A DNA stretch of 64,000 nucleotides, taken from positions 56,668,001 through 56,732,000 of the forward strand of contig NC_043002.1 in NCBI RefSeq assembly GCF_006345805.1, given 5' to 3'. Every line of letters begins with the position of its first letter. The first letter of the stretch is position 1. Source of the stretch: Octopus sinensis. Taxonomy: Eukaryota. Both the position numbers and the translations under genes were made by a program. Of this stretch, positions 1 to 64,000 are shown in pieces. Below the pieces are notes generated by a model that ran no database searches, was not told the DNA's origin, and saw only the letters and a program-made list of their open reading frames with translations.

Positions 1-19
1 CATCACCTGGCATGCATAA

Positions 20-272
20 AGCCACCTCCCTCAATATTACTCTCCATCTCAGTTGAGGGATGTTTGCCATGCAAGTTACTTGGTGACCTCACCAGTGCTG
101 GTGCCACATGAAAAGCACCTAGTCCACTCTGTAGAGGGGTTGTTTTTAAGAAGGGCATCCAGCCATAAAAAAAAAGCCATGTCAAAGCAGACAGTGGAGC
201 TTGGTGCAGTCCTCTGTCTTACTAGCAGCTCCTCTCAAACTGTTTAACCATGACAGCATGGGAAACAGACGT
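20..272 (+). mobile_element. 5'-truncated RTE 3' UTR fragment
   Basis: gtgccacatgaaaagcacc..aagaagggcatccagccata..ccatgacagcatgg..gacgtt. Confidence 0.7.
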
Positions 273-1486
273 TTATATGTGTGTGTGTATGTTTACACAC
301 AATGGGTTGTTTTTTGGTTTCTGTCTCCCAAATCAACTGTATAAGATTTTGGTTGTCTTGAGGTGATAGTAGGAGACACTCACCTAAAGTGTTATACATG
401 CAGTGGGACTTGAACCCAAGAGTGCATGGTTGGGAAGCAAGCTTCATAATCCACCCACCCACACCTGCCAATAACTGACATCAGTATATGAATCAGCCAA
501 CTGTGTTTTTCTCCCCCACTCCTCCAAATGTTGTAGAGGTATCGCTTTAGTTTTCAAACTAAAATTGTGATTTTGTTGTTGATGACCGATAGTACTAATC
601 TTCAGAGGAGAATCTCTTTTCCATGATCTTTCTCTATTCTTTCTCTTCTCACCTCTTCTCCCTTCCCCTCCTCCCTCTCTCATGTTATTAAACCACTTAT
701 AATTATCCTCTTCCCTTTCTTTTGGCATGAACTATTCGTGTACATTAGAAATTCAATATTGTGTTGGCGGGACATGTTTCCACTTTTAGAATCCAGGAAG
801 TCTTAAGTAGCTTATCTATTTCTTTTTCTTCTGCCATTAGCTACATAGGCTTGCCTCCAGCTAATTCTGATCATACAATGGGCGTGGCAAGATATATATT
901 TGTATATATGTATGTGTGGATACATACATTCATTCATATATATATATATATATACAAAACTATATCTATGAATCTATTTACCAATATCTGTCTATTATAT
1001 ATATGTTAGATAGATATATGTTACAGTATTTCCAGTGCTGGAAATAATGTTTTAAAATTGGTGCCCATCCTTGTGGCAACTGTTTTATGCTCACTCACAC
1101 CCTTATGATTATGAATCATTAACATTGCATCTGTTGTTTTTTTTTTGGGTGGGGGATAAGAATCATATTCTCAGCTCCCTTTATGTGTATTGAAAAGTAA
1201 CTGTCAGTAAATTGTGTTTGCGCGTTATTGTTGGTTCTTAGATTACATTAGTTTTCTAGTTTATGTTTTAAGCTTCCCTATCTTTTGAATGTGCTGTATA
1301 TAAAATCCTCTTCATTATGTTTGGTGTCTTTTATCTTGTTTGTCATTTGACTGCAGTCCTTTTGGGGCATCACCTTGAAGAATTTTTAGTTAATGAATTG
1401 ACCCAGTACTAATTTTTTTTTTAAGCCTGCTACTTATTCTATCAATCACTTTTGCTGAACCACTAAGTTACAGTGACGTGGAAATG

Positions 1487-1870
1487 GTAGGAGTGGCTGT
1501 GTGGTAAGTAGTAGCTTGCTTGCCAATCACATGGTTCTGGGTTCGGTTCCACTGCGTGGTACCTTGAGCAAGTGTCTTCTACTGTAGCTTCAGGCCGACC
1601 AAAGCCTTGTGAGTGGATTTGGTAGACGGAAACTGAAAGAAGCCTGTCGTATATATGTATGCATATTTATGTGTCAGTGCTTGTTCTCCCAACAACACTT
1701 GACAACCAATGCTGGTGTGTTTACGTCCCCATAACTTAGTGGTTCAGCAAAAGAATTCGATAGAATAAGTATCAGGCTTACAAAGAATAAGTCCTAGGGT
1801 CGATTTGCTCGACTAAAGGCAGTGCGCCGGCATGGCCACAGTCAAATGACTGAAACAAGTAAAAGAATAA
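1487..1870 (+). mobile_element. tRNA-derived SINE family A1 (CORE-like; resembles octopus OR-type SINEs), nested in an opposite-strand copy spanning ~1330-2075
   Basis: Head ggagtggctgtgtggtaag..gggttcggttcc, then accttgagcaagtgtcttctact, an internal microsatellite, and 3' catggccacagtcaaatgactgaaacaagtaaaagaata. Confidence 0.85.
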
Positions 1871-2389
1871 ACGAATGGCAACACTTGTTGTCAAACAGTG
1901 GTGGGGAACACATGCAGCCATAAAGACACACACACAATGGGCTTCTTTCAGTTTCCGTCTATCAAATTTACTCACGAGGTTTTGGCCAGCCTGAAGCTGT
2001 AGTAGAAGACACTTGCCCAAAGTGCCATGCAGTGGGATTGAACTTGGAAGCAAGCTTCTTACCAGACAACCACATGGTAATAACAGGAATGAACTTATCA
2101 TATATAGCAGTCAGGTGCCCTACAACTCCACAGAAATGATAAATAGAAATGACAGAAAGACAGCCATGACAGCTAGAATTACAAGCACATAGTACACAGA
2201 ATAGAACACAAAAAAGATAGAAAAGCAATCAGTGAAAGAATTTTCAAGAGGAAAGCGTGCATAAAGTTGTTGCAAATTCGTTAACTGTGTCCAGCATGAG
2301 GTAACTGTTTGGCAAAATTGTCTGGATTTAGGATTTACCCCAAAATAATAATTTCCACGAGATGTTGCCTCACCCATTCTATCACCTTT

Positions 2390-2765
2390 GCCATCACCAC
2401 CACTATTCACTTTTCCATGCTTGCCTGGCTTTCATGAGATTTATTGAGGCAGATTTTCTACAGCCAGATGCCCTTCCTGTCACCAACCTTCACCTGTTTC
2501 CAAGTAAAGTAATATTTTTCCATGGCCAGATATGTTTTCACAGAAGATTGGAAATGAAGGACACTGCTTGTATTACAGTGCCTCTTGATTACACCTGTCA
2601 TATGAAGTCAAGACAAGTGTCACACACACAATGAGCTTCTTTCTGTTTCCATATACCCATTCAACTGACAAGGCTGTGGTTGGCCCAGAGTAGAGCAATA
2701 CTAGGGCTGAACCCCAAACTATGTGGTTGGGAAGTAACTTTTTAACCATACAGCCACACATGCAC
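2390..2765 (-). mobile_element. SINE family A2 (A head with RTE-like 3' tail); others at ~10830-11430, 21410-21860, 29520-29920, 49320-49680, 52600-52970, 55955-56325 (-) and 33100-33412, 41300-41700, 63690-64000 (+)
   Basis: ttttccatgcttgc..gcagattttcta..gatgcccttcctgtcaccaacc..ccaagtaaagtaatattt..ccatggccagatatg, ending in the A-type head. Confidence 0.8.
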
Positions 2766-3181
2766 CTATTATTGTTTTTAACATTTTAGGAGTTCTGAAA
2801 AAACTCTTAAATTATTTTCAACTGGAAAGGAATATAATTAGGATCAGTTTCGTAACCTTGACTAGAATAGATAGGTAGAAAAGACCCAGGTCCGTTAGAC
2901 ATAGCAGCTACTGAGGTACATTGATAATTTATTTACCTCAGCATTTTGAGAACGCTGATAGAGAACAGTAAAAAGTGATGTGCCAATTCAAATAGTAGAA
3001 AAGTTCAGGTTGTTAGTGTTAAGCAGTTTGAAATCTCTGTCACTGATAACAAAAGATTAGTTCTTAATGTAGAAAGTTGTGTGGATATACAAGTTGATTA
3101 TTTAATTATACAAGGAAGAGACTATATTAAACAAATTGTGATATTCATGCTTTTTCAAAGGGCACTAGCGCTTCACGAGTG

Positions 3182-3215
<34 letters not shown>

Positions 3216-3221
<6 letters not shown>

Positions 3222-3462
3222 TGTATATAGGGAAGAGTCATTCTCTCTTAGTGCCTTATTATTTAACACACCATTTCAATTTCCACTCATTTACTTATCT
3301 ATCTATTTATTTATCTTTCTTTTAAAAAATTTTTTTTTGTTTCTATTTATCTATCTATCTATCTATCTATACACACACACACATATTGTGTCTGGGGAGA
3401 GTTATTCTCTTTCAGTGCCTTATTATTTAACACACTCACCAATTTAATTTTCACTCATTTAC
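3216..3462. repeat. Two diverged copies of an ~80-bp unit separated by (TATC)n/(CA)n
   Basis: atattgt..gg..agagt.attctct.t..agtgccttattatttaacacac at ~3218 and ~3383. Confidence 0.7.
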
Positions 3463-3829
3463 ATGTCTGCCTGTCATAAGTGATGAAGAAAATGGAAAAT
3501 AGATTTAGCATTAGTCTTATTCATTTTGATCCATGCTGCAACTGTTCATTCAAGGTAGGATGTTGTGCATCTAATTGTGTTGCATCAATCTGCAGTTTGT
3601 GTCACATCAGGTACATGCATATAGATGTCCTGCTAAAGATGAGTGCTAAATCTATCTCCCGTTCCTTTCATCAGTTATTATCTCGACTAACATTTTGGGA
3701 TTTTTGATGTAGATCCAGAGGAAATATGTCCTGACTGTAGATGACTCCAGGTAGCCCAAACTGTGAATGTGCTTTACTCAACACAATAATTCACATATAC
3801 CCATTAGTCCCCCCAAAATTACACACCTA

Positions 3830-4565
3830 TCTTTTTACTTGTCTCAGTCAATAGACTGCAGCCATGCTAGGGCACCCTCTTGATAAATGATTGGTCAAAT
3901 TTACCTAGTACCTTTTAAAATTGTTTTAAGCTTGATATGTATTTTGTTGGTCCCTTTTGCCAGATTGCTAAGTTACAGCAATGTAAGTACCAACTCTGGT
4001 TGTCAAGCAGTGGTGGGGGATAAACACATACACACATATAAAACATTTGCCCAATGTCCGTGCTGTGGTACTGAACCTGGAACCATGTGGTTAGGAAGCA
4101 AGCTTCTTAACATACAGCCATGCCTGTGGCTATACCATCTATAAATATATTTTTTATTTTATTCATTTCAGTCATTTGACTGTGGTCATGCAGGAGCACT
4201 GCCTTTAGTCAAACAAATTGACCGCATGAAATATTCTTTGTAAGCCTAGTACTTGTCAGTCTCTTTTGCCGAACCGCTAAGTTACAGTCTTTTAAAGCCT
4301 AGTACTTGTCAGTCTCTTTTGCCGAACCACTAAGTTACAGGGATGTAAACACACCAACATTGGTTGTCAAGCGATGGCAGGGGGACAAACACATACATAC
4401 GTATTTATATACACACGATGGGCTTCTTTCAGTTTTCGACTACCAAATCTACTCACAAGATTTTGGTTGACCCGAGGCTATATTAGAAGACACTTGCCCT
4501 AGGTGCCACACAGCAGGACTGAACCCAGAACCATGTGGTTGGGAAATAAGCTTCTTACCACACAG
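3830..4565 (-). mobile_element. Two tandem SINE A1 copies; the second has a 53-bp-period internal duplication
   Basis: cagtcaatagactgcagccatgct..gaaccatgtggttaggaagcaagc occurs twice; aagcctagtacttgtcagtctcttttgccgaacc is duplicated. Confidence 0.8.
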
Positions 4566-5434
4566 AGGTAGATTTTCTTGCCAACCCATACCTGTTTCTA
4601 AGCATAGTAATATTTTCCCTAGCCAAACATGTTTTTCATGGAAGACTGAAAACAAACATTGCTTTTATGATGATGTTGCTCAAGGGTACACCATACACAA
4701 GCATGCACAATGGGCTTCTTTTCAGTTTCTGTCTATCACATCCACTCACTTGGTTGGCCCAGAGCTGTAGTTGACACTTGCCCAAAGTGCCTTACAGTTG
4801 GATTGAACCTGAAACCGTGTAGTTGGAAGGAAAGCTTCTAAAACGATGCAATTAAAATGAGGGTGAGATGAAATATGGGATAAATGAGATAAAGATAGGA
4901 TGTTGAGGAATTGAGAAGAATGTTGAGATAAGATAAAAGTTTCTCTTTAATGGGGTTGGTTACGGTAGAGAAGACTTGACCTGTGCAGACTGATAACTGG
5001 AGCAGAAATAGTCTCACTCAAGACTTGAATGATTTAAGATTACTGGGATTTCCAAAACTCAAAAATAGACAATTTTACAAGAAAGTTGCCTAGTATAGAA
5101 TAAGTTGCCTGCATAAAGAAAGGCCATGGTATTGGAACATGCCGTTGGTGTGTCCTGTATGTGTTGTACTTTATTAATTTTACCCGTAAAATATTGATTT
5201 CAAATTTCAGCTCATGGCCAGCAATTTCAGGGGAGGGGGTATGTTGATTATATTGACCCCAGTGTTCAACTGGTACTCATTTTGTTGATCCTGAAAGGAT
5301 GAAGAGCAAAATCAACCGCAGCAGAATTGAAAACAGACGAAACGTTGCTAAACATTCTGCCAGCTTGCCACCTTATTTCACCTGTAAAAAAAAAAAAAAA
5401 TCTTACCTATAAGATATTTTTTTTTTTAAACGTG

Positions 5435-5925
5435 GCATCATCCAGTTAGACTGATTGCCTGGATCAGCCTGACTACCCCCTCCACCCCTCCTGCTCTTCC
5501 AATAGTATTTTTAGGTCTTCAACTTGGCATCCAACATCTACAAACTGTTGTATATACATCCTCTATGGTCTTCCAGCTGCTGTGGCACCATGATTTGGTG
5601 TCCACAGCAACACGTTACTCACAAGTTATTTACTTCTCTAGCAATGGCCAGTAAACTTCAATCTCCGCTCTTGGATGGTTGATGAGAATGTTGATTAATT
5701 TCCATATAACCGTTGTTTTGTTGGGCGCTCCCTACAAGAGATGTTGAGCTCTGCACGTAATATTCTGGTGTAGGCACTGTCCAGCATGCACCTGAATCTC
5801 TAGGTGAGAGTCCAAGTTGGAGATTCATATACAAGCATAAATTCAACAACTGGTCTGAAGAACTGTCCTTCAATTTACCTGGTAGGGTTGACTTCTGCAT
5901 TGTTCTAAGACCGTCCACACCCTTG
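5435..5925 (-). mobile_element. RTE-clade LINE, degenerate C-terminus of the RT ORF
   Basis: Minus strand: QFFRPVVEFMLVYESPTWTLT*RFRCMLDSAYTRILRAELNISCRERPTKQRLYGN*..IQERRLKFTGHC*RSK*LVSNVLLWTPNHGATAAGRP*RMYIQQ..EQEGWRG, a typical RTE post-RT region. Confidence 0.85.
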
Positions 5926-6629
5926 ATTTTGATAGAAAATTTTTCCCTCTATAGTTTTAGTTTCATCCTGTGTATAAAAAGTCACACTCTAACTTTCTCA
6001 AAAAAGTATATAATAGTATGATTCCATGAGTATGTGTGGTTATGATATCCCTTGGTGATATCACCACACATAAATGACGATGCATTTAGAATGTCTAACC
6101 TGTTGAACCTGTAATTATGTTTGTTGTGTATAACGATGTATTGTATATCTTTTTTTTTTTTTATTGTCTTTTAGAAACAAATTAATATTACATATTTTCA
6201 TGCGTACATGGTATGAATAGAAGTACATGGGACATATGAAAGAGAAGCAGATGTTGATAACAGTTGGGGATCAAAAATGATTTCAACTTCCATCTGGTAC
6301 TCACTTTCAGTTCCCCTTCACATTACCCTCTGTATCAACACTTAATTTTAAAATATTAAAAAAAAAACTCTAATCTACTTCCTCCTTCACTACAGGCACA
6401 CATTAAGAATTATATAATTTCAATAATCAATTTAGATATCCTTGCAAAATACTTTTTTCTAAGATTATCTACATATCAAGAAACTAATATGTAAGTCTAG
6501 CTGACTATGTCACCAAGAAATTGGATAGGTAATTGGTTGTAAATTCTAAGTCTTTTCCCAACTTAGAGTAGTGATTCATTGACCTTGGGTTAAAAGGCAG
6601 ACAGATTTAGAGAGACAAAGCTAATCCTC

Positions 6630-6970
6630 ATTTAAAAGCCCATTTTCTATTCTGGCATAGGCTGGTTGTTTGACAGGATCTAGTGAGCTGCAGGGCTGCA
6701 CAGAGCTCTTATGTCAGGTTTGGCATGGTTTCTATGGCTGGATGCCCTTCCTAATGCCATCATAGGCTACATGGGGTTTTTTTTTTTTTTGTGTCACCAG
6801 CACTAGTGATGTTGCTCAGTAAATTTTCAAAGCAAGACTTCTTGACTAAGTGGTGTAGAAGGAGTATTGAGTTGGCTGGCTTTGTGCCTGGTGTTGAGAG
6901 GTTAAAGTTTGATAGAGGGACAAACACAGGTGTCTTGCTATAGAGGAAATACTTGGCTACCCTGCATTTT
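6630..6970 (-). mobile_element. RTE 3' UTR fragment
   Basis: tttggcatggtttctatggctggatgcccttcctaatgcc, the reverse complement of the shared tail. Confidence 0.6.
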
Positions 6971-7891
6971 ATAAGGGTGGATGGAAGCAGCTAAGTTCCA
7001 GAACAAACCTGTGAGGTACAAAAAGTTGAGAATGAGAGAATATACAAATGGGGGAGGAGGAAGAGTGACAAATAGTTGGAGATGGAGGTGACTAGAGAGG
7101 AAAATATAAAAGCTGATAGGTTCTCTCAACAGGGCACAGGTTAATGGAAATATTAGTTGATGCCTATGATAAAGAGGAAATAGATTTATGACAAAAGTCG
7201 TCTTGGGTGCTCTAAAAGATAGTTTACTGTGAGCCGTAGATTAGATCTGTGAATGGAACACGGTTCCAGCCCAATGGAAAATGACATAGTGGTGGAATAG
7301 CCAAGTAGATGGAGCAATAATGACTAAAAGACAGTAAGAAAAAGTTGGAGAAGGAATGAAACAAGGAACAATATTTGGTAAGTAAGAAAAAAGGTCTGAT
7401 GTCAGGTATTCTTAGTAAGAGAGGGAAAGAAAGAGGAAAGTAAGGGTTTTGTCAAGGTTTACAATATGCGAGTCAGAAGCATGAAGTATTTTGGATTTCA
7501 AAGAAGTATATCAGTCTAGATCAAGATGCCCTTAGTATTAGGTAACTACAGAATGATAGCAGTGCATTTGCCCTCATGAATGCTGAGAAGAAAAAGTATA
7601 GAATGTTGTTATAAGGAGAAGGTGTGGCAGAGAATTTAACCAACTGAGGGGACAGCTATATGATTAAAAACACTATTAATGCTATCAGCAGAGAGAGCAG
7701 CTGGGTCTTCATGGATAATTGCTGAAGATATCTGGTAAAGTAAGACATACAGTAGTCATTCACATAGTGAATCAGACAATACAGGGCTAGTTTTGCAGTA
7801 TTACAGTCATCATCATTGTTAACTGCTACTAGGGTAAAGATGATCTTCTTGGAAGAGGCAACTACAGAAGTGTCAAATTGATGGACTAGAT

Positions 7892-8187
7892 CATAGGTTC
7901 TTAAAGTGGGTGCTACCACCCCCTGGTGGGTGCTGGTGCTTAAGGGGGTGGGGGCAGTAGAGAAAAAGGGGGCATTGGGAGGAAGGCAGTGGATTAGGGA
8001 TGATATGAATTTATTACAATATTGTATATAAATTATATAATATATTAAATATCAAATGATTCATGGTATATATAAATTAGTAAAATATAAAATATTTATT
8101 TATACAGGAGAATAGGGTGTGGGTGCTGAGGGTATTATGTGGTCAGGAGAGGGCGGGGTGGTGGCCCAAAAAGTTTGAGAACCTCTG
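7892..8187. mobile_element. hAT (Charlie-like) MITE
   Basis: TIRs cataggttcttaaagt and agtttgagaacctctg. Perfect 8-bp TSD gactagat at 7884-7891 and 8188-8195. Confidence 0.9.
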
Positions 8188-10393
8188 GACTAGATTATTA
8201 AAGTAACAAATTAGATTAGATGCAATTTGTGTTTATGCCTGATCAGATTGCCACCAATACCCTGTTCATAGTGAGATAACTACAGAAGTTCTTAGCTAAG
8301 AATAAGCCATTATACCTACCATTCATTACCCTGGAGAAGGCTTTTTCTTAATTGTTTTTTAGTCTGTTGGTTGCTAAGAAAACTGGATGTAGATTATATG
8401 TCATGTGGGAGCTGTGTAAGCCATAAGCAAAAATACAATCAGTAAGTCGAGGGAGTTCAATGAGAATTTATCATGTAGGTTGTTGTTCCTTTGGGCTCAG
8501 TCCTCAACCCCTCTGAGCCACATCAAAGGAATCTAAAGCTGACTGTTATGGGAATTTGTTTTTGTCAATGACCAAATTCTCACAATTAAATCTGTTGAAG
8601 AATTAGAAAAGAAACTTGGTTGTTGAAGCAAAACTTAGATTCAAATAATCTGAATAAGAGGAGAAATAATCTTAGGGAGGTGGATGTTAGAGAAATTGGT
8701 TGTAATGTGCACATCTAATGCACATAGTAGATCAGGGGATAAAGAATTACAATGTGATTCAAGTGGAAGGAGACAAGATGTGGTGAAAGCTGATGAAAGA
8801 GATGATAAGGGACTGCAAGAAATGGCGAGATGGGCCAGAGACCACCTGTTCCAAGCCATGTTAGCATGGAAAGCAGATGTTACTGAAGGAAATACTAAAC
8901 ACAGATGTGTAATGTAGAGAGTTGAGAAAACCGCTTTGTGTGATATGTAGGGAATTGCGAAGGTTTGTTCAACTGAGAATTATCCACTTGATCAGTTGTC
9001 AAAATATCTGGGTGAAGTAGGGATGGGATTAAAAAAATTTTTAAATAAAAACAGAAAAAAACACAAGGGAGATAACTCCTGTAAGAGTTTTTGATTGAAA
9101 TACTTTGGGCCGATTTAGACAATGCAAATTGGAGCAGCTTTTGTCTTTGTAACCATCTGATAAAGCACCCTATCTGTGAAGTGGTTGGCATTAGGAAAGG
9201 CATCCATCTACAGAAACTATGCCAAAGCAGACATTTGGCACGTGACACTGGACTTGTTGGCCCTTGTCTCAGACTGTCAAACCCATACCAGCATGGAAAG
9301 CAGATGTTAAATGATGATGATAGATGTGTGTTTACATTTGCAGTTCTCTGAAAGTCACTTGACTATGGGTGGTAATATTTCCCTCATTCCCTCTGTCAAC
9401 AAATATCTCTGCCGGCTTTATTCTTTGAAGATGTGTGGAAATATGATATCCCTGTAAAAGGGGGTGAATATAATGAATGGAGAACCAGTATTGAATGGAG
9501 GATAAGGAAGGTAAGGGGTGAAAAGCAACAGAGTAAAGTTGATTCAGTAGACAGGGGGACAGGGAAGGGGGAGAGAGAGATATAAAGAAAGATTTGGTTG
9601 GGTAGGTTGCTAGAGTGTGGTGGGGAACAGGTTTCTGCAAATAGATGGGATTCCATTTACCAACTTTCTCTCAGAATTCATTGGCATTTGTCAACCTGAG
9701 ATTCTTGGTAGAAGACACCTTTGCTCACTGTTTTCCTCAGAAACCAGATGGTTGTAAAACAAAGTTTTTAATCATGCTGCCATCCTGCAACCAGTTAAAA
9801 TATATATATATATATAAAATCTAGCATCAAAGTGAGCAGTCAGGTGTAAAATATCTGACTACCAAATCTCCTCTTATATGTGTGGAAAAAGAATTATTAT
9901 AAAAGAAAAGCAAGCAAAGAGGAGAGAAAGAAAATAAAAACAGATTAAATCAGCTTGGTTGAAGGTACTGGAGATTATCATTTGCTTCATGTATTTTTGC
10001 ATTATCCACCTTCTCCTATGCTAATAATATTATCAACAAATCAGAATAAATGTTCTAGTTTTCTCCTTGATGATTGAGACTTTATACAGTGAACTTGGGA
10101 GTTTTGTTTTCATTTTTTAAAGCTGTTTTTAGCCTTGTTAGAAGTTCAATGTCAACTTTTATTTACCACTAATATGACCCTCTCCACCGTGTTTCCTCTT
10201 ACTTCTCACCTGGTTTTCTAAGTTCTCTCTTAATCAGCTCACAGGAAGTAGACACTACACTGTCACAATGGGTGGGCACATGAGCTATGGTGGTTGTGGT
10301 GGTGGGGGTTTACTTAGATCTGACTTTTATTATCATCTCTTCTGTCATTTGATAGCGCACTTCCTTTACTCCTCCTCTTTCTCATCTCTCTCA

Positions 10394-10396
<3 letters not shown>

Positions 10397-10479
<83 letters not shown>
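10397..10479. repeat. (AT)n microsatellite, about 41 units
   Basis: Direct observation. Confidence 0.98.
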
Positions 10480-10482
<3 letters not shown>

Positions 10483-10987
10483 TTGGTATCTTCACTGAAG
10501 TTACTGAGAGGTCCCCTTCCTAGTCACCCTAGTCAAAATCCTGCTTCAGATGATTTGAAGTCTCTGCCAGAAGATAAGAGTGTAAATATTGTCTCTGGAG
10601 ATGTTTAAGATTTTAGAAGTGACAAACAATGCAGAACTTTCTTGACACACGCATGCACGCGCGCACACACACACACACACAACCTTACTAAAAATAAAAA
10701 CAAAATAACAATTGTCTCTTTTGATAAGCACATGTCTGTGTGTTTAGAAGAAGAGAAAAAGGAAGTGACTTTAATGTTTATGCTCTTTACATAGACTGAG
10801 TTGTTGGAGAAGCTTGATATTCATACATCATTATCATCATCATGATCGCTATCATTTTAATGGCTATTTTTCTATGCTTACATGAGTCTGATGGAATTTA
10901 CTGAGGCAGATTTTCTACGGCTTGATGTCCTTTCTGCCACCAACCTTCACTTGTTCCCAAGTAAAGTAATATTTTACTCCAGGCAAA

Positions 10988-11208
10988 GGTGCCGAGCTGG
11001 CAGAAATGTTAGCATGCCAGGCAAAATGCTTAGCGGTATTTCATCTGTCTTTACGTTCTGTGTTCAAATTCCGCTGAGGTCGACTTTCATCCTTCTGGGG
11101 AGGGGGGGGGGGCGATAAATTATGCACCAGTTGTGTATTGGGGTTGATCTAATCAATTGGCCCCCTTTCCCAAAATTTCAGGCCTTGTGCCTAGAATAGA
11201 AAAGAATA
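10988..11208 (+). mobile_element. tRNA-derived SINE family B, inserted in an A2 copy; others at ~5200-5375, 38575-38800, 48495-48703
   Basis: gagctggcagaaatgttagcatgcc..gttcaaattcc..gtcgactttcatcc..gataaatta..ccttgtgcctagaatagaaaagaatatt. aatattt occurs on both sides. Confidence 0.8.
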
Positions 11209-14200
11209 TTTGCCCCAGGCCAGACATGTTCCATGGAAAACCAGAGACAAACATCATAGTTTGTATGACGGTGATATTTATTTACAGCCATTACATGATG
11301 ACATTATCAAGATACTGGCGCATGCACAAACACATACACACACACATGCTCAAGGTGTCATGAAGTGGAACTGAACCTGAAACCACATGGTTGGGAAGCT
11401 GACTTCCTAATCACTCAACCACACTTGCACCATGTTAACAATGGTTTAAATGGTTCCAGTATGGGAAATGAGACCATTTTATCAATTTTCACAATTTGCT
11501 TCTTCTGTTCAACCGAGAGTTTGGAGTCAACATAAAAAAAACTGAAGCCTTTTCAGGGTGGTTGTTAAATGAGATGTTGTGACATTCATGCATTTTCTTG
11601 AGTGTAAACAAAGTAAAAGAAATTAAATACTGGGACACAAGGAATGTGAAAGTTATGGACTGCTGATTACAGACTTGGGTCTTTTTACTACTACTACTAC
11701 AACAATCGACATGATGTTGTAGCCTTGAGCAAAGTATGGATACTCTTCTTGCTCCCATTTGCCTGACTAAAAACTAGAACAGATTCTATAACAGCTTCAC
11801 AGTCAAGTGCTTTAGCAGTTGTTTGGAAGGACATTTAGCTGGAGAAGAAACTGCTTTAACAAGAACCGTCTTTGGTGTGCATGCAAACCTAGAAGACAAA
11901 GGTAAAATGGGGTTGGAAAGGATCTGATGGGGATTTCATCATTGTTGAGCAGAAATAATGTTTGACCACTGAATTAAAACTTTTAAAATTTCAGATCTTG
12001 TACTGGAAGAAAAGTGTTGATATGATGTGGATTTCTTCTCATAAAACTAACAATAAATTTATATTAAAATAGGAGGGGGGGGGGTTCCCATCATCATCAT
12101 CTAATGTCTGTTTTCCATGCCAGCATGGGTGATTCAGTAACATTTGCCAGTGGTTTAGGAGAATTGGTAGAGCACTGCACAAAATCCTCTGCGGTATTTG
12201 ATTTTAGTCTTGAGGTGCAGGCGTAGCTGTGTGTTTATGAAACTCACTTCTCTCTATTTGACTTCAACCTTACTGTGTAGTAACCTTGGGCAAGTGTTAT
12301 CTTTTATAGTCCTGGGCTGACCAAAACCTTATGAATTGACTTGAAAGACAGAATCTGGAAGAAGCTTGCTGTACATACATGTTTACATCTGTGCTGCTCC
12401 AAAAGTTTTTGAACTATACAAATGGCAACGTTGTTGTTGTTCCCTCGTCAACAAATTGTCTGTTGGCTTTCGCTCCTTTGATGTGTGAAATAAGAGATAT
12501 CTTAGGGGACAGCCATAATACATTCATCTGACCCATATTGACATGGAAAACAATCAAACATCTGTTCTGATTTCAGATCCCACTTAGGTTGGCATGGTCT
12601 TTCATCTCCTGAAATTTGATAAAATAAGTACCATTTTACAAATATTTGATTTGACTCAAACCCTTGATAGTGATGCTCCAGCAGGGCTGTAGCCCAATGA
12701 TTGAAACCACTAAAAGAGTAAAACAATGTTATTCAGAATCAACCTTTTTTTTTTTTAAATCAGTCAATTTTTGAGTTAGTGGATCTAAATAGCTTATTAG
12801 CCTTAAATATTTTGTATTTAGTTCTCCATTCAAAACTCAGAAACTGATGAAATAAGTACCAGTAATATATGTGGTAGATACCATTCATTATACAACGTAT
12901 GTGGCTTTATGCTGAAGCAAGAAATCAATTGCTAATTATTTTCCCTTGTAAATTAATTTTTCTCTTTTTTTTTTTTCCTTAGAAAATGTTTTGTTTCTGA
13001 TTCACTTGCAATAGCTGAGTTACTTCCCTTCTTCTGTATCTCTAAACTGCAGCTTTGTATTTGGTTGAAAGATTTGAACCAAATTCCAACAGCTTTAATC
13101 AAATTAAAGAAACGGTTTGTTTTCATGGACTGGTTGTAGGGTTGACACATTTTTTATGTAGTAAACGCAAGTAAAAAAAATAATTTCAAAAACAAATTTC
13201 TTTTTACTATTTTAATTTTTCCCCCCCAAATATTTGTAGATAATCAATCAATGATCTGGTTTAGATTTGCAATAATATTGATTTATTTCAATCAGTAACA
13301 GATATGGCAAAAGCATTCACTTAACTACCTACTCATCTCCCTCTTTCCAATATTTCTCACATCATAATGAAGACAGTGGAAAACTTTTCTATCTGATATA
13401 TCAAGATATATAGATATATCAAGATATACTTCAAAAGTACAGATTTTCACCATTTTTTTTCTTTTGTCTTTACTTGTTTCAGTCATTAGACTGCAACCAT
13501 ACTGGGGCACTAAGCTGGTACTTATTGTATTGGTCTATTTTGCCAAACTGCTAAGTTACGGGGGATTTAAACATACTGTTGTTAAGTGGTGGGAGGGAAT
13601 ATACACACACACACACACATGTACGCGACACACTTCTTTCAGTTTCCATCTGCAAGATGCACTCTGGGGACATAGTAGCAGATACTTGCCCATGGTGCCA
13701 CAGTGAGACTGAACCTGGAACCATGTGTTTGGGAAATAAATTTCTTAATCACAGGAGGAGGAGGAGAGTGTTGCACTCTGTCTCCAGATGCAGAGTCAAC
13801 GTCTCATCAGGTAGTGAAGAAGCTTTAGGTGTATTGGCCTGTTCCATTGACATCAGTGTAGCAGACAAAATTCCCGCACTTTTAGTTTGATATGCTATAG
13901 CATTCACTGTTTTCAAAATAATTTTTAAAAATTTTAAATATATATATATGTATATACATTAATATATTAAACATTATATTAAAACTATGTAAGTGTGCAT
14001 ATTTTCCTTTTTTAATTTCTTATATACATTACAACCCACCACGTGGGGATAATCGAAATTCCTCTTTTCTGTAATTCTGTTACTACTACTACTACTACTA
14101 CTTATCTATATATATATATATATATATATATGTATTTTCTCTCTGAAACAATTTCTGTTTCGTTCAATGTTAAAATAAAATTGTGGTGGTTAAAAGGTTG

Positions 14201-14454
14201 TCTTTAAAAATATGTGGCTTCTGCAATCTTTAGAAAACTGTGTATGATAAAACTGGTTTCTATTCTAAGAAAACTATGTAGATTGGTGAATGCCAGCTTT
14301 TTAAAACTCTGTTGAACATCAGCTAAATACAGTATTTTTAGAAGTATTCTCCAGTTTTCCACCTGGATGGAACCATAATCTAGAGGCACGTATATCCATT
14401 TCACAAAACTACTCTTCCTCTCCCTCCATCATATTTTAATCTGTCAATATTTGG

Positions 14455-14721
14455 CTTAAGGCCACCTCCCTCAATACTACATCCCCAGTCAGTGAGGGAT
14501 CTTATTTTGCAAGTTACTTGGTGAACTCGTTAGAGCTGGTGCCATGTAAAAAGCATCCAATACGCTATGTACAGTGGGTGGCATTAGGAAAAGCATTTAG
14601 CCATAGAAACCATGCCAAATCAGTCAATGTGACATTGGAGCTGGGTTCCACCTGGCTAATTGGCTCTTGTTGAACTGTCTAACCCATGCCAGCATTGAAA
14701 ATGGACGTTAAATGATGATGG
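14455..14721 (+). mobile_element. RTE 3' UTR fragment (closely similar to 20-272)
   Basis: gccacctccctcaatactac..ggcattaggaaaagcat..cccatgccagcattg..gacgttaaatgatgatg. Confidence 0.7.
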
Positions 14722-15654
14722 TAAGATCAGATTGGAAATGGTCTCTGTGTGTCAAAGTGAATAAAAAAATGAAATTACAATCATTTATGGCTCTACAAAC
14801 AGTTTGGTTTCTGTTTGTTTTTTTAAATGCCACATGTTGTAATGACTTAAGATTTGGTTTGTCTCATGTAAGACTGGCATACAGGGAAGAAATAAATATT
14901 TCTAATCCCAATTGCACCCATTGATCATTGAATGGGGACAATTGTGATGTTAGGGGTAAATGTGGTGCCATCCTGTTGACTGGTCTTCTTAATAGACAAG
15001 TGAATATTTTTTTGCTTTTGTTTTTTGTCACTCCCTGTGCTCTTAGAATTAATTCATGTGAATTATGATGCCACAAAATATGAAGTGCTGTTAGTCACTA
15101 TAGTCCATTCACTTTGGACGTTGAAAATATTACCTGCTTAAAACATTGTACCAAGGAAACTTTCACTCTGTATCAAGGGAAGTAATCACAATTTTTATTT
15201 TTCTCTAAGTTACAGCAAAAATAATATTTTTACTCTATTTTCTTCAATTGAATTTTTATTGTTTTGCTAATCAAAGATCGCTAAGGACAACCCGAGAGTT
15301 TTTCTATACAATATGTCGCATATTCAGTTAACAGGTTGTAGTCTTAGGAATTTGTTCAGTGTTTTTCTTCTTAATTTGTCAGTTACCCCTTACCTTTTCT
15401 AATCCTTAACCAATGATGATAGTCCTCTCCCCATAAAGTCAACTTAACTGTGGTAGCTTTTGTTAATTTTCTTTTAGAAGTTTATTTTCATTTTATTAAT
15501 ATTCCCTCAGTCTTGCAAATCTTGCAGCTTCTCTTAACACATCTGGCAGCACCCCAATTAGTAAGCATTTGGCTAGTAGCAATGAACAGATTCTAGTTAC
15601 ATGTCAAATTATGTAAATAGTTTAAGTCTACTTGGTGAAACTTTGAAATACATG

Positions 15655-15697
<43 letters not shown>

Positions 15698-15946
15698 ATA
15701 TATATATAATATATATATATATATCATCATCACCATTTTAATTTTCACTTCTCTGTGTTTATATTGGTCAAATGGAATTCATTGAAGCAGATTTTCTATT
15801 GCTGGATGCGTTCTTGTTGCCAACCTGCACTTGTTTCCATGCAAGCTAATATTTCTCCTTGCTGAGACATGCTTTTAATGGAAGACTGGAAATGAATGAT
15901 GGCTTGTGTGCTTGTGTAACTGTGGCACTCATTTACAGCTATCATG

Positions 15947-16867
15947 TGCTAGGAGACAAATTTTGGGGGTAAAATGATCATAGAAATTTTTGGCCATCCA
16001 CTTTTGGATTAGGCAGGCTGTGTGAGAAGGAGCAGCTTCTTGCTGGGACATGTATGGCCTCTACCAAGGAACTGTCTCGATACACGGCTTAAGAGTTGTC
16101 TCCATTATCTTAATGTAGGCTGCCACATTGATCCTAAGACCTTGTGGAAAAAGTGAGGAGGCATGAGATAGCTCTTACTGCTCGAAAACCATCACAGACA
16201 ATGAAAACTTGTGCATAATAACTGGGGACTTTAGTGGGGCTGGCACAGAGCCATCTGTCATTCCTCCTGTTCACTTGTCATCTGAGAGGAACCAGAACAT
16301 GTCAAGCTCCTCAGGGTGTATGAGTTTGTTCAGTAACTGCTTTGACTAGTATGAGTTTGTTCAGTAACTGCTTTGACTAGGTCACATAGTTATCCCAAGT
16401 CTTATTGGATATGAACTTCCCCCTTTTCTTAATAAGAGATTTGTGCCTGATCTCTGTGCACCACATGTCTAATTGTTGACTCTGTTACATAGAAATGATT
16501 GGTAGTGGTCCTGATTGGCTTGCTAGGATTCTCATTGATGATGCCCTTGAATCTTCTGATGATGTCTGACTGTTGTGAATGCTTTTTCCTTTTGGTCACA
16601 AAAGACATATTCCTGCCAAAGGTCAGAAGCTCTTTTCTAATCTTAAACACAAAGGACCTGGTGACATTTAAGAAGGTTGCAATCTCAGAATACCAACTAA
16701 GGTGATGAAAATGTTATATTTTGTCATCTGCATTAAGATTTGACCCTTCCATGTTGGGGCTGAAAAAAAAATTGTTTTTAATAAAAATAAAAAAGAGAGG
16801 ATATTTAAACGTTTGGGCCACTTATGGTTCTTAAAATGTTTTGTTCCCAAATTACTGAGATATCCTG
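15947..16867 (-). pseudogene. Decayed Tc1/mariner DD37D (maT/Bmmar1-like) transposon: left end plus transposase remnant truncated before the third D
   Basis: Minus-strand peptides with stops and frameshifts: KRKKHSQQSDII..INENPSKPIR, KRGKFISNKT, SKQLLNKLIHPEELDMFWFLSDD, VNRRNDRWLCASP, MPPHFF, QGLRINVAAYIKIMETTLKP, RPYMSQQEAAPSH, WMAKNFYDHFTPK. The terminus reads TA|caggatatctcagtaattt at 16869-16849. Confidence 0.85.
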
Positions 16868-18092
16868 TACCTATGCATGCAGAGAGAGAGAGAGAGGGAG
16901 AGAAAATAGGTGAGAAAGGATTCAGAAATTTTGGTAGTTACCTGAGACAGCATTCTTGCAAGCATTGGCTATCTGAATGTGTATGAAGCAAAAACACTGT
17001 CATACTAACTGAAAACCTTCAAGTTGTGGAGTATAAATAATAAGTGGTGAATAAAGTTGTTGGAATTACATTTGTTCCACAACAACATATGGGTGACAAA
17101 TCAAATAACATGCATTCTTCACGTGTGTGTGTGTTAGTATGCACTGACATTGTTTTATTTTTGCTAGAAAAACTAACTGAACAATAGAAACATTTAAACA
17201 TATCACTAATCTTTTGTGTTATCTGTTCTTCTCATTTGATGTACGTAAAAATATAATAAATCCACTTAGAGAATCTGTTTTTGAGTCAAGTAATAATAGA
17301 CAATGTGGCAAAATATTTTGGTCGTTGAGACTCGGTTAATTAATTTTAATTATACGAGTTGAACAAATAATTAATTAAAGAAAAAAAGAAAATGAAGCAA
17401 CTTAACCATGTCACTGGTGTAATAATGGTGTGCATAATGGTTACTTTGTAATTTTTGCAAAACATGGCTCTCGGCTAATTCTTGTTGTAGGAGACAATTT
17501 TTTAATGTAATTTTATTGGACTGAGTTAAGTATATAACTTAAGTTCATGGTTATTTGAATATTAAAACTAATTATTAGCTGTTATTTACAGCTTTTTAAT
17601 GTTCCAAATGCTTGTTATCAGCCAATTATCAATGTCGTAAATTGATAGTGAAAGTATATTTTGTGGGAGTTTGTAAAATGGTGTGTGTGTCTGTGTGCGC
17701 GAGTGCACGTGCATGCATGTGGTGAGACTGATTTGGTCGAGAGAGGTATTGATTGTTGCATATAAGAGTTTACTGCAATTCAGAAATTGGGTGAGAATGA
17801 ATGACACAAGGTGATATAGAAAAACAAATGTCTCCTTGTTTGGTGATTGATTTAAAGTAGTTATTATTAGTTTGTTGTTAGTGATGATCAATGACATCAC
17901 ATAGCAGAAGATGACTGGGCATTGTGTGTCTGGCTGTGGCCAATCAGTCCAATGCATGCTTGGGAGGCTCTGCTGCAGATGGGGTACTGGTGTTGTGTTG
18001 GGATTTAAGACAAGGGGTTGGCTCTGGACTTGTGTAGTTCGCGTCTTCTTTGTGCCTTTGCAATTCTGTTCTGTTTGAGGTAGTTACCGATA

Positions 18093-19190
18093 TAGGTGCA
18101 GATGTAGCTGTGAGGGTAAGAAGTTTGCTTCTTAATTATGTGGATTCAGGTTCAATCTCATTGTACAGCACCACAGGCAAGTGTCTTCTATAGCCCTGGA
18201 CCAAACAATACTTATGAGTGATTCTAATGGATAGAAACTGTGTAGAAACCTGTTGTACGTATAGGGTGTGTTTGTGTATCTTGATGTTTACCCCTTATCC
18301 CATTGGTGGACAATGGGTGTTGGTTTGTTTATGTCCCTGTAGCTTAATGGTTTGGCAAAGGAAACAATAGAGTAATTACAAAGCTTAAAGTCAGAACTGG
18401 AGTCAGTTTGTTCAGTTAAAACCCTTCAAGGTGATGCCCCAGTATGGCCACAATCCAATGGCAAAAAGACTGCTCCATTCTTTGTTTTCTGATCTTAGTG
18501 TTAGAATTTCTTGATTTCTGCTTAGAGATTTTTTTTTCTTCTTGTTAACAATACTGAATTTTAAATGTTTGGGAATGGCAGTTTTTGTTAGTTTTTTCTT
18601 TAAATTGAGTGACATGTGGAATATTATGTTGTTATGGTTACCTTCATTGTTTTTATTTCAGTTTTGTAATTTGCCAGAATTTAGCAGAACATTTCCAGAC
18701 AAATTCTTCCATGTAGAATACGTATTTATATATTTAGAAAATAGACAGGAAAAAAAAAAAAGAAACTGAAATTATTGAATTATTATCAGTCAGAAGTATT
18801 CAGATTGTTCTCAATTGTTAAATCGGTTTAGTTTTTCACTTGTTTCAGTCATTAGACTGTGGCCGTGCTGGGGCACCACCTTGAATGTTTAGTCAAATGG
18901 ATTGACCTCAGTACTTATTTTTTAAGCCTGGTACTTATTCTATCAGGGGTTTTTTTTTGCCAAACTGCTAGGTTATGGAGATGTAAACAAACCAACACTG
19001 GTTGTCAAGTGATGGTGGGGCTCAAACACAGACACAAAGACATACGCATACATATGAAGGGCTTTCTTTCAGTTTTCACCTACCAAATCCACTGCCAAGA
19101 CACTTGCCCAGGGTGCTACACAAAGGGACTGACCCCAGAACCATGTGGTTAGGAAGCAAGCTTCTTACCACACAGCTATGCCTGTGCCTA
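18093..19190. mobile_element. Convergent pair of SINE A1 copies (18093-18465 on +, 18832-19190 on -)
   Basis: Family A head and tail motifs in opposite orientations. Confidence 0.75.
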
Positions 19191-19399
19191 TTTATAGAAA
19201 AAAATAGTGGGAAAAAAGGCAAAATAATGGTAAATTTGACTTTTGTCACCTTTTATGGTTATAAAAAAGAAGGGCTGGAATTTTTCTTGAGATGACTCAT
19301 GTGGCTATCATTGTGTCCTTAAACAATGCCCTTGATTCTATTTATGTGATGCAGCCTAGGAAGTGGGGGAATCATTCTGATTATTGAATCATTTGACAA

Positions 19400-19630
19400 T
19401 TAACCCTTTTGATACCAACCTGCCTGAAACCATCTCTGGTCCTATAATACAAATTTCTTGTTTTAAAGTGATCTAAATTAAAACCTTGTTTTCAGATTTC
19501 ATTTTAATTTATATTCCAAACATCAGCTGGATAATGACAAAGTTATTTACTAAATTCTTTATTTTTTCCAAAATCATTTGAAGCTAAGGCATTGTTTTTT
19601 TAAAAAGAAATGTGGTAACAAAAATGTTAA
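19400..19630 (+). mobile_element. TTAA-flanked piggyBac-like MITE, family P2
   Basis: ttaacccttttgatacca..tggtaacaaaaatgttaa. Partial copies near 19730, 24805, 29930, 33415 and 53288. Confidence 0.75.
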
Positions 19631-20260
19631 ACACTAGCTAGAAATGCTTCAATTTGAAGAAGCATCTATCTAAAGTTGGCATATATTGAAAAGAAAAAAA
19701 TAGTTGAAGGAAATGTTATAAAATTGTCTGCCATGTTTCTGCTAAAATCACTGCTTTTGTTTCAGTTAATTTTGAAAGTAAATTATTCAATGAATGTGTC
19801 ATTATTAAGCTGGTGTTTTGAAACACAAACTAACATAAAGTTTTGATGGTAGATTTTAATTTAGAGGACTTTAAAATAGGGAATTTGCATCATAGCTAGA
19901 ACTAGGGCAGTCTCTGGTGGGGTGGTTTTAGTTCTTGTTGCTTGCTTTTAGCTAGCAACAGAAATGGTAGAATCATTCAATAACAAAGTCTGGCATTTAT
20001 TTATTTATTTTATTAGGAATAAAAACAGACACAAATAAGACAATCTTTAGGGAGTCCTCTGTGGTGACATTTACCCTGTGAGATTAGTAACACCCAGAGA
20101 TGTGTATTTGATAAAGCCAGAAGTGCATTTAACCCAACCTTCAGCAGTAGTCATTAGCTCAAGCTACAATAATTTTTGTTATTACTTGCTAAAATTATTG
20201 TCACTAGTAGCAGGCGTGGTGGTGGCAGCAGCAGCAGTAGTAGTAATCATAGTATAAAAA

Positions 20261-20876
20261 TCATCATCATCATCATCATTATTTAATGTCTGCTTTCCAT
20301 GCTGGCATGGATTGGATGGTTTTACTGAAAACTGGTAAGCAGAGGGGCTGCACTAGGTTCCAATCTGATTTGACAAGATTTCTATGGCTGGATGCCCTTC
20401 CTAATGTCTACCACTCAGAGAGTGTAGTGGGTGCTTTTTACGTGCTGCCGGCATGGGTGCCATTGGCCTGACACCAGCAACGGTCATGACATGTTTGGCT
20501 TGACAGGTAAGCACAAACATGATATATCGCCAAGAGTCTTGGTCACCTGTCACTGCCTCCCAGAGGCCCAATGCTTGAATGGTGCTTTTTACGTGCCAGT
20601 CAGATGGCACTGGTATCAGCCATAACTCCAATTTCACTTGGTTTAAGAGATCTTCACAAGTACAGTATATTGCCCAATGATTCAAGGGTGCTTTTAACAG
20701 GCCAGCTATGTGACACTGGCATCAGCCACGACTACAATCTCACTTGGCTTGGCGGGTCTTCTCAAGCACAGCATATCTCCAAAGCTCTTGGTCTCTTGCC
20801 ATTGCTTCTGTAAGGCCCAACATTTGAAGATTGTGCTTCACCACCTCATCCCACGTCTTCCACAGGTTCCCTCGAC
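20261..20876 (-). mobile_element. RTE LINE 3' end (same family as 36190-36919)
   Basis: Reverse complement has gagggaacctgtggaagacgtgggatgaggtggtgaagcac..gctgtgcttgagaagacc. Ends with ccatgccagcatgg and a tail seen as (CAT)n on +. Confidence 0.85.
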
Positions 20877-22275
20877 GCAGGGTTAATATTTATTTTAGAG
20901 ATAGTCTTAAAAAGTCATTAAACTTATATTAATCAACAAATAATAATTACTGTGTTAAATATTCTAATGCTTATGGTTTGTATCTTTTGTTGTTGAAATA
21001 GGGCTAAAACTATCCTGACCATACCAAACTTTTTTTTTTACCATTATATTGTCAGTATGGAATCTAAAATAAGAGTTATTTCTCTCTCTAAAAATACCTA
21101 ATTAAACTACAAAAATAAACATCTGTTCAACAAATTTGCATGGCAAGTAATAAGCTAAAATATTGTAGTTTTGCTTTTTAGCATGTTTTTTAAAAAAATA
21201 TTTTCTGTAGTGTTTTTTTTTAATGCTCAACAAAAACAAATATTGCTTGTTCAGTTTTTGTGCTGTTCCATATTTATCTTGAAATTGTATGAAACAATGT
21301 TATTTTATAATATTTGTTACATTGCTACTATATTTACAGTAACGATGATTAGTAACTCATTTCACCTTCCAGCCTTTTTTTCTATCTTCTCTTAATAATG
21401 CTATAACAATCACATGGGTTGGACAGAATTTGTTGAAGCAAATCTTTCAGTGGTCAGATACTTTTCCTGTTTACTGACCTTTACTTTTTTCCAAGTAAGA
21501 AAATATTTCCCCATGGCCAGGCATCTGTTCACCAAAGAGTGGAAATGAAGGACACTGCTTGTATGATATTGACACTCATTTACAACTGTTACATGATGTC
21601 AAGGCAAAGTGATGCTAACTTATATGCACGTGCACACACACACACACACACACAAATACATATATATCTACACACACACACATACACACGCCCCATGCAA
21701 TATGGGCTTCCAGTTTGCTTTTACCAAATCCACTCCCAAGGTTTTGGCTAGCCTGATGCTTTGATAGAAAACACTTATCTAATATATCATACGGTGGAAC
21801 TGAACCCCAAACCATGTAGTTGGAAAGTAGGTTTCTCATCCACATCACTACGCCTACATGCATAATAATGTATTTCCAATATGAAAACTTCTAACTGCAC
21901 ATTCCTCTCTCTGACTTTATATTGGTGATAGGGATCAGTGCTATGAATTTTTCTACACAATGCTTACCATTTTAAATGTTAAGGACTTGTTTAAATAGTC
22001 TTTATTTTCCAAGTAAAGAAAATCTATTAAATGTCAATGTAGATTGCCTGCCAGGTATAAACAGGAAGCGAATTCCAATCTTACTAGCTGCAAAATTAGG
22101 CAAACGTAATAAATTTTCTTTTTTTAAAGAGAATTCAAGTATTCTCTTCTCTTAAAAAGAGAGAGAGAGAAAATTGATTTTTTTTTTGTTTGTTTAAAAT
22201 TTTTTTCACTAAATAATCAAAGTCAGTATCTAAAAGAATTTACAAGGCTTTATAATATCTTTTATCTTGAGTGAT

Positions 22276-22602
22276 GGTGCATGGCTCAGTGGTGAGAGCA
22301 TCATGAGGTTGTGAGTTCGATTCCAGGACCAGGTTGTGTATTGTGTTCTTGAGCAAGACACTTTATTTCATGTTGCTCCAGTTCACTCAGTTGTAGAAAT
22401 TAGTTGTGATGTCACTGGTGCTATGCTTTATCGGCCCCTTTGCCTTTTCCTTGGATAACATCAGTGGCATGGAGAGGAGAGGCTGGTATGCATGGGTGAC
22501 TGCTGGTTTTCTATAAACAACCTTGTCCAAACTTGTGCCTTGGAGGGTAACTTTCTAAGTGCAATCCCATTGTCATTCATGACCAGAGGAGGTCTTTACC
22601 CT
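22276..22602 (+). mobile_element. tRNA-derived SINE family D; related copies at ~37290-37400 (-), 42143-42370 (+), 46838-47132 (+)
   Basis: A box tggctcagtgg, B box gttcgattcc, then ttgtgttcttgagcaagacactttatttcatgttgctccag. Confidence 0.7.
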
Positions 22603-23039
22603 ATCTTTTACATGTTTCTATGACCTTGCTGGAGCACTGCCTTGAAGAAGGAATCAACCTCAGTACCTTTTTTACTTTTTAAGCCTGGTACTTATACTAT
22701 GAGTCTCTGCTAAGTTACAGGGACCTAAACACACCAACACTGGTTGTCAAATGGTGGTTAGGTACACATGTGCGCGCGCATGCATGCATACACACACACA
22801 CACACACACACACAAATATAATAGGCTTCTTTCTATTTTTGTCAACCAAATCTACTTACAATACTTTGGTTGACCTGAAGCTACAGTAGAAGGCACTTGC
22901 CCAAGATGTCACGCAGTAGAACTGAACCCAGAACCATGTGGCTGGGAGCAAGCATTTTACTACACAGTCATCCCCTCCCCCCGTATCTCTTACTCCATCC
23001 AGTTTATGCCTGTGTGAAATAGATGCAGGAAAAGGGTAA

Positions 23040-23490
23040 TAATAATAACAACAATAATCCTTCTATGAGCACAAGGATAGTTGATCACATCGACCCCAAT
23101 ATTTGACTAGTACTTAATTTATCGACCCTGAAATGATGAAAGCAAAGTTGACATTGGCAGAATTTGAACTCAGAATGTAAAGACGGATGAAATGCTCCTA
23201 AGCATTTTGCCTGGCATGCTTACGGTTCTGCCAACTTGCTGCCTCAGTAATAACTTAAGCACAAGGCCAGCAGTTTTGGAGGAGGAGATAAGTTGATTAC
23301 ATTGACCCCAACTGGTACTTATTTTATCAACCCCGAAAGGATGAAAAGCAAAGTTGACCTCGGCAGAATTTGAAATCAGAACGTGAAGATGCACAAAATG
23401 CTGTGAAGCCTTTTCCCTGGCATGCTAATGCTTTTGCCATTCACTGATGATGGTAATAATAATAGCTATAATAATAATAATAATAATAAT
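23040..23490 (-). mobile_element. Tandem SINE B copies embedded in (AAT)n
   Basis: atgaaagcaaagttgac..ggcagaatttgaa..cagaa occurs twice, flanked by aataataat. Confidence 0.75.
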
Positions 23491-25077
23491 AGTTCATATT
23501 TGTTTCATGGAAGGAAAATTAACCTTCTTGCATAAATTATTGTGAATGGGAATTTCATCTTAATTATTGTACAGTAATATTGCTCTTAGAATCTTATTAG
23601 ATCTACTCATGCATGGCAAACTGGACATTAAGTTGAAGGTGGTGGTAGCTGGGAGTGAATTGTCCCTATTCAGTTTCCCTGCCATCACCCCTTTATCATT
23701 TCTTCCCCCCCCCCCATCATGCTGTGTGTGTAAAACAAGGAATGGCATCAGATTTATCTGTATTCACTCCTCCACCAACACCCTTCCCCCCTTTCTCTTT
23801 CTTTCTCTACTCCTTCTCTTTGGTACTGATCTTTATAGCTGTCCATCACTTCTTCTCTTATTCATCACTCATCCTTATGACTATCCTACACTCTCACAGC
23901 CTGTCTCCTTCCTATCATTCTATGCCCCTCCCCCACTCAGTACCACTCCTGTTTTCTATCCAATCTCCTCAACAACAACCAAAATGTAGCTGCCTATTTC
24001 ACACTCTCCTCTTGCTTATCTCTCTCTCACACTCTGTCACTCATCTAGTTCACATTGCTTTAAATGAACAGAAACAGTGATAGCGAGAGAGGGGGGGGGA
24101 GAGAGAGAGTAAAGGCCTTGTGCTAATATGCTGATAAAATGTATTGAGTACATTCTGTAAAGTGTTTGGTGAGTGAAAGGAGACAACATAACTAGAGGAG
24201 ACTCTTTAGTCTTGCTGAGTACACAACCCCTTTTATGCTGGTGCCCTGATGAAGTACTCTCTGTAAAGTGTTTGATGTTTAAGGGTAGCACTCAATCCTG
24301 CAAAAAGTGGAACCAACAAACAATATTGGTCCAGACTTTGATATTGATCTTAGCCTAGGCCGAGGCCCAGGAAGGGAAGCAATTTCAAATAGGAACTAAC
24401 TTAGACTGTAATGGCCCATCCAGTTGATGCTAGCATGGAAGGTGGATGTAAAATGATGGTGATAATGATGTCTTGTTTGTAAATCTCTTCAGTTAATTTT
24501 CACTAAACCTTTGAGACCATGCTGGATTACTGCCATAGAGGTCAACATAAGACAAAAATGTCTTTACACAAAAATGTATAATTTTAGAAAGAAAGAAAAA
24601 TTACATCTTTTTTACTTTGATATTCAGCCAATTTACCAGGTAGAAATGGAAGTAATCATGATGATGATGGTGTTGGTGAAAGCAACAGTTTGAGATTTGA
24701 GTTTCAAAAGTACATAAGTCACACTGCAACCAATTTGAATTGAGTGCTTTTTAGCTGCAGTGTCTTCAACTGCTTTCATTTCAATCTATTGGATTGTGTA
24801 AAGTTTACCACTTTTAATACCAACCCACCTGAGCCCCCTCCCCCACTGGTTCTATGATACAAACTGCCTATTTTAAAGGGATCTAAATTAAAAACTTCCA
24901 TCAAAATGTCATGTTAATTCATGTTCCAATTAATAATAATAGAGTTATTATACTAAATTATTCATTATTTTCTAAATTAAAATGACAGTGCATTTCAAGG
25001 TTATGAAAAATTTAAATAAATGACCATTCCATTAGGTTTTGTTTGTTTTGTACCTTATTTACATTTCACGGATACGT

Positions 25078-25118
25078 AACGTTTCGGCTGATATACCATC
25101 CAGCTTTCATCAGGTGTC
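25078..25118 (-). ncRNA. Hammerhead core with the stem I 3' strand deleted
   Basis: Minus strand reads gacac CTGATGA a agctg-gatggtatat-cagcc GAAAC GTT, followed by a ~30-bp deletion relative to the other arms. Confidence 0.55.
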
Positions 25119-25410
25119 TTGGGGACATTTTAAACCTGGGTTCTCATTCCTAAGGTATTTTTCAATGTTGTTGATGTTGATGTTGTTCAGGTCACTGCTT
25201 GGAATCAAACTCACAATCTCAGGGTTAGTAGCCTGCACTCTTAACCACTATGCCATATGCCCATGAGCATATGGCATAGTGGTTAAGAGCGCATGCTACT
25301 AACCCCTAGATTTCGAGTTTGATTTCAGGCAGTGACTTGAATAATAATAATACTATTAGTAACATCGAAAATACCTTAGGAATGAGAACCCAGGTTCGAA
25401 ATTTCCCCAA

Positions 25411-25456
25411 GATACCTGATGAAGGCTGGAAGGTATATCAGCAGGAACGTTGTGTT
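25411..25456 (+). ncRNA. Minimal hammerhead ribozyme motif (GAAA changed to GGAA)
   Basis: gatac CTGATGA a ggctg-gaaggtatat-cagca ggaac gtt gtgtt. Confidence 0.55.
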
Positions 25457-26062
25457 AACAACAAACAAGATGAGGACAAATATCTGTCAAATGTAAATAA
25501 TGTAGAGTATTCCTCATCTCTTAAATATAGAACTGTATTGTTTGTTCTGGTTTTGTTGAAAGGTAGTTGTAGAAACATCTGAGCAACTTCAGAAACAATA
25601 ACATAAAAGTTACACAGAATATAAACAATATTTTATAGGAGGACTAAAGGTCTTTTCCTTTTGTACAGCTTCTTCACATATCAATTATCATGGTTTTCTT
25701 GAAAATTTTATTCATTTTGAAGGTCAACAAATTTTTTAAATACCTTTATTTTTCAATGATAATGTTTTTGTCCCCAACTTATCTGTTTTCTTTTTACTTC
25801 CTCCTCCCTTGAAAGTTTGTTTACACAAACACCAGGTAAATCATCAATTATCATTGACAATCATCATCACCAAGACAAGGTGAAACCTGGTGGGAGTTCC
25901 TAAATTTAAATCCCTTCTTGACTAAGCAACCAAGCTTACCTTCTCTCTATTGTTTTGCCATTTGTGCAGAATATACCTCATTGAAGAGGTGTAAATTATG
26001 ACTGAAACATATTCATTGGTTCTTACCTACTGCATTTTCTATATTTTCAAAAAAATTTCAGT

Positions 26063-26505
26063 TAATTGCTCTCAACTATGGTCACCATACAGTGTTAAAG
26101 TAACTGTGGATCTCAAAACAATCCAGTGAAGCTACAGGTCAGCTGGTCGGGAAAGTCTGTATAAGTTAAGACTCTTCTTCCAAGAATGAAGGCAGGAAAG
26201 ATATACCTGTAGCAAATTTTGACATTGAAAGTTACACAAACACCACTGCAGTGTTAAAGATCCCAACATCGCCATCAGAATACAGGACCAGATATTGTAA
26301 CAGCTTAAGTTTCAAAGGCCCACAGCTCTTCAATATCCCCTTGAAAAGCCTGAGAGATCAACACAGAGTGGGTGTAGGTACCTCATCAAAACGAAACTGG
26401 ATGTCCCTCTGTCATGAGTTCCAGATCAACCTGTCTTGCAGCAGGAAAGGCAAATGAGGGTAGCAACATCAAACTGCCTCCATACACCAAATGCCACATA
26501 TCAGA
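26063..26505 (+). mobile_element. CR1-clade LINE 3' fragment (ORF2 C-terminus)
   Basis: CSQLWSPYSVKVTVDLKTIQ*SY, LYKLRLFFQE*RQERY and RYCNSLSFKGPQLFNIPLKSLRD, with frameshifts and deletions. Confidence 0.8.
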
Positions 26506-28199
26506 AGTTTCACAGTGTTGCTGCAGTGTGGCTGCAGCACTCGAGCAGAAACTAGTGAAAGAGTATTTCAGTTTTTTTTATTTTAATACCTCCAAAGGAT
26601 CTTTTTGTCTGTGAAATTCACAAATAATCCCAGTTTCCACCTTACTACATTACATGCCTGAAACCTTACTGTACTCTATATACGTGAATTCTCTGTTTTG
26701 ATCAGTTGAAATTGTATTTGAACAGGTCTTAGGGAGGGGGAGAGAGAGAGAGAGTCACTATGATTTGTTTTCCATTCCACTTGAAGAATGGCAAAATAAA
26801 ATAAAATGAATACTCAAACAGGCTTCAGAGCCAAGGGCACCTCTACGTATCTATTTGATATGTTAGAAATAGTAACCAAATCTGCTTCAGATCACACTCT
26901 TACAGTCTTTAATGAAGGTAACTGGGAGGAAAAGTAGACAAAATGTATTCCTACAGATCCTGTCTGAATAAAGAGAGGATTGTCATGGCTGGAATGGTTT
27001 TGATCATAGATAGATCTGCTCAATGAACGTTGATCTGGGGGTTAAATAACTACAATAGAGACTTTTTTTTGTTTTTCATTTTCTATCTCCTAATTATATT
27101 CTCTCTGTATGTAATTCTTGCAAATAACGTTAAAAGAAAAATTGGCAACAGATAAATAATCTCCTTGTTGAAATTCCATCATTTCTTGACCAATATAATT
27201 TTCTTTCCTTCTCAAACTTTCTTTACATACATGACATTAGAGGGGGGTGGGCGGTTCTTGGCATGTTTACAAACACATCGACAATGGTGGTGGTTCCACT
27301 GCTGCTGCTACTACAGGCATCACCATTCTCTACTGTTCCTACTGCTGGTACCAAAACCAGTTCCCTTGTGGGTGTGCCATAATGTATATAGCATATGAAT
27401 TAGTATAATGCTCTTGGGTAAAAGCATTAATGCCACAGCTGCACCCATCTAATTTAACAGCAGGAAATTAGTCAGTATAGAAACTCTGTTGAAAATGAAA
27501 TGGTAGTCTTTGGTACCTCTTAGATTGGTTTTTGACTTGCATCTCTCTTGTTGCATGGGTCAGATGGAATTTGTTGAGGTACATCTTCTATGGTCAAATG
27601 CCTTACCCCCTCACCAGCCCTCACTGGTTTCCAAGTGATAATTCTTTTATGGCTGGACATGTTTTCATGGAAGAGAAGAAATGAATGACATATTCATAAG
27701 TTGTTTATTTCCAGCTATTGCATAATGTCATGACTTGGACACAAGGATTCACACATGCATGCACATATGTACGTGCGCATACGTATGTGCATGTATATAA
27801 ATATCATAATTCAATGTCCATTTTCCATGCTGGTGTGGGTTGGACAGTTTGACAGGAGCTGACAAGCTGGGGGGCAGTACCAAGCTCCACTTGCTGTTTT
27901 TTTGCATGGTTTCTATGGCTTGATGCCCTTCTTAATGCCAGCCACTTTACAATGTACTGTATGCTACTTACATGGCACATGTGCGCGCGTATGCACACAC
28001 ACACGATGGGCTTATTTCAGTTTCTATCTGAAAAAGTCAGAAAATCACAATTCCTGCTTTTCTTCTTCATTGAAGTCAGTAAGAATGGTAGTATGACTTT
28101 GTCATACCAGTCTATGGGATGAATGTGTATATTTTCTCTTTATTCTTAATGTCAAATAAAACATATGAAGAAATACTGATAATGGCAATAACACTATGT

Positions 28200-28680
28200 T
28201 TGTTGTAATAATAATATTATTATTATTAATATTATTATTAGCTGTCAGGATCATTAATGCGCCAGGCAAAATGCTTAGTGGCATTTTTGCACTGGGCAAA
28301 ATGCTTGTGGCGGCAAAATGAATGTGGCATTTTGCCCATCTTCACATTTTGAGTTTGAATGCTGCCGAGTGGACTTTGCCGTTCATCCTTTCAGGGTCAA
28401 TAAAATAAGTACCAGTTGAGCCCTAGGGTCAATGTAAGTGACTCATTCCCTTGTACGTATAGTAGAAAGGATTATTTATCATCATTCAGGTGAAAAGCTG
28501 GCAGAATTGTTAGAATATAAACCCAGAAGAAATGCCACTAGCTTGAAATTCTGCTGAGGCCTTCTCTGCCTTTCTTTTGAGGTCAATGAAAGAAGCACCA
28601 TTTGAATGATGGGTTGGTTTAATTAACACTCCTTCTCTAAAATTTCAGGCCTTGTGCCTCTTGTAGAAAGGATTATTTTT
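28200..28680 (+). mobile_element. Tandem SINE B copies next to (AAT/ATT)n
   Basis: ggcaaaatgcttagtgg..gactttgccgttcatcctttcagggtcaataaaataagtaccagttg, and a second copy ending gtagaaaggattatt. Confidence 0.75.
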
Positions 28681-30185
28681 ATCATCAAAATTTAACTTCC
28701 CTCCTTATAATATCTAAAATTGCAATATTTTAAAATCGAAAGTAAAAATAATGAATTTTAATATTTAAAAAAATTACATATAAGCTCTCTTTGAAGAAAT
28801 TAATGATAACATTAAATTTTAATAATTATTTTAATGCCTTCATTACTGCAAAGAAATCAATATCAAGAAGTTTGAAATATCAATCACTAATGAAAAATTA
28901 GTTAATAAGTTGGAATTGTTTATCTGTAATATCTTATAATTTAGCTTTGGGTAGTTAATTAGATTGCAATTAAATCGAAACTTGTGCTCCATTAAGATAG
29001 TTCCTTAAAAGGTTAAAACCTGTGGAAAAGTTCAAGTCTTTCCAGATGGAAGCTACACCAAACAGAATTTAATGCAGAAAGTCTTTTACTACATATTTAC
29101 TGTCACCATTAATTTGGTGGTTTCCCATTTTTCTTTTTAGTCTGTGGTTCAGAAGCCATTTCAAAGCTACATGTTTTTGAATATAATGGCAAATATACTC
29201 TCAAGATTATTATTTTTTTTTGTTCTCTTTATTTTTGGTGAACATTTTATTAAAAAAAAAAGGTGTACTTAGCAGCAGTGGAGGTTTATATTTTTGGTTG
29301 CAAAATTTTCTGTTTTTGTCTTTCACTACAACTTCGTGAACTTTCAAAAGAAGTTAGACATCATTCATTATTTCCATCTTACTTTCAATAAATGTCTTCT
29401 TTCTGTTTTCTTCTTTCGCAATATTTTTCATTTAGTCTTCAGTACTGACATACATGGGCTCCTTAATGAAATTTAAATACTTTCATAATGGCAACATAGC
29501 ACCATAAGGTAAACCCTGTAGTCATCATCATCATAACTTCCACTTTCTTATGCTTGCATGGGTCAGTTTATTGAGGCAGGTTTTCTGTAGCTGGATGCCC
29601 TTCTTTTTTCCAACTAGGGTAAATATTTTTCCATGGCCAGACATGTTTTCACAGGATGTTGGAAATGAATAACAAGGCTTGTGTGACATTGAAATTCAGT
29701 TACAGCTACCATGCAACATCAAGATAAAGGTTTCTCTCTCTCTTTCACACACACACACACACACACACCACACACGATTGCCTTCTTCCACTTTCCATCC
29801 ACTCACAAAATTTTGGTTGGCTTGGAATTATAGTAGTAGCCACTTGGCAAAGGTGCCACATGATGGGACTGAACCATGTAGTTCGGAAGCAAGTTTCTTA
29901 CTACACAGTCATGCCTGTATCTGGTGTTGTGTTGATTCTTTTGTTACCATCTTTCTGTTGAAATGCACTGCCCTTGTTTGTATACATTTTGAAAATGATA
30001 AAGAATTTAGTAAAATAACTTTGCCATTATTTATGTTAGTGTTTAGAATATAAATTAACATGGAAGTTTGTGTCCTGGAACTAAGAGGTGGTCTCTGACG
30101 GTTAAATATTATCATTGTGTATTTTCTTAGCTTATCACTTTCTGTGTTGTGTTCACCTAACCAGGCTGGCATAGTTCAGTCATAT

Positions 30186-30201
30186 TTAACTCTTTAGCAT
30201 T

Positions 30202-30239
<38 letters not shown>

Positions 30240-30677
30240 ATGTGATGCTTATTGTATTCACATTGTTTGGAATTAATCAGGCATTATGTCACAGCTTTGA
30301 GATTTCAATGATGTGAATGTTTACTTTTAGAATGACATTGTAGGGTTGGTATGAGAGGCTGGATCTGGCCAATTTCAACATAAAACAGTTGGGATATCTG
30401 GGCTGGATATGGCTGGTATAAATATTAAATTATTGAATTTTTATTGCTGGTTCCTAGGAAGGACTCGATACTTTTGGAACGGTATTCCTTATAGGTGTTT
30501 GGCCTAGAGGTTAGCGTGTTGCACTCATGATCGCAAAATTGTGGTTTCATTCCCCAGATCAGGAATCTAAACCGGCATAGAGAGCCCAACTATTCTACTT
30601 GTTTTGTCGCCAGCTTCAACTTGAAACAAGTAGAGTATTTGGGCCGGATATGGCCAGTTTAAATGCTAAAGGGTTAA
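30186..30677 (+). mobile_element. Composite of P1 MITE + linker with SINE head + second P1 end
   Basis: ttaactctttagcatt at the left, aatgctaaagggttaa at the right. The linker 30441-30573 is homologous to 57142-57276. Confidence 0.7.
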
Positions 30678-31652
30678 AGATTTATGTATACCAATGGCAA
30701 GGTTTGGTCACTGGTTGTTCTTTCCAAAATTAACACAAGTAATAATTAGTTTCTCACTCACAGAAATCCAATAACAATGAATTTTGTCTTGAATTGTAGT
30801 CGTCATTTTACCATTTATAAATGTTGCTCTGCTTGATTTCCTTTCTATTTAATATCAAACGTACAAAAATACTGTCATAATTTTCAATGTATTAGTTCCA
30901 AGTAAGTGTATTATGGTTTTGTTATTTGTCCCTAACCACCACCATTATAATTCCAGAAATGATGCTGTTGGCTGCACACCAGTAGTGGAACTGGTTCTTT
31001 GGCTTTTAAGTCAACTGCTCAGTTAACAATGAAAATCTCGTATTTTATTGGCCTTTGATAATCAATAATCTCGGACATAATTATGATAATTAAAATTCCT
31101 GTCTCTGTTTTTGCATGTTAATCTATTTCCTTTCTTGCTGCTACAAGAACTGGAGAAGGGAATTATTACATATAATGGAGTATCTCTGACCTAAAATGTA
31201 GCTAAATGAGAATTAGAAATTATATTTACAAGAATTGACATCAATGTACTTCTTGTTGAATGTTAGCACTGATAGGGAAAAAAAAAAATACAAATATACT
31301 ATTTTTAGTACTTACCAAACAACCTTTTCTTTCGAGCTTAGATTATAGTTTACACTTGATGCACTTTGTCCATCTATACTTCTATTTTCAGTTTGGGACT
31401 TCATTTTTTTCCTCACACCCTCCAACCAGAATATTCCTTAACTTTGTCAGTTAATGCTCCAATGTCATCAATAACTGGTCAATCATAACTCTTCTCTGTC
31501 GTCATCATCATCACCATTTAGTGTCAGTTCTCCATGCTGGCATGGCTTGGACAGTTTGAGGGAGCCGGCAAGTCGGAGAGTTGCACCAAGCTCCAATTAC
31601 CTGTTTTTGCATGGTTTCTACAGCTGGTTGCCCTTCCTAATGGTAACGACTT

Positions 31653-32011
31653 GGTATTTTTTTGGTTATCTCACCCCCATTAAAAAAATTGGGTTATCTC
31701 TCCCCGTTTTATGAAAAATATCAGTACTTTTGGTTATTCCCCCCAACTAAAACAATTTGTTTATCCCTCAATAAAAAAAAAAAAAAAAAATTAATAAACA
31801 GCAAAACTGAAAAGATTAAGCATCTTCTTGAATCTGTTAATATTCTTATAATAAATTATATCATTCCTGTTGAGGAGGTCAAACGTTAACAATGTGTTGA
31901 AGTATTGAATCAAAAGGAACTAAATCCAATCTCTTGTCACCACATAAACTCAATTTTTTTAGTGGGAAGGTAACCCACTTTTTTAATGGGGTGAGATAAC
32001 CAAAAGATACC
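31653..32011. mobile_element. MITE with GG termini and 8-bp TSD (Merlin-like, tentative), inserted into an RTE tail
   Basis: ~45-bp TIRs ggtatttttttggttatctcacccccattaaaaaaattgggtta and taacccacttttttaatggggtgagataaccaaaagatacc. TSD aacgactt / aatgactt. The RTE fragment 31500-32055 continues on both sides. Confidence 0.85.
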
Positions 32012-32407
32012 AATGACTTTATGGAGTGTACTGGATATTTTTTACATGGCACCAGTAGTATTAGTTATGATACAATGGATAACTTTGGAAGTATACTTTT
32101 ATCATTGAGTGGTAACATCAGCAACTATGGCATACATACAGACAATAATTATAATTTAACTTGCAGCAAATTTCTTAGTGTTTATACGAAATGATGAAAT
32201 GAATGCTAATTTTCAAAAGAAAAATATTTGTTTCCTTAAAGTAAGATTAAATAAAACAAATTTCTTAATAAATATATGTTGTTTTTTTTCTAATATTTAT
32301 AAGCAGCCTAATCCATCAAAAACACATTTCTGTAAAAATTACATAAAAAATTTGTGTATTCAGAAAGAGAAAGTTATAAGATACTCTTCCTGCACCTTCT
32401 TACTTCA

Positions 32408-32408
32408 A

Positions 32409-32475
<67 letters not shown>

Positions 32476-32476
32476 G
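32408..32476. repeat. (CT)n microsatellite
   Basis: Direct observation. Confidence 0.95.
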
Positions 32477-33634
32477 TTTAACTCTCTTTCCTCCTCTCTC
32501 TGTGATGTAATGCGTGACTAGAAAATAAACCAACCAACATTTATATTGGTTATTATTATAATATGGAGCTAACATGTCTGATAGAATAAATCTCTGATCC
32601 AGAGAGAAATTCAAGAGTTGTTTATTATTTTTTTTTTTTGTTTGATAGCCATCACTCCTTTGTAGAATATTTCGCTGTGCTATATTAACATCTCCAGCAG
32701 TTTACAAATAGTTTTTCTATGCTTTTTTACTAAAAGCAACATTGAGAAAGAAAAAAAAAAAACAAAAAAATCTATAAGGCCAGACAAATATTTGATGAGA
32801 AACTTAGCCAATCTGTCATTTTATTTAGTTTGGTTAATTTGTCAAACAATTTTTTTGTGTATTCAATGTCACTTTTTGTTGTTTTTTTTGCATCATTCAG
32901 TTAGTCTTTTTTTTTTTTAAACTTTGATTACACTGCTTCTCAGTTTTCAATAATTATTTCTTTAAAATTTGATATTTTTGCTATTCTTATAAAAAAAAAA
33001 CTACACTGTTGTTGTTATAACCGCTTCAAATGTTTCTGATTTCTGTTGTGGAAAAAAATGGATGTTAAAGCAATAATAATTTCAATTGATTACAGACAAA
33101 TTCAATTTGGTGCCACAGTGCTGCACCTTGGACAAGTGTCTTTTTACCATAGACTTGGGAGTGGATTTGGTAAACGGAAACTGGAAGAAGCCTGTCATGT
33201 ATATGTATACGTGTACCTTTGTTTTGACATCATGTGATTGATGGTTGTAGTCTTCATTATGAAACATGTTTAGCCATGGGGGAAATATTAACTTTGTATG
33301 GAAACAGGTATGGGTTGGTGGCAGGAAAGACATCTGGCTGTTGAAAGACTGCTTCAACGAATTTCATCTGACTCTTGCAAACATGGAATAGTGGACTTTA
33401 AATGATGATGAGGATTTTACTAAATTCTTCATCATTTTCGAAATTAATTGAAAGGAGACAATATATTTTAGTGGAAATATGATAACAAAAAATTTATTTT
33501 ATTCCCATCTTCTAATATCAAATACAGTTTCCTCAAAATTCTGTTCAGAAATCTTTTTTCAAAATATTTCTATCATAAGATATTTTCTTTTTACATATAT
33601 ATATATATATATGTATTTTTATTTTCCATTTCAG

Positions 33635-33739
33635 ATATGCCTTTATATGGATTATGTCCAACGAAGGATGAGCTTTACCTGGTCGTATGTGATACATGTC
33701 ACCTTGTCATCAAACCACAGGCCTTCTCAAGACATTGCG
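33635..33739 (+). CDS. ATXN7: Internal coding exon (105 bp, phase 1/1) of an ataxin-7 family gene (ATXN7/ATXN7L, Sgf73 homolog), N-terminal zinc finger of the SAGA DUB module
   Basis: Acceptor atgtatttttattttccatttcag (33611-33634) and donor G|gtaagt (33740). Translation is (D)MPLYGLCPTKDELYLVVCDTCHLVIKPQAFSRHC, matching from memory the ataxin-7 motif [35 protein letters not shown]. The frame differs from the 33479..33814 ORF in the track. Confidence 0.93.
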
Positions 33740-33825
33740 GTAAGTCCTTTTTCAGCTTCCCTCTTGCCGTTTCTATCTCTCTCCCTAAAAAAGCATTTAG
33801 TGTTTATTGATTGATAGATATTCTC

Positions 33826-33856
<31 letters not shown>

Positions 33857-34771
33857 CCCCACTTCCTGTGTATTTATTTTTACTTCATAAGAGTACAAGT
33901 TTAAAAATTAGGGATCCCTACTATTCTCCAAAGACAACAGCAGCAGATGGGTATTCCCCCCTCCCTGCTCCCTAGAGAGAGAACATTCCAGGTCCCTACC
34001 CGAATAGGCCTCCTCAAGTTAAACTGAGTTTTTTCACTCCTAACAGATTAACACCTTTGTACCATTCAGGTGACAACCATCCAACCCCATCCTGTTGTCC
34101 AGGCACCCCCCTCCATTGGTGGATGAGGGTTCCTGATGGATTTGACCCAGTCACTGCATACAACATTTTGTAGAAGGTATCTCACAGAGAATGGAGACTG
34201 ACTGGGACTCTGCTTGATGGGTCGCTCTGGGAGGACCTGGGACAATGGTGAATGCCCCCATGCCTGATCTGTTAATGTTTGGTAAAGATTTTCTGAAATT
34301 AGGTTTTTTTGACATTATTACATTTTAAGATTTCACATGATAAGTAATATTATTAGCTGCACTTGTTTAAAGGATGATATCAGTATTACATAGAAGCAGA
34401 GGCTAAATATTTCAACGGGTGGCATCAATTTGCTAAGTTGGATTAGTACAGATTAGTTAGACTAATGTTGAATGCATCGGGTTTCTATAATTTAATTAAT
34501 TCTTTCTTGTGCTTATACTTCTTCGAAATATGAGGAAGAATTTGAATGCAGTGTGTGTGTGTGTGTATTTATGTGTATAATTTTACATATAATGAGCGTG
34601 ATAAAACTATATCTGTATGTAACCAAAACTCAAAGCAACTTTTTGGGTCAATGATAAATTTAATATATTTTAATGTAACTGTTTTACAGTTACATATTTA
34701 AGAGATGAGGAATTATATACATTATTTAAATCATTTACATTTGATGGATATTTGTCCTCATCTTGTTTGTT

Positions 34772-34817
34772 AACACAACGTTTCGGCTGATATACCCTCC
34801 AGCTTCCATCAGGTGTC
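34772..34817 (-). ncRNA. Minimal hammerhead ribozyme motif
   Basis: Minus strand reads gacac ctgatgg a agctg-gagggtatat-cagcc GAAAC GTT gtgtt. CUGAUGA is changed to CUGAUGG. Confidence 0.6.
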
Positions 34818-35062
34818 TTGGGGGAAATTTCGAACCTGGGTTCTCATTCCTAAGGTATTTTCCGTTGTTGTTGTTGCTGCTGTTGTTGTTGTTCAGGGCA
34901 CTGCCATATGCCCGTGTGCATATAGTATAGTGGTTAAGAGCACAGGCTACTAACCCCAAGATTCCGAGTTTGATTCCAGGCAGTGACCTTAATAATAATA
35001 ATAATAATGATAATATCGAAAAATACCTTGGGAATGAGAACCCAGGTTCAAAATTTCCCCAA

Positions 35063-35108
35063 GACACCTGATGAAGGCTGGAGGGTATATCAGCCAAAAC
35101 ATTGTGTT
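35063..35108 (+). ncRNA. Minimal type I hammerhead ribozyme motif (core mutated by CpG-type changes)
   Basis: gacac CTGATGA a ggctg-gagggtatat-cagcc aaaac att gtgtt. Stem I gacac/gtgtt and stem II ggctg/cagcc are present; the consensus GAAACGTT reads AAAACATT here. Confidence 0.65.
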
Positions 35109-36189
35109 AACAACAAACAAGGTGAGGACCAATATCCGTCAAATGTAATTAATGTAACTGTTTTATTCTTCAATTTGTCTATCATCTTTGCTCAAAACAC
35201 ACAGCTGAGTTTTTCCAAATCATGTTCACTATGATCACCTCTTCCCCTATTTACTGTTACCATCTTTAAATGTAGGTTCTCATCATTGTCACTCCAACTC
35301 TCCAGTATTTCTCATGTTAAATTGAAGGATTACTCAATACATTTAGTTAAGTATAAACTATTCTTTTACAAGAAAAGTATTACTAGTGACTTCAAAGTTT
35401 TGGCCAGTTATCATCAAACTGTAGATAAAGAAAACTTCCAATTTTGATTTTTTTTTTTGGTCATATTTGGAATGTTCAGGAATATACGGCTTAATCTGTT
35501 ACTGCCAATTATATTTATGTTTACATAATTTATTTCTCTCTGTAACAATTAAAACTTAATATATAATGTAGATTATTCTATTGATCTCATGCTTCTCTCT
35601 GTTCTTTTTTTTTTTCTTTTGTTTACAAGTTGTGTTTTTATTCCCTAATTTACTTCTGCTTTGCTATTTCTGCTTACACCAAAATCTTTATTGCAAATAG
35701 CATCATTGTTACAGCAGTTTAAATAAACACTTTCTTAAAGATAACCATATTGACCAGAAGAGGGTTTAACAAGTTCTCATTGCTCTATAAATTTTGTCCA
35801 TAATAAAAACACCATCCCATATAAGGTCACATAGATTATATGTATAGGCTTATTTCATTGTTACTTTCCTTTCTAATCAAACAAAGCATGAAGGCAGAAA
35901 AAAAAGCCTCTCAAATTCACCATTCTTAATAAACATCTCAACAGCAAATTCACTGCATACCCTGGTTTAATCCATAAAGGTGGACAGTGGGGAAGGTATA
36001 ATACTAATTACATGAAGACATCATTACCACCTGCCTAATTTCATTAGTGCTACACCAAAATATGAGAGATTTTCCTGTCACACACTGTAGCTTACGACAG
36101 GTTTATCAAATCACCTTTATCAACCCCTCTGTAATGACAAGAGATGATTCATTATCATTTGTTTTGGATATATTTTATCATTCACTTAG

Positions 36190-36919
36190 AAACTGTCATA
36201 CCCTAGTGGTTGAGGGAACCTGTGGAAGAGGTAGACCCAGGAAGACATGGGATGAGGTGGTGAAGCACGACTTTTGAACATTAGGCCTCACCGAGGCAAT
36301 GACTAGTGACTGAGACCTTTGGAAATATGCTGTGCTTGAGAAGACCATAACCCCTGGCCTATGCGTACCTTTCTTTCATTGGACATTGGACACTAAACTC
36401 TACTTGCGAAGACCTGTTGAGGCAAGTGAAATCGAAATCAAATTTGCCAATGTCGCCGATGACAGCACCACATGACTGGCATCCGTGCTAGTGGAACGCT
36501 AAGAGCACCATCCAAGCATGATTGTTGCCAGGGCCACTGACTGACTCCTGTGCTGGTGGCACATAAAAAGCAACATTCGAGCGTGATCATTACCAGTGTT
36601 GCCTTACTGGCACGTGAAAAAACAGTTGAGCGAGGTTGTTGCTAGTGCCGCTGGACTGGCTCCTGTGCAGGTGGCACTTAAAAAGTACCATTTGAGCATG
36701 GCCATTGCCAGTATCGTGTGACTAGCCCTCGTGCCAGTGGCATGTAAAAGCACCCACTACACTCTCAAAGTGGTTGGTGTTAGGAAGGACATCCAGCTGT
36801 AGAAAGTCTGCCAGATCAGATTGGAGCCAGGTACCGCCTCCTGGCTTGCCAGTCCTCAGTCAAACTGTCCAACCCATGCCAGCATGGAAAGCGGATGTTA
36901 AATGATTGATGATGATGAT
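36190..36919 (+). mobile_element. RTE LINE 3' end: last codons, 3' UTR with ~60-bp tandem units, hairpin and (GAT)n tail
   Basis: HTLVVEGTCGRGRPRKTWDEVVKHDF*TLGLTEAMTSD*DLWKYAVLEKT, then repeated actgg..gtgc..gtggcac.taaaaagcacc units, ccatgccagcatgg and gatgatgat. Confidence 0.85.
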
Positions 36920-37802
36920 CTGTGGAGTGGTGTGATAAGTCTGTACATGCTTCTAGTATTATATTATCCCCAAATTCTTAAAATGGGTATACATTTTTCC
37001 CCTTTGGTTTGATATGTGGACATAAAAAGTGCTTCAAGGACACATTTAAAGCCTTATTGAAGAGCTTTGAGATAAATTCTAACACCTGGGAAAGGCAAGC
37101 ACAAGACTGCCCTCTCTGATAAGGCTGCACCAGCAGAGGTGTACTACATTTTATGAACAGAACAGGATTACCCAGAGCTAACTCCTTGCTTTTAGCCCCA
37201 ACAGACAATCACTGTCTGACTTATAGCAGAGCCTTCTAAGCGCGCATCGGACTGATTGGCCACATCTGGACACATCATGCTCAATCTTCTACCACCATGT
37301 GACTGGAGCAGCATGAAATAAAGTGTTCTTACTGAAGAACACAAGGCAATGTTCAGACCAGGAATTGAAACCACGATCAAGTGGTTGTGAATGCAGCTCC
37401 ATAACCACTTGGCCACAAAGCTTCACTGTGTGACAAAGAAGGGTAATTGGTAATTGTGTTCTTTCATCATGCTTAGTATAGAAATAAGGAGTGGCTGTGT
37501 GGTAAGAAGTCTGCTTCTCAGCCATATGGTTTTCTGTTTCATGACAAATGTTACCTTGAGCAAATGTCTTCTACTACAGCCCCAGGTTGACCAAAGTCTT
37601 GTGAATAGGTTTGGAAGACAGAAACTGAAAGAAGCCTATCATATATGCCTGTGTGTGTTTTACCTCCTTGGCATCATGTGATTGTTGTAAATGAATTGGC
37701 CATATAGTGTCATTCATTTCCAATATTTTGTGGAAAAAACATGTTTGTTCATGATGAAAGTGGGTGTTAAAATATGTAATGTCGATGATAAACCCTGTAG
37801 AT

Positions 37803-37941
37803 CAGTAGTTCTGCACTGCGGCTCTCAAGCATCCTTCTGGCAGTCCCCAACGGGCTTCCCCCTTTCAATATTGGTGCAGCCTCCTAAAAAACATGAAGGT
37901 TTTGGATCTGGCCTGGATATTAAAAAGGTTGAGAATCACTG
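37803..37941. mobile_element. Short hAT (Charlie-like) MITE
   Basis: Ends cagtagttct and gttgagaatcactg. 8-bp TSD ctgtagat / ctatagat. Confidence 0.75.
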
Positions 37942-38016
37942 CTATAGATTGTAAACAGTTTCACAGGTTAAATCCTAGAGCGAGATGATGATGATGATTG
38001 TGTGTGGGGGGGGGGG

Positions 38017-38051
<35 letters not shown>

Positions 38052-40863
38052 TGAAAGTTGTCCCAATCAGAATGTTCTAATTTCAAATATAAACACAAAT
38101 GATAAAATCTGTACTTACTTTAGTAATAATTCCTTCCAGAAATATAAACAAATAATTCTATGAATAGGTAAAAGTTAAACATTAGTGTTTGTTCTTGTAA
38201 GACTTGGAAATTCTCAGCATAGCTTCGTCAATATTATCAGGTATGCCAAATTACATTCAGCAAGACAGCATTTATTGGACACTGAAGTATCTTGAAATCA
38301 TGAATATGGATGATAGAAGTGGTACATTTGATTTTTCCTTTCTTTCTCTCCCCACACACTATGATTCTGTTATTCCTGCTATATTTTTTAATAATACATC
38401 TTAGTTAGATTTACTTAATGTATAAAGAGCCACATCAACAATATTGGAGGTGATGAAGAACTGGTTAAGGTAGGGGAAGACTTGATTAGTGAGATATTAT
38501 CAGTTTAGGTAAAAAAACAAAACAAAAAAAAAAGGAACAGCATATCAAAACTTTGTGAATGAAAAATGAATTCAGTATTCTCTTCTACTCTATGCACAAG
38601 ACCCCCCCAATTTTTTTGGGGGGGGTGGTCAGGTGATTTGATCGACCTCAGTACACAACTGGTACTTAATTTATTGACCCCGAAAGAATGAAAGGCAAAG
38701 TCAGCCTTGGTGGTATTTGAACTCAGAACATAAAGATAGACGAAATTCCGCTAAACATTTCACCCGGCATGTTAATGTTTCTGCCAGCTTGCCACCTTTA
38801 ATGAATTCAATATTGTCACCAAATATTTTTCCTTTGGAATAAAACTGAACAGCTGTGTTAATTATATTGATTTACTCTTTTTTTAAACATGAGATTAAAA
38901 GGAAGGAATTAGATTAAAACAATATGAATAAATGTTTTACTAAAAAACAAAAACTAAGTGAAAAGGTACATAGGAAGGTTTTGGTATATAATGCTGTTTA
39001 AAAGTTTTGAAGAAATGTTAAAATGATCAAGAAGGAAGACTATTTTAGTGCAATATATTGCATGTATGTGCTTCCATAACTTACAAGCTATTTATCTGCA
39101 CACACACTTATACACACAAACACACACACGCTCTCTCTCCTGCACTCTTGTACATTTATATATGCATGATGGAACAAAATAGTATGATTGAAAAAGTACA
39201 TAAGAATGATTTGAGATCATATGACAATAGAAGAAATACATATCTATAATTCAGTGTTATATTTATAGCAGGGACATATAATATTATGTTTAAAATAAAA
39301 AGAAAGCTACAGAGGGAAGCTAAAGAGTCGGTAGAGGCTGTTCTCGATTATTGATTAAAATCTGTAACATACATGAGAAAGATTTGCTGGCCAGGTGCAA
39401 AATTATTCAGAGAGAGAGAGAGAGAGAGGGGCGGGATAAGAGGGAGTATGTTGGTAGTCACTATGAATTTGTTGTCTCTTTCATTTGCTTTCCTTTGTAT
39501 TTGTGAAAGTTGACAGTGCTACCATTTATATTGCTCTTATATGAATCTTTTCCTTCACTTGCAAGTCCTGCAGTAAGTAATTTAAGAGTTGAGGTTTCAT
39601 CTAAGATTGCAAGTTGCATGGTGCTGTGTTTAAAAAACACCTTCAACAATACTGGTGCTAAATAAATCTGGTATCAAGCACAGATATTTCGAGTTCAAGC
39701 TTGTAAACATTTGGCTGGGTATTTTTTAATATCTGTATATCACATAAAACCTCACTGCCACTGCCGCCAAAAAAGTGACACAAAAGGAAACTCAAGATTA
39801 TCACTGCCACCATCAACACCACCATCACCACCACCACCATTTAATATCTTTGTTCCTAGCTGACATGGGTTGGAGGGTTTTACAGGATTCAGTGGGTCCA
39901 AGGACTGCATTATGCTCCATGGTTTCTCCTGCTGGATGCTCTTCCTAATGTCAACCACTGTGCTTTTTTTATTTTTTATTCCACCATCACTAGTGAAGTT
40001 GCCATGCAGCCTGAGGCTGTGTGTGTGTGTGCATACATGTGCCTTTGTGTTTGTCCTCCCCATCAATTGATAATCGCTGTTGGTTTGTTTATGACCCTGT
40101 AACCTTGCAGTTTGGCAAAAGAGACCAATAGAAAAAATACTGTGATTTAAAAAACAAAAAGCAAGTTTTAGGATCAATTTGTTTGAGTAAAACTTTCTAG
40201 GTGGTGCCCCAGCATGGCCACAGTCCAGTGACTGAAACAAGCAGAATATAATAGTTGTGTGGTTTAGCTTCGGTGACGTGGTTCTCCTTTAGAGAAAGGA
40301 GAAAAGAAATTCTTGGAAAATCGATGCAAATTAATGCAGGCATTTAAATAATAATTATCTATCATTTGTTTATATATAGTTAACATATATATTAATAGTT
40401 TCCATCATAAAGAATTAGAGTATTGTGTGAATTATATATATATATATATATGAAATATAATTACTAAGTAAAGACAAAGGACATAGCACTTCAACTCTTT
40501 GTGTGATATTATTTCAACAATGGCACTTGATAGCTACGTAACAATATTTATATGTATTACTAATGGTGCAGATATTTTATGTGCTACAAGTAATATATTT
40601 CCTCGTTTATTTTAAATAGTAAATTTTGATTGCGCTGAATATATTATGCTTTACATAAAGTTATACACTGGTTAAACTTGATGTGTTGATAATACGTAAC
40701 ATGATAAATTATCAAATTTTTGACTTGCCTAAATAAATCTGATTTGATGAATGGATTTTAACGTAGGAGATAGATATAACAACTAAATCATTATGCACTT
40801 GTGACGACGACGGCGATGATGGTTTTAGAATTGGTTTCTTGCTTCTGTGTTGATTCATTTGTC

Positions 40864-41021
40864 AGGCAGGAGTGGTTGTGTGGTAAGAAGCTTGCTTCCC
40901 AACGACATGGTTCGAGGTTCAGTCCCACTGCATTGCACCATGGTCAAGTGTCTTCTGTAGCCTCAGGCTGGCCAAAGCCTTGAGAATGGATTTGGTAGAT
41001 GGAAACTGAAAGAAGCCCATC

Positions 41022-41055
<34 letters not shown>

Positions 41056-41270
41056 TTGTGTGTGTGTGTTTGTCCCTCCACTATTGCTTGACAACCGATG
41101 TTGGTGTGTTTACATCCCTGTAACTTTGCAGTTTGGCAAAAGAAACTGATAGAATAAGTACTAGGTTTACAAAGAATAAGTCCGAGGGTCGATTTGTTTG
41201 ACTATAGGTGATGCTCCAGCATGGCCACAGTCAAATGATTGAAACAAATAATAGAAAGAATAAAAGAATA
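40864..41270 (+). mobile_element. SINE family A1, near full length
   Basis: Same head, body and tail as 1487-1870. Confidence 0.85.
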
Positions 41271-43392
41271 TATTAATTTCTGATAATAATTGTGCGGCTG
41301 TTGGTGTGTGGTTATGATATTTGCTTCTCTACCCTACAGTTTTAGGTTCAATCCCACTGTGTAGCATCTTGAGGAAGTATTGTTATCATAGCCCTGGGCT
41401 GGTTAAAGTCTTGGGAGTGGATTTGTTGGATGAAGCTGAAAGAAACCTGTCTTTTGTCTGTGTATGACTGTTTGTGTCTCTTTGTATGGTAGTTGTAAAT
41501 GAGTTCCACTGTCATACAAACAGCGTCATTCTTTCATTTCCAGTCTGCTGCAAAAACATGTATGAGCGTGGGGAAATATTACCTCGCTTGAAAACAGGCG
41601 AGGGTTGGCAACTGGAAGGGCATCCAGCTGTAGAAACTCTGTTACATTAAAGTCCATTCAATCCATGGAAGCATAGAAAAGTAGATGTTAAAATGGGGTT
41701 GATGAATTGTACCGTTATTAAACAAATTTCCCTGTCATCAGAATTTTGCTTCTTCTCATAGAATGAGCATCTGTTTACTTGCAACTGCTTAAAGTCTATG
41801 AATTATTTTGCTGTTATGAATCCTTCTCAGTTTACTATCACTTCACCAGCAGCAAATCAGAAAAAAAGAGATGAAATAGACCCATCCATCATTTCATAAA
41901 TTGCTGTTTATTATCTTCACATTTTACTTAGAAACATTTCAGAGGAGCAAATTAATGTTTTCTAAACAAATTGTTTTATATAGAATTTCTAGCTGTGGCT
42001 TTTTTTTAAAAATATTTTCTACTTTGGAATTTAATTAATGAGTAATGATTTAATATGCTAATTTAATTTATCTTTAAGATTGCAATTGTTGTTGAATTTT
42101 ACCTTCATCAGTTGCCTTCTAATAATATTGTCAGTAAGCAAAGGTACATGGCCTAATGGTTAGGGTGTTGCCCTCATGATTGTAAGGTCATGATTTCAAT
42201 TCCTGGACCAAGCAATGCATTGTGTTCTTGAGCAAAACACTTTACTTCATGTTGCTCCAGCTCACTTTGCTGTAAATGAATCTCCCTGTGATGAACTGGT
42301 GTCCAGTTCAGTGGGGAATGTTGTGATTGACCTCTGCCACTTAAGATGCTATGGAAACCAGGCAACCAATGCTAGAAGTCCTGGAACATGAGACAGAAAT
42401 GTCCAGGAACTACCTTATTGTCAGTAAAATATGGGTGTCTGGGAGTCATAAAAATGGCAATTCTATAATAAAAATGCCAAAATGAATTTCTGTGTGTCAG
42501 TGTGTCACACTTTGAACCCCCCCCCTCACTATTCAATGACACTTCTACTATTCTTCATGTTGCGGTGAGAGTAATAGTAGGCATAGAGACAGTGAGGGCA
42601 GTAGTAGATTGACAATCTACTACTGCCCTCTATCTATTACTGGGTGATAGTAATAGTATGAGCTGTAGTTGTGATAGAGGTGGTGGTGGTGGTGGTGGCA
42701 GCTGAGGTAGTCAAGGATGGTGGTGATAGTAAGTGATGTGAAAGACAGTGGTGATGGTTGTGGAGGGGAAGGCAGTGAAGTCAAAAGTATTGATGGTGGT
42801 GGCGTGAGAAGTCTGAATGGTGTGTGTATGGCAGTTGTGGTGGCAATGGTACTGGTGATGGTTGAAAACAATCAACAGAAAAAGAGAGAGAGAAAGAAAG
42901 CGGTTAGATAAAAAAAAAAATTGTACTGACCCTGCCGAATGGGAAGACAAAAAATGTTGTTTAACATGCAGCTTTGCAATAAGTTCCAAGTTGACAAATT
43001 ATTGGTCAAGTTTAATAAAATTTAATATATACTCAATGCATGAAGTGTCATTGTTGAGCCCAAGGCCCAATGAAGAGCCCTCCACAGGAGCTAGCTGAAA
43101 AGCTGCTCGAGAGGCAGCAAACTTGATGCTTATTTCTTAGCAAGATTTAGATATTTGACATTTTGTGGAAGATCTATTTTAAAGCCACTTTTGGACTAAA
43201 TCCCTATTCATAACTAGGTATCACTGAAGTAGTCTCTGTTTACAATGTAAATAAAATTGTAATTTTTGAACATTATATTTACACATTTCTAAATGTGAGT
43301 ACACTCCTCCAAGTGTGAAGTATACTTTTAATATGAAGTTGGAGATTTTCATATTTTTCTGTGTTTCATATTTACTAAGTATATTTATACCA

Positions 43393-43620
43393 TTAACCCC
43401 CTCTTGATGCCAATGTGCTTGAGACTACCCCAGGTTCTATGACACGGACATCTTGTTTTCAAGTAATCTAAATCAAAGCTTCCATTAAAATTTCTGTTAA
43501 ATTATGTTCCAAACAACAGATTAATAATGATAATTATTTCATTAAATTCTTTATTATTTTTTAAATGAATTGAAACAAAGGCAGTGCATTTCATTAGAAG
43601 AATGGTAATGATAGTGTTAA
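43393..43620 (+). mobile_element. P2 MITE
   Basis: ttaaccccctcttgatgcca..tggtaatgatagtgttaa, with the same body as 19400-19630. Confidence 0.7.
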
Positions 43621-44254
43621 GAGGGACTGTTCCTGATGTTGGATGGTAGATTTGATCCTTCGTCTTCCTTTAACGCAATTACCCAGCCCTTGAGGGTCAT
43701 CAGTGGAGTCCACTCTGTTGTAAATATTGAATCCAGGTCCTTAATTAGAAGATATCATCTCCTTTCACTACCTTCACAGTCATAGATGCCATGGAGAGTA
43801 TCATATCATTGTTCTTCTCTGATTAAACCATTAACCCATAAAGTGCTGGGATTTGAACTTACATAACATGGAATGTTGAGCACATTTTATAAAAATGAGA
43901 CTATCATGCACACATAAAAAACAAAAAATAGTTAAAATATCTTCTTAGTATATAATGATGGCAAGTTTTACATCATCTGAAAAGTCGTGTGTTCAACTAT
44001 TAGTCCTCTTGCATTCTGGAGAGGTATTGGAGTGTTTGAGTGACATTAGACCCCAACAAATGCCCATAAATTAAATGCATCTATTTGGGCCATGATTATG
44101 GCCTGTCAACCTGTGCCTGACAGCCACAATTGTGGCCCATCGTGCTTTGTGTGTTAAAAAAAAAAGCAAACAAACACCTAAGGGAAGGTGAAAAAATTAA
44201 TCACAGAATAAAGCACCTACTTCTAATAGGAAAAAGTGGGACAAGGTATATCTT

Positions 44255-44475
44255 TCTCTTTTACTTATTTTAGTCATTAGACTGTGGCCATTCTGGGGTA
44301 CTGCCTTGAAGAACTTTTAATTGACGGGATCATCTCCAGGACCTAAGTTTTTAAGCCTGGTACTTATTTTGTCAGTTTTTTTACTGAACTATTTAGTTAC
44401 AGGGACACAAACACACCAACACCAGTTGTCAGGTGGTGGTGGTGGTGAACAGACATATATATTTGTATGTATATA

Positions 44476-44507
<32 letters not shown>

Positions 44508-44602
44508 GAAGATGCTTACCCAAGGTGTTATGCAGTGAGACTGAACTTGGAACCATGTGGGTTGGAAGCCAATGTCTTAGCATACAACCATGCCTGCACC
44601 TA
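44255..44602 (-). mobile_element. SINE A1 (further minus copies at ~13460-13752, 22610-22970, 45270-45605, 61950-62315)
   Basis: tagtcattagactgtggcca..gaaccatgtgggttggaagc..catgcctgcacc. Confidence 0.75.
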
Positions 44603-46535
44603 TGAGAAAAAAAATAATGTAAAACGATTAAATAGCAAAATAACAATGGTGTTTGATAAAGTAATGTTTTATAGTGGAATTGATAAAGAAGTTAACTTTG
44701 AAATCCTAGAAGGATTATGGTAGAACAAATTGAATTGTCATTTAAAAAAAAAAAATAAAATTTAAGGAAGGATGGGAGTTAAGTCGACTGCAGTGATCTC
44801 CTAACTTCCTAAAGTGATTAAATGCTGCAGAGTAACTGCCACTTATCTCCTCAGGAAAGGTATTGATGTTACAGTTGGCTGCACCCAACCAACCACCCAC
44901 TACATGTAGCTAATCTGATTGTTGACTAACCTTCAAAGACATTTGTTAATGTGATTCTCCATCAAGCAAAAGCACTTTTAGGCTTTTAGGCAAGCCATAA
45001 CTTTGTTTATTTTGAGGTCACTTGAATAAAAAAATTGGTTTTACTCCAACATCAAGATTAATTGGTTAGTCTCAGGAAGGACTTTCTGTAAAATAGTTAC
45101 AGCATAATTATGTTGACTGTCCACACTGTCTCATATACGAGAAAGAATCCTTGCTGAAGGTTGGTTTCGACATCATATGTTTCTTACAGTTGCTTGAGAG
45201 ACATTATTTTACACACACACACACACGTGTGTGTGTATTTGTCTGTCTGTCTGTCTGTCTCACATTTATTTTTTACTTGTGTGGTCATTAGACTATGGCC
45301 ATTTCTGGGGCACCACCTTCAATAATTTTGGTCTAATGAATTGACCCCCAGTACTTATTTGTTTTTGTAAAGCCTGGTACTTATTCTGTCAGTCTCTTTT
45401 GCTGAACCACTAAGTTGGAGGGATGTAAATGCACCAACACTGGTTGTCAAGTGGTGGTGGGGGACAGACACATGCGCGCACGTGTGATGAGCTGCTTTCA
45501 GTTTCCGTCTACCAAATCCATTCACAAGGCTTTGGTCAACCTGAGGCTATAGTAGAAGACACTTGCCTAAGGTGCAAAACTGTGGAACCGAACCCAGAAC
45601 CATGTTCAACAGGATCCACCAAACCAGAGGACTGTGTTAAGCTTCTGTGTCTTTTGGCATGGTTTCTGTGATTGAATACCCTTCCTGTTGCCAGACATTT
45701 TACAGAGGACACCAGCACCAGTAAGGTCACCAAGTAACCTACAAGGCAAGACTCCACGCAGATGAGTGGGTGGATGCAGTATTGGAGATGGCTTGATGCC
45801 AAACTGTTAAGTTACAGGGACATAAACTAACCAACACCAATTGTCAATTAGTATGCAGGGGAAACACGGACACACACATGGCAGGCTTTCATGTCATTTG
45901 GGATTGAACCCAAAACCACACAGCCATCCTTATGCTTGCAATCTTTAAAGATAGAGAAGGATCTAGCTATTCTCAGTTTTGTGTATTTGGTAGTTTTATT
46001 TATTTTTTAATCCACTTCTTAATAAAGAACTGGAGCCAAACCTAATTTCTTAGACCTTGATACTTTGTTATCATTGTGCAGGATTCTTGAATATTAATTT
46101 CTAAAATGTTTTTGACAAATACTGCGCATATTTACACATTCTTGGTCACTTCTACAAACATAGGAATTGGCATGAATCCAATTCTTTCTTGATTGCAAGA
46201 ACCCACACACACACGCACTGTTTCCTTCCTTCTGTCTAGCTCCTCACCTTTCTCTCTCACTAACTCCCACTTTCTCTTTCACTCATCTCTCTCCCCTCCT
46301 CCTCTTCCTCTGTCCTCCTCTCCTTCTATTCCACCACCTCCTCTCCCTCTCTCCACACTCCTTAAACTGTTCTCTTTTTAATGTTTTGGTCACATCATTT
46401 CTTTCCTTTGTTTTGAGGTGAAAATTGCAGAAGTTGCAAAAGAAATTTTGTGGAAGAAAAATTATTTAAAATTGCCTCTTTTCCTCCCTACTGTTTTCCT
46501 TTTTTAATGGTCTTCAGTCCTTTAACATTTAAATC

Positions 46536-47955
46536 AGGCAAAGAAGTGGCTGCGTGATAAGTAGAATGCTTCCCAACCACATGGTTCTGGGTTCAGTCCC
46601 ACTGCATGGCACCTTGGGCAAGTGTCTTCTACTACAGCCTCGGACTGACCAAAGCCTCATAAGTAGATTTGGTAGACGGAAACTGAAAGAAGTCCGTTGT
46701 ATATGTGTGTGTGTATATGTATATGTTTGTGCGTATATGTATGTATGTGTGTGTGTGTGTGTATGCATGTGTACATATGTATGTATATATATATAGTGTA
46801 TATGTATGTATATGTGTTTGTGTGTGTGTGTGTGTGTGGAAGCACGTGGCCCAGTGGTTAGAACAGCGGACTCGTGTTTGGGGGATTGCAGATTCGAATC
46901 TCAGACTGGGCGATGTGTGTGTTTATGAGTGAAACACCTAAGTTCCATGCGGCTCCGGCAGAAGGTAATGGCGAACTTCTGCTGACACTTTCGCCACAAC
47001 TTTCTCTCACTCTTTCCTCCTGCATCTTGCAGCTCACCTGCGACGGACCGGCATCCCATCAAGGTGGGGAACCTATACACCATGGAAACCGGCCCTATGA
47101 GCCAGGCATGGCTTGAGAAGGAACAAACAACAATATATATATATATATAATCATCATCGTTTAATATCCGTTTTCCATGCTGGCATGGGTTGGACGGTTT
47201 GACTGAGGGCTGGCAAGCCAGTAGGCTGCGCCAGGCTCCAATCTGATCTGGCAAAGTTTCTACACCTGGATGACCTTCCTAGCACCAACCACTCTGAGAG
47301 TGTGGTGGGTGCTTTTTATGTGCCACCCGCATGGGAGCCAGTCAGGCGGCACTGGCATCGACCACATTCAGATGGAGCATTTTATGTTCCACCAGCACAG
47401 GGGCCTGGCTTTGACCACATTTGGAAATCGACATATATCATCATCGTTTAACGTCCGTTTTCCATGCTAGCATGGGTTGGACGGTTTGACCAGGGTCTGG
47501 GAAGCCAGGAGGCTGCACCAGGCTCCAGTCTGATCTGGCAGTGTTTCTACAGCTGGATACCCTTCCTAACGCCAACCACTCCATGTGTGTAGTGGGTGCT
47601 TTTTACATGCCACTAGCACAGGGGCCACAGGATGCTGGCAACGGCCATGATCGGTTGGTGCTTTTTACGTGCCACTGTCATGGACCACCAGTCAAAGCAG
47701 TGCTGGCATCAGCCACATCTTGATGGTGCTTTTTATATATATATATATTTATATGTGTCTGCCTGTGTTTGACCCTCTTCCTCATCACTTTACAACCGAT
47801 GTTGGTGTGTTTATGTCCCTGAAACTTAGCGATTCGCCAAACGAGACTGATGGTGTAAGTACTAGGCCTAGAAAGAGTAAGTGCTGGGGTTGATTTTTTT
47901 CAAATAAAGGTGTTGCTCCAGCATGACCACAGTCAAATGACTGAAACATGTCAAA
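46536..47955 (+). mobile_element. SINE A1 split at its internal microsatellite by a family D SINE and two RTE tails
   Basis: Head and body at 46536-46700; the 3' part (acaaccgatgttggtgtgttt..gtcaaatgactgaaaca) resumes near 47750. Confidence 0.75.
47150..47733 (-). mobile_element. Two adjacent RTE 3'-end fragments
   Basis: Both begin atcatcatcgtttaa..ccgttttccatgct.gcatgggttggacggtttgac (47150 and 47438). Confidence 0.8.
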
Positions 47956-50919
47956 AAAATACATTTGATAGAATAATCTGAATACTAAAGGTTTAAATAT
48001 TCTTATGGAAACTAAGAACTAATAAAACTAAACTATAATTCTAGGAATATGTCTTCATTTCTGTGGAAGCTGTGTTTCTAATACTAAGTTATTTCCTATA
48101 AATTATGAGTGTCTCTGTATTGTATTATTGATAGCCACATTCTGCCTGCAAAGCTTAAATAAAATAAAAAAGATTTGCACAAATTGTTGCAGCAAGTGCT
48201 GCTTGAGTTGTTTTCCTTTTCAGCTTCAGCTTTTTTAACAGTATGTGTGTGTGTGTGTGTTTGTACTCTTCTGCTTGTCAACAGGTATTGGTTTGTTTAT
48301 GTCTCTTTAAATGAGCAGTTCAGCAAAATAGACTGTTAGAATAAGTACCAGACTTGAAAGAAGTGCTAGGATCAATTTGAATAAAACTCCAGCATGGCCA
48401 CAGTTCAATGGCTGAAACATAAAAGAAGATAAAAGAAAATAATATGAATGTATGCACATACATGTATATGCATGTGTCAATATTATCACCTTTTGTGAAA
48501 CGTTAGCACTCCGGGAAAAATGCTTAGTAGTATTTCATCTGTCTTTATATTCTGAGTTCAAATTCCTCCGAGGTTGACTTTGCCTTTCATCCTTTTGGAG
48601 TCGATAAATTAAGTACCAGTTGAGTACTGGGTGTCGATCTAATCCACTGGCCTCCTCCCCCAAAATTTCGAGCCTTGTGCCTACAGTAGAAAAGAATATT
48701 ATTACCTTTTGTGCTACCACTGATTCGATGGCTTTGCAGAACCATATTCAACAGAGGCCTCTTCTAAGTCTTATGCCAGTGTCTTTTGCCTGGATGGAAC
48801 TTCAGAATTAGTGCCTCTGATATCAGAAAAACTTTTTAATTTGATAAACAAAGCTGCCTACTTGTAGATCTGTCAGTTACTACTTCTCTAAAATTAAATA
48901 TACTCTGTCTCTTAACTCATTCTAACCCAGGTTAACCCTGTCGAAATTTTGAAGATAGTTATATAAATAGGGATAACAAATATACGAAAGCATTGAGTTT
49001 AACCTTTATTGCAGTAAACAAACCAAATACAAGTGTTCTCAAACAAGGACAGTGAATTAAAATGGGTTAAGCAGGTAACACTACCTGATATCTCCTTTGT
49101 TCTACACATATGAGGTGTGAAATGAGTCGCTCTACGTCTTTTAGCTTCACGTGATTGTATTAAGTATACAGAACCCCCATGGACAGAGATCAAGAAGAAT
49201 CTACAATGGAGAGCTGGCACCCTCATCTAGTTTAACTGCTTAAAATTATCAATACTCAGTGGTACTCTGTATCAAATAATAGAAAAGTTTAGTGTTGTAG
49301 TATTTTTGTTTTACAATTTCATTACCATCATTTGTCTACAAGGGTGGGATGGAGTTTATGGAGGCAGACTTTCTATAGCCAGATGTTCTTGTCACCAATA
49401 TTCACCTATTTCCAAGCAAGGTAATATTTCTGCATGGTCAGACATGTTTTCACAGAATATTGGAAGTGAATGACACTGCTTGTATGACAGTGATGTCAAA
49501 GCAAGGACAAACATGTACATACACTCACACATACATGTGCGTGCGTGCATGGCTTTCAGTTTCTAGCTACCCACTTCCAAGGCTTTGGTCAGCTCTGAAC
49601 TATAGTAGAAGACCCTTCTACCATAGTATGACCCAATTGTACCTTGTGGGAAGTGAACTTCTTAACTATGCAGCCATATCTGTGTCTATTCATCCAACTG
49701 TTAAGCACTCAGACTGACTGATGAAATAAGCAAACTCTGACCATCTGACAATGTGGTCCAGTGGTCTAGCACCTTAATAATTACATTGTATATTCTACCA
49801 ATGGTAGTAGTTAATGTCACCTGCTTTTCAACCCTTCATTGGTTTTGTCTTCTTATTTCCCTTGCATTACATTCTTCCTTATATAATGGTTATTGTCTCT
49901 AATGAAGTATAGTGGTGATTCTATTGAGTTTTGATTCCTAGTTTAGGTTATTTCGCTTGATCTATGTCACAAAAGCTTTGCTTTATCCCAATCACTTCTC
50001 CTCTAAAAATGATCTGTACATTATCATGAGATGTAAATAGGATTCATTTGAAATTGCTTGTAGGAAATGAAGTGAAGTGTGTAGAGGGTAGACTGCAAGA
50101 GGAGGCATGTATCAACCTTGAAATAGTTTAATGACTTTGAACAGCGAAAGGGCCAAATATAAAAGTGGTATAAGGTTCAATGTGGAAAGAAATGGGTGTA
50201 GCAAAGTTTGTTGTTGCTTTAAGCATTCCATGTATTTGATTATCTTTTTATCTTCAAACAGCAGACAAATAAATCATAAAAGTTTCGACTTGTAAATTCT
50301 GTAAATCTATCTACTTTTGAGTATTTTTATCAGTTTGGTGCCAATTCTTGTTACTTTCACTCACTTAGAAAGATACTGATATGATACTTAAATTCTGCTT
50401 AATCGTATCTGTTTCTGTTCTTCCAATGAATGTTGTCTTTCTTTAATCCAAACAGGTGTAACACTTATTGGGTTTGTGCACCATTATTACAAAATTCGTT
50501 TAGATAAGTCTTGACTTCTTTGTCAAGTCCAAGTATATAATTTCCTTATAACATAGTCTAGAGTTAAAGCACTGTTGTACAAATGTAGATATTCATCTAC
50601 AATTCAATAATTCTTTTTCTTTTTTAAATATTCTCTTTTGTTAAAACAAATAGCAGAATAAAACAAGTCTGTCTGTGTGTTTACATCAGATGTTTAGCCA
50701 TGTGCTACAACTAAGATATAATTGTTCTTGGGAACCTGAGCCAATATACAAATGTTCTTTTGGCATATTTTCTTGTTAAATTAGATACCCCACGAGTTAA
50801 GATATCCAGTTTGCTGGTTTGTTTGAACCTTTTTGATACCAACTAGCCTGAGACTATTTTGTTATGGTACAAATTACCTATTTTAAAGTTATCTAAATTT
50901 CACCAAAACTTAGTTATCT

Positions 50920-51146
50920 TTAACTCTTTAGCATTTAAACTGGTCATGTCTAGCAATAATATTCTATTTGTTTTATGTTCAAACCAGCCAGATTCAACCT
51001 CTCAAATTACCCTACAATGTCATTCTTGAAATAAATAATTATGTCTTTGAAATCTCAAAACTACAAGATAATCCATGATTAATTCAAAACAATGTGAATA
51101 AACAAGCATTACAGTTGACAGAGTAATCTGGATGCTAAAAGGTTAA
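50920..51146 (-). mobile_element. P1 MITE nested at a TTAA site inside a P2 MITE (50824-51275)
   Basis: ttaactctttagcattt..gatgctaaaaggttaa, after which the P2 body resumes (tttatgttccaacacc). Confidence 0.8.
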
Positions 51147-51439
51147 TTTATGTTCCAACACCTGTTTAATAACAACAAAGTTGTTTTACCAAATTCTTCA
51201 TTGTTTTGAAAAATTAATTGAAATAAGACAGATGTATTTCAACTTTCAACAGAAACAGGGTAGTGAAATGATTAAACTACATTTAAATAGAATTCTTGCC
51301 ATAACCATCTTTAGTAGGTAAAGTTTAATATTTAAAGGGTGTGGTTATCTTTAAAAAGGTTTGCTTTTAAAAAGGCTACTACATTGAAGGGAAACTTTAT
51401 ACATTGAAGCCTGTTTCCCACTTAAATAATAGATAATAA

Positions 51440-52160
51440 TAATGATAATGCTTCAATTTTAGCACAAGGCCAGCAATTTTAAGGGGATGGAATTAATTGA
51501 TTATATCGACCCCAGTACTTGACTGGTACTTTATTTTATTGATCTTGCAATTATGAGAGGTAAAGTTGATATCAGTAGAACTTGAGCTTGGAACATCAAG
51601 TGTTTGAAGAAATGTCACCCACTGAGCATTTTGTCTGATTCACCAACTATTCTGCTAGCTTACTTCTTCAATCATGATTATAATAAGTAAATAATAATGA
51701 TGATAATGATAATAATATTAAGGCGGTGATCTGGCAGAAACGTTAGTGTGCCAAGTGAAATGCTTAGCAGTATTTCGTCCATCTTTATGTTCTGAGTTCA
51801 AATTCCTCCATGATTGACTTTGCCTTTCATCCTGCATACTGGGGTTGATCTAATCGACTGTTCTCTTCCCCAAAAATTTTGGGCCTTGTGCCTAGAGTAG
51901 AAAAAGATAATAATGATAACAATAATAATAATAATGATGACGATTTTAAATTTTAGCATAGGGATAGCAGTTTTTGAAGGGAGGGAGAAGTCAATTATAT
52001 TGACCCCCCAGTACTTATTGTATCAACCCTGAAAAATGAAAGGCAAAGTTAACTATGACAGCATTTGAACTCAGAGCATAAAGCTGGCCAACATGCTGCC
52101 AAGCATTTTGTCTGGTGTGCTGATGGTTCTGCCAAGCTTGCTGCTTTATAATGAAAATAA
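51440..52160. mobile_element. Three SINE B copies in alternating orientation (-,+,-) separated by (AAT)n
   Basis: Copies at ~51455-51665, 51720-51910 and 51945-52148. Confidence 0.8.
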
Positions 52161-52865
52161 TAATATCATTTTTATGTCCAAAAAAATTTTCAAGTAGGTG
52201 TCAGCTGTCTACATGGTACAAACACTGGTATTTGATTGATACATAAAACTGTTTGATTATTAAATGTCTTTCTTGTTTCCAGCCTCTGAATACTGAGGCT
52301 TGAGATGAAACAGATTTTAGCCATTGCTCAAAAATTACAAAGGTTATTATTAGACCCTTCATTTAACATTTGTTTTTGTAGTACTAAGTTGTTTTGGTAA
52401 ATCTCACCCACCCAATATAATGTTGGCAGTCTATTGCAAGTGTCCCTTTCTGTTACTATTTGGCTCCTATTTTTTTAGGAGAATTAAAAGTATCTTCTCA
52501 GAACACAAAATTCCTGCTACTGAATATCAATTTATGATATTGATCTCTTCGTCTATGAAGTCTGTTTCGTTTTGCTGAGGGTCATGATAAGACAGAAACA
52601 CATAATCATCATGATTGTTTTAATGTCCACTTTTGCATGCTCCATGGGTTGGATGGAATTTGTTCAGGCAGCTTTTCTATGGGTGGATGCCATTCTTGTC
52701 ACCAACCCTCGCCTATTTCCAAGTAAGGTAATATTTCCCCATGATCAGATTTGTTTTGGAAAATTGGAAACAAAGGAAGTTGCTTGCATGATAGTAACAC
52801 TTATTAACAACTATCATGTGATGTCAGGGACGCATACACTACACACATACACAACTATATATATA

Positions 52866-52911
<46 letters not shown>

Positions 52912-53488
52912 GCAATGGGTTTCTTTCAGTTAATATCTACCAAATCCACTCATAAGGCTTGGTTGGCTTTATCAATTAATATCTTAGTGTTATTCAATAT
53001 TATAACAGAGAAGTTAGCTAACTGTGTGTGTGTGTGTGTGTGTATTAAACTTGATTGAACAGGCTTCTGATATTACTGTCATTTATAAAATGTTTATTGC
53101 CCACCTGGAGAGTGTTAACTTTTGTGCCATAATTCAGAATGAATGTATGATGATTTTAAGGAAGAAAATATCTTCATATTTTGAGGAAGACCAAATTGTA
53201 TTGGTTTTTTTATTATTATTATTAGTTTTTTTTATTAAGAAAAAGAAAACCCTGAAATGAAGCATTTACTAAAAAAAAAAAACAGCTGAACCCTTTTCGT
53301 TAGCATATTTCTTTTGAAATATACTTCCTTTGTTTCAATTAATTTTGAAAATAATGAATCATGTGATGGGACCTGATGGAGAAGATGCCTGAAGACTACC
53401 CCAATAACTCTTCCAGGAACAATGGGACGAGAAAATGGATGGATGGATGAATGAATGAATGAATAGATGGACGGACTGAGATAACCCA

Positions 53489-53712
53489 TTAATCCTTTAG
53501 CATTTAAACTGGCCATAACTAGACCAAATGTTCTGTTTTAAGTTCAAACTGACCAAATCTAGCCTCTCACACCTACCCTACAATGTCATTCTAAAAATTA
53601 GCAATCACGTCCTCAAAATCTCAAAGCTACAAGATAAGCCATGATTAATTCAAAGCAATGTGAATAAATAAGCATTACATTCGACAGAATAATCCAAATG
53701 CTAATGGGTGAA
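53489..53712 (-). mobile_element. P1 MITE
   Basis: ttaatcctttagcatttaaactggcc..aatgctaatgggtgaa. Confidence 0.75.
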
Positions 53713-53754
53713 GCTGTTCAGCCAGTTTATTAATCTCTTTACCAATCTCAGCAT

Positions 53755-54040
53755 TTCATTGTCATCATCATTATTATCATCATCATCATGCTGGCATGGG
53801 TTGGATGGTTTAACTGAGGTCTGGTGAGCTAGCAGCTGCACCAGGCTCCAATCTGATCAGGCAGTGTTTCTACAGCTGGATAGCCTTCCTAACGCCAACA
53901 GGCAGTGTTTCTACAGCTGGATAGCCTTCCTAACGCCAACCACTCCGAGTGTAGTGGGTGCTTTTACATGCCACCAGCATGAGAGCCACTCAGGTGGGCC
54001 TAGCATCGATCACGTTCAGATGGTGCTTTTTACATGCCAC
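53755..54040 (-). mobile_element. RTE 3' UTR fragment with an internal 41-bp tandem duplication
   Basis: (CAT)n, catgctggcatgggttgg, and duplicated caggcagtgtttctacagctggatagccttcctaacgccaa. Confidence 0.75.
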
Positions 54041-55260
54041 TACCTCTAATACCAACTGGTGAGGGATATTTTCCTTTGCATAGGAAAGAAGTGTATCAGA
54101 TAATAAACCTGGAATAATTAGACCAAGGGGTCTTGTTTAGTGTGAGTGTCATGAGTGGGAGATATTGTTTAGTTCTTTATCTTGTTAACTGTTCTAATTT
54201 GTAATGTCACAAGTAAACAGTTCTTGCATGTAATCTGTTTAAAAAAGGGTTATTTTTTATTGATCTCAAATTTGTAGACTTTTCATATGAATGGTTTGTT
54301 GTAGGTTTACTCATATGCTATTGATTGTTACAATGTTGGTTGTGGTATGGTTCAGAAACCACAGAAGATCATGTGTACATAAGCAGCACGCCTCTCTGGA
54401 AAATACACATGCAACACAATACACGCACACATGCATCACGCGCGCACACATACACACAAATAATGTGTGTAATTGACACTTGAAAGACTAGGTTAATGAT
54501 GGAAAATTTCCACAACCCACTTAGATTGAGAATGTTAAAGTTATCCTCTGAAATCAATTCATAACAAATTAAATTTTTTTAGAATGAAATGTCTTCATTG
54601 CTTCCAGAAGACTTGATCCTTTCATCATCATTGTCAGTTAACATCTCTTTCATGCCGGCATTAGTTGGACAATTTGAGTTACATTTTTGTGTGAATTTTG
54701 TTTTAATCACTTTGGGGCACTTTCTTCCATTTTAGCCTTGTGTTTTGTGTCTTGTTTTGACGTCGCATCATGGTTGCCATTGTCTTACAAACAGTGTCAT
54801 TCGTTTCCAATATTCTGTGAAAACCTGTTTGGATGTGAGAGAATATTGCTTTACTTGGAATCAAGTGTTGGTGATAGGAAGAGCATCTGGCTCTAGGAAT
54901 CTGCTTTAGTAAACTCCAGCATGGAAAAGTGGTTATTAAAATGATGATGATATCCAAACTACAGGCCAATGAGTCAACAGAATTAGGCTTTTGCAAGATA
55001 CTTGGTAACCCTGTTGGTGCCACATAAAAAGCACCCAATACACTCTGTAAAGTGGCTAGTGTTGGGAAGGGCATCAAACTGTTGAAACAGACAACGGGAA
55101 CTAGTGCAGCTCCTATCAAACCATCCAACCCATGCCAACATGGAAAACAAATGTTGAATGATTATGATGATGAACGATGATTTAGTCCAATCTTTCTGCA
55201 TTCTAAGTTAAAATCCCAGCTGCATGAAATGTATTTTCATCTCACTGTGTCTCATAGAGT

Positions 55261-55557
<297 letters not shown>

Positions 55558-55615
55558 CTCTAAGGTAGATTCAAATTGAATTTACTCCTTCCTCTTTGCA
55601 AAATTAGCTTTGTGC

Positions 55616-55840
55616 TTAACCTGTTATTATCCAGATTACTCTGTCAAATGTACTCTTTGTTTATTTATATTTGAATTAATCATGCATTATCTTGTAGTTC
55701 AGAGATTTCAGTGATGTGATTGTTTAGTTTTAGAATGACATTTTAGGATTGAGGTGAAAGGCCAGATCTGGCCAGATTTAACATACAACAAGTTAACATT
55801 TTGGCCAGATATGGCACAGGTTTGAATGCTAAAGGATTAA
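55616..55840 (+). mobile_element. P1 MITE
   Basis: cagattactctgtcaaatgt..aatgctaaaggattaa. Confidence 0.75.
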
Positions 55841-56919
55841 TCAAAAGAAATATATATACTTCCAAAATCAGGCTAATTGATCACCTTGTTATACTCCCTT
55901 AATTGCTCTTATTCAACTGCCAAAACATTATGTGCCTCTGTTGTTACCTGTGTGTTCATCATCATCATCTTCATTTTAATGCCTACTTTTCCATATTTGC
56001 ATGGTTCAGAATTTGTGTCAGATTTTCTCTGGTCAAATCCTCTTCCTATTGCCCTTACCTGTTTCCAAGCAAGGTAATATTTCCCCATCACCAGACATTC
56101 TCACAAAATAGTGGAAATGAATGAAATTTATTTACAACAATCAGATGATATCAACACAAAAGAGACACAGGCATATGCACTCTAGCACGTACATGCGCAA
56201 GCTTTCTTTCAGTTTCCGACTATCAAATCCTTTCACAAGGCTCTGGTTGACCTGATACAAGAGCAGAAAACACTAGCCCAAAGTGCAATGCAGGGGGCTG
56301 AACCCAAAACCATGTGGTTGGGAAGTTAGCAAGTCTAAATATTTATTCAGTTTCTTTTGAACAAAGATAAAAACTGGGAAGAATAAAATGCAATAGTGAA
56401 ACAAAATTGTTACAGAAAAAAAGGAGAAAAAAGGGGGAATCCTGTCATACACACACAGAGGCACAGTTACTTTGCAGTAGATTTTGTTTCAGGTATCAAC
56501 AACCTTAATAATTAATAGTACACAACACTGACCACATATGTATTAAAAATTTGTGTTTACATTTATTAATTTCTTTTAGTTAGAATTGATTAAAATGGTT
56601 CTTTTAGTTAAGTTGGAGAAAGGTTAAAGCAGATGCACATCAAATGTAGCCCCAGTTGTCATATTTTAGTTTCGGCTATTACGGTTCAGAGTTTAAAAAA
56701 CTTAGGTCAACATTATATTTTCTGTCTGGCTCTAAATAACTAACTTTGGTCATCACTAAACTTTGTTGTGTTACCAATTACTGAACTTTGCTTTGTTTTA
56801 TTACTATTTGTATTTCTTGGTGGAACTGGTTTACAAATTTCTCTTCAAAATAATCATCTTGCTATCGTCACAGTTCTGACATTATCGTATGCAATCTATA
56901 TATAGGAAAGATTTGTTAT

Positions 56920-57137
56920 TTAACCCTTTGGCATTCAGATTACCCTGTTAAATGCAGAGCTTATTTATTCACATTGTTTTGAATTAATTATTTATTATCT
57001 CGTAACTTCAAGATTTTGATGATGTGATTGTTTATTTTTAGTATGACATTTTAGGTTAGGTGTGAGAGGCTGGATGGGGACAATTAAACTTAAAATAGTT
57101 GGGCCAGGTATGGCTGGCTTAAATGCTGAAGGGTTAA
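56920..57137 (+). mobile_element. TTAA-flanked piggyBac-like MITE, family P1
   Basis: ttaa ccctttggcatt ... aatgctgaaggg ttaa. Further copies near 30186, 50920, 53489, 55616, 57270 and 61091. Confidence 0.8.
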
Positions 57138-58824
57138 ATTTTTTATTGTTGGTTCCTAAGAGGGGCTTGATATTCTTGGAAATGTATTTCTTATAAAAGG
57201 TTTGGCCTAGAGGCTATGGTATTGCATTCATGATTGCAAAATCATGGTTTCAATCCCCAGATCAGGAATCTAAACCAGTTTTATGGTCAAAACTGGCTAG
57301 ATCCAGCCTTTCACACCTACCCTATTGTGTCATTCTAAAAACCAATATTCACATCATCAAAATCTCAAAGCTATGAGATAATGCATGATTAATTTAAAAC
57401 CTGAATAATATTAAGCATTTACATTTGACAGTAAAACAATTGTGTGTAGCATGAAAATCTAGTTTCATAATATTACTTATTAAAATAGCAATTAACAGAG
57501 ACACGACTTTGTTGCTGTTTGTGTGTTTACACTGAAGATCCTCATACTTTTACAAAACATTTGTAAATTCCTGTCTTTTACATCTCTTGCATCATTTGCT
57601 ATTTCAAACCTAATAAATATTAGTTGTGGCCAGAAATGACCTTCTAAGCTGTCTCATTGACTCATTACATTTTATTAAAGGCTGCTGCAAACATTTTATA
57701 CTATACTTATTAGCTTGGGGAAATCATTGCAACTAGAATGGTGGTGATGTTGTTGATGGAAATTATGGGTGTGGTGGTGGTGGTGTTCTATTTTCCTCTT
57801 TTAGCTTGTTTGTATAAAAGTCTGTGAATTTAGTTGCTTCCAGGAATTGCTGAAACACTTATATGGTTGGCTACATTCCTTATAAGATGTTCATCTTAAC
57901 TATGTAGCCGTTTGCTTATTTCATTCTTTGTTTAATGTCTGTTTTTTTTTTTAATTATTTATTTGTGCTGGCACGGGTTAGATGGGGACTTAACTGAGGC
58001 AAGATTTTATGACCAGATGTTCTTCCTGTCACCCATCCTTACTTGGTTTTCAAGTTGGGGGATTTCTATTTTCTTTCCAATTCCACAGTTTTTTGAAAGC
58101 CCAGAACAATTTGGTTGTAATGTCAACTCTGAAAATGAATACCATGTCACTGTTTCACTCAACTGCTGGCAAGTAATGCTCTAGAATATAAATATTCATG
58201 CACACGCATGCACACATACAAAATGGGCTTCCATACAGTTTTCATTTACTAAATTCACTTACATGGCACTGGTCAGTCTCGAGCTGTAATTAATTACTCA
58301 AGGTGATATGCAGTGGGACTGCCCTCTGTTGTGCTGTGATGCAAAAGACAAGTATTAACAAAAGTGTGAGTCTTCATTATAAACAAAAATCTCTATCATT
58401 AGAAACACATCATCTCTATCCTTCCTTCTCCCTTCCCAGCTGGAGAAACTGCTGGAATGGGCTCTGCTCCTTGGAACTTTAGGGTTACCCTCTTTTAACA
58501 TTCAAACCTGTTGCAATTTATTTCACTACTTTCTCCTACTCAAACCTTGTCTTGAACCCTCTCCCCTCCCTCTCTTACCCACCATCTCTTTGTTTTTATT
58601 GTTGTTTCATCACCACTACTAGTTCTTCCCCCACCCATCCAGTATAAAATAACTAGGAATATGTTGACAGTATAGCATATCACCATTCTTTTCAACCCTA
58701 TGTCACATTGAGTATGATGCCTTTTCCTTCCTCAAAGTGTCAGCTTGGATGTCTTTTGAATGGAAATTGAATGTAACCTTGACAACTTGATCCTCTGCCA
58801 TCTTCAGTGTGGTGGCCGAATATT

Positions 58825-59045
58825 CCACCTTATGTCTTCTTTGGTCGTCTATCAATGTGTACCATTCACTGTCAGCAAACATTGATCTTTGTCTATAATT
58901 CCCAGCCGCTTTCTCATCTCATTAGCACTCTGACTTTTATGCAAATCTAGGTCACAAATTCAAATTAATGCTATTCATTCTCTGGTCATTTCTCTCCCAT
59001 CTTCATAGATCTTCCATGTTCATTGACTGCATGCCATGACCATGC
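58825..59045 (-). mobile_element. Old RTE LINE 3' coding fragment
   Basis: Minus strand: MNMEDL*RWERND, ICDLDLHKSQSANEMRKRLGI, LTVNGT, RRPKKT. Confidence 0.55.
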
Positions 59046-60877
59046 TACAGCATAATTATTACACATGTTAGAGTAACTATAGTTGCTAATAATAATTCTC
59101 TCCTTTTTTGTGTGTGCCATTCATGTTTTGCATCTCTGTTTAAATTCATCAAGTTTTACTCAAAGTGCTTTATTGCAAGAATCACAGTTCATACAGTTCC
59201 TTCCTTCCTTTCTTGTATTATCTTTTCAAACTCTTTAACCCAGCATTAATTTCACCAAAGCTGTTCTGTTTTTAGACCCTTATTTGATGCAGAAAGAGGA
59301 TGAAACACATTTTGTGTTTGTGTCATCACAGTGTTATATTTAAATAGTGACAGATTCTGTTGATTATCTTTTACCCTTTTACTTATCTCAGTCATTGGAC
59401 TGTAACCATGCTGGAGCATCACTTTGAAAGGTTTTCGTTGAACAAATTGACCCTAGTACTTGTGTTTTTTTTTTTAAAGTCTGGTATTAATTTTATTGAC
59501 CACTTTAATTGAGCCACTAAGTTACAGGGTTGTAACAAACCAACACCAGTTATCAACACACGCACACATGTGTGCGCTGGGTTTCCTCACAGTTTCTGTT
59601 TACCAAATTTGTTCATGAAAGCACTGGTGAGGGTGCCACATAAAAAGCACCCAGTACACTCTGTAAAGTGGTTGGCATTAGGAAGGGCATCCAGCTGTAA
59701 AAACCATGCCAAAACAGTGCAGCTCTTGGCCTTACCAGCTCCTGTCAAGTCCATGGCAACATGGAAAACAGATGTTAGATAAAGATGGGCTAAATAGTAG
59801 TGCAAAACACTTAATATGGTGTTCCAGTAGTTTTTGTTATCATGCTGTCTTCACAATATTTTTTGAGATAAAAATGTTAAATTAATATGAGCTTCCTTCT
59901 TAGAATATAATGAAATATTGTTATTCTTATTTTAAACTCATTTACATATTTTCAACTAGCAAAACATTGAAAGTATTAAGTCTTCGGTATATTCATGTGT
60001 GCAATGCAATAATCCCAGTTTCTAATATAACCACCGTGAATAATGTTTCTGTATAAAACATGAGCAAAAAACTGCTGCTAATAGTTTCAAATCCATCAAA
60101 GAATGGATTTTTTTTAACACACACACTCACTCTCACTCTCTCAGCTCATGTACCCACACGCTGACACAAATGTATGTAGGTGTATACATACATACATATA
60201 TATATTATATATATATATATATATAAAAAGCTGAATGTTGGCATACAGTTAAGTATTGTAGGGCTATAAAATATCGTTAAATGACAAGATTTACATAGCA
60301 GTTGCTTTCTCGTTTGGAAATGAAAATACTGTCTTCTAATGACATAAACTATTTTGTCTCTCATGTTGAATAAAAATAATAGATTTGGTTTCATTTATCA
60401 TGTACAGAAAAAATGGAAATAGCGAGGGAGAGTAAGAGAGAGAAATCAGTAATTTTTAAAATCATTTAAAAAAAGAAAAAAGAATCTCTCTGCTCCTTCT
60501 CCTCCTCTCTCTCTCTTCTTCCTCCTCCCCTCTCTCTCCTGCTATTCACATTGGAACAGTCTTATAGTCTCATGGTTGTGCTTATTCAAGCTGAAAGTTA
60601 ATTGCACATTGCCAGAGAAATGCATGTTTGTCAAAAGGAATCAGTGCCTTTTTAAAAGGGAGCAGATTGGAATTGCTATATAAAAGCAGATTGCATAGGT
60701 ATAAAAAGGAAGAAAATGGAATTAATGCCTGGTTTTTATAATAACTACCTTACAAAGAACTTTTAAGATAAATGAAAAAAATGTTGGGTTGGGGGGGCAG
60801 TTGTGTGGTGTGTCTTTGGGTTTTTGAAATTTGATTGTGGAAGTGGTTGCTGTTGTCACCACCACCACCACCACCAC

Positions 60878-60914
<37 letters not shown>

Positions 60915-61090
60915 TCTTCTTCTTCTTTCTGAATTTCAATAAAAGGCTTTGCAGCAGTTGACAGGAGAATGGAATCACTTTTTAAAGAAATAGTGATTTA
61001 GTAAGTCAAACCTTCTAGTCATGAAATGAGTTTGATTAAAGATTTGAGAGATGAGAGCAACTTATAAGTGGTGTTGATCACCAACCATGG

Positions 61091-61316
61091 TTGAACCCTT
61101 TAGATTACTCAGTCAAATGTAAGATTTATTTATTCACATGGTTTTGAATTAATCATGCTTTAGCTTATAGCTTCAAGGATTTTGATAATGTGATTGTTTA
61201 TTTTTAAAATGACATTGTAGGGTAGGTGCGAGAGGCCAAATCTCTTGCCAGTTTGAACATAAAACAAGGTCAGATATTTGTGCCAGATATGGCTGGTTTA
61301 AATGCTAAAGGCTTAA
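61091..61316 (+). mobile_element. P1 MITE
   Basis: ttgaaccctttagattactc..aatgctaaaggcttaa. Confidence 0.75.
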
Positions 61317-61886
61317 AAGCCCTTCAGAGACAGGGGAAAAGGCTTTTAAAAAACGTACCATGCCACTTCTTTTCATTCTTTGTGAATGTTTGTTTGAAGA
61401 GCATTATTGTTATTACTTACTTCCTTAACTATCAACTTTGTATTGTTATATAATATATCCTGTTATGTTACTGCTCACTATCGGAGGGATCAGTGATAAG
61501 GACAAGGAAGAGGAGAATAAGGGGTGTTATAAGAAAAGGCCATGTGAACAGATACAAGATGGCTATTGGCTATGAGCTTGCTCCATGTCCGGGAGTATGT
61601 GTGAAAGAATCTAGTTTCAAAGGACAACAACGACTAGTAAAATGACTAATTATTTTGTAATATAGTTCCTTTAATAAGAATGGAAACATATCTTTTCTCC
61701 TTCCTTTAACAACTTTTGTAGGAGAGATAATGAACTTGTTGAGTGGTTGTATTGTAATTAAAACTATGGAAGAAAGTATGTAGAATCATAGATGTATTAC
61801 TGATTATGCATAGGAGCATCATAAAGCTGCTGGCTGTAGATAAAACCATTATTGACTCTAATTCTGACAGTCAAAAATTTTTATTT

Positions 61887-61948
<62 letters not shown>

Positions 61949-62332
61949 TCTTTTATTCTTTTACCTCTTTGTCATTTGACTGTGGCCATGCTGGAGCACT
62001 GCCTTTAGTCAAAGAAATTTACCTCAGGACTTATTCTTTCTAAGCCTAGTACTTATTCCATCCGTCTCTTTTGCTGAGCTGCTAGTTTACAAAACCATAA
62101 ACACACCAACACCGGTTGTCAAGCGATGGGGGTGCATGACAAATACAGATACACAAGCACGCACACACACACACACACGTGACAGGCTTCTTTCAGTTTC
62201 CATCTACCTTGTGGTAGATGGAATCTGCTCACAAGGTTTTGGTTGGTCTAAAGCTATAGTAGAACCCAGAACCATGTGGTTGGGAAGCAAGCTTCTTACC
62301 ACTCAGTCACACCTGCGTGTGTGTGTATATTA

Positions 62333-62373
<41 letters not shown>

Positions 62374-63789
62374 AGCATTCTGTCTTTAGTAGACATACTG
62401 TACTACTTTTACTGTCCTGTTAAGCTTTATAAAATATTTTGAAAAATAAGCTTGACTAATTTAAGTCTCGCTTTTTCTTTGTTTTGAAATTAGATATTTA
62501 CCAGTGTTTGTATTTTAACATCAGTTATCTTAACAGGCTGTTGATCTTTTAACAAATTTTAGAACTTTGAAAATATGTCAATTCAAAATTTACTCCTAAA
62601 CAGATTTCTAAGTATAATTGGAAAGTTTCTTGTCTGAAGGGCTCTTCATTAAAGTTGTGAATATAACCAACATTTTATATTAACTTTAAATCATTAAAAA
62701 TCAATTTGTAATGTTTTGGAGTCTGTTCAATATTTTGTTTATGAAAAATTGTACTGCTCCATCCCTTAAAGAAAAAAATGGGTGTCTTATTTTGCCTTAA
62801 CTTGTAAGAAAATGTTAAGCTCTCATTTAGCATTTACTAAAGATTGTACAATCAGTAGACAGAGCCTTCATCAAACTATGATACCATCAACTCTGATTTC
62901 TGTCTGTAATTAAACTAAATCAAATATTTCTTATATTGATTGAAATCATACAACATATATGGCCACCAGGAATTATTCAGCTATTTTTTCGTACCTGAAC
63001 CCATTTAAAGTTATGTTAATTAACAATGTGCCAGCAGTGTTTATTCTTCGTACCAAAGTTTACTATAGGTATACCGAAAGATTTTTGCCAGCACTACATT
63101 TGTAAATTCATTTAATACACAAAATAGTTTTTATTGCCATTTATTATACTACCTCACTGTGGACAACAAAGGAGGAATTGACTAGACACTGTGCTCTCTC
63201 GTTAAGTATTTAGCTTCTAACGAGGATATAATAAACGAGAAACTGGTGTTCAGTTAGTCCCTCTTTTACTGTCCACATAATAAACAAATATTTACAATTG
63301 TTCTCATGTATCTAGTAAATTTAATTAGATTATATATTTAATTTACAAACACAGTGAAAGCTAAAATCTTTAGATATTGCCTTTAGTAAACTTCAGTATT
63401 GCCTATACTTTAGTCAAATTGATTAGATTAATTAATTAACGAATTCAGTGACAGCCAAATCTTTTGGTGTAGTCTCTATTAAACTTCAATTTGTTAGTTT
63501 AGAATATAGCTTGGCTGCTTGTAGTTTTCCATATTATTTATTAAAGAAGTTACTAGCAGTTTAGCGCAAAACAAGAGTAATGAAATAAAAAAAAAAACAT
63601 GAAATATTTTTATCAAAAAGCCCATAAAGTGAAAAAAATATTTAAAAAAAATAATCTGTAGAAATATTATGAGAGGAAAGAGTATCTTCCACTACTCTCC
63701 TGGTCTGACCAAAGGAATGTGAGTGGATTTGGTAGGTGGAAATTGAAAAAAGTGTGTGTGAATGCATGCGTGCGTGCGTGCGTGCGTGC

Positions 63790-63838
<49 letters not shown>

Positions 63839-64000
63839 GATATCATGTGATGGTTGCAAACGTGTATCACTGCCATACAAATGACATTTGTTTCCAATAT
63901 TCCTGAAAAACATACCTGACCATGGAGGAAAATATTACTTTGCTTGGAAGCAAGTGAGGGTTAGTGACAGGAAGAGCATTCTGCCATAGAAAATCCATCT

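Follow-up and report, generated by a model that had tools for sequence, protein, structure and literature searches.

The window, the whole 64,000-nt stretch of the 2.72-Gb Octopus sinensis genome that was analyzed, contains two asymmetric palindromes, copy 1 at 25039 to 25549 and copy 2 at 34670 to 35165. Both consist of two inverted arms of one repeat monomer, which was defined from 60 genomic loci and whose positions are given here with the prefix q. One arm of either copy ends near q248 and the other 33 nt further, at q281, the extra piece on the long arm comprising q249 to q281. The preliminary description of this DNA had estimated the difference at about 30 nt and had placed the long arm on the right in copy 1 and on the left in copy 2; the measured ends agree with both statements, and the change of side reflects the orientation of the insertion and nothing else. 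In copy 1, the short-ended arm (25051 to 25268, minus strand, q3 to q248, lacking about 27 nt internally) and the long-ended arm (25259 to 25537, plus strand, q3 to q281, with its tail at 25505 to 25537) share a 10-nt center at 25259 to 25268. They are enclosed by a 12-nt direct repeat (TSD) of low complexity and with one mismatch, TTGTTTGTT[T/C]TG, at 25039 to 25050 and 25538 to 25549 (plus strand).

The long-ended arm of copy 2 runs on the minus strand from q281 back to q3 (34685 to 34919) and the short-ended arm on the plus strand from 34910 to 35157, with a near-palindromic 10-nt center common to both (34910 to 34919, q3 to q12) that probably corresponds to the 5' end of the RNA. On the minus strand, the long arm comprises a 33-nt PLE tail (34685 to 34717, q249 to q281) found on this arm only, a minimal type I hammerhead motif (34772 to 34817) in which core A9 is changed to G, a degenerate (AAT/AAC)n spacer (34863 to 34892), and a head from which 55 nt (q20 to q74) are missing between two GGC(A) repeats. 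The short arm carries, on the plus strand, a tRNA-like head (34910 to 34989) with motifs at 34923 to 34933 and 34966 to 34977 that we take, from the box consensus, to be A-box-like and B-box-like, followed by an (AAT)n spacer (34990 to 35016) and the start of a Penelope ORF up to the short end at about q248 (35034 to 35157, with the ATG at 35034, equal to q126). This last part includes another minimal type I hammerhead motif (35063 to 35108) with core G12 changed to A, and both hammerheads are predicted to be inactive. The direct repeat of copy 2, TTAATGTAACTGTTTTA, is found on the plus strand at 34670 to 34686 and 35149 to 35165; its apparent length of 17 nt, 1 nt more than first noted, includes 2 nt that overlap the long end and, at the right, about 8 initial nt that also form the short end of the element. 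The earlier observation that each palindrome is flanked by a direct repeat of its own, partly overlapping the element end, was therefore correct. On folding, copy 2 forms one hairpin (z = -24 against 100 shuffles). Two bases of its long end, in the interval 34677 to 34696, deviate from the family majority and thereby allow a perfect hairpin of 10 bp to form with the TSD next to it, which looks like quasi-palindrome correction or templated repair. The window as a whole (1 to 64000) holds many scattered copies of other 150- to 350-nt repeat families (D7 to D19), microsatellites, and no ORF of more than 180 aa, and the segment from 6001 to 10000 has a GC skew of +0.25 across 4 kb without a notable ORF.

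The monomer consists, in order, of a 10-nt near-palindromic start (q3 to q12), the tRNA-like head to q84, (AAT)n, a hammerhead, and two alternative 3' ends. The hammerhead (q155 to q200) is of the minimal type I, with stems of 5, 6, and 1 bp, and its descriptor matches the family majority and more than 31 arms; the Rfam search found neither a hammerhead nor a tRNA in the element. The head is colinear with host tRNA genes (z of 3.4 to 6.7 for 27 distinct sequences from the six isotypes sampled), and the best alignments among these isotypes were with Arg(TCT) and Thr(AGT) genes. ARAGORN called no tRNA in the head or the window at default settings and was noisy, with much background, at lowered settings, and a search of phage DNA with the head gave weak matches only. 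Judged by its alignments and box-like motifs, the head can be classed as a putative tRNA-derived segment with A and B boxes. With regard to the 5' edge, in the sets assembled without selection on the head 33 of 106 arms begin at q1 to q14 and 2 pass beyond, and the numbers in the head-selected set are 16 of 38 and 10 of 38 (extending past q1), respectively; a full-length locus, L233, starts at q3. Other retroelements have often inserted into the (AAT)n spacer (L008, L012, L181, L183, and L192, around 1200 to 1500); they split many arms and thus make pairs look single.

Each palindrome arm is the pLTR, either its first ~250 or its first ~281 nt, of an ORF-encoding Penelope/Poseidon element. This partner was identified through a sequence upstream of the head that several loci have in common and that translates as the RT thumb and GIY-YIG C terminus of a Penelope-type ORF. 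The head directly follows the ORF end in 28 of the 30 loci fetched with that end, the others (L220 and L222) having no clear head start. L233 is a full-length copy, made up of an inverted short-ended copy, head, hammerhead, tail, an ORF of about 2.3 kb, and a second repeat extending to the long site, and L098, which was drawn blind, is a second, near-full copy. In these two loci, pLTRs flank the ORF and contain its start; the tail continues into the ORF, which begins at the ATG at q126, and the hammerhead, short site, and tail are therefore coding. A single ORF with a PLE RT and a C-terminal domain that we take, from its motif, to be GIY-YIG was read in translations of L038, L232, L233, L255, and L248, and the features of EN+ PLEs (an inverted 5' copy, a 30- to 40-nt tail at one end, and a TSD) are all present. 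The preliminary description had likened the palindromes to PLE insertions with inverted pLTRs, a tail on one repeat, and a TSD, and this comparison holds, with one TSD around both arms and the tail on one of them. Every Penelope-family copy that we read is broken by stops or frameshifts. The arm majority sequence is that of the repeats of the full-length elements, and no fixed non-CpG difference separates 58 ORF-linked from 146 short arms; distances to the majority at non-CpG sites were 5.2% for ORF-linked arms and 3.3% for short arms, the latter having been selected as best hits. Eighty protein relatives were found, the best at 65% identity; most carry RVT_1 along with two other Pfam marks that they have in common. 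The clade label, which should be read as provisional, rests on architecture and motifs and on the identity of about 30 to 35% between the Penelope ORF and Neptune-type ORFs of the same genome.

Several other assignments were tried and rejected. Neptune-type families, found through a GIY-YIG Pfam search, were considered as the partner, and their ends do not match the repeat. Non-LTR retrozymes are defined by head-to-tail tandem units with a hammerhead in each (bioRxiv 10.64898/2026.07.22.740005), and the present units occur as head-to-head pairs or singly. Nor is this a separate nonautonomous tRNA-SINE family with nothing but a 3' tail in common with its partner, because the entire unit including the head is the pLTR of that partner. 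Some Neptune-type PLEs (L155, L160, L161, and L162, also L152 to L154) have open RT and GIY-YIG frames of 775 to 883 aa with a second frame before them; these copies (L152 to L155 and L160 to L162) are about 99% alike at the C terminus and, thus, were probably recently active. Related Penelope ORFs on two metagenome contigs (L274 and L277) also have head-to-head inverted end repeats, and L277 has a hammerhead-like motif of its own. A 266-aa frame at 7471 to 8268 of L164 represents a further, different PLE-like family with a nuclease-like C-terminal end and no Pfam match.

A blind sample of 1.0 Mb (100 stretches) contained 11 loci of the family, classified by eye as five pairs, three single arms (one of them with a clear TSD), and three ORF-linked copies, which extrapolates, with a wide margin, to roughly 30,000 loci genome-wide. 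Pairs made up five of the eight short insertions in this sample and were the commonest form, not a universal one. When ends, centers, and TSDs were tabulated, as had been proposed at the outset, solitary arms were likewise not the majority (3/8 short insertions in the 1.0-Mb sample). The palindrome arises with the individual insertion and is the commonest but not a fixed unit; of the initial proposal that the whole palindrome is the unit of insertion, formation at each insertion stands, and the notion of a fixed unit does not, since single arms occur. The genomic pair sets consist of best hits and are therefore young. Arms of the family are 3 to 5% off the majority at non-CpG sites. No empty site for copy 1 was found in four runs (X9, X16, X18, and X5). 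Contigs of all four begin inside the tail and continue into the right flank, so that the copy 1 insertion is shared, including by an organism among these runs whose flanks differ by about 5%.

Before counting, we removed repeat retrievals of one place (L151, L172, and L176), ORF-set duplicates, and, from the random set, three spurious or edge matches, of which L105 and L132 are parts of other repeats. Of 59 head-to-head pairs, 14 were set aside with one end interrupted. Among the 45 with both ends resolved, 40 were long plus short, 4 were short plus short (two of these, L006 and L060, are long plus short by eye), and 1 was long plus long. Independent choice of ends was rejected both in the sets not selected on the tail (P = 0.0002) and in the tail-selected set (P = 0.0004), and a hand count of ORF-bearing pairs gave long plus short in all 21 that were resolved, one of which (L230) is complex; L205, L218, L258, and L261 could not be classified and are outside this count. 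The sole long-plus-long pair, L175, belongs to one of two cases in which the same insertion appears twice with its flanks (L175/L176 on G000:C2, about 0.73 Mb apart, and L202/L203 on C12, 21 kb apart), and these are segmental or assembly duplications. In three further loci (L010, L051, and L053), the inverted arm is only 11 to 13 nt long, just the long or short end, and lies inside the TSD where this is readable.

Direct repeats with a score of at least 10 flanked 29 of the 59 genomic pairs but only 1 of 129 mismatched flank pairs. A TSD was found in 30 of 39 anchored pairs; it measured 8 to 16 nt (12 to 14 nt in 23) and was 77% A+T. The more complete arm was the long one in 14 pairs, the short one in 12, and neither in 3 (29 pairs), with one arm reaching q30 or beyond in 27 of them. 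Junctions range from q3 to q231, on either arm; in 41 of the 59 pairs the arms come within 15 nt of each other, and 5 of these 41 have 9 to 10 nt in common at the center. Arms of one insertion were discordant at 9 of 52 subfamily sites in eight loci, compared with 40% ± 9% for random partners (P = 0.0014), a test in which half of the sites came from one locus (L218) and in which L233 was discordant at 2 of its 5 sites. Derived bases were shared between the arms of one insertion at twice the between-locus rate (P = 0.008). At site q164, the two arms disagreed in 8 of 38 pairs. Such discordance may reflect two RNAs or later mutation.

One TSD of about 12 to 14 nt around both arms, the long-plus-short pairing, the variable junctions, and the shared subfamily variants point to formation of the palindrome in one integration, in which two 3' ends prime on RNA of a single source, using the long and the short start site, respectively, and the arms are the resulting pLTRs. 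We give this reading a probability of about 0.82. The GIY-YIG nuclease would cut AT-rich DNA in a staggered fashion, with some 12 nt between the two resulting 3' ends, and both ends would prime reverse transcription, one at the long start site and the other 33 nt further in, probably with a protein dimer engaging the two sites. The cDNAs would converge as they grow and be joined almost or wholly without a gap, the first presumably reaching the RNA 5' end in most cases and joining the other wherever that has got to. Two complete cDNAs may anneal through the self-complementary 10-nt 5' end, which would yield the shared center of both window copies. The short copies would come from RNA with the tRNA-like head as its 5' end and would arise either by internal priming in the 5' pLTR of full-length RNA or from short transcripts of inserted heads. 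The scheme agrees with the biochemistry of PAc, which is described as cutting and extending both strands, with two RT start sites bounding the tail and a dimer model (PMC11167929). The same account reports no strand difference in start site in vitro, and strict long-plus-short pairing is therefore not given by the biochemistry alone.

Published PLE models favor self-priming (PMC3846280), and fold-back has been suggested there for palindromic PLE junctions: one cDNA would snap back and copy itself into a perfect palindrome, to be made asymmetric later by central deletions. The near-palindromic RNA 5' end, short fold-back head pieces (L055 and L233), the subfamily variants common to both arms, and the central deletion in copy 2 are all in keeping with such a course. 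However, a copy made by fold-back has to lie inside its template. In 12 of 29 pairs the arm with the short end is the more complete of the two, and in 15 of 21 ORF-bearing pairs it is the main arm and exceeds its tailed partner by hundreds of nucleotides. A TSD also flanks some short-ended arms that occur singly (L055, L059, and L144), and the short site therefore primes on its own. We regard fold-back as unlikely. The preliminary description had named the integration mechanism or a palindromic master as the source of the structure, and only the former is supported. A master transcribed and inserted whole could account for the nearly identical centers of the two window copies and for the 9 to 10 nt common to the centers of 5 of 41 close pairs, but junctions located anywhere from q3 to q231 on either arm refute it unless all of them are secondary deletions, and ORF-bearing copies of up to 2.3 kb show the same long-plus-short framing; we consider it highly improbable. 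Variable junctions and the fact that either arm can be the more complete one thus argue against a palindromic master and make simple fold-back insufficient.

Another possibility is that the short copies are a separate nonautonomous tRNA-SINE, one that took over a Penelope end and was propagated by masters of its own. Most short arms do start at the head, they are nearer the majority than ORF-linked arms (3.3% versus 5.2%, although best-hit selected), and every short copy, having the head and start sites, could be copied again. As an origin this is nonetheless quite unlikely, as the same head stands at both ends of ORF-bearing copies and no fixed diagnostic difference sets the short arms apart; it can be a second amplification route. 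The abundance of the family (11 loci in 1.0 Mb) might also allow two independent SINE insertions to land side by side. This was doubted from the start and now has a negligible probability, refuted by one TSD enclosing both arms, the close meeting of the arms (within 15 nt in 41/59 pairs), strict end pairing, and shared variants.

The tRNA-like head bears on transcription as well as on ancestry. The sense strand of 57 kb of copies contains 17 TTTT runs versus 107 expected; the corresponding numbers for a Neptune-type family were 85 and 40. Along the ~2.6-kb sense strand no TTTT is conserved (4 to 6 expected), and among 61 copies (depth, 2 to 58) no TTTT site common to copies was found, with 13 shared TTT sites. 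The ORF in five natural in-frame pieces (2,346 nt) has no TTTT, whereas two codon-based null models predict 4.2 and 5.6 (P = 0.007 and 0.001, respectively), a result that is suggestive, since it concerns one ancestral sequence and the test was chosen after the head had been seen. Five control PLE ORFs have 8 to 12 TTTT each. AATAAA is scarce too, with one conserved site. Eight related metagenome PLE contigs (38 to 49% identity) have no tRNA head in the flanks inspected, an absence that is weak as the contigs are short, and their TTTT content is normal (50 versus 35 expected).

Given the tRNA-like head and the avoidance of TTTT, RNA polymerase III (Pol III) may transcribe the element. We see an even chance that the head serves as an internal Pol III promoter for short transcripts, and that it does so for the full-length RNA is possible but rather doubtful. 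Taken as a whole, the idea of a coding Penelope element with a captured tRNA promoter and a full-length Pol III RNA of about 2.9 kb, purged of TTTT and shedding tens of thousands of SINE-like double-primed palindromes, is speculative; the shedding would occur because the RT start sites are also present in the 5' repeat. A TATA-like motif 28 nt upstream would suit Pol II as well, and the Pol III reading leaves the translation of an uncapped RNA without explanation. Penelope of D. virilis is described as having a TATA-less internal promoter like that of LINEs (PMC2377424), and autonomous elements have been argued to need Pol II (PMC10886601).

The palindrome anatomy as first described is known PLE anatomy; the inverted pLTR, one-sided tail, and TSD have been described for PLEs (PMC8557442, PMC3846280, and PMC8969392). 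What the octopus family adds is thousands of short insertions, which make the unexplained tail and inversion step of PLEs countable, and one long plus one short end with a ~12-nt TSD and a shared source, which point to double priming by a dimer. Should the tRNA head and TTTT avoidance be confirmed, they would mark a coding retrotransposon driven by Pol III, a case deemed unlikely in the TRIMp3 paper (PMC10886601), and would let SINE-like copies arise directly from an autonomous element. With roughly 5 pairs per Mb, the palindromes might also give rise to long hairpin RNA on a large scale, and these animals belong to a group noted for A-to-I editing. The open-access literature yielded no report of a coding PLE whose RNA carries a tRNA-derived head at its 5' end or of a Pol III PLE, and none of a PLE without conserved TTTT on the sense strand; Repbase, Dfam, the 1994 octopus SINE paper, and supplements, which lay outside the scope of that search, could hold the family. 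The main text of an O. vulgaris repeat paper (PMC13282606) makes no mention of palindromes.

In L1 twin priming, a second nick primes a second cDNA and gives a head-to-head inversion inside one TSD. The two pieces do not overlap in that case, whereas both Penelope arms represent one and the same stretch, copied from a pair of fixed start sites. Pen2a_Av of Adineta vaga and PLEs in general, as characterized in PMC3846280 and PMC8557442, have the same direct pLTRs around one ORF with RT and C-terminal GIY-YIG, the same inverted 5'-truncated copy at the 5' end and 30- to 40-nt tail at one end, the same TSD of about 8 to 16 nt, an ORF start within the pLTR, and a palindrome at the pLTR 5' end. In the octopus pLTR, by contrast, a tRNA-derived segment and (AAT)n come first; most octopus insertions are pLTR pairs that lack the ORF, and the long-plus-short rule and shared source are quantified. 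In PAc, the Poseidon element of Anolis carolinensis, the ORF start likewise houses the hammerhead and the two end sites, a pair of start sites defines the tail, and both target strands undergo cutting and extension, but its description in PMC11167929 presents neither a tRNA head nor a rule of one long and one short end per insertion. The minimal hammerheads of PLE pLTRs (PMC4209133) share with the octopus motif a short stem I, a long stem II with an unpaired 5' base, and a 1-bp stem III with a palindromic loop, and in Schistosoma, opposite-strand hammerhead pairs are reported 100 to 700 bp apart (PMC4209133); in contrast to such motifs, both of those in copy 2 have lost one core base. Among other retroelements, TRIMp3 Helenus, Ajax, and Cassandra (PMC10886601) also have a Pol III-type promoter derived from a small RNA inside the terminal repeat, but they are noncoding and of the LTR type, with autonomous partners argued to use Pol II (PMC10886601), while the octopus head sits in a coding PLE. 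The octopus tRNA-SINEs OK, OR1, and OR2 (Ohshima and Okada 1994) have the same kind of tRNA-derived head in the same type of genome; OR2 is listed as a CORE-SINE, whereas the body of the Penelope unit is the start of a PLE ORF.
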